Below, piece by piece: positions 1-64,000 of a stretch of 64,000 nucleotides of DNA. The first letter of the stretch is position 1, and every line of letters starts with the position of its first letter. The translations under genes were made by a program, and so were the position numbers. Under the pieces are notes generated by a model that saw nothing but the letters and a program-made list of their open reading frames with translations, had not been told where the DNA came from and did not search any database. Origin of the DNA: Epithemia pelagica (Eukaryota > Protista > Bacillariophyta); NCBI GenBank assembly GCA_946965045.2, contig OX337229.1:186001-250000 (forward strand), written 5' to 3'.

Positions 1-343
1 AATAGGAATCCATGTTTGCTAGTAGAAGAAAGAATACTTGGTTCGGTTCGTCGGCAGTGGCTTTTCGAAAGCCGAATCTTGTGGAATCGACCACACATTG
101 TAGAAAAGCGATACGGATATAAGAATGAGGAACACATGACGACAAGAGAGATTTTGCAACCAGTCGATTCCCACACAGAATACCTCTAGGAGTAGTTAGA
201 GCAGGTTAGAGGGTAGAGCCCACAAAAGAAGTTGCGTAGACGGAATCCCGTGACGGCATCAGAGCGCGAGTCACGAGTTAACTCCCTCCATCCAACACAC
301 AACTTGCGACGACGACGACGACGACGAACCGAACACACAACAC

Positions 344-650
344 CAACGATCGTGGAGGGGAGCGATTGAGAGAATACAAGAACGCAACAACGACAAGGAG
401 ATACACACACGTGCTACCGCAAGTGATTGCAAAAAGGCATTGCGAGTCGTGGAATTTGCCTCCTTGTTTCAGTTCTCATTCTGTCGTAGCACCAACAGCA
501 CCAACGACCACGAACGATCGTGAAGGAGCGATTGAGACATACAATAGAAGGACTACAGCACAACAGAACAACCACAACAAGGAGATACATTCACGCGCCG
601 CAAGTCGTCGCAAGAGAACATTGCGAGTCGTGGAATTGGCTTTTCGTCGT
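344..650. repeat. Degenerate tandem duplication (two ~130-140 bp copies) upstream of the first gene
   Basis: aacgatcgtg(g/a)agg..agcgattgaga ... acaaggagataca ... cgcaagt ... cattgcgagtcgtggaatt occurs at ~344-470 and again at ~513-650. Confidence 0.8.
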
Positions 651-714
651 GTTTGATTCCTCTCTCATTGTTGTACTCGTACCACAAACAACAACACCAA
701 CAAGAACAACCACC

Positions 715-1931
715 ATGTTTTCGGCAAATGAAAATTTGCAATTGCGGCAACACAAGCGCCGCATTGTCAACAAGGTGGAATCTTGCATGCCAATCGAGAT
801 TGTCGACGAAGGGTTGGTCAATGTCATGGTGATGCAAGTCACGTGTCGAGCGCCCGGTTGCGTTCCCCTCGAAACCGTGGTCCTCATCATGTTTGCCGGA
901 GCCACGAACCACAACGACAAGGACACTGCGGCTCCCATGATCCCCGGTTTGCCTGAATCCGTCCCGGGTGGTTCCTATCAAACCAAAATTCTTCGTCCCA
1001 TGGCCGATGTAACGGATCAAGACGTTTTGGAAGCCTTGCCGCCCGCCTTTGAAGGAGGATTGCGAACCGCTGAACGCATGGCACTCCAAGCCCGCGATGT
1101 CATGTTGGCCCAAATCACACAATTGTTGGGCGATACTACCGAACAACAACAACCAGATACGGATTCCGCCAACTTTTCCTTGACGACCACCAAAACCACG
1201 ACGCCAGAACAGGAGCAAAAGGCCCAACGAATTCTGCAAGACAAGCGAACCATGGCACTTTACTTGCAACAAGCCTTACAAGACTATCTCGATCGCGATT
1301 GTGTGGCACCCGACTATGGAGAGCCCTTTCCGCCCCTAGAATCATCATCTCCTCCAACAACAACAACAGAAGACGAGGACACGACTGCTGCCAGCCAAAC
1401 CCCAACGACGAGCACCAACGATTCCACGACGACTCCCAGCTTGGTTCCAGAAAAACCCTCCTCTTCTCCCACTGCGGACACTTTGACTTTCACAGATGCT
1501 GCTGCTTCTTCTCGTAAGTCGTAGGAGGAGACAACACGCACACACGCACAAATCTTGTTGGACAAAGAGTTTGTGTATGTATGTGTGTGTGTTTGTGTGG
1601 ATGCCTCCCCATCCAATCGGGTTTGCTCATCACCATGCCTTGTGTGTGTGTCTATATATATATATATACAACATGATGCCCCCTCCCCCCAAACTACGGC
1701 ACAGTGTCCACCACCACCATGAGGCTCACGAATGGCCGTGTTCGTCGTCAATATTTGCGACAAGAAGAACAAGTGCGGTTACGCACCGGAACTGGTGGAG
1801 GAGGACGAGGAGGACGACGACAAGCCCAAGCGGAACGAAGGTGGCATGCGCAACGACGACCCAATTGTCCCTGTTGTAGCACAACCACGAATACTACGAC
1901 GTCCCTTTTCGGGGATGACACCCTTTCCTAA
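715..1931 (+). CDS. Hypothetical protein, 2 exons (715-1513, 1705-1931), CPCC motif near the C-terminus
   Basis: ATG at 715 (MFSANENLQLRQHKRR...). GTAAGT donor at 1514 and CACAG acceptor ending at 1704 join in phase 1 (C+TG) into the ...RRWHAQRRPNCPCC... frame. Confidence 0.7.
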
Positions 1932-3620
1932 TAATAACAACAACAACACTCGCTTCATCTCAATTCATACCACCTATCAGTCTTATCATCATCCCCACAG
2001 TGGAGGAAAACGGTTTGACCTAAAATCCTAAAAATCCTATTCTTAGCCAATCAGATCGCTCCAAATCGTACGACGTTCAGACGCATTTGGCCTCCTGTTT
2101 AGGCGTGAAAGGCCTCTTGTTTAGGAGTTTCGATCGGTCATCTTCTGGAAGCAGTCGAAAGACCTAAAACGATTTGGAACCAAAATCTCCATCCAACGGC
2201 TCACAAATTTCAACATGTCTTCCGATCGAAAGCAGACCCTTCTCGCTGTCGCATCCATCAATTAAACAGCCTAGCACTTTCGACTTCTGCAGTTGCTGCC
2301 ACCTTCTTCCAACAAGGGCAAAGGGCCACTGGAACCATCGTTCTTCCTCGTCGTTCACGTGCTGCGGATGGACCTCATTTTTGACAAAAGACTTGATGGT
2401 ACAAAACGACCAAACCGAGTCGACAACCACCTTGACAATGGAAGTACCCCCCTCCGAATGTCCCGGTACGGATGTCGTGACGCCGCCGAAATCCATGGCC
2501 GACGAGGATACCACTCGAACCGAGAACGATTCACACTGCTCTAACGGTGGTACCATGTCAATTTATGTGGGCAGCACTCTATCCCATTCTTGGGTGACCA
2601 AGGCCTAGTTGCAAGCTTGAGCTGCATAAGCCACTTTTTGTACTGCTGAGAATCGTTCTCCACCGTTCGAGATGCCTACCTACTGTGAAGGACAATCCAT
2701 CGGATTTGAGTTAAATGGCACGACAAAGGTCTAAGACGTCAACGATAAAGACGGAAGTGGTGGGGAAATTGACTACAAAAAGTCCACGTGTGCCGCAAAT
2801 TTAGAGCCGAGCTCGCAAGTTCAAATTGTTGACGGCCTTGCCATGCCGTGACTTGGATCCAGCTCGTTTGCTACTGGGGCAACAAGGCGACGAACCCATG
2901 GACGACGAAGAGACTACACAAACATTGCGCAACACATAGAAAAAGAAACGCCGTAAGACGGGGATGGAACCACTGGACTCGTCCAGCACTAGTTCCACGG
3001 TAGATTCGGACGTGTCTCTGCAAAAATCCTCCTCCGATTCAACGCATTGTTCACATGTTTCAACGTCCTTCGAGAAATTTGGATTACTTGAATTCTCAAC
3101 AATTAGCCCAGCATTTGTACAAAATTACCGTCCGTGAGCTTTGGAGTGTGGGAAGTTGGCAATCAAGCCTTTGATCAATTGTCATTGCCAGCCGTGATTG
3201 ATCAATGGCAATGATTCGATCCGATTGATAATATTGTCATGCCGCCTTAGAGGCTTTCAATGCAATCTTCGTGTTCTTGTTACCTTCCATTCTCCAGGTT
3301 ACAATCCCTCCAACGCAGGAGAAGTGGAGTTTGCGGTAGCAGCAGAAAGGAGAGCATTGGCTTGTGTGGCATCGTCCAATGCTTCCGATTATCGTTGCAA
3401 TTCTGCCGATCAATGCGACAAGATGCGAAAGTGCAAGATTCTTTTTATTGGATCTTTCGTTGTAGTGTTTTTCCTGGCATGTCGGTCGCTCTTCAGACGC
3501 GTTTATCGATGTACGTGGCTCGTCCTCCAGGATTTCTTCACCATGATCGGACCCGACGCCGCCGAAACGAAGCAACACCATCTCTCTCTCGATCTCTCTC
3601 TCAACTTCTCTCCTCCAATC

Positions 3621-5747
3621 ATGTCGTCGTCGTCCACAATCGTACCCCCGGAAGCGGAATCAACGAAGAAAAAGAAGATTCCGACCGCCAAGGATCGATG
3701 GCAATTGCTTCGTCGGGCCCTCTTGAAACAAGAACCAACCCCGTCCGCATCCAACAACGAGACTGTGAGTCTGCATTCGTTTCGTGGTTATCGATTGATT
3801 CAGCCGTGTCCGATATCATCCTCCGACAGTGGAACCAACAAGGAGGACGAGGAACCAGCAGAACCAACAAAGCAGGATTCAACCACCCCCTCTGCCGTGC
3901 CACAAGAAAATGAGGAGAATGAGGATCGACGAGGACAAGTGGTACGGATCAATGGCGAGACGTTGAGAAGATCACTCTGTCAACTGCAGTGGGATCCGAC
4001 GTGGAAAGTGTCGTTGGTCCACACTACTACGCCGGATCCATGTTCCGCCCTGGTGCAAAAGCTACACGATACCATGTTGGCCTGTCAAGCTCTTTCCACT
4101 ACCATGCCACAGACTCGAGCGTCGTCAAAGAGCCAAGAGTTACCCAGCTTTACCGTTTGCTTTTCCATGGATCCCACTACTACTGGTTCGACGACGACAA
4201 GCGACTGTATCGACTTTTTACAACACCATCAATCGACGTTGGAAACACAATTAGGGGCAGTACTGATGGGTCATGACGCCTCCTCCTCATCCTCGTCGTC
4301 CAGCGGAACGTGTCATATGTCGTGGTGGACAGCAATGGACTCGAACGAGGCAATGGTGCACCTTGGCATTGAACTGACCAACCCGGTTCCGAATCGTCCG
4401 TTCCAACCACGCGATGTTTACCAAGTCCAGTGTTATCCCATTAGTATCCCAAACAATACTAACAACCACAACATGCCGCAACGGTACGTGTTGGTGCGGG
4501 AACGCATGTCGCGGTACCACTTTTCCCTCCAGGAATTGGCTCCCCACAAGCATAAGAATCATATTGACAATACGGGCAATGTGTGTATTTGGGATGCCGA
4601 AAAAACCTTGACGTGGGCCTTAAATGAGGAACTCCAAAAGCAATTGGCCTTAAGGAAAACAAGTACCAGCACGACGGCTCCGACCGATCCAGACAAGCAC
4701 CAAACTTCAGACTGGTTGCCCCTCTTGCCGCCGTCGCCGTCAGCACAAACACCAGAACAAGCGGATGCGACGACGACAACGACAAGGACACCCATGGTCT
4801 TGGGGACCGTCTTGGAATTGGGTGCGGGCATGGCTGGATTGGCCGCCCTGTCCTTGGGCCCGTATGCGCACCGCATTCTCCTGACGGATGGTCATGCACA
4901 CTGTGTCCAAAACAATCGTGTTTCGGTGCACTTGACACGAGCTTGGCAGGCAACGACGACGACGACGACGACGACGACAAGGACCATGGATCATTCTCAA
5001 GTATCCTCCTCCTCTTGGCCGAACCGAGTCGACTGTCGGCCCTTGTTGTGGACTCTGGGAGATCCAACGACGACACCAACGACAACCGAGGATGCAACAG
5101 TATCGACCCAGTCGTCGTCTGGTGCCAACGACAACGACTCTGCCACGAGTTGGACCACGAATGTGGCCGATTTGACCTTGATTTCGGATTGTACGCATTT
5201 TGAAGACTATCATGGTGCCTTGTTGTGGACCTTGTTGCACTGTACTCAAGTCGAATCGGGACGAATTTGGATGTGTCAACCGGAACGCGGTCAGTCCCTC
5301 CAACGCTTTGTCGACCTGATTCATGCCGTCAACCATCCTCCGTCCACCACCACCAAAAGTGTGACGAAGGAGAAGGACGACGACACCAACAACACGACAA
5401 CCACCACTACCACCGATCACACTCCCTTGGTCGAAATCCTGGGGGAACCACACTTTGATCGGTTGGAGCAACTGCATCAACACTTTATGGGTCGTCCACA
5501 ACAAACCAATGAAGGAACCAAATCAGGTGAGGATGAAACAACTACTACTACTACTACTACTACTACAACTACTACAATGGGTGACCCCTATTATCGTCCG
5601 AATGTGCATCGTCCGCGGATCCTCGTCTTGCGCAAACTACGGCCCTTGACCGACGAGGATCGACACGTGATCCGGCATCACTTGCAAAAACGACGACAAG
5701 GACAAGGACGACAGAACCGAACCACAGACGAAATGGACCGACACTGA
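3621..5747 (+). CDS. CAMKMT: Calmodulin-lysine N-methyltransferase-like (class I SAM MTase) with long low-complexity insertions
   Basis: N-terminal RWQLLRRAL, IDNTGNVCIW, motif I VLELGAGMAGLAAL, ILLTDG and SDCTHFEDYHGALL match CaM KMT motifs. The likely start is ATG 3621, not 3198. Confidence 0.8.
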   Translation: MSSSSTIVPPEAESTKKKKIPTAKDRWQLLRRALLKQEPTPSASNNETVSLHSFRGYRLIQPCPISSSDSGTNKEDEEPAEPTKQDSTTPSAVPQENEENEDRRGQVVRINGETLRRSLCQLQWDPTWKVSLVHTTTPDPCSALVQKLHDTMLACQALSTTMPQTRASSKSQELPSFTVCFSMDPTTTGSTTTSDCIDFLQHHQSTLETQLGAVLMGHDASSSSSSSSGTCHMSWWTAMDSNEAMVHLGIELTNPVPNRPFQPRDVYQVQCYPISIPNNTNNHNMPQRYVLVRERMSRYHFSLQELAPHKHKNHIDNTGNVCIWDAEKTLTWALNEELQKQLALRKTSTSTTAPTDPDKHQTSDWLPLLPPSPSAQTPEQADATTTTTRTPMVLGTVLELGAGMAGLAALSLGPYAHRILLTDGHAHCVQNNRVSVHLTRAWQATTTTTTTTTRTMDHSQVSSSSWPNRVDCRPLLWTLGDPTTTPTTTEDATVSTQSSSGANDNDSATSWTTNVADLTLISDCTHFEDYHGALLWTLLHCTQVESGRIWMCQPERGQSLQRFVDLIHAVNHPPSTTTKSVTKEKDDDTNNTTTTTTTDHTPLVEILGEPHFDRLEQLHQHFMGRPQQTNEGTKSGEDETTTTTTTTTTTTTMGDPYYRPNVHRPRILVLRKLRPLTDEDRHVIRHHLQKRRQGQGRQNRTTDEMDRH

Positions 5748-6569
5748 CCAACCAACTCTCGGACGAACCAACAACAGGGAGGAGATCTATGGACGGATCG
5801 TGTCTTGTGGTACGCCAAAGAAGAGGATGGATCATTTGGGATTGTCATAAAGAATCGAGCCCATGACACACACACGCACGCACAAATGAGACTGCGCAAC
5901 TGCCAATCACGATACCATGTGGATCCTGATGATCATAGATTCCATTCCGTCGATATGGAAGTGTCTAGAACCATGACAAAACACTGCGCCATGTTGTGGG
6001 GGAACCGAATTTCAATAAATGGTGGAGTCGTGTCGTTGATGGAGTCGACTTGGGAGTTTTGAATTTGTGAGGGCCCACACATGATTTCAAAACTGGTTTT
6101 GGGAAGACACTACTCGGCATGGCAGACGGATACTTATCGGAACTGCGCGCGTAACAATCTATGTGACGTGGCTCCCGCCCGAATTTCAATCTTTGGACAT
6201 GCGCTCTCACGCGCGCGCGCATGTCCGACCTTTCGGACGCGCCACATTTTCTCACAAACGAAATCATTCACGCACCTCCATCACAAACGAAGGTTGGGAA
6301 TTGCCAAACCATCCATCCATCCGATCGACTAGAGTATATCGTTGTGTGGTGGTTGCCATCTCCTCCTTCAGACCAGCAAACCAAGGATCTTGGATCGAGT
6401 GGAGTGAGAGCTCTTTTGGTTTTGAAAAGGGGCCCTGGTTTGTTAAAAAGGCAAGAGCCCTTTCCAGTTGTGTTGTGGATCTTTCACCACCATCCAAACA
6501 AGAATCGAAACTCGAACCGCCTCCGTGTCGGTAATCTCAACAAAGTTGTTGTGAAGAAGAAACCAAACG

Positions 6570-8282
6570 ATGAATGACTACGACGACGGTTACCACGGCG
6601 ATGACGACGACCAAGATCCTCCTCCATTCATGATTGGACATGAACATCCCTTGTTGCCGCCGCTCTTGCCATCCACGACAGTTGCGGCTGCTCGTACCAA
6701 GGCCAAACGAACCAAGTCCACGTCGTGGTTGTCGTCATCGTACTCCTCCACCGCCTCCACGTGCTCCATGGATTCCGCGTCGATTGGCGAACGCGTCTCG
6801 CAACGCAAACGACGCTCCAGTCTTTCTTCCACAGTGACCAACCACAACAACCACCAGGACGAAGAAGAAGAAGAATCACCCCTCCATCACTTTCATGGCA
6901 TGTGCGAGGATTATCACCGTGTCTTGGACAATACGGCGGTCGAATATTACGACGTCATTGTCCCCAATGTCCTGAACCAAGCCCAATTTTATGTCCGGCA
7001 AACCACCTTTCCACCTCGACCCCAACGCCGCAGCAGCAGCAGCACGGCCTTGGGGCGGTCCCCGGAACCCTGGACGGCGCCCCACGACGAACCACGCACG
7101 ACGGAAGCGGCCGAATTTTTTGCCTACACGACCTTTTGTGAAGCGCCCGGTCAAGTCAATCCCAGTCACGCCTGTCGCGTCTTTCGCAACCCCGGCGATA
7201 TCATTGTGGCTGTCAATGGCATTGCCACGGCCGACAAGACGTTTGACGAAACGTGTCACTTGATTCAAGTCGCGCAAGAACAATCCTACATGTTTTTGCG
7301 CATGCTCGATCTGCGCCGCTACCGGCACCGACGGCACCAGCAACAACAACAACAAGCACTAGCCCAGTCCAAAGCACAAGCACAAAAAAAGGCTCGTGGG
7401 GGAAGGAACCTGCACCAAGAGCAGGAGGACTCCTGGTGGGAGGCCCCCATGAAGGACTTTCAGAAACAGCCGTCCACCAACAAGAATCCAGAGACGGACA
7501 AGATTGTCGCTCCCCATTGGAAGCATCCCTATGCGGTCGATTCGACCATGGGCACGCGTCATTTACTCCAAACTGACAACAACCACAATGAGGACAACGA
7601 CCAGAATCCTCCCAAGAACCAACTGGTGGAAACCCAGCAATGTCTGCAACGCTTGCAACGCCACGTCCACCACAAGGAGCAGGAATTGGAATTGTTGCGA
7701 GAGGAATACACGTTGCAACAAGAACGACTCGCAACGCTACAAAAAGAACAAGACGAACGAGAAACGCAACGTGCGCGAACAATGGCGGCCGTCTCCAAAA
7801 ACCCTCGAAAAAGAGGAACCAAGAGACGGTCGACGAGCAGCACCACCACCAAACGCCCGGACGCCCCAGCCCCAACCAAGAGCAAGAAGCGTCAGGCCTC
7901 GCATAAAATCCAAAAACCACAAACACAAGAAGCGGTTCACCCCATCGACGGACGCCGAAGATCGGCGCGTCTGCTGCAACAACAACAAGAACAAGAACAG
8001 GAGCAAATGACGACGGCCAAGACCACCTGGGAGGAGGAGGACCCGGCCAATGATGATGATGATCATGAAGAAGAAAACGATGGAGATTGCGACCTTGGAA
8101 ACACACGACCTCAACGACGACGACGCGTCACGGGGTCCTTTGGTGGCCATGCTGGGGAACATTCCAGCGACAGTGAAGAAGAAGAAGAAGAGGATGACGA
8201 CGTGAAAGGCGATGAAGATTATCATGATTTGGAAATGGATCGTGGTTGTACGGTCGTTTCCGCGGTCACGGGACCGTGGTAA
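6570..8282 (+). CDS. Hypothetical protein: PDZ-like segment, coiled coil, basic region with RRSARLL, acidic tail; last codons derive from the adjacent repeat
   Basis: GDIIVAVNGIATADKTFDETCHLI resembles a PDZ C-terminal half. Q/E-rich heptads are present, and DGRRRSARLL lies at ~7950-7976. Confidence 0.7.
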   Translation: MNDYDDGYHGDDDDQDPPPFMIGHEHPLLPPLLPSTTVAAARTKAKRTKSTSWLSSSYSSTASTCSMDSASIGERVSQRKRRSSLSSTVTNHNNHQDEEEEESPLHHFHGMCEDYHRVLDNTAVEYYDVIVPNVLNQAQFYVRQTTFPPRPQRRSSSSTALGRSPEPWTAPHDEPRTTEAAEFFAYTTFCEAPGQVNPSHACRVFRNPGDIIVAVNGIATADKTFDETCHLIQVAQEQSYMFLRMLDLRRYRHRRHQQQQQQALAQSKAQAQKKARGGRNLHQEQEDSWWEAPMKDFQKQPSTNKNPETDKIVAPHWKHPYAVDSTMGTRHLLQTDNNHNEDNDQNPPKNQLVETQQCLQRLQRHVHHKEQELELLREEYTLQQERLATLQKEQDERETQRARTMAAVSKNPRKRGTKRRSTSSTTTKRPDAPAPTKSKKRQASHKIQKPQTQEAVHPIDGRRRSARLLQQQQEQEQEQMTTAKTTWEEEDPANDDDDHEEENDGDCDLGNTRPQRRRRVTGSFGGHAGEHSSDSEEEEEEDDDVKGDEDYHDLEMDRGCTVVSAVTGPW

Positions 8283-10415
8283 CGAACGCATGGCCATGAG
8301 AAAACAAACAAGTTTCCTTTCTTGTGTGTGTTGGTGTAGGGGGAGCCACCCCGATCCGACGGACTGGATCAGGTGGAAGAAAAAGAAGAAGTTATATAGA
8401 TTCTGCAGTCTTCCATAACATTATTCATTGTTGAACGCTAACTCCTTGGCCTCGGGACAGTATGCTCCGACTTTCAGACGTTTTCTAGGCGTAGGAGTGT
8501 AGTGTGTCGGCGCAAGTTCTGTTGTGTGAAACATTTTTTGTGTGGCTCTTGGTAAGAAGAGTTGGCATCTCTTCCGCAAGCCCGCTGGCGTCGTCAACGC
8601 GGCCACAAGTACAGCGGGTAGGGAAGCGGAGGAATCAATGGATTCTCCAGGGGCAACTATGGCACTCTTCCCCAATGGCACAGAGACCGAAGTCTCCATG
8701 CCATACCTGATGACACAAGGACAAAGTCCTCGTGCCACCAGGATTTTGTGATAACACCGACAACCGACACTAGAATAAGGGAAGCGGATGAATCAACGGA
8801 TTCTCCAGGGGCAACTATGGCACTCTTCCCCAATAACACCGACAACCGTCACACCGACAAGGACATCTCCGACAAGGACTCATGCTAGACTCAGCTGATG
8901 TAGGAGTAGAATTTAACAATATCGTTAGAAACAGAAGAAGGGGTAGAGTGAGTAGGATGAGTAGAGGAAAGATTCATTACCGACACGACCGTGCGCACGT
9001 ACCACTAGCAACCGACAACCGACATGTAATTTTTCTGGGTTTTTTTGGATTTTTTTGCTTTTTCTGGGTTTTTTTGGATTTTTTTGCTTTTTCTGGGTTT
9101 TTGGGATTTTTTTCATGAGCACCACTACCACTACCGATACCCGCGGACAAAAGACGAGCGGATCGTCGAACGTGCACCATTCGGCCTGCCTTTTGGGAGT
9201 AGGCAACAGCAAGGATCCTGCCCAAAAGCGGGGAGTCCTCGGGGCCGGAGGAACTCTCGATCACGCTTTGGGGGGCATTCTCGTCAATGTGAGGCGAGGT
9301 ATCTTTTTGGGTGGGGGTGGGGGGAGGAGGGGTGGCGACCATGGAAGGAGGGGTGGAGTTTCGAGGGGGTGAGTCGTGCCCCAAAGTGATCTCGTCGTCG
9401 TCATCGTCGGGGATGAGCGCAGGTTCAGGCTGATGACGGTCGACTGGAGGGGTCTCCTCTTCCTCGTCGTCCTCGAGATCGTCTGCGAGTGCGAGAGGAG
9501 GGAAGTCCAAGTCAGCGTCGAACTCGCAAGGCAGAACAGCAACAGTGTCGACGTCGACCTCCTCCTCCTCGCGATCGCGAATCTCGATCTCTCCATCTTC
9601 CTGCCGACCATTCTTGCAGTTCTTCGCAGCAAGCTCTGCTTCGGCAATGGCCAGCTGTTGTTGAAGCTGAGCTTTGTCATGTCGAAGCTGTCGAAGCTCC
9701 GCATGTTCGTGTCGAAGCTCCGCGTGCTCGCTACTTGTAGTACGACTTTTCTTGTTGAAAATGACCCGAAACAGGTGTTGGACGATAAGTTTCGCCTCAT
9801 CGAGGACATCAGCGACACCGTAACACAGTATGAGAGTCACAAAAGGAGCAACTAACAGAGCCCATTCGGAGCTGATCATCTTTTCGTAACAGTAATCACA
9901 ATCACACATCATCATGGTCAATCGTATTTCGTTCGTATTTTGTTTTTGTGCGTGTTGGATTGTTGCGTGTTGTTGTTGTTGGCGTTTCGTGTTGTTTGGC
10001 GATCGGACCATGGAGATTGCGAGGCAGCGGGGTCGGTTTATACGAACGCGTCGGGGCAATGTTTGTTGAACGCACCTCGAGGGCCGATGGCAGCAAAACA
10101 CAGCGCAACAATCAACCGTCGGGGGCAACGGAGTTCCAAGACGAGGGTCCGCACCACATGGCTGCAAAAGGGCACAACAGGAACGTTCCGACGGCATGGA
10201 TCCTTCCTACTCCTACATAAAAGGCAATCACATGCTGGAGCCAAACTACAAACTACCTACCTATACGAGCAAGGCATCAATCCCTGAAAAATGGCCATGT
10301 TTCTTCCTGCGGACAACAGGCTAGTATCAAAAGCCAAAACAACAACAATCCACCATGGCGAAGGAGCGCACCGACTTGACTGATCCATCAACCTACGCTA
10401 CGAACTTGGTTGTAT
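8248..10415 (-). repeat. Element X copy A (~2.17 kb dispersed, inverted copy of 49234-55466 and 60662-62821); possibly mobile
   Basis: The reverse complement aligns by eye with the other two copies along its whole length. It is bounded by the direct repeat TGGTTGTA at 8243-8250 and 10407-10414. Confidence 0.9.
8977..9915 (-). CDS. Element X ORF, copy A: hydrophobic N-terminus, coiled coil, acidic/Pro linker, VRRSARLLSA motif, Lys-rich tail
   Basis: Open frame from MMMCDCDY (ATG 9915); open and conserved in copy C. Expression is unknown. Confidence 0.55.
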   Translation of the reverse strand: MMMCDCDYCYEKMISSEWALLVAPFVTLILCYGVADVLDEAKLIVQHLFRVIFNKKSRTTSSEHAELRHEHAELRQLRHDKAQLQQQLAIAEAELAAKNCKNGRQEDGEIEIRDREEEEVDVDTVAVLPCEFDADLDFPPLALADDLEDDEEEETPPVDRHQPEPALIPDDDDDEITLGHDSPPRNSTPPSMVATPPPPTPTQKDTSPHIDENAPQSVIESSSGPEDSPLLGRILAVAYSQKAGRMVHVRRSARLLSAGIGSGSGAHEKNPKNPEKAKKSKKTQKKQKNPKKPRKITCRLSVASGTCARSCR

Positions 10416-10662
10416 ACCATGCACTTGTTTGCCACTCCCTATCACAGCAACAATGCCACCAACGAATCAATCCGACACGAGAACCACCCCGATTTGCCTG
10501 TTGAGACAAATGACGACGGTGGACCAACAAGAACGACAATGACTGTCCAACAACCAACAAAAACTCTCAAATACTCTGTTACTACGAACGAGCAGACGAC
10601 GTCCCCCGCCAACAAGTTGATGTATAAAACAATCCGGGTGGTGTTACATGTGTCTTTATCAA

Positions 10663-13600
10663 TTATGATTCCGAGTCCTTTGTCCGAGATGGGACTGTGT
10701 CATCCAATCCAAAGCTTTCCCTCGACGAGGATCCACCTACCGAAAACAGCGGCGAACTTCCGCTGTATGGAAGAGAGTTGTCGCTTGTCAGTGGACTCTC
10801 ACTACAACTGTTCGAGGCTGAACTGTCCAAATTGGATTCCAACAACAGATTCCAGTCGAGGTCTTGTAAGGTCTCAAAGTGAGATGCTGAGTATCGTGTT
10901 CGCCCCTTCACGGCAAAGACGCATCCTTGATTGTCGCTTTTGGTGCCACTGTGTAACAAGGAAAGTTCATGCGCAAACAAAGTTTCATGCTGTTGAGCCA
11001 ATTGGTAAGCCTTTCCTTCCGCACCCCAATCGCAGTACAAGGACAAGGCTTCGCGGATATAGTAGTCGGCCCACTCATTGTCTTTGACATGTCGAAAGTA
11101 CTGCGCAGCTTGTTCGCACATGATTGCTGCATAATGCAAAATCCCCATTTTACAGCATATGCGGATGGCGTTTTCGTATCGTTCCTTGCTCGGATCCTCG
11201 ACGGCCGCCAGCATGAGATACATGGGAAGCGCATTGATACTGCCCTTCTTGACATGTTCCTTGTATGTTTTCATAATCTTCTTCCCCATGGAACGCAGGG
11301 TCTTGCTCTGTGAATTGTGTTGATTGGAACAACAAAAGGCTGCCAATGCCACCAAGAGGCGTCTCATCTCGGCTCGTACCAACAAAAAGTCTTTGTACAA
11401 GAATGGCTCCAACACCCCCACAATCATCTCGGCCATTTTCCAATCGCCATAGATAATCGCTAACAGCAAACGGAACGTGTATATATCTCGTTTTGTCATG
11501 GCATAGGCACTCTCCGTAAACGATTTCAGCAGTTCGTCTTCGTCCATTGCACTTCCTTTCAAGACTGCAGGATTTCGGTTTTCCCCCTGTTGTTGTCTGG
11601 TCGAGCGGTGTTGGAGATTCAAAATAAACTGTTCCTTGATTTTGAGTGCGGCCAAAATGGTTTTGGGCAGATTGCATTGGACCACTTCGGTTTTGTATTC
11701 TCGTAAATCCGCTCGCAACGGAGCGAGCGGCAATCCACACACGATATACGTGACGGTATATCCCAAAATCGCTACACCCGCCTTGTCGGTCATGCCGGTG
11801 CGCAAGCCCAAATGATGCCCTTGAAGCCAAAAGTCGAGGCACTTGGTATATGCTTTGGTGGAAGAAAAGAGACTGGCCGTGGCAATACAAACGACAAGGG
11901 CGTGAATCGATCCAACCGTGGGTGGAAAGCGTTCCAATAACTCGATTCCCATTTCACCATACTCATTGGCTTCCTTGTACAATCCTTGTTCTCGATAGGA
12001 ACTCGCCAAGCATACAATGGCCAATGCAGTTTCTTCCGAAACTCCCTTTTCCACCGACAGTTTGAGAGCCCGTACCGCTGCGTACCACCCAAGATTGCTG
12101 CCATCTTTGGTTGCCATGAGCGCAAAGAAAGAGAGATTGGTCACCAGGATGTGCATGGTTTGCAGGCATTTGTAATCTGTCATGAAGGGTAGTTGGAGTA
12201 GACCCTCCAGGGAACCACCGGGAAGCTGTCGCCGCAACCGGCGGGTTTCCATGAGTAACTGCCCGGGAAAGAGCTTGCTCGGAATGTTCACACCGTAGCC
12301 ACCTCGGAGTATTTCACTCGCGACTTCGACACCTCGAGGATAGTTCCGATCTTGACCCGAAGTAATGTATCGCAACCGTACCACTTGAACATGGAATTTG
12401 TCATGAAACGATCGTGCATTGGATTCCACTTGCTCGACTGCTTCCATGGCCGCTTCCCGTTTGCCAATTTGAATCGATACTTCGGCAACGGTACTGTAGA
12501 GTTGCAAACTCAACTCATAGTGTGTGGTCCACGAATCGTCTCTCGTGTTCTTCTTGTTGCTGTCCTCTCTCTCTTTGAATTGTTTCAAGTGATCCACCCC
12601 CGCTTGAAGGATTTCATGGGCCGGAAACAATGCGGATTTGGAAAGGGATATTTTGGCCGCTTCGAGACACAATGTGGCAACTTCCACTCGCAATTGTGGA
12701 TAGGATTCAATCTCGTGACGTGTTGTTCCTGGTTCGTCCGGATTGTCGACCACCATTGCCGCGAATCCACGGTTCATTTGATCGGCCGCCAAAAAGACCA
12801 TCCATTCGACTTCCCGCTGAATGGCCGAACGAGTACGATGACCTCCAACCGCTGACATGGTAGGAACCGCAGCGCGTTGCGGATCCGGTTTGCAAAAGAC
12901 GCAACTGAGTTTGGCCAACAATCGACCGAGTTGAAAGTGCAATTTGGGTCGATGGTTGGTGGGAATGAGGGAATACGCAACGGCATGCAAATGTTCATGG
13001 GCCCACATATATGTTTCTTGTCCCTCGGGACGCGTGAGCACCCCGCCTTGGACAGCCACATTCAAATACTCCTCCAAGACTGGAGCAGACACAACTTCTT
13101 GGACCAAACTTTGCAATGGCGAGGACGACATGGACGAAGACGCGTCAGACAAGTCTTTTGCTTGCCACGACCACCACCATTCTTCGTTCCGGCAATCTCC
13201 TCTCTCATTGCTAGCCGTTTGAATATGAATGGCCTGAATCCATTCGACCAGAACGGGAACGACAATGAGTTTGCCCAAACAGGCCGCCACCATGAGAATG
13301 GTGCGTGTTGGAGCGGACGGAATCCATTTGAACCGAGCATGGGCCACTTGCTGGGCCACATGATGATCCGAACCCAACCAATCCGAGAGTGAATCCAAAA
13401 GCATATCGTGATTGTGGTTGTTCTTGTTTTCACTACTGGTACGGTCTTGGGAGGACGACGACAAGCCTTTGGCTTCCTGTTGCAACCAGTCCAGCAATTG
13501 ATGAACACTCCACGGATTGCCGGCCGTATTTTGATAAATGAGATGAGCCAAGGCTCGAATATCTTCCGATCCAGTGTTCCTGTGGTCAGTGTTGACCACT

Positions 13601-15293
13601 TGGGACACTAAGTGTGTCACATCCGTCAAGGTGAAATTGTTCAGTTCCAATTCATGGAGGATTGGCCCGCTTGCTGGTTCTGTAGGATCCGGTACAATGG
13701 TCGGAGGATGAGGAGATGTGGTATTGTTGTTGTTGCTATTTGTCGTGGTGGTGATTTCCTGTCGAATGGACTGGATCATGGTGTAAAAGGGATGGTGTTC
13801 TCGCTCTTGGTGTTGCGCGTCGGAGCGTGATGATGATGCTGCTGCTGGTGCAATCTCGTCTGGACAATAGGACAAGATCAACACCATGGAACTACAACTA
13901 CCATCGTCAGGCGATTCGACTTGTTGCTGCGAATCATTGGTGTCGTTGTTGTTAGTGCTCCTCCTGTCCTCTGCAGTAGCATTCGAATCATCACGATGAT
14001 CCATCCAAATGACGTGTTTCGCCAAGGCTTGAATGACTTGCAAACTCGCGGCATCGGCTTGATGGACATTGTCCCAATACAAAATCACGGGTTGATTTTG
14101 TTGCGTTCGGTGACAGAGGGTACAGAGCAATCGTACCAGGGCGGCTTGCACACATTGGACGGTTCCGGAATCTTGCGGTTGACGCCAATACGAATGGTTG
14201 CTCTGTCGCAAGGACTGCAGGACGGAGACGGCTCTTCTCGTCGTATGAGTCGTAGGAGTGGTTGGGGGAAATGAAAAAGAATCTGTTTCGAGAGGTGGGT
14301 GGAAATTTGTCGTATCCTCGTCGTTGGATCCCTTCTGTTGGTCGTTGTCGTCGGTTTCCAGTCGGGTGGGTGGTGGGAACGAGTCCCTACTAGTAGTCTT
14401 GGCCGATTGGCTGTAGACCTTCTCCTCCTCATCCTCCTCTTCTTTCTCCATTGGAGGAGTACGTGATGAATGGATGTGAGGAAGAGGATTGGGAGGAGCT
14501 GCTTTCTGAGTGTTGTTGTCGGTAGGTGCCTGCGAATCATTTGGATGCTGCTGCCACCGATTTCGCCGTCGTTGCCGTCGTTCGTGTCGTCGTTGTATGC
14601 GTTGTTGGTTCCACAAGCGAGAATGTCCATGACTAGTAGTACTATTCGTACTAGTATTGCTCCGTTCCGACGATTCGGCCGACCCCGTACTGTCATCGCG
14701 TGGATTGTGAGTGCCAGTCAACATCACGTTCGCATTGGACAACGCAGATGAGTCCTGCTGACCTCGGATCAACTCCAATACAGCTGTATGAAGATCATCA
14801 TAGAGATTGGTGGAGTAACGTGGCTCCAAACATTCAATCTTGTCGTTTGCAATAATTTTGTTTATTTCCGTCATTTTCGTAAGCGGGAGAAGAACACGTG
14901 CCTTCTGTGTCTTCTCGGAGAAAGCAACAATGGCCAAGGAATCACTTTCGGAGAGAATTCCAACGATCGTACGGGAGGCATGTTTGACCACGTCAAGCTA
15001 TGTGAGATAAGACATGCCAAAAGAGACGCAAAATGCTGTTAGTGAAGTTGAAAGAAAGAATGGAAAGTAAAAATGGTGGCACCTACCTGTGAAAGTCCAG
15101 ACGCGCCATCGCTGTCATCATGATGAACGGCAGCACTCCCCATAGATCCACTTTCATCCAAGACAAGGACAAACGCACTGGGGACATGTTCTGATGTGAG
15201 GTCATCGCTCGTTTCGATACGAACGAGAACTTCTTTGCCTCCATCCCATAAATGGTTGTGCGGTTGGATAATGGCTTCCCAGGAATTGATCAT
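10663..15293 (-). CDS. Partial vWA domain fused in frame to a COG3899/AAA_16-like STAND ATPase with helical C-terminal region; no Walker A
   Basis: Exon 15087-15293 has VLVLDESGSMG (MIDAS). A GTAGGT...TAG intron at 14998-15086 joins in phase 0 to LDVVKHASRTIV. Downstream are PVILYWDNVHQAD, TAGNP, YMWAHEHLHAVAYSL. The protein is clearly paralogous to 36607-40068. Confidence 0.7.
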
Positions 15294-15967
15294 GATTTGT
15301 TGTTTGACTTTTTATGATGATCCGAAGATCATTCGAGTTGTGGACCATGACTTGTCCAATAGCTACCCCTCGCAAAAGCGTGGGTCCGTCGATCGTCAAT
15401 CCCGGTCGATGTTCTTCTCCCGCCAGAATTCTCTTTGGCCACCACAGATACAGAGAGAATTCTTCAAGGGTTGCCGCAACGAAGTGCCAGTACTTTCGGT
15501 CCGATACTCTCAAAATTCTTGGCTCTCGAACGCGGTACCCAAAACGAACACTTCTTGTGCATCGATGGGGGATGACCCCGGTATAGGATGTAAAGTAGTG
15601 GGGAGTATGAGAAACGCTCGAGTGTTTTCGCTGAATCAGGGACATGTCCAGTGGGCACTCCTTCACTCCCACATCACCCTTTATAAAAAACAACACAGAG
15701 CGATAACCAACCAGCGCCATCTTTTGTGAACGCCTGCTGCGGAGAGTGTCTTTCTTCCATCCCGTATCCCGTTGCTTGCTCCATATTATTCTCTAACCTC
15801 GGATTATTATTCTGATTGCTTCCTCTCCTCCTGTCAGTGACGGTGTCGGTGTGTGAATTGATCACCTTCTGCTGTCGTCCTTTTTGTTTTGGGAGTTGGG
15901 AGACCCGCCGTTGTCTCGAGAATCGGAATTTCTCTCCCCACACCAGAAAACCATACGGCTTGTCAAG

Positions 15968-18356
15968 ATGATGATGGTTGGTGGTAGCCGTTGTCGTTGG
16001 ATGGGCGGCTTGTTCGTCCTATGGACCGTATGGTCCGTGGGTACTGCACTCGAAGCACCCGATCAACACACTACACAAACGAATGGTAGGTTCTCGTTGG
16101 GTGATTTTCGTTTGTTTGGATGGATGGGACCATGGTGGTGGTGGTGGTGTTACGACTACTTGAGCGGAGTGTATCGTTCGGAACTCGATGGAAGACGAAT
16201 CTCGAGCCCGGTTGGGATTCACCACGTCATTCTCGAGTGCAACCGATTCGAGTGTGGAGTTGTCGTGATGATTGCTTTCCAATCACCTTGTGTGAAGTGG
16301 CTCTGATGGTTGTCACGGAATTGTCGTTTTGCTCACGGAAAAAGAATCATCTCACACTCGTTTGTGTTTGTATCCTTTTTCGGTTTTGTATTGTTATTTC
16401 GAAATCAAACCGTGCAGTCGAGGACTCTACCACTCCACGCAAGGAGCATGTACGTCGCGGACGTCGTTTGGATGATTATCTCGACCATGAACGTCCGCAT
16501 ATTCGAACCTACGATCATACCCAAATACGAACCAAACAAGGCAATTCGGCGTCTTCGGCCATGGAGGCCGAAAAAGCCTTTCCGGAACAAGCTGATACGC
16601 AATTGCAAGGAGAAGTCATGGGCAACATGCCCATTCCTACCACCAGTGGAGGTGACACCAAGAATGCCAATTCCATGAATATGATGACGCCTTTGAACGA
16701 GGACCATAAAATGGGTAATTCGATGATGATGGAAGACAACAAGATGGGTAACTCCATGATGAACGAGGACCATAAAATGGGTAATTCGATGATGATGGAA
16801 GACAACAAGATGGGTAACAACATGATGATGGAAGACCACAAGATGGGTAACAACATGATGAACGAGGACCATAAAATGGGTCATTCGATGATGATGGAAG
16901 ACAACAAGATGGGTAACAACATGATGATGAATGAAGAAGGCAAAATGGGCAACGGTATGCATGATGAGCCATTTCCCGAAGACGGCAAGCATGGAAATTC
17001 GATGATGATGTCAGGAGAAGATAAAATGGGTAACTCAATGATGATGGAAGACCACAAGATGGGTAACCATATGGTGATGTCCGAAGAAGGCAAAATGGGC
17101 AACAGCATGATGAATGACGATTCCATTAATATGGGTAACAACATGATGAACGGTGATTATCACGATGACACTCATATGAAGACAGCCAATTCCATGATGA
17201 ATGGAGATTATCGTGATGAAACTCATATGAAAACTGCCAATTCCATGATGAATGGAGATTATCATGATGAAACTCATATGAAAACTGCCAATTCCATGAT
17301 GAATGGAGATTATCACGATGACACTCATATGAAAACTGCCAATTCCATGAGGAATGGAGATTATCACGATGACACTCATATGAAAACTGCCAATTCCATG
17401 ATGATGGACTCGAACCACAACGAAATGAAGGAAGGGAACTATGTGGGCACTCCCTGGAACGGCAATGCCAAGACAACGACTACCACGGGTGCTCGCACGG
17501 GTGCAACATCTGCATCCTCCTCTCGTGGTGGATGGCAAATGACAGCTGTGAACGATGGAAACTATCTGGGAGGTTCCAATTACATGGCCATTGCCGACAC
17601 ATCCAACGGACGAATGCCCTTTGGCATTGAAGAGAACGCACCGGACTATAGTATGTTTGTGGATGCCGAAGGACATGTTGGTTTGGGAACCAGTTATCCC
17701 TCAGCCTCCCTTCATATTGTTGGAACGTCTCCTGCCATTAAACTTGAAACCGAAGACATTTATGACGAAACTTCGTGGGATGTCATGGGTAAGTACACGA
17801 ACGAGTTGCAGAATAGGCGAATGAACCTTACTGACAGACACAAATCGTACTCATCTGCTTCTGCTTTGCCTTTTCAGCCACATCGCGCGGTTTGTTTTTC
17901 CACGAGACACACAATGGCCAACAAAGGCTTCCCTTGATCATTCGTCCTGGAGCCCAAACCATGTCCATGGTTCTAAACGAAGAGGGTAATGTTGGTGTGG
18001 GAACGGATTCACCCGACGCGAAACTTCATGTCAAGGGTAACACAATTGTGGAAGGAACCCTCAAGGTTGGCCGACAAGGTTCCCAATGTCAATTCGATAC
18101 CCAACGATGCCAATTTGTGCGCGTCAGTGGTCGTCGAACGTTGGAAAAAGAAGACGAAGATTATTCGTGGGATGAACAACGTGTCCAAGCACTGGAGCGG
18201 GAGACGAAAGAAACCAAGCAAGCCATGGATAAGTTGACGGCACAATTGGCGGAACTACAAGCCACGGCCACTGCCAAGGAAGATATGCTTATGGAGCGCA
18301 TTCAAGCCTTGGAAGATTTGGTGACCAAGCTGATGGCTACCACGAAAGATGAATAA
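15968..18356 (+). CDS. Secreted Met/Asn/His/Asp-repeat protein with C-terminal GNVGVGT (tail-fibre-like) repeats and a coiled coil; 3 exons (15968-16085, 16418-17788, 17878-18356)
   Basis: Signal-peptide-like exon 1. Introns 16086-16417 (GTAGGT..CAG) and 17789-17877 (GTAAGT..CAG) both join in phase 1 and link the three track ORFs. Motifs GHVGLGTSYPSASLHIVG and GNVGVGTDSPDAKLHVKG. Confidence 0.85.
16696..17410 (+). repeat. Coding minisatellites: ~33-bp units (MM[M/N]ED[N/H]KMGN[S/N]) followed by five ~51-bp units (MMNGDYHDDTHMKTANS)
   Basis: Repeats are read directly from the sequence and translation. The 51-bp array spans ~17143-17405. Confidence 0.95.
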
Positions 18357-19075
18357 ATAAAATGGACGTTGAGTGGAGAGTGACAGCACTGTTGCATTGT
18401 TCACAGCCACTCGGACTCTACTATTCTGTGGAGTTTGGGACACTTGTAACCGCGATTTGATAATGTTTTGAGTTACATATTTTCATTGAGAGAGACTGCA
18501 CAATCTATCCGACAACCAAAAGACGAAAACCGGAACATGCGCACAATCATGTTTCAGAATATTACTCCAAATGGAATGAAAATGGCCACTGGAGCCGTCG
18601 TTTAAATCTAAAAAGAGTATACGTTTACGCGCTGTCGTATCTTGTCTACTCAAGAGTTCAAGGCTGGAATCGATTGGAGATCGTAGTCTGGATTGTAGTT
18701 CTTCTCTCGAAGCTTTCCCCGGCATCCATACTCATCATACTCATGATTCATCGATGCTTTCCAAAGATATGCGCTACTCACCCGCGACCCCCGCCTTGGC
18801 AGGTGCGGTTGCGCCGCTTTTCATCTGGTGACTTTTGGGATGAGACCATGCGACAGACTTGTGTGTAGATTCTAAAGAGAAACAAGAAACCAGTCATCTC
18901 AAGAGAGACGCACAAGGTAGAATACACGTTGTATCTCTTCTCGGGACAAGATTTTGGGAATTCCTTAAAATTGCTATCGTTCGACTGGATCGAATCTGTG
19001 GCAGCAGCTTTCGTTTCTGGTAAATCCCTTTTTTCAGGCAAGACAGGATAGCAACCAACCGCTTGTCGTAGCAGT

Positions 19076-19719
19076 ATGAATTCGAACGTTCGTCCTCTGT
19101 CAGAAGACGAGGAGGAGGAAGAGGAGGATGACGATGCCATTGTGTATCGGTATCATCCGAATGATCCCTTTGGGCAATTTCCTCCTCCCTTTGGCATACT
19201 CCCTGGCAGCAGTCACAACAATCGTCCGAATTACTCTTCTCTCATGGAAATGGTGTGGGACAATTTGGCCATGTCCTACATGGAACAACAAATGATGGAA
19301 GAACAACGGCGACAAGAATTGGCGGCCGAAGCCGAAGCGGAACGAGCGCGCATTCTCAAATGTCCCCTTTGTATGGTCCTGCATACGCCCGTCTTGGAGG
19401 AGGACAACGACGACGACGAACAAGACTCGGGGGCCCTCGTCCCTTGCCTCCGCTGCGCCTGACGGCATCGCAGGGGAGTACGTGGATCATGTCCCATCAA
19501 GCACGACCGGTCCACATTGCCATGTCGTGTCCCATTTGTTGGGAGGTTCCGACGAAACCACCCATGGTCTTGTTGTCCTGTGGCCATGTCTTGTGTCGAC
19601 AAGATTTTTGTCACATGGGTGGTCAAGTACAGGAATTGCCCGAACCGCATGGTGTGCCACCACGACAACGACAAGAACAAGAACAACAACCATCTGCTCC
19701 GAATCAGGAGGACGCGTAG
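19076..19719 (+). CDS. Zinc-finger/RING-like protein with an apparent 1-bp frameshift at ~19457
   Basis: CPLC..CLRC is in one frame and CPICWEVPTKPPMVLLSCGHVLCRQD in another. Adding one C at gcc|tga gives the continuous reading CLRCALTASQGSTW. Confidence 0.6.
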
Positions 19720-20865
19720 CCTGTCTGAGAAGCAACAAGACAAGGGCGAAACGCGCAATGGGCCAAACCATTGTTGTCATGAATTGACCGTCACCCATTC
19801 ATGGAACGAAGCAGGCGTATCTATCCTCGAATCCATAAACTTTTTTTTGAAAATCACAAGCACCAGCACCACTGCATCCACACTGCGAAGAATGACGAGT
19901 CATTTGATCCATGGACCACAACCCGGTGACTTTTTCACGAGAAGCAAAGCTAATGACAAACACTTTCCATGGCCTTTGTTTCATGCTCTTTGAACAAACT
20001 CAACGATCCGACAAGACACAATGAGGCCCCGGCCAAATCGAAAAAGCAGAATCTGCCAATGTAGAATCCGGCTCATTTCCGTATTCTCGATTCGTCGAAT
20101 CGGGAGTCATGGCTTTCCGCCTTTTTTGTTTGTGCTGCAACCGTGTTCCACAAAATGCAGCATGTCATTGTTTGTAGCGTGGGTCATGAGAACTACCCAT
20201 ATCCACTGTCGCCATGGACCAAACTGCCACGACGTACGAACAATAACATGTTGAATTTGTAGTGTGTGTGTTGGGGAAAAATAAGACTCCCAACAAACAC
20301 ACCACACTGTATTGGATTGTATCATTCTACTTGTTGCAGACTAGGTATAGAATAGTAATAGGCCTTGCCATGGACGACATTATATTTCTCGAGAGCCGTC
20401 TTTTTGCTGGTTAGAACGCCATTGTGCAGGGTCCAATACACTACTACTCCTTAAGAGAGCTTTTTATTGGTCAAGATTGTCTACATGGATCATCGACAAC
20501 ATGCCCATTTTGTTGTGGGGAGGGCCAATCAAGCTAATCTATTATGTGACTGTGATGTGAACACATAGATAGTGAACTCCCCTTGCGTGAAATCGCGCGG
20601 GGCGACTCCTCTTGAGGTGCGAAGATGACGTACGTCGACACAAACTGGCATCTGCGATCTCCTCTGCTCTTCTGTGGAATCTCTTGCGCGCAAAGAAAAA
20701 GATCCGTGTCGTCGTCTCTCTGCGTAATGCAGCTGACTCATTCCCCCTTCTCTTCTTCTGTGTGTGAGTGAGTAAGTGAGTGTGGGTCAGTCTGAGACCA
20801 GATGCGGATATTTCTTCTTTCAATAACATCATTATTAGATTCGAAATTTACCGTTCTTTTGGACC

Positions 20866-22185
20866 ATGATGAAATTGACCGGCCCAGTCTTGCTCCTTGT
20901 GGCCGCAGTGGCTCCCAATGCCTGGGTGCAATCGTGGACGCCCTCGTCGTCGTCGTCGTCAAGAGTCGCACGTTCGCAACGAACTGCCTTGGCGTCGTGT
21001 CGTCGCAATTTCGTTCAAACAGTCGCCACGACGACCGTCGTGGGTGTCACGGCCGTTACAGTGGCGGCAGCTGCCGGAGTGGCACTTCCGGCTGCGGCAG
21101 CAGTTGCCGTGGCATCGTCGGCTCCCACGTATACGTCGACGACGACGGCCATGGACTTGGTCCAACCCCAATCGTTGGTGGGACAAGTGGTGGTGATTAC
21201 TGGTGCCTCCACCGGATTGGGATTGGAATCGGCCAAGGCCTTGGCGCAGGGTGGTGCCACCGTCGTCCTCACGGCCCGGACGCCAGCCAAGGGCGACAAG
21301 GCCTTGCTCCAAGTCCAAGACTACTTGCAGCAACAAGGCATTGTCAACAATGAGGTGTACGTCGTGCAATTGGATTTGGATCAACTCGACAATGTCAAGA
21401 CCTTTCCTGATCGATTGCAAAAGACACTCTCCAAAAACGGCGACAAGCCCTTGGTGATTGACACGCTCATGAACAATGCCGGGGTCATGGCCATTCCGGA
21501 TCGTCAACTCACGAGCGATGGCTACGAACGCACCTTTCAATCCAATCATTTGGGACACTTTGTCTTGACGGCCCAATTGGCCCCCTACCTCCAGAAACAG
21601 GCCAAGGTGATTAACGTGTCGTCCATGGCGTACAACTTTGCCGGTGGTGAATTGAAATTGGACAATTTAAATGGCGAACAAGAGTACAGTGCCTGGGGCT
21701 CGTATGGACAATCCAAATTGGAAAATATTCTCTTTGCCCAAGAATTGCAACGCCGCGCCGATGCGGCCGGGCTCGACTGGACCGTCACCAGTTTGCATCC
21801 CGGTGGTGTCAATACCGATTTGGGCCGCAACATGATGGGCGGTGATGACGTGTGGTTTGCCAAGAAACAAGTGGGACCGCAAAATGTGTGGGAAAATCTC
21901 GTCAATACGGCCATTACCAAGGTGACCAAAACGCCCGCCCAAGGCGCCGCCACCCAAGTCTACTTGGCCACCACCACCACTTCCAGCACGACGCCCCAGG
22001 AATCTCAAAAGGGACAATTCTTTTCCGATTTAAAGGTCCAAAAATTACCCGCCTATGCCAAGGATGTCGACAAGGCCAAGGCCTTGTGGGAACGCAGTGA
22101 AGAATTGGGGGGAATCCAATTTCAAGTGCCATCGCCCACAACGACGACAAGCACTAGTAGCTCCACCACCACCACTACCGAGTAG
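20866..22185 (+). CDS. Classical short-chain dehydrogenase/reductase (retinol dehydrogenase/WWOX-like) with plastid-type presequence
   Basis: TGASTGLG cofactor motif, MNNAG, QSNHLGHF, INVSS, catalytic YGQSK and LHPG. N-terminal signal peptide plus Ser/Arg-rich transit region. Confidence 0.93.
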   Translation: MMKLTGPVLLLVAAVAPNAWVQSWTPSSSSSSRVARSQRTALASCRRNFVQTVATTTVVGVTAVTVAAAAGVALPAAAAVAVASSAPTYTSTTTAMDLVQPQSLVGQVVVITGASTGLGLESAKALAQGGATVVLTARTPAKGDKALLQVQDYLQQQGIVNNEVYVVQLDLDQLDNVKTFPDRLQKTLSKNGDKPLVIDTLMNNAGVMAIPDRQLTSDGYERTFQSNHLGHFVLTAQLAPYLQKQAKVINVSSMAYNFAGGELKLDNLNGEQEYSAWGSYGQSKLENILFAQELQRRADAAGLDWTVTSLHPGGVNTDLGRNMMGGDDVWFAKKQVGPQNVWENLVNTAITKVTKTPAQGAATQVYLATTTTSSTTPQESQKGQFFSDLKVQKLPAYAKDVDKAKALWERSEELGGIQFQVPSPTTTTSTSSSTTTTTE

Positions 22186-22704
22186 AGTTCATCCCAATTT
22201 AGAGAGAAACTGTTTATCCGTTTCACTACCTACTATGATCATACTTGTGTGCTTTGTACCTGGCGGTATGTTCTTTATCTCCTCGTTTTGTCGGTGGAGA
22301 AGGAATCAAAACCTTTTTTCTTGGTATTGGCGTTGGGAATCATATCTTTGTTACTTTGCTTGGCGTACTGTCGATGCGTTTTGATGTTCCTGGGTGGCCA
22401 CCAATCACAGCGACTCTGGTTCGGGAAATCCGTAATTGGACACACGTGTGTTTGGAAATCCCCACACCGAATCGTATATCGTGGTCTCACACGGGAGCGT
22501 GCGCTCTCACGGAATCGTTCCATGGTCTCGCCGCCACTACTCTCTCTCTATACAACTATCTCGTTTGGTGCCATGTGGTGGAAACAAAAACTAAGCGTCT
22601 ATAGTGTGTTTGTGTGTCCGGGATGGGACGATTTTCTACAAGTGCTTCGAATCCTGCTGCTACTGTGTAGTATATGGATTGCGTGTGACACGGGGACAGA
22701 ACGA

Positions 22705-23880
22705 CTACCGATTGTTTCGCACAATGCGCAACCTCCGACGAGAGGATTGTTTGGGCATGGTGGTTGTGCGTGTTTGGGGAGTCTGGGCGGCAAAAAAATC
22801 CGCCACCCGCAATGGTACCTTGGAGGTGGTATTGTATCCAATGTGAGCTCGTTGCGTCGAATAGGCAAAGGGTTGGACCATGGCTTGGTACAAGGATTCC
22901 TCTCCCATGTCTCCCAACCCATGAAGAGGAGGATGATTGGTCTGGTCATGATTCGTGATGGTTCGTCCGGGTCGATGCGCCAAGGACCAAAATCGTTCCG
23001 TCAAGGAATAGGTGTAGCGATCAATGACGGCCAATCCCAAGTCGTAATTGGCATGATGCGAATAAGAGGATTCTCCGACGAGGGCACTGCCAATCCACGT
23101 GACATTGGGAATCCTCGACAAGGCATTGCCCAACGAAAAGGCTTGACAGGTATCGGCCACAAACAACAATTGTTGATATTTGCCATGCGAATACAAGAGT
23201 TGCACCACACGGGCCCAATCGGATGCCATGATTTCTTCCACATCTTGAAATTTAAAAAAGGAATCGCCACCATGACCAGTCCAATACACCAAGAGATTGG
23301 ACGTGCGATCCGACTCCAATCGGGGACCTCCCACCACGGGGCCGTTGGCACTGCTGCTGCTACTACTGGTGGCTGTCAAGGCTTGTACCAAGGCTTCAAT
23401 CGTGACATCGTCGCCGCGGTAATCAATTTGCGTCGTGGCATTGAATAAGGAAGGCTTGCTTTGAACCAGCAATTGATTGGCATACAAATTGCGAGCATTG
23501 ACGGCATATTCATCGGCCATCCACAACAAAATATGGTCATCGTCGTAACCGCCCAAATCACGCAAGACTTGATAGATTCTCAAGGCGTTGATCGAGTGAC
23601 GATAATTGAACCAATACCGAGAGGATGATACAATTACGGCCCAATTCTGAGAGGAGGCTGCCGAAGAAGATGCCTGGGCCAGGAACACACGACGATGCAA
23701 GCTCCCAAGCAGAAGGACAATCATCCAGCTCAATCTCGACATTATTCTGATTGATCTTGACATGGATTTCTTGATTCCAGGATGAACTTTCCCGGGTTTG
23801 TCTTTCAATGTACTGCTGCAGGGACGGAAGGACTGCAACGTCGTAGTGGATTGGGAGGCCATGGACAGCATCATCATCAT
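22705..23880 (-). CDS. GPI8: GPI-anchor transamidase catalytic subunit (peptidase C13, GPI8/PIG-K)
   Basis: NWAVIVSSSRYWFNYRH, YWTGHGGDSFFKFQD (catalytic His), ADTCQA (catalytic Cys), GESSYSHH, IDRYTY. Confidence 0.93.
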   Translation of the reverse strand: MMMMLSMASQSTTTLQSFRPCSSTLKDKPGKVHPGIKKSMSRSIRIMSRLSWMIVLLLGSLHRRVFLAQASSSAASSQNWAVIVSSSRYWFNYRHSINALRIYQVLRDLGGYDDDHILLWMADEYAVNARNLYANQLLVQSKPSLFNATTQIDYRGDDVTIEALVQALTATSSSSSSANGPVVGGPRLESDRTSNLLVYWTGHGGDSFFKFQDVEEIMASDWARVVQLLYSHGKYQQLLFVADTCQAFSLGNALSRIPNVTWIGSALVGESSYSHHANYDLGLAVIDRYTYSLTERFWSLAHRPGRTITNHDQTNHPPLHGLGDMGEESLYQAMVQPFAYSTQRAHIGYNTTSKVPLRVADFFAAQTPQTRTTTMPKQSSRRRLRIVRNNR

Positions 23881-24136
23881 GGTTTGGGCTCGATTTCTGA
23901 AATCAGCCTCCGGGTTGGTTTCATTCCCAATAGCTCCATAGTCTACCCATCTGTTACCCCCTAGCTAGCTGGAGGTACTCCTAGCTAGCTACTCCTAGGA
24001 CTAGATCGATACCGCCACTACTCCTAGAAACGTACTCCAAGGGATTCCTGGCCAAGGACATTCGAAATCAAGAGTTGAAAGACTAGAGGGATTCAATGAA
24101 ACAAAAATTATAACTATCCTCCGTGTCTGACTTTTG

Positions 24137-25408
24137 TTACAAGAGAAGGAATAGAGCCCCCGCAAGCAGTCCGAGACTTGTCGTCGTCGTGGACGGCAGG
24201 ACATTACGGTTGCTGGGAACGGCCGAGGTTTGGTCCGTTCCATACAAAGGAGTCTCATCCATACTAGTATTGGGACAGCAGGGTTCGGGTCGCGCAAAGC
24301 CAAATTCAAAGGTTCCCACCAATAGTACATTCGGTGAGAACAACTCGATGGATTCCAATTGACTGCCAAAGGCGTTGATCTCCGCAGTGCTTCCACCCGC
24401 TTGGACCCGGACAAATTCGGCCGTGGCATGGCTATTCAAGTCCGTCACAAAAGGAGTCAAGGTATGGTCGAAATGAAACGAGGCTGCTTGGAGATTGCGA
24501 AACTCGTACTGGACGGTAAACGAACTCGAGTCATCTTCCGTAAAGAACTGAACCGCCAAGGCGTCGGGTTCGTCTTGTTCCATGGTGGTCAAAATGGTTT
24601 CGTAACTGTCTTGTACGTGTGGTGGTAGTACCGTGTCGTTGTGGTGGGGCACCCATTTGCAAAAGAGTGTGACACGTTCGGTTTGCGGAGGCACTTGTCG
24701 AACATGAGTGGTGGGATCGCATTCGGCAAACTCGTCCTCTGCTGCTGCGGCTCTTGTGGTCGATACCAGAGATCGAAGGAATTGTGGCTGGGAATTGTCA
24801 TTGTCGTCGTCGTCGTCGTCCACCAGTGCACAACAGGGCACCAATTGTTCAAAGCCACTGGAACCGGTCGAAAATTCGGCGGCAATGCCGGTAGCGACAA
24901 TGGCTTGTTGCAACTCGGCCGGAACGGCCCCATAAAAGAAAAAGGGACTGGGCGTGGCCCATTGCGTCAAGGCCGCAAAGACGGAACCAATTTGCGTCAA
25001 GTGAACGGCCAAGGCGTCCGCGTTGCGAAAGGTGTGTCGCACATGATAGGCCACGAGCGTGTCGTCGCGGTAGGCGGCCGGTGCCAAGGTTCCGGGTTCC
25101 GAGTCTTGGAGTTCCTCGACAAGAACCATCAATTCGTCTCGCAAGGCATCCAGGGATGCCACGTCGTGGGCCGTCATGGTGTACGTGACCACAATTACGG
25201 CATCGTCGTCATGACTCTCTTGTTGGTCTTGTTCGTGTTGTTCGAGGGGCGCTTCCAAGGGACAGTTCTGGACCGTGCTGGTTGGAGACTTTTGGTGGTT
25301 GGTGTTGGTGTTGGTGTCGGTGGCCCACACGCACGTGGTATGGAGGAGCAGCCACACGAGGAATACTGTAGTAGTAGTAGTAGTAGGGATGGCACGAAAA
25401 CACTTCAT
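24137..25408 (-). CDS. Secreted, putatively GPI-anchored protein with two ABM-like (dimeric alpha+beta barrel) domains, paralog 1
   Basis: Signal peptide (MKCFRAIP...LLLHTTCVWA). Two repeats of EP(G/D)(T/A)LA...(H/E)-F-R-x-x-x-A-x-x-x-H...GF. Conserved C/CC/C/CC cysteines and a hydrophobic C-terminal tail. Confidence 0.75.
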   Translation of the reverse strand: MKCFRAIPTTTTTTVFLVWLLLHTTCVWATDTNTNTNHQKSPTSTVQNCPLEAPLEQHEQDQQESHDDDAVIVVTYTMTAHDVASLDALRDELMVLVEELQDSEPGTLAPAAYRDDTLVAYHVRHTFRNADALAVHLTQIGSVFAALTQWATPSPFFFYGAVPAELQQAIVATGIAAEFSTGSSGFEQLVPCCALVDDDDDDNDNSQPQFLRSLVSTTRAAAAEDEFAECDPTTHVRQVPPQTERVTLFCKWVPHHNDTVLPPHVQDSYETILTTMEQDEPDALAVQFFTEDDSSSFTVQYEFRNLQAASFHFDHTLTPFVTDLNSHATAEFVRVQAGGSTAEINAFGSQLESIELFSPNVLLVGTFEFGFARPEPCCPNTSMDETPLYGTDQTSAVPSNRNVLPSTTTTSLGLLAGALFLLL

Positions 25409-25850
25409 GGTGGCAAGTGGTTCGAGAGTGTGGAATCCAGTCAAGAACGAAAGGTGCTCGTCTTTTTTTAATGACCACAATCTTGGAGGGAGACACAGGA
25501 TAGACCTGGGTATGGTCACCACAACAACCAACACCCATCCTCATCCTCCTCTTATTGGGATCCGCTGCAAAATCTCCAACAGAATGAGAAGCAAGAGACA
25601 AATACAGAACATGATACGATCACATCCGGAACAAAAAAAAGATTCTCTCGCGCGCATCGGCGTGAGTGTGTTAGAGTCTGTCCGCTGTCAGGGATGAGTT
25701 ACCCCGAATGATGGAGTCTGTCCTTCACCCACACTCGCACCCGTAAAATAGTATCTACCCCATAATCCACACCACACACCACATCATCGTTTCACGGTTT
25801 TAGGAGTAGCTGATCAACTCAGCCATCGGTCTACTATACCATGATGAATC

Positions 25851-27887
25851 ATGGCAGACAACAGGACGAGAGTACTACCGAGTTGGGGAGATGAAGAACT
25901 TTGTCAGCTCGACAAGGGCGGCTTTGAGTTTGACTCGATTGGCTTGCGTGGGCGCGACGAAACGATTGGTGTGATCCAAGGTGTGGTGACCAACTTGTTA
26001 CAACTCGAGGAGCAGCAACAACAAACTCATGGAGCATACACCATTTTGATTGCTTCCGGTCATGTGCGCTCGGGAAAGACTCGAATTGGACAAGAAGTCT
26101 TTCAAATTGTGTCTCAGAGGATGGAACGAAATGCCCTGTACGTGCCAGTGAATCTGGGGAACGGCAACGGGTTTGAGTCGAGGTTTGATGCGCACGTGAC
26201 TCCCGGCGAAGCGCTGGGTGCTCGCATGGTCCATGGCTATTTTGCAACGACAATGGGCCATCTCAAGGCTATCAGCGCGGCCAAAGCGATCGACAGGATA
26301 GTAGGAGAGGGGGAGGGACGTCCACGACGGCCGATTGTGGTGCATGTGGATGAGCACAGTCAATACATTCGTGCGTACGCCAAGTATTTACAATGGCAGT
26401 CCATGGACCGAGATGCCGACGAGGACGATTTCTTGGAACAAGGTCGACAAAAACTTGTCCAAATGCTGGACGCCTTGGTAGCTATTGCCACTGCTCCTGT
26501 GCCAAGCCAACGCCGTACACTCATTGTTGTCCTATCGGGAACATCCTTGGGAGATGTTGTCTCACCACCACCACAAGGCGAGTCCATGTACCAGCTCGTG
26601 CCGTTGAAGCTCCCCGTGCTCAATCCCCACCTGTGCCGTGAACTTGCATGGGAACGCATCAATTGGCAGCTGGAGCGTGTCGCAGCCATGAATCTCAGAA
26701 TCCCAGTGCCGGAAAAGGCCACGGTCGTCCGTTCTCCACTCTTGGAGGTGGCATTGGCGGACACGGGTGGATTGCCTGGTTGGGTCGTAGAACTGGGAGG
26801 ATTGGCGTGCAGTTACCATGTTTACAAGACGGAATCCTACGTCCGTGCCATCCATGACGCTGTCAAACAGTACCTTCCGAAACCAACCAACCCCGAACGA
26901 GTAGAAATATCCGTCTTGGTGGGATTGGCGCGCCCCCCGCTGGTGTGGTCGTCCGAATTACTCCCAGCCGTCGTGGACACCAGTGAGAATGCCCCATCAA
27001 TGTCGGGACGCAAACGAAAGCGTCTTGCCTGGACCGTACAAGATGCTTCCGACAGCGGCAGTGTCAATGTGGTCGAAACAACGAAAGGGGCCGTCGAAGT
27101 CAGGATTCCAGCAGCGGTCATGGCGTCGTACCAGTCCTTTGAACAAATTCGGATCCCCTGCGATATTGACACCATGTGTGGTGTTGTGACAAACAGAACT
27201 GGTTGGACGTGGCAACACTTTCAATCGGCGCACATCTGCTACCTTGCCGCAGTGCTGAACGCCATTGCGGCTACGCACGATCAATTCTGGACGCGCCAAG
27301 GTCACACCGTGACACTGTCCAATCTTCTCTCGAGCGTGTCACCGTCACGCCATGCAATTCTGGAGAAAGTGCTTTCTCCACAAGGTTCGTTTGATGCATT
27401 GAATATCATCAAGGATGGAACGCACTGCATTCCACGGGAAACTGCCACGTCAAGGGTGCACATGGTCAACACGACAGACTTGGATCACATGCACCAGGCC
27501 CTTGCTGGCACTCCAATAATTGACGCTTTTGTCAATTTGAAGCTTTCCGGTGGTGGAGAAAGCTTGGCTGCCGGCACTGCAACGGTGGATGAAAGTACTA
27601 CCCTCTTTCTCCAATACAAGCATGGCACGTTGGAGTCCGAGGCGCTGGTGAAAATTTCGGAAATGAATGACACAGTCACACAACTGGAGACCTATTTATC
27701 GGGATCCGAGAGCAACTGGGGCGGTCGTCCTTGGATTTTCCTCTGGGTCACCAACCGTGCCATTGTCGAGAATGCAACTCCTCATCCAAAGTTGCTCTGG
27801 GTTGGGAAGGACAATCTGATGGACCATGCTCCCTTGATTGGACGACGTGGTCTGATTCCCAAGGAGGACGAACGAATCGATTATTGA
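25851..27887 (+). CDS. Crinkler/RHS-type P-loop NTPase plus C-terminal restriction-endonuclease-like (D...QxK) domain; intronless
   Basis: Walker A SGHVRSGKT, Walker B IVVHVDE, DTGGLP motif. The C-terminal PIIDAF...LFLQYKH...WIFLWVTNR pattern is typical of CR-REase folds. Confidence 0.7.
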   Translation: MADNRTRVLPSWGDEELCQLDKGGFEFDSIGLRGRDETIGVIQGVVTNLLQLEEQQQQTHGAYTILIASGHVRSGKTRIGQEVFQIVSQRMERNALYVPVNLGNGNGFESRFDAHVTPGEALGARMVHGYFATTMGHLKAISAAKAIDRIVGEGEGRPRRPIVVHVDEHSQYIRAYAKYLQWQSMDRDADEDDFLEQGRQKLVQMLDALVAIATAPVPSQRRTLIVVLSGTSLGDVVSPPPQGESMYQLVPLKLPVLNPHLCRELAWERINWQLERVAAMNLRIPVPEKATVVRSPLLEVALADTGGLPGWVVELGGLACSYHVYKTESYVRAIHDAVKQYLPKPTNPERVEISVLVGLARPPLVWSSELLPAVVDTSENAPSMSGRKRKRLAWTVQDASDSGSVNVVETTKGAVEVRIPAAVMASYQSFEQIRIPCDIDTMCGVVTNRTGWTWQHFQSAHICYLAAVLNAIAATHDQFWTRQGHTVTLSNLLSSVSPSRHAILEKVLSPQGSFDALNIIKDGTHCIPRETATSRVHMVNTTDLDHMHQALAGTPIIDAFVNLKLSGGGESLAAGTATVDESTTLFLQYKHGTLESEALVKISEMNDTVTQLETYLSGSESNWGGRPWIFLWVTNRAIVENATPHPKLLWVGKDNLMDHAPLIGRRGLIPKEDERIDY

Positions 27888-28145
27888 GACCGACACACTT
27901 CATGGTTGCAGTTGGTTCGAGATTGTGGAATTGAACCGCGGGCACCCAAAATAGAAATAGGTCTCCAAGAGAGACTCTAGCAGTATCTCTACCAACGAAT
28001 CGATGCGAAAAAAGAGACACTCCAGTCCGAACGCGCAACTCTTCCCTCTTCTATCTATATACACAAGGATAGATCTTCGGGTAAGCAATCCATGATCAAT
28101 CTAGTAGTGAACGCCGTTCGTGTGTTTTTAGAGATGTAGTTCGTT

Positions 28146-29345
28146 CTACAACACAACGCTGCCGGCAACCACCACCCACCCAAGAAGCACGGCCAGACTC
28201 GCCATTCTTGTGGTTGAATGCGTCGTCGTCGTCGTCCAGGACAGGGATAGCATGGCCCTTGTGGCCGCCGAGTCTTTGTTGTCGTCGTCGGGGCAGCATG
28301 GTTGAGGTGGCGCCAAGCCAAACAAATATTCCGCAAAACTACCGGGCAAATTAAAGGCTTGTGCGCCCGCTCGATACACTTGAATGTCGGCCACGGTTCC
28401 CCCATATTGGACCAAAAACACTTGGGGTGTGGCCAGGTTCAACAAGTCTTGCAATTGGGTCGCTGCCGTATTGGTCAAGTGTAGGAGCGCCGCTGGAATG
28501 GAGGCAAACTCATTGCGGACAAAGACGGAATGATTTTGTGGGTCTCGATAATACCGGACCGACAAGGTTTCCGGTTCACTTTCCTCAATGTGCGCCAAAA
28601 TGTCGTCGTAGGTATCATGAAGTGTTTCGTCCAACGCCGTGTTGGGATTTTGGGCGGTCCATTGGTAAATGGCAAAGACTCGTTCCGGCAAGGCTGGTAC
28701 TTGTCGCACATGATCGGCTGGATCGCATTGCTCGTTGTCGTTGTGGGTGCCATGCAACCATCGGGTGGGCGGTCCTAATCCATTATCATCCTCTGCGTCA
28801 CTATCACAACAGAGCAAGGCTCGTTCCATGCCCTTGTCCAAGGTGGCCCATTCGACCGTCAAGCCCTTACCAGCAATGGCTTGTCGAGCCGTTTCGCTGC
28901 CATCCAAAAGGACAAAGGTTCCAAAGGTGGCAAATTGCATCCACTGGTCGAGTTTGGGCACCACGACCGTGGTAAAGTAGTCCGTCAAGGCCGTGGAATC
29001 GTCAAAGACGGCATGAATCGAAAAGGTCCGCGTCGTTTCATCCAAATACACGGCCAACAGTAGAACGTCATTCTGGTTGGTGTTGGTAGAGTCTTGGGAT
29101 TGTTGTTTTTGTTGTTGTTGTTGTACCATGGCATTCAATTCATTCCGCATGCGGTTTACATTGGTCGTACTGGTGGCAGTCAAACTGTACAAGAGTGTGG
29201 GCATGGGAGGCAAGGGTTCCACGGGCTTTTCTTCAACAAGGCATTCATCGTTGGGATTGGCTCGAACAAGAGTATTAGTGCTAAACACCAACAGCCAAGC
29301 ACCAACCAAGAACCACCACCACCATCGTGTCGTCGTTGTCGTCAT
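28146..29345 (-). CDS. Secreted double-ABM protein, paralog 2
   Basis: Start MTTTTTRWWWWFLVGAWLL. Motifs ANPNDECLVE, MERALLCCD, QCDPADHVRQVP, EPETLSVRYY, FGLAPPQPCCP, and a hydrophobic tail. Confidence 0.78.
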   Translation of the reverse strand: MTTTTTRWWWWFLVGAWLLVFSTNTLVRANPNDECLVEEKPVEPLPPMPTLLYSLTATSTTNVNRMRNELNAMVQQQQQKQQSQDSTNTNQNDVLLLAVYLDETTRTFSIHAVFDDSTALTDYFTTVVVPKLDQWMQFATFGTFVLLDGSETARQAIAGKGLTVEWATLDKGMERALLCCDSDAEDDNGLGPPTRWLHGTHNDNEQCDPADHVRQVPALPERVFAIYQWTAQNPNTALDETLHDTYDDILAHIEESEPETLSVRYYRDPQNHSVFVRNEFASIPAALLHLTNTAATQLQDLLNLATPQVFLVQYGGTVADIQVYRAGAQAFNLPGSFAEYLFGLAPPQPCCPDDDNKDSAATRAMLSLSWTTTTTHSTTRMASLAVLLGWVVVAGSVVL

Positions 29346-30654
29346 ACTGTGGTTCCTCCTCTTGACACACACACACACACCAAAAAAAGCACAAGAAACA
29401 GGAATGAAAAATGAATCATTGAGTGAGAACGAAAGTGCCAAAGAGAGAGAGAGAAACAGAGAGATGTTTGCATCGGTTTGTTTCTCTCGTCTGGAGACAC
29501 ACACACGTTGTTGGCAAGGGTTTTTGGCTGCAAGGTTTGTCGCACGAGAATCATCAGTGACAAGGTCAGATCCAGTTTGGATTATCATTCATACGGGAGC
29601 GGACGTTGGCTTGCTCTTGTGTGTGCGCAGACGAGCCAATGTCATGCAAAACGATCCGTGTGTGCCAAGCAAAGCAAGGAAATCAATCTCGTTTGTTGCC
29701 TCGGCGGCCTGATCCAGACGTAATGTCTCGAGGTTCGGTTGTTTCTCAGTCCTTTTGTTTCTTCTTCTTCTTCTTCGTCCTGTGCCGTGTGTTCTTGTGG
29801 CGTTGCCGTGTGTTCTTTAGTGGCGACACTATTGTCTGGAGCAGGTCGAAGCAACGAAGTGAAGCTCCATGTTCCATTCTCCTCCTCATCATCCTTTTTA
29901 TACCCTCTTACCTTTTGTGTCACTAGAGAATAGCAAGAGATGGAACAAGTGATCTTTTGTTTCTAAGCAAAATGGATCTTCAGAGAGTGAGAAAGTACCA
30001 CAAAAAGAAACAGAGAAGGAGGACTGTGCTTGGATCAGTTTGATTCGGGTCACACCAGAGGCGTTGTTTGCTGCTTGGTAGAGGGTTGGCATCGGCTCGT
30101 CTGGGTATGACCACGCAAGATAACGTTGGCTGCAGAGTATCTGGAACCATCGGAGTACCCATCTTGGTTCCATACTGCAGCGAACGTTCGTGGTTGGTGC
30201 CGAGACGAGACGATGCCAAAACTCTGCCCAGAAAACGCTGTCTTGATGAGGGCTCTATATGCGCACAATCACAGTATCCGTGGACAGTTCCGCAGACTAA
30301 TCTCCGCAAGAGTGGAGCGATCGTCTGGTTCTTGTCTGGTGGGTGTCGGCAAAAGTCTTGGAGCTCCCCAATATTATAATACATTGTGGTTTTGCTCCCT
30401 TTCTTCACCTACCTTGTGTGTGTGTCTGCAATAGCGATATCTTTTGCGAGATTGCGAAAAGATCTCGGTGATCACAGAACTTTTTTATCATCATCATGGA
30501 GCAACTTCCGGGTAAGCTACTCCTACTATGTAAGTAGACTTCGAACCTAAAAGGCTTAAAGGAACAGGAAGGCGAAAGGAAATTCTATTGTAGAAGAAGG
30601 TAGGAATAGCTGGATGTTCCAAGGATGTGTTTCTAGTCTTTTATGATTCTCGTA

Positions 30655-31737
30655 TTACAAGGCAAGTGCGGAGGCCACCACAACGGCCGAAAGACTACTG
30701 GCCAAGGTGGTGGCAGTAGCCGTAGCCGCCGATGTCTCGGGGTTGTCGGGCAATTGATCGGGATCGGGACAGCAAACTTGTGGCCGGTCAAAGCCAAAGG
30801 CAAATTGTCCAAACTTGGCGGGCAAACTCAAGGCTTGAGCGCCCAAACGGTAGGCGGTAATTTCGGCCACGGTTCCTCCATGTTGAACAATCAAAATTTC
30901 CGGTGTGGCAATGGTCAACAAGGATTGCAATTCATTCGCGGCCGTTTCCGTCAAGTGAAAGACAGCGGCATCGGTATCGCGGAAATCGTTGCGGACATGA
31001 AAACTATTGGCATTTTCAAAAAAGTGCACCGCCAAGGTATTCTCTTCGGTGCTTTCCATGGTGGCCAAGACGGCATCGTATTTGGTCTTGAGTTCGTCCA
31101 ATTTGCCATCGTTGGGGACCCACTTGTAAAAGACTGTGACAGCCTCGGTGAGGGGAGGCACTTGACGAACATGGTCGTTCGGGTCGCATTCTCCATCATT
31201 GTCGTCCCCGCCATGAAGGACTCGTCGCACTTGGAGTTGCCCGTCGGGCTTGTCACAACAGGGCAAGGCTCGTTCAAAACCCTTGGTAAAGGGGACAAAT
31301 TCGGCCGTAATACCGGCAGTGGCAATGGCTTGTTGTACATCCGCCGGAACGGTGCCATAAACGAAAAAGGTACTGGGCGTGGCCAATTGGACCAAGGTGG
31401 CAAACTTGGGACCCACGGTATTTTCCATGTGCGACGCCAAGGCGGCCGCATCGCGAAAGGTTTCGCGAATGTGAAAGGCCTGGTCGGTCTCATCGACATA
31501 GGCAGCCGCGACCAAGGTACCGTCTTCCTGGGCTTGAATGGCGACCAACATGGCTTCCAATTCGGTCCGCAAGGCGGCCAAGGCCGTGTCGTCGGCCGCG
31601 GTAAAACTGTACGCCACCGTCACTTGAGCCGTGTCAATTTCCACGGGTAGTTCGACCAGGCATTCGTCATTGGCATTGCCCCAAACAACAAGGCTCAGTT
31701 GGCTGAGGAACAACAGCGAGGAAAGAAAACACTTCAT
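30655..31737 (-). CDS. Secreted double-ABM protein, paralog 3
   Basis: Start MKCFLSSLLFLSQLSLVVWG. Motifs ANDECLVE, FERALPCCD, ECDPNDHVRQVPP, FGFDRPQVCCP, and tail SAATATATTLASSLSAVVVASALAL. Confidence 0.8.
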   Translation of the reverse strand: MKCFLSSLLFLSQLSLVVWGNANDECLVELPVEIDTAQVTVAYSFTAADDTALAALRTELEAMLVAIQAQEDGTLVAAAYVDETDQAFHIRETFRDAAALASHMENTVGPKFATLVQLATPSTFFVYGTVPADVQQAIATAGITAEFVPFTKGFERALPCCDKPDGQLQVRRVLHGGDDNDGECDPNDHVRQVPPLTEAVTVFYKWVPNDGKLDELKTKYDAVLATMESTEENTLAVHFFENANSFHVRNDFRDTDAAVFHLTETAANELQSLLTIATPEILIVQHGGTVAEITAYRLGAQALSLPAKFGQFAFGFDRPQVCCPDPDQLPDNPETSAATATATTLASSLSAVVVASALAL

Positions 31738-33468
31738 GATGATGAGCAAAGATGAGATCTGTTGTTGGTTTGTTTCTTTTATGAACCAGACCACTCGGGG
31801 AGATTTTGTGTTCCGAAGAAGATTTCGATTCCGAAAAGAGGATCGCTCATTATCCCTGCGAGCCAGTCTTATCTTGGGGGAGGAGACTATTTAAGGTTCA
31901 CGCCGGATGTGTCGTAACGGTAAACAGTCGAGCCTATGTTAAATCCATGAAAAGATTTGGTGCGATTGGGGGGGTACCTTTGTTCGTCCGTCATCCGAAA
32001 GGAAAAAAATTGTCTCGTATTTTTTCCCAAAGCGCCAGCCGGGTGATATCGCCAGCCTCCCTTCGATCGTTCGAAATAGACGCGCCGGTCACGCCTTGTA
32101 TTGCTTGCACAAGGGCCAGGAATCGTCTCACTTTTCGAGCAACACCACAAAAGACGACCATGAGCACACCAAAAACCAAAAGAAAACCATCCAGCCGTAC
32201 GAACGACCACAGTGACAACTTTATGGCCAAAACCATCCACCTAGATCACAGGTGAAGGCGGAATACATCAAAGGAAGGATGACAACATGAAACATGACAA
32301 TCAACCACTGCAATGAACAATCAACCACTGCAATGATGAAGCGAAGGTTTGACAGCGTCATCATGGGGTATGTAAGCCCAGGAAGCAGGAAGCCTTAACT
32401 AGTAGTGGACTATGCTTTTATCTTTCCCATAGACAAAGTGCCAGGAGCTTGTGTTGATACTCCTAGAGGTGCATTGCATCATGTGTGTGTATTTCATGGT
32501 GTGTGTGTGATGATTCCGTGAAGCTTGATCCACTACTACGTAAAGAGTACTCGCTTCTGAAACAGTATAGACTTTAGAGTACAAAATGGGCTTGTAGATT
32601 TCTCTGTGCATGTCTCGTCAAGTCTCACGGCTCACGGTTCCTGTTTCCAATTCATGAGCGCAAGCGGCTACACAATAGGGCGAAACCAGTTATTACAGTT
32701 GGCTGGGACGTTATAATAATGTGCTAAATCAAAAGAAATTTGAAAGAAATAAATTTTACATTTTTAGGAAAATTTGGGAATAACCGTATGGACAGCAGAC
32801 GGGAGGTACCCCCGCAATCGGAGCGTTATTTAATTGTCAGGGCGACACACGCTGGATTCACGTGGCTCCAGCGCGCGCGTGGGGATCGGGCCGTGGTCAT
32901 TTTTTCTATGGATCGCCATCTTGTTTCTCTCGTTTCTTGACGAACAAAAGGGACACGAAACCTCATTGGATTCTTGTTATTTCTTCTTATTGATATGGAG
33001 ACATGTCGACGCACCACAGTGCATCCCCAGAACTATTTTATAGATCCATTGAGTATACGCGTAATCTCACGAATCGTTGCCTTGTTTGCATCTGTAAAGT
33101 AGAAGTACTGCATCTTGTCTCGTGGTCCATCGCCATGAGTTTGGGACGGCTCGTGGTCCAAGCGTTTGTTTGGACAAACAAAGAAGAGAGCGACACGACT
33201 CGTGAACAACAACTGCTGCAAACCGACTGTCGTTGTATAGTTTCTGCCACATACAGCGGTTTGGGTTTGGTGAATGATCATTCGCGTTGCAGCAGCAAAT
33301 GGCTCTGTGCTTGCCCCGCCCTCTTTTTTGGCGTGTCACGACGACTCTCTTTTTGTTTTCAAAAATAGAGGTAGAATAGTGGTTTGGTGGGAATGGACTC
33401 GTTTGTTGACAGCGTTCCCATACTCTTTCTCTACTAGAATCGCGTAGCCTTGTTGTTGTTGTTCGGGC

Positions 33469-35289
33469 TTATTCGTCTTGATGTGGTTGCTCTTGTTCTT
33501 GTTCTTGTTGTCGTCGTCGTTCCAAGAGTCGTTCAAGGGCGCGGACAAAGCTGTCGGTATCATCGGCATGGGTTTCATAGAGGGGCGGCAAGAAGGCATG
33601 GTACACCCGGGCCAATCGTTCGTGCACCACGAGGGGAAGTTGATAGGCGGCGGCTTGGGGCAAGGAACCCGTCAATTGCGTGGTAAAATAGGCTTGATTG
33701 TCCCGCGATTGCAACACGGTGACAAGACTGTCACAGGTACAACCCACCGCTGCGGCAAACTGCTCAAAGTGTTGCACGTGGGGGACAATTTGGACGTACT
33801 CCGGTGCAAAGGGCTGCAAACTACTGGGAAGGCTCGTCCCTTGACCCAAGAGACGAATGGAAATTTGTTGTTGTGGTTGTTTTGTCGAATCCATGGTCGT
33901 ATGGTTGGTGCTGTCATTGTTGTCGTACCTCTGATGCAAAAAGGCTTGCAGATAGGACATGTGACGTCGTCGAAAATTTCCCACGACACAAATCGTCGTC
34001 GTCGTTTTTGAAGTAGTGTTGGTGGTGGTGGGGCAGTGACACGAGGAGGGACCCGTCGTGGTGGGAAGTAGCGTTTGGGGATGGACCCGCACCCTGTCAT
34101 GGTTGGTGGTGGCGGTGGTGGTGTGGTTCGAAACCAACAACGGGGGAGGAGACCGTGCCATGGCATCAGTTTGGTGGGAGTGTGCTGCTGGTTTCTCCAC
34201 TCGCGGCAAGACGTAGGGGAAGAGGGTTTGCCAGGCGGGCACCTTGGCATACGGCGTGGTATAAATGGCACGATGCGCTACCGCCGTGGGGAGTTGTGGA
34301 CACGGGCGATGAAAGAAGCAACCATGATTTGGGGTTTGTGGATGGTTGTTCTTGTCGTTGCTGCTGCTCATCATCATCCATTGTATATAGTGGTCGTGAC
34401 AATAACACGAGGCTTCCATCAACGCGTGATACGGGCGGGTCGACAGGGGGCGTTTGGATCCATAGGCGTGTTGCAAGTCGGACCGGGTCGATGCATCCTG
34501 GATGTACTGCAAGGCGGAAAAGGAGGGATGAAAGGACACCAATCGTCCGGCAAATCGAAGATCCGCGTCGTGGTCGTCGTCATTGTCAGTCGCAGTAGCA
34601 GGAGTGGTATGGCGAAAGGAGGAGGAGTGATTGGTGTTCTTGTTGTCGTCGTCAGTGCCGTAGTAGTACGGTGGCTGGTGGTGGGGATACCGATAGGCCA
34701 CATGTTGCATGACATGGGTAAAGTAGTGTCGCCAGTGGGATCCATCGGCCTTGAGGGCGACATCGACCACCACGACGGATTGATTGGTCTGCAAACACAC
34801 CTTGTTGTCGTCGTCAAACCAGGCCCGACGAGGAACCAAGGCCACCATGGACTCCAAGACTTCGGCATGGTAATGTTGACTGTTGAGGATCAAGACGCGA
34901 CAAATGGATTTGGGTGGACGTCCATGTCGTTGGTGTCGTAGGTACTGTTGAAGAGCTCGAGGAGGACTCGACCACCATGCATGATGATTGGGCAAAAAGG
35001 AAGAAGCCAAGGAGGACGGTGGCAACCAGGAAAACTCTTTTGGTTCCTTTGTGTTGGTTGTGGTGGCATTGGTTGGGGAGGAAACTGCTTTTGGTTGTGG
35101 TTGTTGTCGAATGGCCCAGCCTCCGGATGGATTTTTTCGAGTGACAATTGTCCAATACAGTACCCGTCCCACTTGAACGACCACCAACAGGAGGACAACA
35201 CTCCACACGAGACATGGTTTTTGAGTTGTAGTAGGCTTGGTGGGAGCCCGAATTCGACGAGTCGCCGTGGTAATGGTCGTTTCCAACAT
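33469..35289 (-). CDS. Type II membrane protein, possibly glycosyltransferase-like
   Basis: One N-terminal TM segment (LVWSVVLLLVVVQVGRVLYW), a stem region, then TICVVGNF, IRLLG, TGSLPQAAAYQLPLVV resembling a GT-B C-terminal half. The function call is tentative. Confidence 0.6.
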   Translation of the reverse strand: MLETTITTATRRIRAPTKPTTTQKPCLVWSVVLLLVVVQVGRVLYWTIVTRKNPSGGWAIRQQPQPKAVSSPTNATTTNTKEPKEFSWLPPSSLASSFLPNHHAWWSSPPRALQQYLRHQRHGRPPKSICRVLILNSQHYHAEVLESMVALVPRRAWFDDDNKVCLQTNQSVVVVDVALKADGSHWRHYFTHVMQHVAYRYPHHQPPYYYGTDDDNKNTNHSSSFRHTTPATATDNDDDHDADLRFAGRLVSFHPSFSALQYIQDASTRSDLQHAYGSKRPLSTRPYHALMEASCYCHDHYIQWMMMSSSNDKNNHPQTPNHGCFFHRPCPQLPTAVAHRAIYTTPYAKVPAWQTLFPYVLPRVEKPAAHSHQTDAMARSPPPLLVSNHTTTATTNHDRVRVHPQTLLPTTTGPSSCHCPTTTNTTSKTTTTICVVGNFRRRHMSYLQAFLHQRYDNNDSTNHTTMDSTKQPQQQISIRLLGQGTSLPSSLQPFAPEYVQIVPHVQHFEQFAAAVGCTCDSLVTVLQSRDNQAYFTTQLTGSLPQAAAYQLPLVVHERLARVYHAFLPPLYETHADDTDSFVRALERLLERRRQQEQEQEQPHQDE

Positions 35290-35900
35290 ATTGTGCTTGC
35301 CTTCGTTCTGTCTTTCGTGGATCTAAATGCGCTGCAGTGGTTGTTGTTGTTGTGGCCAAGATGGATCGAATAGAAAAGCTCTGGCAATCGTCTTCCAATG
35401 CGGACGACGCATTGCTCTCTAGAAAAAATGAGAGCCCAAACGCGACTTAGATGCGTTCCATTTGGATACCGAGCGGTACTCCGATTCGTTTCCACGTCAC
35501 TCGACTCCCTCCGACGTAAGACGTCTCTTTTATTTTGTAAGGTTAAGAGTTAGCCGGTTCTCTCGAGTGTCTCCAATGGTGTCAATGAAAGCACAAAAGC
35601 AAGAGAATCTCGAGCATAGCAGAGAGAGAGAAAGAAAGACAACGACGGTTCCTCCCTTGGCCATTCTCTGTCGCAGGACTCTTGCCGAATCTCTGCTGTT
35701 GAGATTTGTTGAGCCCAAAAAAAGAGGAGTGCAAGTCTGGACAAGACGAAATTCGGTCGTGATTCATTCGGAACTCGCTAGACCAAGAGCCATCACTGTT
35801 CACAGTATCTCTACAAGCAATACACAGACGGACGGATTGAAACATTCGGCTCGTCGAGTCTCGGCAGTTACGCTCGACACATATTTATCCGACAGTTACC

Positions 35901-38900
35901 ATGACAACCTACCGACCCTCCTTGTCGACCTTGTCGTCGACGGCCTCGACCAATACTTCGGTCAGTGTCAGTAATAGTAGTACGAACAGCATCCTCCCCC
36001 ATTCAACCACAACAACGACAACCAGTTCGTGGAACGATCGCGCCCCCGCCTGGGACTTGAATCCCTTGTTTGGACGACACGACGAATCGCAACTCTTGCA
36101 TCAATTGTTATTACGGCAACGACAACCACAGTCCACTAGCAACACCAATACCAACCATGCGTGTGGTCCGACCGTCGTGGTCTTGCACGGTGCCGCGGGG
36201 AGTGGCAAATCGGCCTTGGTGCACAATCAACCCTAGCAAGAAGAGGGATGGTGGTTGGCCACGGGAAAATTTGGCAGCAGCAATAGCAATCATAGCAGTA
36301 CGAGGCACAACGACAACAACACCAATACGACGCAACCACGGTCTCGTCCAACAAGTCCTAGTAATGCGACTCCTACAACCGTAGCCAGTCATCGTCGTCG
36401 AGCCACATCCTTGGCGACCACCACAACTGCTACTGCTACTACTCCATGGAACAGCAGTCCGTCCACCGTCTCGGACGACGACGAGGAGGAGGAGGCATCG
36501 TCCAATCCAACCGTCCTGCGCGAACCCCCCTATGCAGCCTTGGTGCAAGCCATTCAAGAATTGGTGACGCAGTGGCAACGACAAGAACAACCACAACAAG
36601 CTTTGGATGACTTGTTGCAAGATGACATGGTTCCCTTTTTGCAACATGTCTTGCCCGACACGGTCTATCAGGCCCTTTGTGCCACAACGAGTCGACGACG
36701 ACACCGACAACCAAGAGCAAAATCAATTGTACCACCCGAACCAAGAAGAAGAACAAGAACAACAGGAGAACCTTCCTCCCTACTACCAACGAACGAGACT
36801 GAATCGAAGCAACCACAGCAACAACAAGACGATACTACAATCCCTCTGGAGGAACCTAATACTGCAACAACCACCAAGGATTGGCTGTCGAATCCATCGG
36901 CCGACGTGTCCACCATGGAATGTGTGCATGCTAGTTTTGTCCGACTCTTTTTTGGTTTGTGTCAAGGACGTCTTGTATTTGCACAATGTGCATTTGGCCG
37001 ATGCCGCCAGTTGGCAAGTCTTGCACAGTTTGGCAACGTCGGACGAATTGCATCAATTGCTCTTGATTTTGACCTATCGGGACGATGAAGTTCCAGACGA
37101 CACTCATGCCATGTTTCAACTCTTGACCAGCATTGCCAATCATCATGCACAACCACAACCACAACAGCAACAAGAACAAAACGAACAACCTTCCACGTCG
37201 ACGGTCGAAGAACAAAAAGAATATCAAACAGGAGAACAACCACACCAACAATCCCAAGAACCTCTCGACTCGATCAAGAGAGACACAGAACAGGTCCCTC
37301 GCTATTACAACATTGAAGTCCGGAATCTCGATGTGAACAGTGTCAATGACCTTGTCGCATCCTTAACCAATCGAATGTCGGACGAAACACTGCCCTTATC
37401 TCGGGTCATTCACCAAAAAACACATGGCAATCCCTTTTTTGTCATGCACTTTTTGCAAATGTTGCGACACGAAGATTTTTTTCGCTATTCCTTTTTTACG
37501 GCCCAGTGGGAATGGGGCGATGTCCAAAAACTGGAAAGTGCCGCCACGGTATCCGACAATGTGGCCGATGTCGTGGCGGCCACGTTGGAAAAATTGCCCG
37601 AATCGACGCGGGTCGCCCTCCAAGTGGCTGCCTGTTTGGGCAAGATTATTCCCCTTCACGTGTTGGTGGAATGGTTTGATTGTTATGACGATGCCCAAGC
37701 CGGGACCACCTGTTCCAAGGGCCTGTGGCATATTCAACAACAAGGATTGCACAGTGTCTTGGACAATGCCGTCCAGGTGGCCATTTTGATTCGACCCAAG
37801 GGACAAGATGCCTACATGTGGGCCCATGACAAACTCCAAACCGTGGCCTATTCTCTCATTCCACCCGTCCAACGCCCCAAGTTCCATTTGCGACTGGGAC
37901 GACTCTTGTGGAATATGAGTCAACGGTATCCGGACGAAGAATGGATGGTATTCATGGCAGCCGAACAAATGAATCGATATTCCGAACTGCAAAATGCCAG
38001 TCAAAAGGAACAAGAGCAACCCGACGAAGTGTTGGGAGTCGAAGTGGCCACGCTGTGTCTCGAAGCGGCTCGATTGTCCTTGGCCAAATCCGCCTTGTAT
38101 CCCGCCTACGATATGCTCCAGGCCGGTGTCAAGCACTTGAATGTTCCCGACAAGTGGAAGAATCACTATGAGTTGTGTTTGAAATTGTACAGTACCGTAG
38201 CAGAACTCTCGATTCAATTGGGCAAGGGTCGTCACAAGGTCTTGTCGGCCATTTGTGAAGTGGAAACCAATGCGCAGTCCTTGGAAGATAAGTTTCGCGT
38301 CCAAATGGTTCATTTGAAGCATATTACCAGTGGAACGGATCGGAATTATGAACGTGGAATGGAAACGGCCATGGAAATTCTCAAAACATATGGTGTTCGC
38401 TTGCCCAACAAGCTCTTGCCGGGTGCCATGATGTTGGAATGCAACAAACTGCGACGAAGACTGCCAGGAGGCAAACTAGAAGGCTTTCTGGAACTTCCAA
38501 CCATGACAGACACCAAGTCACGGAACATTATGAAACTCTTGTCCTCGTGCGGGATTTTTACCATGATGTCGACCAAGTCCAACAAAAGTCTGGGATGGTT
38601 TACCGCCGTGCGAGGGCTCAACCTATCCACCGAAAAGGGTGTGACGGAGGAAACTGCCATGGCCATTGTGACATTGGGTAGTGCGCTTCGAGCACAGGGT
38701 AATCTCAAGGATGCCAATGAATACGGCGAACTTGGTCTCAAGCTGTTGGGCCGATTCCCCGAAACGGTAGGATCCTTGCACGCTGCCGTCATGTCCGCGG
38801 CCATTGGAGGCGTGTTCACATCCACCAAACCACTGAACAATGTACTGGACTTGTGGTTGGAAGCCCATCATGTTGGCCTTCGAACGGGAAAAACGGAAAA

Positions 38901-40068
38901 GGCCGCTGGGTCCATTTTATCCTATGCCCTTACATATATAACCTGTGGATTGCCCCTCGATCCGTTAATGTCGGATTTGAAAGAATTTGAAAAGGAAGTC
39001 ATTCAGTTCAATCCACCCGGTACAATTTTGGCCGTGTTCAAGATTTTGCAACAATTCATTCTCAACCTTCGAGAACCTACTGGACGGAATCCCACGCTCC
39101 TCAAGGGCGACGTCATGCATCCGTATAAACTCTTGTCCACGTTTTCTGGCAATGCCCACATTATGACCAAGCCAGATATGGACACCTTTAGCTTGCTCCT
39201 GGCACTCATTTATGGTGAATCGGGTGAGGCAGAGAGATTAATTGGAAAACTCGAACCCTTTCTCGAAAATGACTTTTTCTATGTTCGATCGTCCATGCGG
39301 AGGTCCGTTGTGGCATTGGCTGCCTTCAAGATTAGCCGAAACAATGGCAAGCGCAAGCTTCGCATGTTGGCTCGCAAGATTATGAAAGATTGTCGAGAAA
39401 AACTCAAAAATGGCAATGTCAACACCTTGCCAATTTACACCATGCTCGAAGCCGAAGAATCTCCATCCAAGGCTCGGTATGACCATGCCATTCGGTTGTG
39501 TGCCCGCCTGGGACTCATCCTTTTTGAGGCCTACATGTGCGAACAAGCAGGCCTCTTTTTTCTGGAACAAAAGGACGAAGACTGGGCCGAGTTTTACCTG
39601 GCTCAGGCGTTTTGCTTGTGCGAAGATTGGGGAGCCCGAGGCAAGGCGCAGCGTCTCAAGGAAGAGCATCCCCAGTTGCTCCGATCGTCCCTCCGAGAAC
39701 GCGCCAATACCGCCTTGAAGGGACGGACACGGTATTCTTCCACCCACACCGATCTACTCAAACACTTTGATTGGGAACGTCTCAGTACCTCCGTCTCTCG
39801 AACGTCCTCAACCAATTCGCTGGGCCTGATGAAATCCAGCAGCAGTGACAGCAATCTGGCGGGAATGACCAAGTTACATGGTGGTGGCAGCAGCACACTG
39901 GGAGGTGACGACACTGGGGATGACGCCACATTGTCGGTATCCGATGACACGAGAAGTGAAATGGGAAGCAGTATTAGTGGTCATTCTCGAAGGCGGACGA
40001 GCGAAAATGGTTCCACAACCAGTGGTCCAGTGGTTGGGAATTTTGACGTTTCCAGTCCCTTGTATTAA
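35901..40068 (+). pseudogene. COG3899/AAA_16-like STAND ATPase with an in-frame TAG (36234-36236) and a frameshift near 36965
   Basis: LFGR..E, Walker A HGAAGSGKS, then NQP*QEEGWWLATGKF in the same frame. The frame changes between RLFFGLCQG and VLYLHNVHLAD. The rest is open to 40068 (THGNPFFV, YMWAHDKLQTVAYSL). Confidence 0.8.
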
Positions 40069-40572
40069 TACTAGCTCCTCGGTTGTTTTGCCCTCTGTCC
40101 TGGCTTTACAATTATTTGCCAGAACGCTCTGGGTAACTATCGACCCGGAAACGCAAACCGAGACATGATTCTCATCTTGGCCGTATTTTTTTTTTCAATT
40201 TTGCATCGCAAGAAATCGCGTTCCAGAAGGATAGTTCTCATTCCCAATGCAAATTGCACCAGATGTGAAAAGACAGTCATGGATAGATACAACACACTCA
40301 CGGAGATCCAACCACGGCGACTGGTCCGCCCGACCTGACACTTGTGTTTGCGTAAAATTGTTGTACCAGCAGATGACTCGACCGGCGTTGAATCTGTGGC
40401 CGGCGATCATTCAGAAGACCGGCCGGCTTGATTCGTACGTGTTTAAAGCGTCCTAGAAGCGAACCAAAACTGGATCGCCCTTCGGCGCCACGAATCATTC
40501 GCGCGCGACTGGGGGCACGTCTGGGGCTGGCAACTTCAGACAATTCATTTTCTTCATTTTTCGACACACACC

Positions 40573-42003
40573 ATGAACAATCACAAGCGCAAGCGCACCA
40601 CCAATACCATTGACTTTCACAAGGATTTCAAGGAGCCAACAGCGCAGGATCGAAAGGATGCTTTGGGCCAATTTCCCTCCTCCGAGCATCGACCGAATAC
40701 CTTATGGGCAACAACGAAAGCCGACCAGTTGGACGACCTGGATCGACCCTTCTTGTACCAACCCACGAGTGAGACCAACAAACCCGTGCCCAAGCCAAGG
40801 GACGAGCTGGATTGGTTGGCGCAACTCAGCGAGGACGGTCAATCCTTTCAAGACTATGTCCAGTTTCAAACACTACGCTCGGGCCGGCTCCGACCCATTG
40901 CCAATGGAAAGGGCTCGACCATTTGCTTGTTGCCCATTCTCGAACACGACAACAACGACAACATGTCTCGATCCACTCAAGACGTCAATGACAAAGATCC
41001 AGAGGATGGCACGTCTCAACCAGATGAAAATGTCACTGTGGTTGATCGAGTAGACACGCACCAAGACGGAGCCAACCATGCACAATGGCCCCAAGGAGCA
41101 CCACCACTCGAGTCACTGGTCGACATGACGCAAGCCTTTTTTGGCCGACCGGTCCGTCTCCTACCTCCTGCCTTGGTATCTCGACAATCCGCGCCTCGGA
41201 CAAGTACCAAAACACCAGGCGCCGTGTTTGCCACCAAGAAGCACGAGAGTCGATTTCGGATCCAATTCCTGGACGACGACAACAAGAGTGCCTCCGCTAG
41301 GGTTGTCCTGGAAAGCCAGTTGTCGGGCCGGTACGACGCCCCCACCAATCGATACCAATTGTCTGTGGACTCTGTCTTGGGCGAATTGGGACACTTTCGA
41401 TCGCACGTGTTTCCACACGAAAATTTTTGCATCATGGGAATTACCATGCAAGACTTGTACGATGGTCCGCAAGATTTGTTTTGTGCCGGCATGGCGGCCG
41501 GCGGCAGTAAAGTGGCCGTCTTTTCCTTTGCTCGCTATCATCCAACCCTCCGAATGAGTCCGTTGCATTGGTGGGACTATGGATACCAAACGACGTGTGG
41601 CACGTATTCCTACTTTGAACCGGAGGAACGACCCAAGGGACTCGCCGCACAACCACCCGTCCAACTGTCGGGTCGTGGAACCGTGGAATTTCTCCGACGG
41701 GCCAGCAAATTGGTGAACCACGAATTGGGCCATTTGTATGGGTTGGATCACTGCATTTATTACAATTGTCTCATGAGAGGGACGGGTCATTTGGTCGAGG
41801 ACTTTGCCGCACCCTTTCACGTGTGTGGCATTTGTTTGCGAAAGCTGCAGTGGCGTCTCGGCTTTCATGTCCAAGCTCGGTACCACGAATTGGAGCGCGT
41901 CTTGAAAAAGACCATGGGGAACACCAGCCAAGAGGCGGCGTGGGCCAAACGGCAAGCGACGCACATTCAGAAAAGGCGCAAACAAGAGTCGGATCAACCG
42001 TAG
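40573..42003 (+). CDS. Archaemetzincin (peptidase M54) zinc metalloprotease
   Basis: HELGHLYGLDH zinc motif followed by CIYYNCLMRG and CGICLRKL. Also GITMQDLY and VFSFARY. Confidence 0.92.
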   Translation: MNNHKRKRTTNTIDFHKDFKEPTAQDRKDALGQFPSSEHRPNTLWATTKADQLDDLDRPFLYQPTSETNKPVPKPRDELDWLAQLSEDGQSFQDYVQFQTLRSGRLRPIANGKGSTICLLPILEHDNNDNMSRSTQDVNDKDPEDGTSQPDENVTVVDRVDTHQDGANHAQWPQGAPPLESLVDMTQAFFGRPVRLLPPALVSRQSAPRTSTKTPGAVFATKKHESRFRIQFLDDDNKSASARVVLESQLSGRYDAPTNRYQLSVDSVLGELGHFRSHVFPHENFCIMGITMQDLYDGPQDLFCAGMAAGGSKVAVFSFARYHPTLRMSPLHWWDYGYQTTCGTYSYFEPEERPKGLAAQPPVQLSGRGTVEFLRRASKLVNHELGHLYGLDHCIYYNCLMRGTGHLVEDFAAPFHVCGICLRKLQWRLGFHVQARYHELERVLKKTMGNTSQEAAWAKRQATHIQKRRKQESDQP

Positions 42004-42179
42004 ATGTTATTTGACGATATGCCACCAACCATAACTCGTTTTTTAGTTTGGTTTCATTGACTTTGTTGCAATAGTTCAATTGGTGACGTGGCAATTCACA
42101 ATCGATGACATGTCACTTTCAATCTCTTTTGGCCGTATTACTTATCGAGAAATATTCCATCTATATAGATAGCTACAAA

Positions 42180-45100
42180 CTAACTTTGTTGGAACCAATG
42201 GCTGGACAAGAACTCACCGTGGATCTGTCCCAAAAACCATTCATCGTCTCCGTCGTTGTCGTCGCTGTCACTCTTGTCGTCATCCGTCAAGGATGAGGAA
42301 CTTGAGCCATTGTCCGAGTCATGGTCGTCGTCCATGGAAAAGGAACCAGTCAGTAACAAGGTTGAATTCACAATGGGTCGTGCCATCACGGTTGGATCAG
42401 CTCTGGTGGTCGTCGGTGTCGATTGGTCACGCTGATTTTGCTCCGACCCGTCTCCTTCCGTGACGCTTTTATTACAGGTATGGATTCCATCCTCCAAGGC
42501 ATGGATCATGTCGTCGCGTTTGCGTCTCTTTCGGTGAATGCTCGAATGCTGATGTTGAACAGGGGCTGATTCGTATGGCTCCGTGGAAGCTGCCGCGACA
42601 CGCGATTCTCTCTTGTTTGCATCGGGGACCAGTTTTTCGGTTATTGGTACCGATTCTCGTGGGGCGTTTTCGACATTGTACAGCATGGAACCCGTCATGA
42701 GGACGGAAGACGAATACGCGGAGGAGTGTTGTGTGGACAGGGTCCGAATGGGCACGGGTGGTGGTGGTATTACTGGGAACACCATGGTATCGTCGTCCAT
42801 GCTCATCCTTGCAACGCTTTGATGTGTCGACGTTTGCGATAATGACACAGTGTCCCGAGAAGGCGTAGAGTCGAGAGTCGTATCAGGATCAACCTTCTTT
42901 TCATCGCTGCATTCTTTGTCCAGACGCAGTGCGGGTGAAGGAATCAGGGTGGGCATTGAACCGAACAACTCTCTACCAGTACTAGTCTGCAATGATGGAA
43001 GAGAAGCCTTTGCTTCGTTGGCAAAAATTCCTCGAACGTGGGGCTCCTGCTTCTTGTCTGGTCCGTCCAGCACCTGGTCGGCAAAGCGAACTTGTTTGAC
43101 AGATCGACTGGGCGAGGGAGTTTGGGGTAGTGTGTTTTGGCTGTGAGTTGGATGAATGGGAGAAGAAGAGGACACAATGGCAATGGACGTGTCCCGCCTA
43201 CTGCTGATGTTGTTGTTGTTGTCAGGATCTTGGAGCTGCCCCTGATCAGCCACTTGTCGCACAGTCTCTCCCACCAACAAGGACGAAGAGGAGGTGGCCC
43301 TTACGCCATGGCGATGATTGGGCAACCCTTGAAATGACTCGTCCTCGTCGTCGGCGAGGGAGGGTACAACAAAGTCGGCCGAATTGGTAATACTGGAATC
43401 CATGGAAAAGGTATCACTCCATAAAATTGTGGTATTGCCATGGATCTCATGCCGTAGAGATGACGTATATGCATCTCCCCAATTTCGCAACATGCCGCCA
43501 TTCTCATTGTCCACGTCATGGTGATGCTGATTATATTGTTCAGGATTCGTTTTCTCCAGAAGTGCTGCTGCTGTGGATTCACTGTCGACGACGCTGTCGG
43601 TGGTCGCATTCCAGGGCGATGGCACTGCACCAAATCGATCGGAAAGAAAGAGTGAATCCTTGGAGTCGTTTCCATTCGTCTGACCACCCTTGTTTTCGTC
43701 ATCGTCACTTGAATCGTGTGGGTGGTTCATGATCCCAACCACGGCCGAGTCGGTCGTATCTTCTTGTTGTTGTTGTTGTTGTTGCGGTTGTGCTTCATCT
43801 CGGTCCATGACCGTTCCCATCATAAGGACGGACGAATCTTGTGGACTGGATGTTCCAGCGGTCGTCAGTGTAGTACCCAATCGTGAGGGATCCTTGTTCC
43901 AGTTCAAAACCGGACCGCGCTTGGATGTGCTCGTTGGTGAAGAGGTGGTGGCAATGGTGGTGGTTGCCATGACATTGGGATTGGAGGACGACAATGACGA
44001 TGACGATAACAGGGTTTGGGCCGCTACCGACGTGCAAGTCCGATTCTTGTTGCCCGACGCGGATGATGCACCATTGTTGCTGCTGGAAAAGAAGCGCAAT
44101 CGCGAGCGTTGTGCTGGTGCTTGTTGTGGACTGCGTGGGGGAGAATCCACCCCGGTACTTTCAAAGGCGGTGCTCGTAATGCTTCCACCTCCTCCTCTTC
44201 CACCTCCTCCATTGTTTCTAGTACCATTAGGTGGAACAGCACCAACAGTATTATCCATCGATGCTAAGGAAAACAAGTTGCCGCCGCCACCACCATGTTC
44301 CACATCCGGAGAACCTGAGGAAGGAGAAAAGACGATGGTCACTTCCTTATTATTGGCATCATTGGGGTTGATGGTTCGTCGAGCGTGTGCCGATTTGGTA
44401 TAGACACGATAGCCGGCCGTCAACAGGACCAGTGCTACGACGGGTACCACCAAGGCCAAGGCCACCAAACCGGAATTGGGTGAGGAGGATGAATTATTGG
44501 AAGACGACGAGGGGTCATTGTCGCTTTCCAGCTCTTGGTTGGAAGAACCAGAATCGTGGGTCACCGTTTCGGTTGTCGTAATGGTGGTTGTGGTGGCGGC
44601 GCTGCTCGTTGTAATGGCAGTGCCGTCTTCGTTTTCTTCCTCCGTGGGAACTGGGGATTCTGTTGGTTCCAAAGATGGTTCCAAAGATGGTTCCAAAGAT
44701 GGTTCCAAAGATGGCTCCAAAGATGGCTCTATGGAGGGTTCGAAAGATGGCTCCTCTGAGGGAATTGTCGATGGAATGTCAGAGGGAGCCGGGGACTCAC
44801 CATGAACTTGGAGTGCCGTGGTGACATGATTGGAAAAGTGAATGTCCGTGACCCAACTGTAGACATGTTGAATCGAGGTCAAAAAGTCGTGCGAAGTCAT
44901 GGCGGCTTGGACACAGGCCAAGACGTCTTGTTCCGTGACGGATTGCGGCGGGACAGATTGTTGCCACCACAAGGAAGGAGGATCAGACTGCTGCACGTCA
45001 AATTCCATGTATCCTCCGACAATGTGTACGGCCGCCCCATGTTGACCGATACAGGTGGGTGTCCCCAAGACGGTGTGCCGTGGAGTCAGAGCCAGATTGC

Positions 45101-45476
45101 ACTGTTGTGGATTGGGTTGTGGTTGTTGTTGATTGGTTTGTTGATGTAATTGTTGTAATGTCGCATAGCGATGCAAAATATCTTGGGCGGCATTTCGCAT
45201 AGTCAGGGCCATGGGAGAGCCACAGGGAATGGGAATGCTCAAGACCGAATCCAAGACATAGTGGGCAATGGGAACACGAAAAGAATTGGAGAGCTGCTGG
45301 GATTGTGGTTCGCCGCCAAAAGTAGTGTGTTCAGTTGGATCCAACACGTTGTAATTGCTGCTGTGTTGACTCTGAGTCGTTGCTTGCAGCAAGGATGTGG
45401 CAGTCGTTCGGGTCGACCATCCCACAACAGCCAGTAGAATCCAATCCAAGAGGCGAATCCGTAGTAGTTGGTTCAT
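42180..45476 (-). CDS. Type I membrane protein: signal peptide, small Cys-containing ectodomain, EPS repeat stalk, TM helix, long disordered tail
   Basis: MNQLLRIRLLDWILLAVVGWS; PSEEPSFEPSIEPSL(EPSL)n; TM GLVALALVVPVVALVLLTAGY. Single open frame of 1098 aa. Confidence 0.8.
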   Translation of the reverse strand: MNQLLRIRLLDWILLAVVGWSTRTTATSLLQATTQSQHSSNYNVLDPTEHTTFGGEPQSQQLSNSFRVPIAHYVLDSVLSIPIPCGSPMALTMRNAAQDILHRYATLQQLHQQTNQQQPQPNPQQCNLALTPRHTVLGTPTCIGQHGAAVHIVGGYMEFDVQQSDPPSLWWQQSVPPQSVTEQDVLACVQAAMTSHDFLTSIQHVYSWVTDIHFSNHVTTALQVHGESPAPSDIPSTIPSEEPSFEPSIEPSLEPSLEPSLEPSLEPSLEPTESPVPTEEENEDGTAITTSSAATTTTITTTETVTHDSGSSNQELESDNDPSSSSNNSSSSPNSGLVALALVVPVVALVLLTAGYRVYTKSAHARRTINPNDANNKEVTIVFSPSSGSPDVEHGGGGGNLFSLASMDNTVGAVPPNGTRNNGGGGRGGGGSITSTAFESTGVDSPPRSPQQAPAQRSRLRFFSSSNNGASSASGNKNRTCTSVAAQTLLSSSSLSSSNPNVMATTTIATTSSPTSTSKRGPVLNWNKDPSRLGTTLTTAGTSSPQDSSVLMMGTVMDRDEAQPQQQQQQQEDTTDSAVVGIMNHPHDSSDDDENKGGQTNGNDSKDSLFLSDRFGAVPSPWNATTDSVVDSESTAAALLEKTNPEQYNQHHHDVDNENGGMLRNWGDAYTSSLRHEIHGNTTILWSDTFSMDSSITNSADFVVPSLADDEDESFQGLPNHRHGVRATSSSSLLVGETVRQVADQGQLQDPDNNNNISSRRDTSIAIVSSSSPIHPTHSQNTLPQTPSPSRSVKQVRFADQVLDGPDKKQEPHVRGIFANEAKASLPSLQTSTGRELFGSMPTLIPSPALRLDKECSDEKKVDPDTTLDSTPSRDTVSLSQTSTHQSVARMSMDDDTMVFPVIPPPPVPIRTLSTQHSSAYSSSVLMTGSMLYNVENAPRESVPITEKLVPDANKRESRVAAASTEPYESAPVQHQHSSIHRKRRKRDDMIHALEDGIHTCNKSVTEGDGSEQNQRDQSTPTTTRADPTVMARPIVNSTLLLTGSFSMDDDHDSDNGSSSSSLTDDDKSDSDDNDGDDEWFLGQIHGEFLSSHWFQQS
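44665..44762 (-). repeat. 12-bp coding minisatellite (ggttccaaagat)n encoding EPSL repeats
   Basis: Read directly from the sequence. Confidence 0.9.
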
Positions 45477-46220
45477 GATCTGATGATGGTGGTGTGCAAT
45501 AGGATATTATTAGAAAAGAGGAATGGAAAGAGTCAAGGAAACGGAGCGGCTCCTTCCTTCCGGTGAGTGTCGTACCAAACAAATTGTTGGAACCGCACTA
45601 TTTTTTTGGCTTAGAGACGTTGACATGCACACACAATCGACAGATCAAAAATAGGACAGTCGCTGCTGCTGAATCCAATTTTTGGATTGCTTTCTCTCTC
45701 AGAGACTGACCGTGTGTGGACCAGAGAGGGTCGCTGATGTAGTATTACTCTCTACCTATAGAGGTAGAGAGGTATTTCTTCGATATATAGCATGGCTTGT
45801 GTGTTTTGTAAATACTCTATCTCTCTCCCGGGCTCCCAAAAAAGTGGTGTTCGGTCGAGGGAATATGAGACGATCCAAAATTTGACATTCCCGGAAGACA
45901 CGCCCGGCGATCTGAACCGCAACCACCAAGTTGGCGCCTTTTTTTCGGGGGCGGTCTATCAAATTTTTGATCTTGCTCTTGGTCTTGATATCTACCTCAA
46001 CGATCTATCCATAGAATATTATAGAGACCGTCGCATCCAAAAGCACTGACCACACACAACCTTGCTATCGGCAATCGGCAGATTGAAAAGATACACACAA
46101 AATCAATGTGATAGTATTAACCCACACATGAAGCGACAAAAGATCGTGATTACCTTGGCCTTTAGGAAGCACAACGACAGACAACGGTCAGAGTCATAAA
46201 GTAACAGTGACAGAGAAACC

Positions 46221-47683
46221 ATGGATACAAAACAGATTTTGCTCTGGATTGTCTTATTCCCCATTTCCTCGATCGTTGCCCGGACAATTGTGGGTGAACC
46301 CAGAGCCGAAACTCCTGGAGATTCAACCGACGGGTGTGGGAGAACGACGACATGCCTCCAACTTCAACAATGTCGTCACCTTTTCTCGCAATTCCAAAAG
46401 TTTGGACTATCCCTGTATCTTGGAATTCCCAGAACCCATCAAACAAGACAAGGACTCTCCTCGCTCGCCTGTTCCTGAATTTCAAGGCCAGGTCTTATTT
46501 TGTGGCGACAATGATGAAAACGCGACGGAAATAATCCGTCGCCTAAATGATGAGGGCAACACAAGCAATCGTCCGATCTTGTTGTACATTCATGGCTTTA
46601 CGGTCCCCCGGAAACGACTCTGAACAAGGCTGCGGAATACAATGCCCGACCGAATCGAACCTACAATGTCATTCCTGTGATTGGGGATACGACGCAATCG
46701 GCCGCGGCCTATTATGAGGATCGCGAGACCTTGGCACCCCTCGCCGGACAACGCTTGGCGCAATCCTTTGGACGACTCTTGCATTTGCTGGCACAGTTTG
46801 GTGCTGGTCCAACCACTCCCAAGTGTCTCATGTGTCATCATAGCATGGGCAATGATGTGTTGCAAGCCCATGCTCAATCACATCGAGAAAATACTAAGAA
46901 TGATGATGATTGCGCTCCAGTCTTTGATCACATTTTCATGGTCGCAGCCGACGTGCGTCAAGACATTTTCGATACAGCTCTCAACGATTCCAACAACTCC
47001 TCACAACGACCATGGATTCCTCCTTCAAAATGGTTTCAAACGGGCCTTTCGAGACTGGCGGATGCGAAACATCTCAACACTACGAATACTACTACTTTGG
47101 CTGTGGGACCACACTTTGATTTCATGACCAATGCCGGTCGAGACATTGCCGCTCTGGCGCGATCCAAGATTCATGTATTGTATGGAACCACGGACATTGC
47201 TTTGACCTATCGAACATGTCTGTATCGGCACATTTTCGCGCTGGTCCTGTATCGCAACTTGTTTCTTCGCATCCCTCATTTCGTGCGTTGGTCGGGTGGC
47301 AAACTATGGGGATTTATTCGTTCCAAAATTGTTTCCACCAACACGACCTTGGGTGCCAACGAGGATCGACCCAATCGGATTCGTCAAGACGGTTTCGGAT
47401 TCGTCAAGACGGTTTCGTAAAGGAGGATCGTAGGATTAGGAGGACCGATGCGCAGGACATGGCGCTTTGGTACCTTAGAATCGTCTATGGCGGTAGATCG
47501 AATCATCCGGCGCCCTTGGGTCTCAACGGGGATCGAGGAAAAGGTCGGATTTGTGAGGAAATCAAGGACAAGATTATCTTTTTCAACTTTGACAAGTACA
47601 ATACCCAGGATCCTCTGGGACACAATTATCAATGGAGCAAAGAGGCTATTCAGTACTATGAAGGCGTGTTCGTGGAGAACTAA
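46221..47683 (+). pseudogene. DUF900-like alpha/beta hydrolase, frameshifted copy 1
   Basis: LLYIHGF, HSMGN nucleophile elbow, FDHIFMVAADV, DPLGHNY. Frame breaks occur at ~46330, ~46610 and near the 3' end, with a 20-bp tandem duplication at ~47376-47415. Confidence 0.8.
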
Positions 47684-47940
47684 ACCGATTTCGGAACATG
47701 ATGGACACGAGAAACAAGAGTCGTGTGTCATGAATAGACTTTAACCGGCTCGCTTCGATCGTACTAGTTATCGTATTTGTTGGATTCCAAATGAAAGGAA
47801 TACAAGCTAGTAAATACATATCTAGTAGATGTAGGGAGCTGGGAGAATATCTAGAGAACCATTGCCTTTTTGGAAGTACAGCAGCAGGCGTTGATATGTG
47901 TTCCCTCATGGATGGTCGTGTATTAGAGATTGAGGCTCGT

Positions 47941-49352
47941 CTACTGGACAACCACACACATGCTGTACATACGGACTGTAAAAGTCTCAACAGTAGACAT
48001 ATAGGTATGATGGCCTTTGGCTCGTCTACTTGGTCGTCGTCGCCACAGTTGTTCACGTCCTTGTGATGGCGATGATGATCTTGGACCTGTGGCGGTGCTG
48101 TTGTTGGTGTGATTCTGGGAATGAATGGTAGATCCATATCCTCGTCGTCGTCGTTGCCACACGAGAAATGACCTGGATGAAGACGCACCGGATGAATTCC
48201 CAGACGAGGAAGCAGATTCGCTCGCAGTGGTTGTGACAGTCGCTACGGATCTAGTGCAAGACAAAGAAGCGGTTCCGACGGCCGCTGGACGTGTTCTGGA
48301 TCGGGGAATGACACGATTGTCATTACCATGAGAGTCTCCGCGTTGTTGTTGATGATGTCTATGTACGGTCGAAACGTTTGGTTGGCCATGACTGGGCCAA
48401 CAAGCCGATGGACCGGAGCCATGAGGGCGAACCCATGGGCCACCCATTCGTTTGGGGGTTGTTTTTCTTCATGTCGAGGCAGCAGCGGTGGCAGCCGCAA
48501 CCGAGGTTGCTTGGGACCTGACCCAGGTACGACACCATTGAGAACCACCATTCATAGGTTGACCAGTTCCTCTTGCACAGGAATGATGCCCACCCATGAT
48601 CCTACGAGACGACACGTGTGAAGGACAAGAAGAAGAAGAAGATGGACCGCCAGGGCACTGTCGTGGGGAACCATGGCAGTGGCGCATTCGTCGTCGTCCT
48701 TGTTGTTGTTGCTTTGCTGGCAGATATGATGAAATTTGATGTGGCACGGTTGGACTGGATGATAATGTTGTGGTGGTTGTGGTGGTCATGGTCGTTTCCA
48801 GGGTGGACTGGTGATTGTGGAATGATCATCATCTTCTCCATTGTTTTCGCTTTCACTTTCTTCTTCTTCTTCCGGTACACTCGGGGGAAGAATGGAAAAT
48901 GGTGGTAGGACAACAATCTCCGGTTCTTCTTGTGCTTCTGGTGAGTCATTATCAACAACAGGAGCCACGTCAATCTCGGGTTCTTCCAAAGAGGCTTTGG
49001 GGGTTGCTTTTTCTTGTTGTTGTTTTCCAGCAGTGCGAGGAGTCGTCGTTGTTGTTGTTGTTTCTCGTTTCAAATGGACTTGAGCCGGAATCACCGCCAC
49101 GGTTGTTTCCCAGGAACCATTCACGTCAGATCGACCATGACGACGACGACGATGATGATGATCCTGATCCGCATGAGACACTGTTGTTGGTGTCGTCGAA
49201 TCATCCAATATTCGGGGAAACAAAGAGAGTTGGATACAACCAAGTTCGTAGCGTAGGTTGATGGATGAGTCGAGTCGGTGCGCTCCTTCGCCATGGTGGA
49301 TTGTTGTTGTTTTGGCTTTTGATACTAGCCTGTTGTCCGCAGGAAGAAACAT
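47941..49352 (-). pseudogene. Low-complexity Ser/Thr/Glu-rich ORF remnant, copy 1 (fragmented)
   Basis: Three consecutive ORF pieces are homologous to the 472-aa ORF at 59368-60786. The true reading frame is ambiguous. Confidence 0.45.
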
Positions 49353-49739
49353 GGTTTCCCGGCCATTTTTCAGGGATTGATGCCTTGCTCGTATAGGTAG
49401 GTAGTTTGTAGTTTGGCTCCAGCATGTGATTGCCTTTTATGTAGGAGTAGGAGGGATCCATGCCGTCGGAACGTTCCTGTTGTGCCCTTTTGCGGCCATG
49501 TGGTGCGGACCCTCGTCTTGGAACTCCGTTGCCCCCGACGGTTGATTGTTGTGTAGTTGCTGCCATCGGCCCTCGAGGTGCGTTCAACAAACAATGCCCC
49601 GACGCGTTCGTATAAACCGACCCCGCTGCCTCGCAATCTCCATGGTCCGATCGCCAAACAACACGAAAGGCCAACAACAACACGCAACAATCCAACACGC
49701 ACAAAAACAAAATACGATTGACCAAAAATACGATTGACC

Positions 49740-50880
49740 ATGATGATGTGTGATTGTGATTACAGTTACGAAAAGATGATCAGCTCCGAATGGGCTCTGT
49801 TAGTTGCTCCTTTTGTGACTCTCATACTGTGTTACGGTGTCGCTGATGTCTGATGTCCTCGATGAGGCGAAACTTATCGTCCAACACCTGTTTCGGGTCA
49901 TTTTCAACAAGAAAAGTCGTACTACAAGTAGCGAACACGCGGAGCTTCGACACGAACATGCGGAGCTTCGACAGCTTCGACACGACAAAGCTCAGCTTCA
50001 AGAAAGTGCACAGAAGGATCGCGCCTACAAGAAGCTTCGTCGAGAAAACGCGGCGCTTCGAGTGAGGAAAGTGCGGTCTGTGCGAAAGCTTCGACGCGAA
50101 AATGCGATTCTTCGACAACAGCTTGCAGTTGCCGAAGCGAAGCTTGCCGAGAATGGTCGCCACGAGGATGGAGAGATGGAGATTCGCGATCCCGAGGAGG
50201 AGGTCGACGTCGACACTGTTGCTGTTGTGCCTTGCGAGTTCGACGCTGACTTGGACTTCCCTCCTCTCGCACTCGCAGAGGATCTCGAGGACGACGAGGA
50301 AGAGGAGACCCCTCCAGTCGACCGTCATCAGCCTGAGCCCGAACCTGCGCTCATCCCTGACAACGACGACGAGATCACTTTGGGGCACGACTCACCCCCT
50401 CGAAATTCCACCCCTCCTTCCATGGTCGCCACCCCTCCTTACCCCACCCCCACCCCCACCCAAAAAGATACCTCGCCCTCGCCTCACATTGACGAGAATG
50501 CCCCCCAAAGCGTGATCGAGAGTTCCTCCGGCCCCGAGGACTCCACGCGTTTGGGCAGGATCCTTACTGTTGCCTACTCCAAAAAGGCACGCCGAATGGT
50601 GCACGTTCGACGATCCGCTCGTCTTTTGTCCGCGGGTACGGGTAGTGGTGGAGTTGAAAAAAATCCAAAAAACCCAGAAAAAGCAAAAAAATCCAAAAAA
50701 ACCAGAAAAAGCAAAAAAATCCAAAAAAAAACAGAAAAATTACATGTCGGTTGTCGGTTGCTAGTGGTACGTGCGCACAGTCCTGTCGGTTGTGAATCTT
50801 TCCTACTCAACCTACTCACTCTACCCCTTCTTCTGTTTCTACCGATTGCTAAATTCTGCTCCTACTCCTACATCAGCTGA
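49740..50880 (+). pseudogene. Element X ORF copy B: 7-bp duplication (tgatgtc) frameshifts the N-terminus; carries 38 extra coiled-coil residues
   Basis: gctgatgtctgatgtcctc here versus gctgatgtcctc in copy C. Extra ESAQKDRAYKKLRRENAALRVRKVRSVRKLRRENAILR. Confidence 0.65.
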
Positions 50881-51253
50881 GTCTAGCTAGAGTCCTTGTC
50901 GGAGATGTCCTTGTCGGTGTGACGGTTGTCGGTGTTATTGGGGAAGAGTGCCATAGTTGCCCCTTGAGAATCCGTTGATTCATCCGCTTCCCTTATTCTA
51001 GTGTCGGTTGTCGGTGTTATCACAAAATCCTGGTGGCACGAGGACTTTGTCCTTGTGTCATCAGGAAGGTACGGGAAAGGTCACCTTTCACCTCAACCTA
51101 GATCTTTGGCCACGTCATAGAAATTTACCTAGTCTAGAGATGTTCGAAGTACTATGATTCATCGAATAAAGCTAATAGAGATAGGTTAGTAATATTGGGA
51201 ACTTGTAAAGAAGCTCAACCAATATCAGTCTCAGCACGACGTAGTCTATAAGA

Positions 51254-52756
51254 TCAAGTTTGTTCGTTCGAGTTGTCCACCATGTTTGCATCGTCGTCGT
51301 TGTTGAGGTCGGCTCCGTCGTTGTTGTCGCTGTTCTCGTGGCCGCGTGGAGTTTTGTATGCACGACGAGCACGACGTGACTCGGGAGTGTTTGACAGCGT
51401 GGACAGATTTGAACAGATTGTCGAATTGCTGTCCGACTGACGGCGTGACGACGATCTGTAAGGAGAAGCAGGGAACTGACCGATTGAAACTGACCCTGGG
51501 ACAGAGGCAGTAGGATAGAGCGGAATTTCGGCAGTAGATTTGACAGACATGTCATCAGCAGAGGTCAAGGAGTAGGATCCTTGTTGACGGCCAAGTAGCT
51601 CGACGTGCATGTGCTTGGACCCATCGGGATAACAGTAGATGTTGATCCCATTGAAGTTAGGATCTTCACTCTCATTCACGTAGCGGTTCTCAACGGGGAA
51701 GGGCAACTTCAAGCGGAACTCATCGATGAGATGCTCCGATCGCTCTTTCTTCAACTTCTCGAGCATCGAGCGACGGGCAATGATCTTCGGATGCATGGTC
51801 ATGATATCCGAAACGAGTTTCGCCGTGTTCCCACTCATGTCATTCTTGACGACGTCTCTATTCAACGTGTAGGAGTTGAAGGCTAACTCGGCCGACGTCA
51901 TGTAGGTATTCATCACAAGCGTGATGACAAGCTCCCAACCAGATGCTGAAACACGTACTCGGATGACGGGGTTATTGCCCGAAGGCAAAACCATCTGCAA
52001 GCTACAGCGCTTGCGGAGCTGGGGGTCCTTCCATATGTCCATAAAATATTGCATCGCACTAAGGGTGGTCGACGTCATCGTAGTAAAAACAACCTTCACA
52101 CTAGAGGAGCTAGAGGCACTGCGAGAAGAAGTAGCATTTGATGCGCGCATAGTACGACTCGAGACTGAACCCCCCCCCACCACGACTCGTAGCAGAAGCG
52201 CGACTGGAAACCGAGCGGTCGTCTGACTGTCCCCCACCTCGACCAGACACGGAGGCAACCATGGAAAAACCATCTATGGTCATACCGCCAGCAATGGTGG
52301 CACGATCATCCCCTTCTTCAGGGATTGTTGGGATCAACCCATGGTCTGCAACCATATAAAGAGGAAAAGGTAAGACAGGGGATTGATTTAGTCGAGAAGC
52401 AACGAGGGAAGAATTCACAGCAAGGAAGGAAGCAAGGATGGAAGGAAAACCACAATGCAACAATCAAACTCACATTCGACTCCAGGGACATGGGAGGAGC
52501 GATCCATCACCTCTTTGAAGTGCTTCTTTCGACAGTTGGCAAGAGCAGAGGCCAATGCCTTGCAGGTGAACTTCTCGAAGTTCGGATACTTTCGCATCAC
52601 TTGCGAAGCTGTCCACTCCTTCGGGATCAGGCCTTGCGAGACAAGAAGCTCAAGTTGCTTCGCCTCATCCCATTCCTTCGACCAGTTTGTAATCCTACCT
52701 GAGCTACTAAACTTACAGCTAGGGGTTTGTGCATTAGGAGCTCGACGGGGTGCCAT
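51254..52756 (-). CDS. Harbinger accessory protein (ORF1); exon 52474-52756, intron 52346-52473, apparent frameshift at a G9 run (~52170-52178)
   Basis: ATG 52756 (MAPRRAPNAQ). The GTGAGT donor and TTGCAG acceptor join in phase 1. Removing one G links exon 2 to the long 51254 frame. N-terminal helical segment, C-terminal beta-rich domain. Confidence 0.7.
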
Positions 52757-53476
52757 GGTCGCAAAGCAAATGTCGTTTCCGATCTTCCTCTTTTGTGTTT
52801 GTTGAGAATGGGTGCAAAATGAATTGGTGTCGATCCGCAAAAAGGGAGAAAACGATGCTGCACGCCTTGCGTGCAAGCAAGGTGAAACGCCGCACGTGCC
52901 CGTACCTTGTGACCAGTCGTATTTGAACAAGGTGTCATCGAGAAGTACACTAAATAGCGAAGAAGTTATTTAACAATTCTCTCCTTAGAAAAAAATGACG
53001 AAGAAAGGACATAGGGCGTCATTTTCTCGTCATTTTTTAGTACGGTGGAACTATGGTAGGGTCACCCTAGAAGTCACCTTACAGACGAGGTGAATGACGA
53101 GGTGACGTTTCTTTTACAAGAATCACTTTTTGTCTTTTCAGAAACAGAACTGTCTTTCAATGTGATTGCCGGATCACATTTAAATGAGTGAAAGATTTTC
53201 ATTAAATGAAACTCATTGATCGGACATTCTTTATCATTCTGTTTCAGAAACAACGACAGACACAACAATATGATACTTTGAGTGTGTCACATTGCAGTCA
53301 CATTGTCACATACATGTCCTCACCAGTCGCCATTGCACGATTCATGGCAGAGGCACCTTCCTGGAATCTGGAATGTTTTTGCATGCCGAGAGAGTCGCAC
53401 AAAGCATTGCAGTGAGGAAGGTTGATTGCTGCAACGACCCAACTAACAAATAATGCCACCAGTCCCCAACCACCCA

Positions 53477-54453
53477 TGGCAAGGTGTTGCCTTTCCTGTC
53501 ACCCCCCCCCTCACATGCTCTTTCATGGCTTGGAGATGCTGGGCCGGGTTGCTGGAGCTCCGGACAACGCGTACCGTCGTTTCATTTCGTTCTACGGTAC
53601 GGATCCACTCGTAGTTGCTATCCTATGGCTAGAGCTACAGAATTGGATCACACAGCTGAATGGCTGTGTCCTTAATCATCTATTTTGGTCTCTTTATTTT
53701 CTAAAGAACTATGGGACAGAGGCCCAACATGCTGCTGTGTTCCATGTCGATGAGAAAACACTTCGAAAATGGGTGTGGTTCATTCTCAAAGGAATGACCA
53801 CACTCCGCGTACAATTTGTAAGTTCTGTGGTCAGTGACATTCTAACTCCCCCACGAAATCCCCCACTCACCAATTTTTTCTCTACCTGTTTCTGTACACA
53901 GATAAGATTGGGTAACCGCTTCATGCGAGACACCCACCAGCGTTCAGCGCTGGTCGTAGATGGAACCGACTATAGAATCTTCGAGCCTAGGGCACTAGGT
54001 TTTAACCCTGGTTGGTTTTCGCACAAATTTCGTGGTCCGGGTGTCCGTTGGGAGGTAGCCACGTGTATTAACACGGGTTGGATAGTTTGGATCCACGGCC
54101 CTTTCCCTTGCGGGACCTACTCGGATCTTCGTATTTATCGCATGGCCTTGAAGACCCACTTGCTTCCTGGGGAGCGTGTGGTAGCGGATGGAACGTACAA
54201 AGACCCTACCGTCATTCTCAAACAACAAGCTCGGAATCCCGAACACGCACGTGAGATGGCCCTTGCTCGCTCTCGCCATGAGATCGTCAACGGACGATTC
54301 AAGGACTTCGGTGCGCTCTCTCAAGTTTTTCGTCATGACCGAAACAAGCACCGCTTTGTATTTACTCCTATTGCTGTCATCACACAGCTAGAAATCATGA
54401 CTGGGGGTGCACCTTTCGACATCACCGCTCAGCACAACCATGCTCTCGCCTAA
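53477..54453 (+). CDS. Harbinger DDE transposase (DDE_Tnp_4-like), with an 84-bp in-frame intron at 53818-53901
   Basis: VDGTDYRI, FSHKF, VADGTY, RHEIVNGRFK give a D-D-E triad. GTAAGT donor and CACAG acceptor. The exact start codon is uncertain (53477 or ~53515). Confidence 0.92.
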
Positions 54454-55735
54454 ATGCATGGTCTCTAGATCACTTGAGATTGCATCTAGCTAGATTGCCA
54501 TTCGACCTTTAGAGTCTAGAGTGGCCATAATCATTCTGCTAGTAGACATCATACATGCTATGTGTCCTTATGCATTTTCTACGTAGCTACTACTCCTCTA
54601 GTACTACTCCTACTCTAGGAGTACAAGGGCAAGTCAAGTAGTGGGTAGCTACCCGTAATGCCTTGTTACTTACTCCTTCTGTCAGACGTCAGTGATATAT
54701 TCACTGACATGATGTCAGTCGGATTTCAGACGAACTGAAATGAAAGATCGGAGCTAAAGTTAACTGCTTACTAGTTCATTCGCACCACAGACTGTATTTC
54801 TAAAAAACCAAGAGGAGACTTGATGTGATTGCAATCTCATCTATGTATTGGCTACTCTCTCTAGTCTTCTATGCAATACCAGTCGTGGTGATTCTAAAGG
54901 GGCCCATAGTTCCGCAAGTAAACAACTATTTAGAACAATTTGTTAAACTAGGGCTGCGGCAAGGACGAAGGTGACCTTATCATAGCATCAGCTTCATGGC
55001 TGTACATCCTGGTCATCTACGTCATTCCCGTACCTTCCAGGTATGGCATGGAGACTTCGGTCTCTGTGCCATTGGGGAAGAGTGCCATAGTTGCCCCTGG
55101 AGAATCCATTGATTCCTCCGCTTCCCTACCCGCTGTACTTGTGGCCGCGTTGACGACGCCAGCGGGCTTGCGGGAGAGATGCCATCTCTTCTTACCAAGA
55201 GCCACACAAAAGAACTTGCGCCGACACACTATACTCCTACGCATTGAAAAAGTCTAAAAGTTGGAGCATACTTTCAGCAGGACGCGTTCGACAATGAATA
55301 CTGTTATGGAGGACTACATCATCTACATAACTTCTTCTTCTTTTTCTTCCACCGGATGCAGTCTGTCGGATCGGGGTGACTCCCCCCAACACACACACAC
55401 AAGAAAGGAATCTACCTCGTTTGGTCTCCCATGGTCATGCGCTCGTGACCATGGAATCGGCCGTACCATTTCTCTTGGCGTACGATTGTGGCGGGGGGAT
55501 GTTGCGGTTGTTGTTGTGTTTTGCATGGTACTTCACTCAACGACGACAACGACGACAACACGGTCCATGGCAGGACTCTCGGCTGCTCCAGGCTTGGCAT
55601 GCAACCAACCGAAACTCGATTCTTCTTGTATGAATTCATGTCTTCATTCTTGTCTGTCGTCGTCGTGTTAGATTTGATATTCCAATTCTCCCGATTTGAG
55701 TTCCATCCATTCTGAATCCGCCCGTCGCAATCGTT

Positions 55736-56591
55736 TCAATTCTTGTGTCTTGGTGTGAATCGTGGCTTGCAAGTGCTGCAATTGCTGTTTGGTTTCCTCC
55801 ACTTGGTGGCCCAACCAAACCAATTCTTGTTCCAAGACGTAGCCTTGTCGTTCGCCGGGAACGTGTCCCCCGTGGCCCCGGCTAATTGATAATTCACCAG
55901 ACTGCCGGCCACACTGGGAGCGTGTTTGGCATACCACGAAGTGCGGGGCAAACTGTTGGTACCGGCTTCCTGGACGCGGACCGTTCCATTCCACAGTCCG
56001 TCGCGACGCAATGCATTGAGAACGTGCAAATTTTCGGCGGCCAAGGGATTGGCGGTGAAATTTTCGCGTTCCAACAAGTGACGATTCAAAATGATCCAAA
56101 CGTGTTGGACCGGTGGTTCGGGAAGAGCCTGGTACAAAAGCCTTGCTCATGTTGGCCAACCGGGTTTCCTTTTGACTTTTGCAGGGACGATCATGTTGCA
56201 TGTCCGGTTGAATCCGGGCATGCAAACACATGTAGCCAGTTGGAGGCGGCGAACCAGCCGCCAATGGTGGTGTTTCAAGCATGCGAGTCTGGGTGGATTG
56301 AATCATTTGTGCCAGGTCCGGGTGCGGTCGAAAGGCGCCGTGCATCAGGGCCAAATCGGCCTTGTGTCGGCCATGCTCTTGAGGTTGATTGAAAAGGCCC
56401 TTGGTATACTGCTTGTAGGCGACAAAGAGTTTGGTTTGTTTCCCGTAGCCATAGGGCAAGGTGGGATTGTCCGAATTCATCGGCCACTGACTGTTGGATC
56501 GCATGTGAATGGGGGAGGGATGATGAACCACCAACCGAGGCAGAGGTGGTTTGTTGTTTGTAGTGTTGTTGGTTATACTGTTGGATATCAT
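55736..56591 (-). pseudogene. O-fucosyltransferase-like gene fragment, copy 1 (5'-truncated, frameshifted)
   Basis: AFRPHP, YMCLHARIQPDM, then a frame change to VWIILNRHLLERE..NLHVLNALRRDGLWNGTVRV. Family assignment is from recalled motifs. Confidence 0.55.
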
Positions 56592-56657
56592 CGCCGTGGT
56601 GCTCGTATATTGTTATTCCAATGCACAACGTCAAACAATCCTGCTGCGGCGCCGTCT

Positions 56658-57030
56658 GTTGCCACCACAAGGAAAGAACGCTGAGTTTGGTGCTGCACGT
56701 CAAATTCCACGTATCCTCCGACAATGTGTGTGGCCGCACCATGTTGACCGATACAGGTGGATGAGCCCAAGACGGTGTGCCGTGGAGTCAGAGCTAGATT
56801 ACACTGTTGTGGATTGGGTTGTGGTTGTTGTTGTTGTTGTGGATTGAGTTGTGGTGGTTGTGCTTGGAATTGTGGTTGCACTGGTGGTGATGGTGGTTGT
56901 GGGACCGTCGCAAAGCGATGCAAAATATCTTGGGCGGCATTTCGAATGGTGGGGGCCCTGGGAGAGCCACAGGGAATGGGAATGCTCAAGACCGAATCCA
57001 AGACATAGTGGGCAATCGGAACACGATAGT
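56658..57030 (-). pseudogene. Duplicated ectodomain fragment of the 42180-45476 membrane-protein gene
   Basis: RVPIAHYVLDSVLSIPIPCGSP...CNLALTPRHTVLG..CIGQHGAA.HIVGGY is shared with 44960-45270. It lacks the original signal peptide and the TM part. Confidence 0.85.
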
Positions 57031-57260
57031 CGAAACATACTCTCCAGTGTCGTTGTTCGGGTATAGGAGTACACAGCGCCACCACACAAGGGGAGGTTCC
57101 TTGTCCTGCGTATTGTTGTTGGAAGGTTGCAAAAAAGGATGATGATAAAGGACAGGAGCGAGGGCGAAACCACTGCATCTCTTTCCTCTCGACCGCTTTC
57201 ATCGAATTTCAAAGAGGCGATCTATCTATCCATCGGACGATCCGACTTTGCCACCTCGTT

Positions 57261-58784
57261 TTACTTGTCAAGACTTTTCCCTTCTTTCTCAAGACTTTTC
57301 CCTTCTTTCTCCACGAACACCCCTTCATAGTACTGAACAGCCTCTTTGCTCCATTGATAATTGTGTCCCAGAGGATCCTGGGTATTGTGCTTGTCAAAGT
57401 TGAAAAAGACAATCTTGTCCTTGATTTGGTCACAAATCCGACATTGTCGATCGCCGTTGAGACCCAAGGGCACCGGATGATTCGATTTACCGCGATAGAA
57501 TAATCTCCTGTACCAAAGCGCAATTTCTTGGGCCTCGGTCCAGTTAAAACTACGATCGTCCTTTACGAAACCGTCCTGACGAATCCGATTGGGTCGATCC
57601 TTGTCGGCACCCAAGGTCGTGTTGGAGGGAACCGTTTTGGAACGGATAAATCCCCATGGTTACGAACCGACCAACGCACCAAATGAGGCATGCGAAAAAA
57701 CAAGTTGCGATACAGCACCGGCATGAAATTGTGCCGATACAGGTATGTTCGATAGGTCAAAGCAATGTCTGTGTTGCTATACAAGACATGGACTTTGGAT
57801 CGCGCCAGAGCGGCAATGTCCCTGCCCGCGTTGGTCATGAAATCAAAGTGTGGTCCCACAGCAGAACTATTCGTAGGATCGGCCGCAAGTCTAGACTCCG
57901 CCTGGATCGAAAGGCCCGTTTGAAACGATGTTGGACGAGGAATCAACGTTCTTTGTGAGGAGTTGTTGGAATCGTTGAGAGCCGTATCGAAAATGTCTTG
58001 ACGCACGTCGTCCGCTGCGACCATGAAAATGTGATCAAAGACTGGAGCGCAATCATCATTATTGTTGTCTCGATGCGATTGATCCAGGCCTTGCAACACA
58101 TAATTGCCCATGCTATGACACATGAGACACTTGTTGGTTGGACCAAACTGTGCCAGCAACTTCGAGAGTCCGCCAAAGGAATGCGCCAAGCGCTGTCCGG
58201 CGAGCGGTGCCAAGGTTTCGCGATCCTCATAATAGTCCAGGGCCGATTGCGTCGTATCCCAAATGACAGGAATGACATTGTGTATGCTCGATTCGGTCGG
58301 GCATTGTATTCCGCAGCCTTGTTCAGGGTCGCTTCCGGAGGGACTGTAAAGCCATGAATGTACAACAAGATTGGACGATTGTTTGTGCTGTCCTCATCAT
58401 TTAGGCGACGGATAATTTCCGTCGCATTTCCATCATTGTCGCCAGAAAACAAGACCTGGCCTTGAAATTCAGGAACAGGCGAGCGAGGAGAGTCCTTGTT
58501 TTCTTTCTTCGTGGGTTCTGGGAATTCCAAGATACAGGGATAGTCCAAACTTTTGGAATTGCTAGAAAAGGTGACGATATTGGAGGCATGCCGTTCTCCC
58601 ACACCCACCACGACATAAGGCAAATACCAGTTTGCCGGATCGGTTGTATCTCCATGAGTATCGGCGCTCTGGATCCTATTAGTATGGAATGCATTGTCCC
58701 CAGTACCACTCACACCATCATCAGGGCAACGACGGCAGAAAATGGGAACAAACCAATCCAGAGCAAAATCTGTTTCGCATCCAT
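57261..58784 (-). pseudogene. DUF900-like alpha/beta hydrolase, frameshifted copy 2 (inverted relative to copy 1)
   Basis: LLYIHGFTVPPE, CHSMGNY, FMVAADDV, DPLGHNY. Frameshift at gcatacacaatg (~58283) and a further one near 57610. A 21-bp duplication at the 3' end gives EKEGKSLEKEGKSL. Confidence 0.8.
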
Positions 58785-59087
58785 TATGGTTTCTGTGTCG
58801 CTGCTACTTCTTATGACTTCTTTGACCGCTTCTGTCGTTGTGCTTTCGACAACTCCTGGTCACGATCGTTTCTTCATACGGCATCGATATCCCATCTGGA
58901 ATATGGATTCTTGGTATGTTGAAGATTTTGGGATCTTTTTGTTGCCGGGACAGCGTTTTTCTCAGTCGTGTGTGGTCAGTGCTTTTGGATGCCCTCGATA
59001 GATATGCTATCTACCCCAACCAAAACGACCATGCTGAGTATCTGAGCGGCATCGGCTGAACAAAAAAGGCCACCTTCTATATCCACA

Positions 59088-59090
<3 letters not shown>

Positions 59091-59120
<30 letters not shown>
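59091..59120. repeat. (TC)n microsatellite
   Basis: Direct read, about 15 units. Confidence 0.9.
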
Positions 59121-59124
<4 letters not shown>

Positions 59125-59367
59125 CGAACACATGGGCAAAAGAGAGTCCCAGCAGTCCTGCTCGTACTCGATATAATGATTTGGATGGGAACCAAAGATC
59201 CTTTTGTTGTTCTTCAAATAGTTGTTGTTGAAATAGTGTACGGCACACGATGAGAGTCTCCTAGAGAAGTACGTGTGCCTCTTGCGGACATGAGAAACCG
59301 AGTCGTGTACCATGAATAGACTTAAACCGGCTCGTTTCGATCGTTCTATATATGGACTGTGAAAATC

Positions 59368-60786
59368 TCAACAGTAGACATAGGTATGATGTCCCTTGGC
59401 TCGTCTACTTGATCGTTGTCGTCGTTGTCCAGATCCTTGTGATGGCGGTGATGATCTTGGACTTGTGGCGGTGCTGTTGTTGGTGGTGTGATTCTGGGAA
59501 TGAATGGTAGATCCATATCCTCGTCGTCGTTGCCACACGAGAAATGGCCTGGAAGAAGAAGAAGAAGAAGAAGAGGGCCCACCAAATGAGTTCCAAGACG
59601 AGGAAGTAGATGCCGTGGCAGTGGTGGTGACAGTCGCTACGGATCCATTGCCAGACGAAGAAGTGGTTCCAACGGCCGATGGACGTGTCCTGGATCGAGG
59701 AATGACACGATTGTCTTGTTCTTGTTGTGGTTGCTGTTGATGTTGATGATGATGTACGGTCAAAACATTGGGTTGGCCATGACTGGACTGACAAGAGGAT
59801 GGACTGGAGCCATGAGGGCGAACCCACGGGCCACCCATGCGACTGGGGCTTGGGTTTTTGGTGGTGGTCGAGGCGGCAGCGGTGGCATCCGCAACCGAGG
59901 TTGCTTTGGATGTGACCCAAGTACGACACCAATGAGAAGAACCAGCATTAGGTCGACTTGCACAGGAATGCCCCGCAACGGTCCTGTTGCGCCTACGAGA
60001 CGACCCTTGTGAAGGACTAGAAAAAGAAGAAGGTGGACCCCCAGGGCACTGTCGTGGGGAACCATGGCAGCGTCCCATTCGTCGTCGTCCTGGATGTTGT
60101 TGTTGCTTTGCTGGAGGAAACGATGAAACCTGATGTGGCACGGTTGGACTGGGTGATGATGTTGTGGTGGTTGTGGTCGTCATGGTCGTTTCCAAGGTGG
60201 ATTCTGTGCTGGTGATTGTGGAATGATCATTTTCATCATCTTCTTCTTGTGGATCGCTTTCGCTTTCTTTGTCTTCTTCCGGTACACTCGGGGGAAGAAT
60301 GGAAAATGGTGGGAGGACAACAATCTCCGGTTCTTCTTGTGCTTCTGGTGAGTCATTATCAACAACAGGAGCCACGTAAATCTCGGGTTCTTCCAAAGAG
60401 GCCTTGTGGGTTGCTTTTTCTTGTTGTTGTTTTCCAGCAGTGCGAGGAGTCGTCGTCGTCGTTGTTCTTTCTCGTTTCAAATGGAATCGAGCCGGAATCA
60501 CCACCACTGTTGTTCCCCAGGAACCATTCACGTCGACGACGACGATGATGATGATCCTGATCCGCATGAGACACTGTTGTTGGTGTCGTCGAATCATCCA
60601 AAGGTATCCTGTGACTTTCAAAGGTGGACAACACACTATTCGGGGGAACAAAGAGAATTGGATACAACCAAGTTTGTAGCGTAGGTTGATGGATGAGTCG
60701 AGTCGGTGCGCTCCTTCGCCATGGTGGATTGTTGTTGTTTTGGCTTTTGATACTTTTCTGTTGTCCGCAGGAAGAAACATGGCCAT
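59368..60786 (-). CDS. Low-complexity Ser/Thr/Glu-rich ORF, copy 2 (coding status doubtful)
   Basis: 472-aa open frame. The homologous copy at 47941-49352 is broken, and substitutions near the 3' end favour a different frame. Confidence 0.35.
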   Translation of the reverse strand: MAMFLPADNRKVSKAKTTTIHHGEGAHRLDSSINLRYKLGCIQFSLFPRIVCCPPLKVTGYLWMIRRHQQQCLMRIRIIIIVVVDVNGSWGTTVVVIPARFHLKRERTTTTTTPRTAGKQQQEKATHKASLEEPEIYVAPVVDNDSPEAQEEPEIVVLPPFSILPPSVPEEDKESESDPQEEDDENDHSTITSTESTLETTMTTTTTTTSSPSPTVPHQVSSFPPAKQQQHPGRRRMGRCHGSPRQCPGGPPSSFSSPSQGSSRRRNRTVAGHSCASRPNAGSSHWCRTWVTSKATSVADATAAASTTTKNPSPSRMGGPWVRPHGSSPSSCQSSHGQPNVLTVHHHQHQQQPQQEQDNRVIPRSRTRPSAVGTTSSSGNGSVATVTTTATASTSSSWNSFGGPSSSSSSSSRPFLVWQRRRGYGSTIHSQNHTTNNSTATSPRSSPPSQGSGQRRQRSSRRAKGHHTYVYC

Positions 60787-62821
60787 TTTTCAGGGATTGA
60801 TGCCTTGCTCGTATAGGTAGGAAGTTTGTAGTTTGGCTCCAGCATGTGATTGCCTTTTATGTAGGAGTAGGAAGGATCCATGCCGTCGGAACGTTCCTGT
60901 TGTGCCCTTTTGCGGCCATGTGGTGCGGACCCTCGTCTTGGAACTCCGTTGCCCCCGACGGTTGATTGTTGTGTAGTTGCTGCCATCGGCCCTCGAGGTG
61001 CGTTCAACAAACATTGCCCCGACGCGTTCGTATAAACCGACCCCGCTGCCTCGCAATCTCCATGGTCCGATCGCCAAACAACACGAAACGCCAACAACAA
61101 CAACAACACGCGACACGCAACAATCCAACACGCACAAAAACAAAATACGATTGACCAAAAATACGATTGACCATGATGATGTGTGATTGTGATTACTGTT
61201 ACGAAAAGATGATCAGCTCCGAATGGGCTCTGTTAGTTGCTCCTTTTGTGACTCTCATACTGTGTTACGGTGTCGCTGATGTCCTCGATGAGGCGAAACT
61301 TATCGTCCAACACCTGTTTCGGGTCATTTTCAATAAGAAAAGTCGTACTACAAGTAGCGAGCACGCGGAGCTTCGACACGAACATGCGGAGCTTCGACAG
61401 CTTCGACACGACAAAGCTCAGCTTCAACAACAGCTGGCCATTGCCGAAGCAAAGCTTGCTGCGAAGAACTGCAAGAATGGTCGGCAGGAAGATGGAGAGA
61501 TGGAGATTCGCGATCGCGAGGAGGCGGTCGACGTCGACACTGTTGCTGTTCTGCCTTGCGAGTTCGACGCTGACTTGGACTTCCCTCCTCTCGCACTCGC
61601 ACTCGCAGAGGATCTCGAGGACGACGAGGAGACCCCTCCAGTCGACCGTCATGAGCCTGAGCCCGAGCCCTTGCTCATCCCTGACAACGACGACGACGAG
61701 ATCACTTTGGGGCACGACTCACCCCCTCGAAACTCCACCCCTTCTTTCATGGTCGCCAACCCTCCTTCCCCCACCCCCACCCCCACCCAAAAAGATACCT
61801 CGCCCTCGCCTCACATTGACGAGAATGCCCCCCAAAGCGTGATCGAGAGTTCCTCCGGCCCCGAGAACTCCCCGCGTTTGGGTAGGATCCTTACTGTTGC
61901 CTACTCCAACAGGGCACGCCGAATGGTGCACGTTCGACGATCCGCTCGTCTTTTGTCCGCGGGTACGGGTAGTGGTGGAGTTGAAAAAAATCCAAAAAAC
62001 CCAGAAAAAGCAAAAAAATCCAAAAAAACCAGAAAAAGCAAAAAAATCCAAAAAAAAACCAGAAAAATAACTTGTCGGTTGTCGGTTGCCAGTGGTACGT
62101 GCGCACAGTCCTGTCGGATGTGAATCTTTCCTACTCAACCTACTCACTCTACCCCTTCTTCTGTTTCTACCGATTGCTAAATTCTGCTCCTACTCCTACA
62201 TCAGCTGAGTCTAGCTAGAGTCCTTGTCGGAGATGTCCTTGTCGGTGTGACGGTTGTCGGTGTTATTGGGGAAGAGTGCCATAGTTGCCCCTGGAGAATC
62301 CGTTGATTCATCCGCTTCCCTTATTCTAGTGTCGGTTGTCGGTGTTATCACAAAATCCTGGTGGCACGAGGACTTTGTCCTTGTGTCATCAGGTATGGCA
62401 TGGAGACTTCGGTCTCTGTGCCATTGGGGAAGAGTGCCATAGTTGCCCCTGGAGAATCCATTGATTCCTCCGCTTCCCTACCCGCTGTACCTGTGGCCGC
62501 GTTGACGACGCCAGCGGGCTTGCGGGAGAGATGCCATCTCTTCTTACCAAGAGCCACACAAAAGAACTTGCGCCGACACACTATACTCCTACGCATTGAA
62601 AAAGACTAAAAGTTGGAGCATACTTTCAGCAGGACGCGTTCGACAATGAATAATGTTATGGAGGACTACAGCATCTACATATCTTCTTCTTCTTCTTTTT
62701 CTTCCACCGGATGCAGTCTGTCGGATCGGGGTGACTCCCCCCAACACACACACACAAGAAAGGAATCTACCTCGTTTGGTCTCCCATGGTCATGCGCTCG
62801 TGACCATGGAATCGGCCGTAC
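60662..62821 (+). repeat. Element X copy C (uninterrupted)
   Basis: Homologous to copies A and B; contains the empty Harbinger target site. Confidence 0.9.
61173..62123 (+). CDS. Element X ORF, copy C
   Basis: Open frame MMMCDCDY...VRRSARLLSAG...SCRM*. Confidence 0.55.
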   Translation: MMMCDCDYCYEKMISSEWALLVAPFVTLILCYGVADVLDEAKLIVQHLFRVIFNKKSRTTSSEHAELRHEHAELRQLRHDKAQLQQQLAIAEAKLAAKNCKNGRQEDGEMEIRDREEAVDVDTVAVLPCEFDADLDFPPLALALAEDLEDDEETPPVDRHEPEPEPLLIPDNDDDEITLGHDSPPRNSTPSFMVANPPSPTPTPTQKDTSPSPHIDENAPQSVIESSSGPENSPRLGRILTVAYSNRARRMVHVRRSARLLSAGTGSGGVEKNPKNPEKAKKSKKTRKSKKIQKKTRKITCRLSVASGTCAQSCRM

Positions 62822-63081
62822 CATTTCTCTTGGCGTACGATTGTGGCGGGGGGATGTTGCGGTTGTTGTTGTGTTTTGCATGGTACTTCACTCAACGACG
62901 ACAACACGGTCCATGGCAGGACTCTCGGCTGCTCCAGGCTTGGCATGCAGCCAACCGAAACTCGATTCTTCTTGTATGAATTCATGTCTTCATTCTTGTC
63001 TGTCGTCGTCGTGTTAGATTTGATATTCCAATTCTCCCGATTTGAGTTCCATCCATTCTGAATCCGCCCGTCGCAATCGTT

Positions 63082-63918
63082 TCAATTCTTGCGTCTTGGT
63101 GTGAATCGTGGCTTGCAATTGCTGCAATTGCTGTTTGGTAACCAGACCAATTCTTGTTCCAAGACGTAGCCTTGTCGTTCGCCGGGAACGTGTCCCCCGT
63201 GGCCCCGGCTAATTGATAATTCACCAGACTGCCGGCCACACTGGGAGCGTGTTTGGCATACCACGAAGTGCGGGGCAAACTGTTGGTACCGGCTTCCTGG
63301 ACGCGGACCGTTCCATTCCACAGTCCGTCGCGACGCAATGCATTGAGAACGTGCAAATTTTCGGCGGCCAAGGGATTGGCGGTGAAATTTTCGCGTTCCA
63401 ACAAGTGACGATTCAAAATGATCCAAACGTGTTGGACCGGTGGTTCGGGAAGAGCCTGGTACAAAAGCCTTGCTCATGTTGGCCAACCGGGTTTCCTTTT
63501 GACTTTTGCAGGGACGATCATGTTGCATGTCCGGTTGAATCCGGGCATGCAAACACATGTAGCCAGTTGGAGGCGGCGAACCAGCCGCCAATGGTGGTGT
63601 TTCAAGCATGCGAGTCTGGGTGGATTGAATCATTTGTGCCAGGTCCGGGTGCGGTCGAAAGGCGCCGTGCATCAGGGCCAAATCGGCCTTGTGTCGGCCA
63701 TGCTCTTGAGGTTGATTGAAAAGGCCCTTGGTATACTGCTTGTAGGCGACAAAGAGTTTGGTTTGTTTCCCGTAGCCATAGGGCAAGGTGGGATTGTCCG
63801 AATTCATCGGCCACTGACTGTTGGATCGCATGTGAATGGGGGAGGGATGATGAACCACCAACCGAGGCAGAGGTGGTTTGTTGTTTGTAGTGTTGTTGGT
63901 TATACTGTTGGATATCAT
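63082..63918 (-). pseudogene. O-fucosyltransferase-like fragment, copy 2
   Basis: Near-identical to 55736-56591, including the same frameshift. Confidence 0.55.
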
Positions 63919-64000
63919 CGCCGTGGTGCTCGTATATTGTTATTCCAATGCACAACGTCAAACAATCCTGCTGCGGCGCCGTCTGTTGCCACCACAAGGA

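What the first reader, a model, noticed from the sequence alone, without database searches (positions are those of the whole stretch)
15968..18356. Secreted Met/His/Asp-repeat protein capped by a bacterial tail-fibre-like domain
Three track ORFs splice into one protein. It has a signal peptide, an RRL motif (RxL is the known processing site of diatom silaffins and silacidins), two arrays of Met-rich repeats (MMMEDHKMGNS; MMNGDYHDDTHMKTANS), two GxVGxGTxxPxxxLHV repeats and a coiled coil. The PF.I...AP...V...G.VG.GT..P..LH..G.P.I.LE......WD pattern recalls bacterial/phage fibre proteins, suggesting an intron-bearing horizontal acquisition. A trimeric fibre displaying a Met/His metal-binding or adhesive polymer would be an undescribed cell-surface component (inference).
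Basis: partly seen in the sequence, partly recalled or inferred. Interest (0 to 1): 0.75.

Follow-up and report, generated by a model that had tools for sequence, protein, structure and literature searches.

The report
Diatom secreted protein with bacterial fibre module
A transcribed, three-exon diatom gene joins an export signal and a long methionine-rich repeat array to a trimer-forming "fibre shaft" module taken from bacteria; it belongs to a small undescribed family seen so far only in Epithemia-type diatoms.

Summary
Both predicted introns (16086-16417 and 17789-17877) appear as exact GT..AG joints in cDNA-like contigs of the same organism. Three homologues are collinear across the exon 2/3 junction.

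The gene has these parts:
- a signal-peptide-like N-terminus;
- a stretch of about 30 residues ending in RRL, the diatom "RXL domain" layout;
- 19 tandem units built on a K-x-[A/G]-N core, 21.7% Met;
- a roughly 150-residue module with two capping-loop motifs;
- a Cys pair, a second basic RRxL site and a 62-residue terminal helix.

The module is homologous to a very large bacterial family of tail-fibre-like surface proteins (hhalign 99.9%, E 2.6e-37). The nearest solved structures are the Bdellovibrio MAT fibres.

Eukaryote-type members were found only in Epithemia clementina (at least 9 genes, 7 of them in one cluster), the window organism and a few unnamed assemblies. They form one clade and share a phase-1 intron inside the module. 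A single old bacterium-to-diatom transfer is therefore well supported.

New here: this is a gene family. Its repeat arrays differ between members, and the E. clementina orthologue has none. Met/His richness is therefore species-specific, and metal binding remains untested. The bacterial S74 chaperone domain is absent.

The parts
15968..16085 (+). Exon 1: start codons and signal-peptide-like N-terminus (39 codons plus 1 nt). The hydrophobic core is residues 11-21, with a G-T-A small-residue site near residue 27.
   Evidence: The joint to exon 2 is seen in X12 contigs.
16086..16417 (+). Intron 1 (332 nt, GT..AG, phase 1). It separates the signal-peptide exon from the rest of the gene.
   Evidence: a joint skips 332 nt, and depth is 18.9 against about 8,000 or more in the exons. 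E. clementina P0002 and P0122 also have a phase-1 intron after the signal-peptide exon.
16418..16470 (+). Pro-region ending in RRGRRL (16453-16470). Together with the tail of exon 1 it gives about 30 residues between the signal peptide and RRL, the 'RXL domain' layout.
   Evidence: RR(R)L[DE]D is conserved in P0002, P0165, P0064, P0095, P0122 and P0128. The definition comes from PMC5525289.
16660..17142 (+). First repeat array: about 13 units of 11-16 residues, of the type MM(M/N)ED(H/N)KMGN(S/N).
   Evidence: TRF; unit list.
17143..17397 (+). Second repeat array: five 17-residue units of the type MMNGDYHDDTHMKTANS (51-nt period, 94% alike).
17398..17532 (+). Last degenerate unit (…KEGNYVGTP) followed by a Thr/Ser/Gly-rich linker.
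   Evidence: It aligns with K(S/T)(A/G)NFIDFSIGTP plus a G/S/N linker in the E. clementina paralogues.
17533..17788 (+). First half of the fibre module, including capping-loop motif 1 (17671-17724). Exon 2 ends one base after the WDVM codons.
   Evidence: BLASTP to bacterial P0005 residues 167-262: 42% over 99 aa, E 1e-19. hhalign.
17789..17877 (+). Intron 2 (89 nt, GT..AG, phase 1). It lies inside the module, which is uninterrupted in bacteria.
   Evidence: Joint. P0002 and P0122 show the same codon and phase, and L086 reads through at the same position.
17878..18086 (+). Second half of the fibre module, including capping-loop motif 2 (17985-18038).
   Evidence: BLASTP to P0005 residues 269-315: 54% over 48 aa, E 8e-13. 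PDB phmmer hit to 8ond_A, E 4.5e-7.
18087..18173 (+). Conserved Cys pair (C-x6-C, 18087-18110), then the basic SGRRTL site (18126-18143), then an acidic stretch.
   Evidence: The Cys pair is nearly invariant in the family, and an RR..L or RxL site follows it in almost all members.
18174..18356 (+). C-terminal long alpha-helix (putative coiled coil) and the TAA stop codon.
   Evidence: AF2: helix 96-157, pLDDT 96-98. Helix 181-244 in the P0002 model. Weak coiled-coil Pfam hits. Best heptad register has 61% hydrophobic residues at a/d positions.

Best explanation
This is a real, transcribed nuclear gene of an Epithemia-type raphid diatom. It encodes a secretory-pathway protein and belongs to a small, undescribed diatom family.

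Shown:
- The C-terminal ~150 residues are homologous to the shaft unit of bacterial tail-fibre-like surface proteins. That unit consists of two beta-rich half-repeats, each ending in a V-G-x-G-T-x-x-P-x-x-x-L-H capping loop.
- The module entered the diatom lineage once from bacteria. It was then built into a eukaryotic gene with a signal-peptide exon, two phase-1 introns (one inside the module), an RXL-type pro-region and an array of K-x-[A/G]-N tandem units.
- That array expanded and diverged separately in each gene. In this gene it became a Met/Asn/Gly/Asp/His-rich array.
- The bacterial tip or S74 chaperone domain is absent. In its place are a conserved Cys pair, a basic RRxL site and a terminal helix of about 60 residues.

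Inferred mechanism:
- In the ER the terminal helices form a coiled coil that sets the register.
- The beta-helix module then zips into a stable trimer, as in the solved Bdellovibrio fibres.
- The N-terminal pro-region, and possibly the C-terminal helix, are clipped at the RRL/RRxL sites by the unidentified diatom RXL protease. Clipping the helix would be the analogue of S74 self-release.
- The mature product would be a three-stranded, flexible, Met-rich polymer held by a rigid C-terminal knot. It would be deposited at the cell surface, in the wall coat or the mucilage.
- What the repeats bind is unknown.
For: - Splicing and transcription.
- Collinearity with E. clementina ACA910_001576 (P0002) and P0004 across the exon 2/3 junction.
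- Homology to bacteria: BLASTP E 1e-19 and 8e-13. hhalign 99.9%, E 2.6e-37 over 146 columns. PDB phmmer 8ond_A E 4.5e-7. Foldseek Bd2133 and Bd3182 at E 2e-6 to 1e-4.
- Capping-loop motif and trimeric beta-helix in MAT fibres: PMC10769870.
- Bacterial breadth: 523 or more confirmed loci in species-representative genomes across many phyla. 68,171 proteins at E<=1e-3. The giant multi-module proteins are bacterial. The context of P0006 is chromosomal and bacterial.
- Narrow eukaryotic range: the only diatom-type hits are E. clementina, the window organism and a few Logan contigs. JGI metagenomes and IMG/VR gave only bacterial- or phage-type matches at 40% identity or less.
- One diatom clade with SH-aLRT 99.
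- Conserved intron position and phase. Module GC is host-like.
- Family architecture, RXL sites and Cys pair. RXL-domain definition and its removal: PMC5525289.
Against: - No localisation, processing or oligomer data exist.
- The signal peptide was not scored by a dedicated tool.
- The AF2 models are monomers. Their TM-scores to the fibre structures are only 0.14-0.24, so the fold match rests on sequence and 3Di similarity, not on global superposition.
- The tree has a very long stem and no root, so no donor can be named, and fast evolution versus old age cannot be separated.
- Absence from other diatoms rests on searches with limits. The top-150 list was crowded by multi-repeat bacterial proteins, and the word-based search scored only 8,000 candidates.
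- In P0002 the C-terminal basic site is only R-H-L, so cleavage there is conjecture.
Confidence: 0.7

Rival explanations
1. First reader's functional reading. The Met/His/Asp repeats act as a surface metal sponge for Cu(I)/Ag(I)/Cu(II), or as an adhesive polymer. This would be the protein's main role, with the fibre module only displaying the repeats.
For: - Met is 21.7%, and His and Asp are each 6.5-9%, of a 290-residue array. The array holds 10 MxM, 6 HxM, 5 HxxxH and 8 MMM motifs.
- Disordered Met/His-rich proteins such as SilE bind Ag+ through such side chains (PMC5008109).
- From memory, unchecked: Pseudomonas CopA/CopB carry D-H-x-x-M-x-G-M-type repeats.
Against: - The E. clementina orthologue P0002 and P0004 lack the array. 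Paralogues have Pro/Tyr-, Asp/Glu- or Asn-rich arrays instead.
- Only 3 MxxH and 3 HxxM motifs are present.
- There are no Pfam, NCBIfam or Atlas matches.
- No expression or binding data exist.
Confidence: 0.2
2. It is a frustule or biosilica-associated matrix protein. It would be routed through the RXL pathway to the silica deposition vesicle or the wall, and the trimer would serve as a cross-linking node.
For: - A signal peptide followed by about 30 residues ending in RRL is the layout called typical of diatom biosilica-associated proteins (PMC5525289).
- The motif is conserved in the family.
- Each repeat unit carries Lys and Ser.
Against: - There are no KxxK, pentalysine or other known silica-targeting motifs.
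- The RXL layout is not exclusive to silica proteins.
- Nothing was tested here.
- This reading is compatible with the best explanation rather than opposed to it.
Confidence: 0.3
3. It is an adhesin or lectin for bacterial surfaces. The fibre-derived module would bind envelope glycans of phycosphere bacteria, or of the cyanobacterial endosymbiont (diazoplast) after delivery into the perisymbiont space.
For: - The family is known only from Epithemia-type hosts.
- In S74-type fibres the beta-helix end forms an O-antigen-binding cleft that is exposed by cleavage (PMC10769870).
- 3 of the 6 host proteins enriched in the E. clementina diazoplast proteome belong to an Epithemia-only orthogroup (PMC12377750).
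Against: - That paper reports no BLAST hits outside diatoms for those candidates, whereas this family hits bacteria readily.
- Gene identifiers could not be mapped, because no supplements are held.
- In bacterial fibres the receptor-binding tip is usually a separate C-terminal domain, and that domain is missing here.
Confidence: 0.1
4. It is an ancient, vertically inherited eukaryotic gene lost almost everywhere, or the result of a eukaryote-to-bacteria transfer.
For: - The stem between the diatom and bacterial clades is long.
- The introns are conserved.
Against: - There are tens of thousands of bacterial members in many phyla, with richer architectures, against a handful of diatom genes in one narrow lineage.
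- No hits came from the other diatom proteomes in the databases searched.
Confidence: 0.04

Closest known systems
Bdellovibrio bacteriovorus MAT (mosaic adhesive trimer) fibres Bd2133 and Bd3182 (PDB 8ond, 8onc, 8ojn; Caulton et al. 2024, PMC10769870)
   Same: They share the capping-loop motif V-G-G/N-x-x-x-P-x-x-x-L on beta-rich repeats. They are the best sequence and Foldseek matches among solved structures. They carry a signal peptide and are surface displayed.
   Different: MAT proteins are about 1,000 aa, with a conserved N-terminal beta-rich domain and an S74 or adhesive tip domain. The diatom protein has one module only, no tip, a low-complexity repeat array, introns and a terminal coiled coil. 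Global TM-score is only 0.14-0.24.
Bacterial 'tail fiber domain-containing' or 'endosialidase-like' proteins of about 350-600 aa (e.g. P0005, P0006, P0007, P0167, P0191, P0193)
   Same: They are the closest homologues, at 35-47% identity over the whole two-loop module and collinear with it. Their C-termini also end in a coiled coil.
   Different: They carry an upstream conserved C-x-G-x-x-C…FGFDTxRLKENN segment. They also carry a Peptidase_S74 domain or a DY…HLP-type C-terminal domain. Both are absent from the diatom family. They have no introns, RXL region or K-x-A-N arrays.
Myelin regulatory factor (MYRF) ICA domain (PDB 7dc3)
   Same: It is another eukaryotic protein that uses a phage-type trimeric beta-helix with the same capping-loop motif. 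The phmmer hit is weak (E 0.34), and the link is noted in PMC10769870.
   Different: MYRF keeps the S74 self-cleaving chaperone and is a membrane-bound transcription factor. Here S74 is absent and the protein is secretory.
Diatom adhesive trail proteins acquired by HGT (Trailins; bioRxiv 10.1101/2023.03.06.531300)
   Same: They are a precedent for bacterial surface-protein domains recruited into secreted raphid-diatom proteins.
   Different: The domain is different (choice-of-anchor A, from my own knowledge). No sequence relationship was seen or tested.
SilE/PcoE-type disordered Met/His 'molecular sponges' (PMC5008109)
   Same: A low-complexity, Met- and His-rich extracytoplasmic polypeptide.
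   Different: There is no homology, HxxM/MxxH motifs are sparse (3+3), and the tandem-repeat organisation differs.

Membership tests
Bacterial/phage tail-fibre-like trimeric beta-helix proteins (MAT-like shaft module) | Capping-loop motif V-G-G/N-pi-x-x-P-x-x-x-L recurring on beta-rich repeats | tested here: met
   There are two copies, at 17671-17724 and 17985-18038. The motif definition is in PMC10769870.
Bacterial/phage tail-fibre-like trimeric beta-helix proteins (MAT-like shaft module) | Significant sequence homology of the module to bacterial members | tested here: met
   BLASTP E 1e-19 and 8e-13. hhalign 99.9%, E 2.6e-37. phmmer against PDB 4.5e-7.
Bacterial/phage tail-fibre-like trimeric beta-helix proteins (MAT-like shaft module) | Trimeric intertwined beta-helix fold | tested here: inconclusive
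   The AF2 monomer model has pLDDT 86.5. Foldseek probability to Bd2133/Bd3182 is 1.0, but TM-score is 0.14-0.24. No multimer prediction is available.
S74-type fibres (endosialidase-like, MYRF) | Peptidase_S74 intramolecular chaperone domain with the SDxxxK dyad | tested here: not met
   There is no PF13884 hit even at E<=1. No SDxxxK motif is present. Bacterial relatives P0006 and P0007 do carry it.
Bdellovibrio MAT family sensu Caulton et al. | Conserved beta-rich domain of about 130 aa directly after the signal peptide | not tested
   The region after the signal peptide here is an RXL pro-region followed by low-complexity repeats. It was not compared with a MAT N-domain profile.
Diatom RXL-domain secretory (biosilica-associated) proteins | Signal peptide followed by about 30 residues ending in RXL (often RRL) | tested here: met
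   RRL falls at about residues 55-57 of the spliced product, after a signal peptide of about 27 residues. It is conserved in the family. Definition: PMC5525289.
Diatom RXL-domain secretory (biosilica-associated) proteins | Proteolytic removal of the pro-region and association with silica or the wall | not testable with these tools
   This needs proteomics or localisation.
Met/His-rich metal sponges (SilE/PcoE) | Sequence homology, or dense HxxM/MxxH motifs | tested here: not met
   No family hits. Only 3 MxxH and 3 HxxM in 290 residues.
Met/His-rich metal sponges (SilE/PcoE) | Metal binding | not testable with these tools
   The composition is merely compatible with it.

The most novel reading that the evidence does not exclude
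An Epithemia-lineage innovation in which a bacterial fibre shaft module lost its self-cleaving S74 chaperone. The chaperone would have been replaced by a host-processed coiled coil, with an RRxL site taking the place of the catalytic serine. This would create a family of secreted trimeric scaffolds. Their fast-evolving repeat arrays would act at the host-bacterium interface (the perisymbiont space of the nitrogen-fixing diazoplast, or phycosphere bacteria) or as a copper/silver-binding surface coat.
Probability: 0.12. Interest if true: 0.8.

Novelty: new variant of a known kind. Interest (0 to 1): 0.55.

Why it matters
Apart from MYRF, it would be a rare documented case of a eukaryote re-using the phage/bacterial trimeric fibre module, and the first such case without the S74 chaperone.

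It shows the stages by which a transferred bacterial domain becomes a eukaryotic secretory gene family:
- a signal-peptide exon;
- an intron inside the domain;
- a host-type pro-peptide;
- lineage-specific repeat expansion;
- tandem duplication.

The family seems confined to diatoms that house a nitrogen-fixing endosymbiont and is very abundant in the one cDNA-like run examined. It is therefore a concrete candidate for surface or symbiosis biology in a system where few host factors are known.

It also offers a compact natural trimerisation tag carrying a 22%-Met polymer, which could be tested for metal binding.

Tried and rejected
- **Family libraries.** Pfam, NCBIfam and PHROGs scans of the exon pieces gave no family above threshold, only weak coiled-coil and tail-fibre hits.
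- **Atlas searches.** The module search gave bacterial S74-type clusters at sub-threshold scores of 0.85-0.88. The repeat-array search gave nothing usable.
- **pdb_via_wide.** The results were swamped by the long helix, with all rows tied at Z 6.6-6.9, so the search was uninformative.
- **The search for related loci.** It worked with a bacteria-only alignment and with the E. clementina paralogue alignment. The latter found only bacterial- or phage-type loci, so no viral vector and no further eukaryotic members emerged.
- **Paralogues in the window.** There are none, only the internal duplication of the two half-modules.
- **Diazoplast proteome link.** Mapping the family to the candidates of Frail et al. 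failed because no supplements are held.
- **Literature.** Searches for Met-rich diatom proteins and for CopA/CopB repeats gave nothing citable.
- **Contamination or pseudogene.** Rejected, because of spliced transcripts, host-like GC, two haplotypes in the DNA runs and conserved introns.
- **Antisense His-rich ORFs over the repeats (e.g. 16405-16992, minus strand).** These are mirror images of the Met-rich repeats, not genes.
- **Joined spliced protein.** It was never built, searched or folded. Exons were used by reference, and the natural contiguous E. clementina homologue P0002 served as a proxy.
Full report
**1. The observation**

Reading the region gives a three-exon gene on the + strand:
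- exon 1 at 15968-16085;
- intron 1 at 16086-16417 (gtaggt…cag);
- exon 2 at 16418-17788;
- intron 2 at 17789-17877 (gtaagt…cag);
- exon 3 at 17878-18356, with TAA at 18354-18356.

Both introns are phase 1.

Logan contigs of four public runs were laid on 15700-18700.
- Runs X9 and X10 (coded "organism B") cover the stretch evenly at about 120-130x, with two haplotypes. They are DNA-like.
- Run X12, from the same organism, has no library type on record. It has word depths of about 8,000-64,000 over the three exons, 18.9 over intron 1 and 345 upstream.
- X12 holds contigs that skip exactly 332 nt and 89 nt with GT..AG ends. Both predicted splices are therefore observed.
- A poly(A) seawater metatranscriptome (X1) holds one identical 215-nt contig from exon 3.
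- The tool warns that contig depth cannot rank genes. I use only the exon/intron contrast.

Tandem Repeats Finder confirms the two arrays. At protein level there are 19 units sharing a K-x-[A/G]-[N/D] core. About 13 are short units of 11-16 residues and five are 17-residue units. Met is 21.7% of the 290-residue region.

All searches used exon pieces by reference. For fold prediction I used the natural, contiguous E. clementina homologue as a proxy.

**2. Relatives, and what they show about the gene model**

A word-based search with exon 2 found two proteins besides the window's own ORF:
- Epithemia clementina ACA910_001576 (P0002, 344 aa);
- a bacterial-looking metagenome protein (P0003).

Searching with P0002 added P0004/P0165, which are uninterrupted transcript-like Logan contigs. 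It also added bacterial proteins, two of which carry Pfam Peptidase_S74.

P0002 and P0004 align without a break across the window's exon 2/3 junction. The junction codon fills exactly one column. This is independent support for intron 2.

**3. A diatom family**

An exhaustive profile search returned 68,171 proteins at E<=1e-3. The top of the list is crowded by 2-8-kaa proteins with 20-48 copies of the module. Those checked are bacterial: Roizmanbacteria, Burkholderiales and a planctomycete.

Hits with a single stretch covering the whole profile, including the tail, were all E. clementina proteins:
- ACA910_017315, _017316, _017317, _017321, _017323, _017325 and _017327, all on one 1.8-Mb contig;
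- ACA910_007656;
- ACA910_001576.

A gene next to _017323 also matches the module. A genomic Logan contig, L086, carries a further member.

All members share one plan:
- a hydrophobic N-terminus;
- an RR(R)L[D/E]D motif;
- a tandem array that differs in every gene but keeps a K-x-[A/G]-N-x-[M/L/F] core;
- a last unit of the form K(S/T)(A/G)NFIDFSIGTP (KEGNYVGTP in the window);
- a Gly/Ser/Asn/Thr linker;
- the module;
- a nearly invariant C-x6-C pair;
- a basic RR..L site, then an acidic stretch, then a long terminal helix.

P0002 and P0004 have essentially no array. The Met/His-rich array is therefore a peculiarity of the window's gene, not of the family.

A profile search of the word-indexed database showed a clean gap. 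Diatom-type members scored E<=1e-105, and the best bacterial protein scored 3e-49. No other named eukaryote appeared.

Scans of JGI metagenomes and IMG/VR with the paralogue alignment gave only bacterial- or phage-type loci at 40% identity or less.

**4. Homology to bacterial fibres**

- The window's exon 2 tail matches bacterial P0005 residues 167-262 at 42% over 99 aa (E 1e-19).
- Exon 3 matches P0005 residues 269-315 at 54% over 48 aa (E 8e-13).
- Intron 2 therefore splits a module that is continuous in bacteria.
- Profile-profile comparison of the diatom and bacterial alignments gives 99.9% probability and E 2.6e-37 over 146 columns.

The bacterial family was confirmed at 523 or more loci in species-representative genomes. 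These span Acidobacteriota, many Pseudomonadota, Planctomycetota, Chloroflexota and other phyla. The one context I inspected is chromosomal.

The bacterial proteins carry an upstream segment (C-x-G-x-x-C…FGFDTxRLKENN) that the diatom proteins lack. Their tails are either Peptidase_S74 or a DY…HLP-type domain, each ending in a coiled coil.

Among solved structures, the best sequence matches are the Bdellovibrio MAT fibres (8ond_A, E 4.5e-7), with MYRF a weak match. Caulton et al. (PMC10769870) describe the motif V-G-G/N-pi-x-x-P-x-x-x-L as capping loops on the edges of a trimeric beta-helix. They also describe the S74 domain as a trimerisation chaperone that cleaves itself off.

An AF2 model of P0002 residues 100-344 has pLDDT 86.5. 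It shows beta strands through residue 170 and a single helix at 181-244.

Foldseek puts Bd2133 and Bd3182 first, at E 2e-6 to 1e-4 with probability 1.0. The TM-scores are only 0.14-0.24. That is expected when a monomer model is compared with chains from an intertwined trimer, but it also means the fold match is not proven by superposition.

The window's own exon 3 folds with a helix at residues 96-157 at pLDDT 96-98.

Pfam finds no S74 domain in the window protein.

**5. Evolution**

In a maximum-likelihood tree of the module (99 rows, quick search), the 12 diatom rows form one clade with SH-aLRT 99, on a long stem. In this tree the window exon pieces were kept as two separate partial rows.

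Inside the clade, the window gene groups with ACA910_001576 and P0165. The eight other E. clementina genes form a second group.

The bacterial part of the tree does not follow taxonomy, and no donor can be named. The tool flagged a long-branch warning.

Exon mapping shows that P0002 and P0122 have the same three-exon plan. Both introns are phase 1, and the second lies in the codon right after W-[D/A]-[I/V]-x, exactly as in the window. L086 reads through at the same spot. The introns therefore predate the split into the two subfamilies.

Module GC (0.47-0.495) is like that of the window (0.502).

Taken together:
- one transfer from bacteria;
- then domestication;
- then tandem duplication and independent repeat expansion.

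The source organism is coded. The following fit, but do not prove, a marine Epithemia such as E. pelagica (60 Mb; PMC12377750):
- the nearest homologues are from E. clementina;
- there is a marine metatranscriptome hit;
- the DNA runs hold about 120 M letters of two-haplotype contigs.

That note is not independent evidence.

**6. How it probably works**

The N-terminus has a basic n-region, a 15-residue hydrophobic core and a small-residue site. RRL follows about 30 residues later. Kotzsch et al. call this layout the RXL domain. They describe it as typical of diatom biosilica-associated proteins and as removed by an unknown protease (PMC5525289).

A second RR..L or RxL site sits between the Cys pair and the terminal helix in almost every member.

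I infer the following. The terminal helices nucleate a trimer, the module zips into a beta-helix, and host proteolysis removes the pro-region and perhaps the helix. Removing the helix would be a functional stand-in for S74 self-cleavage.

The mature product would be a rigid trimeric knot carrying three flexible repeat chains at the cell surface.

Metal binding by the Met/His/Asp array is chemically plausible (compare SilE, PMC5008109). It is unsupported by motif density and by family conservation.

A role at the bacterial or endosymbiont interface is a low-probability but interesting reading. The diazoplast proteome paper reports an Epithemia-only orthogroup among its six candidates. However, it states there are no BLAST hits outside diatoms, and I could not map the identifiers.

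**7. Verdict**

- The horizontal-acquisition reading is supported.
- The functional reading is open.
- I found no description of the family in the literature searched. I rate it a new variant of a known kind: bacterial fibre modules, and bacterial-to-diatom HGT of surface-protein domains.

Noticed in passing
L085 (E. clementina JBGMNV010000043.1, about 1.17-1.20 Mb) and locus tags ACA910_017315-017327: There is a tandem cluster of at least 7 family members, each with a different repeat array (Pro/Tyr-, Asp/Glu-, Asn- or Met-containing units). The 913-aa gene at L085:3467-6509 also matches the module at 34% identity.
   Followed up: partly
window 15959-15966: The second haplotype in DNA runs X9 and X10 has a TT insertion after 15959 and a GAT insertion after 15966, which adds one more Met codon at the start. 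Many SNPs separate the two haplotypes across the gene.
   Followed up: no
window 16405-17676, minus strand: Long antisense ORFs (195, 213 and 133 aa, rich in His, Ile and Ser) run over the repeat arrays. They are mirror images of the Met-rich repeats, not genes.
   Followed up: yes
P0014-P0162; P0015, P0016, P0053: Bacterial giant proteins of 2,000-7,900 aa consist of 20-48 copies of the same two-loop module. Examples come from Candidatus Roizmanbacteria, Burkholderiales and the planctomycete Thalassoroseus. Pfam has no model for this module.
   Followed up: partly
window 15323-15961 and 18369-18689: X12 contigs flanking the coding region have much lower depth (345 upstream, about 1,544 downstream) than the exons. 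They may be UTR variants or neighbouring transcripts. The contig break at 15961-16002 coincides with the allelic indels.
   Followed up: no
C-termini of window exon 3, P0002, P0004, P0064 and L086: Several family members end in a short acidic/basic tail (…KDE, …QKE, …DKE, …VDE, …NQE). It recalls (K/H)DEL retention signals but lacks the Leu. Its significance is unknown.
   Followed up: no
L086 (Logan SRR25945676 contig, 1806 nt): A genomic fragment of a further family member from an unnamed sample. It has the intron at the same codon and a Gly/Arg-rich insert before the coiled coil.
   Followed up: partly
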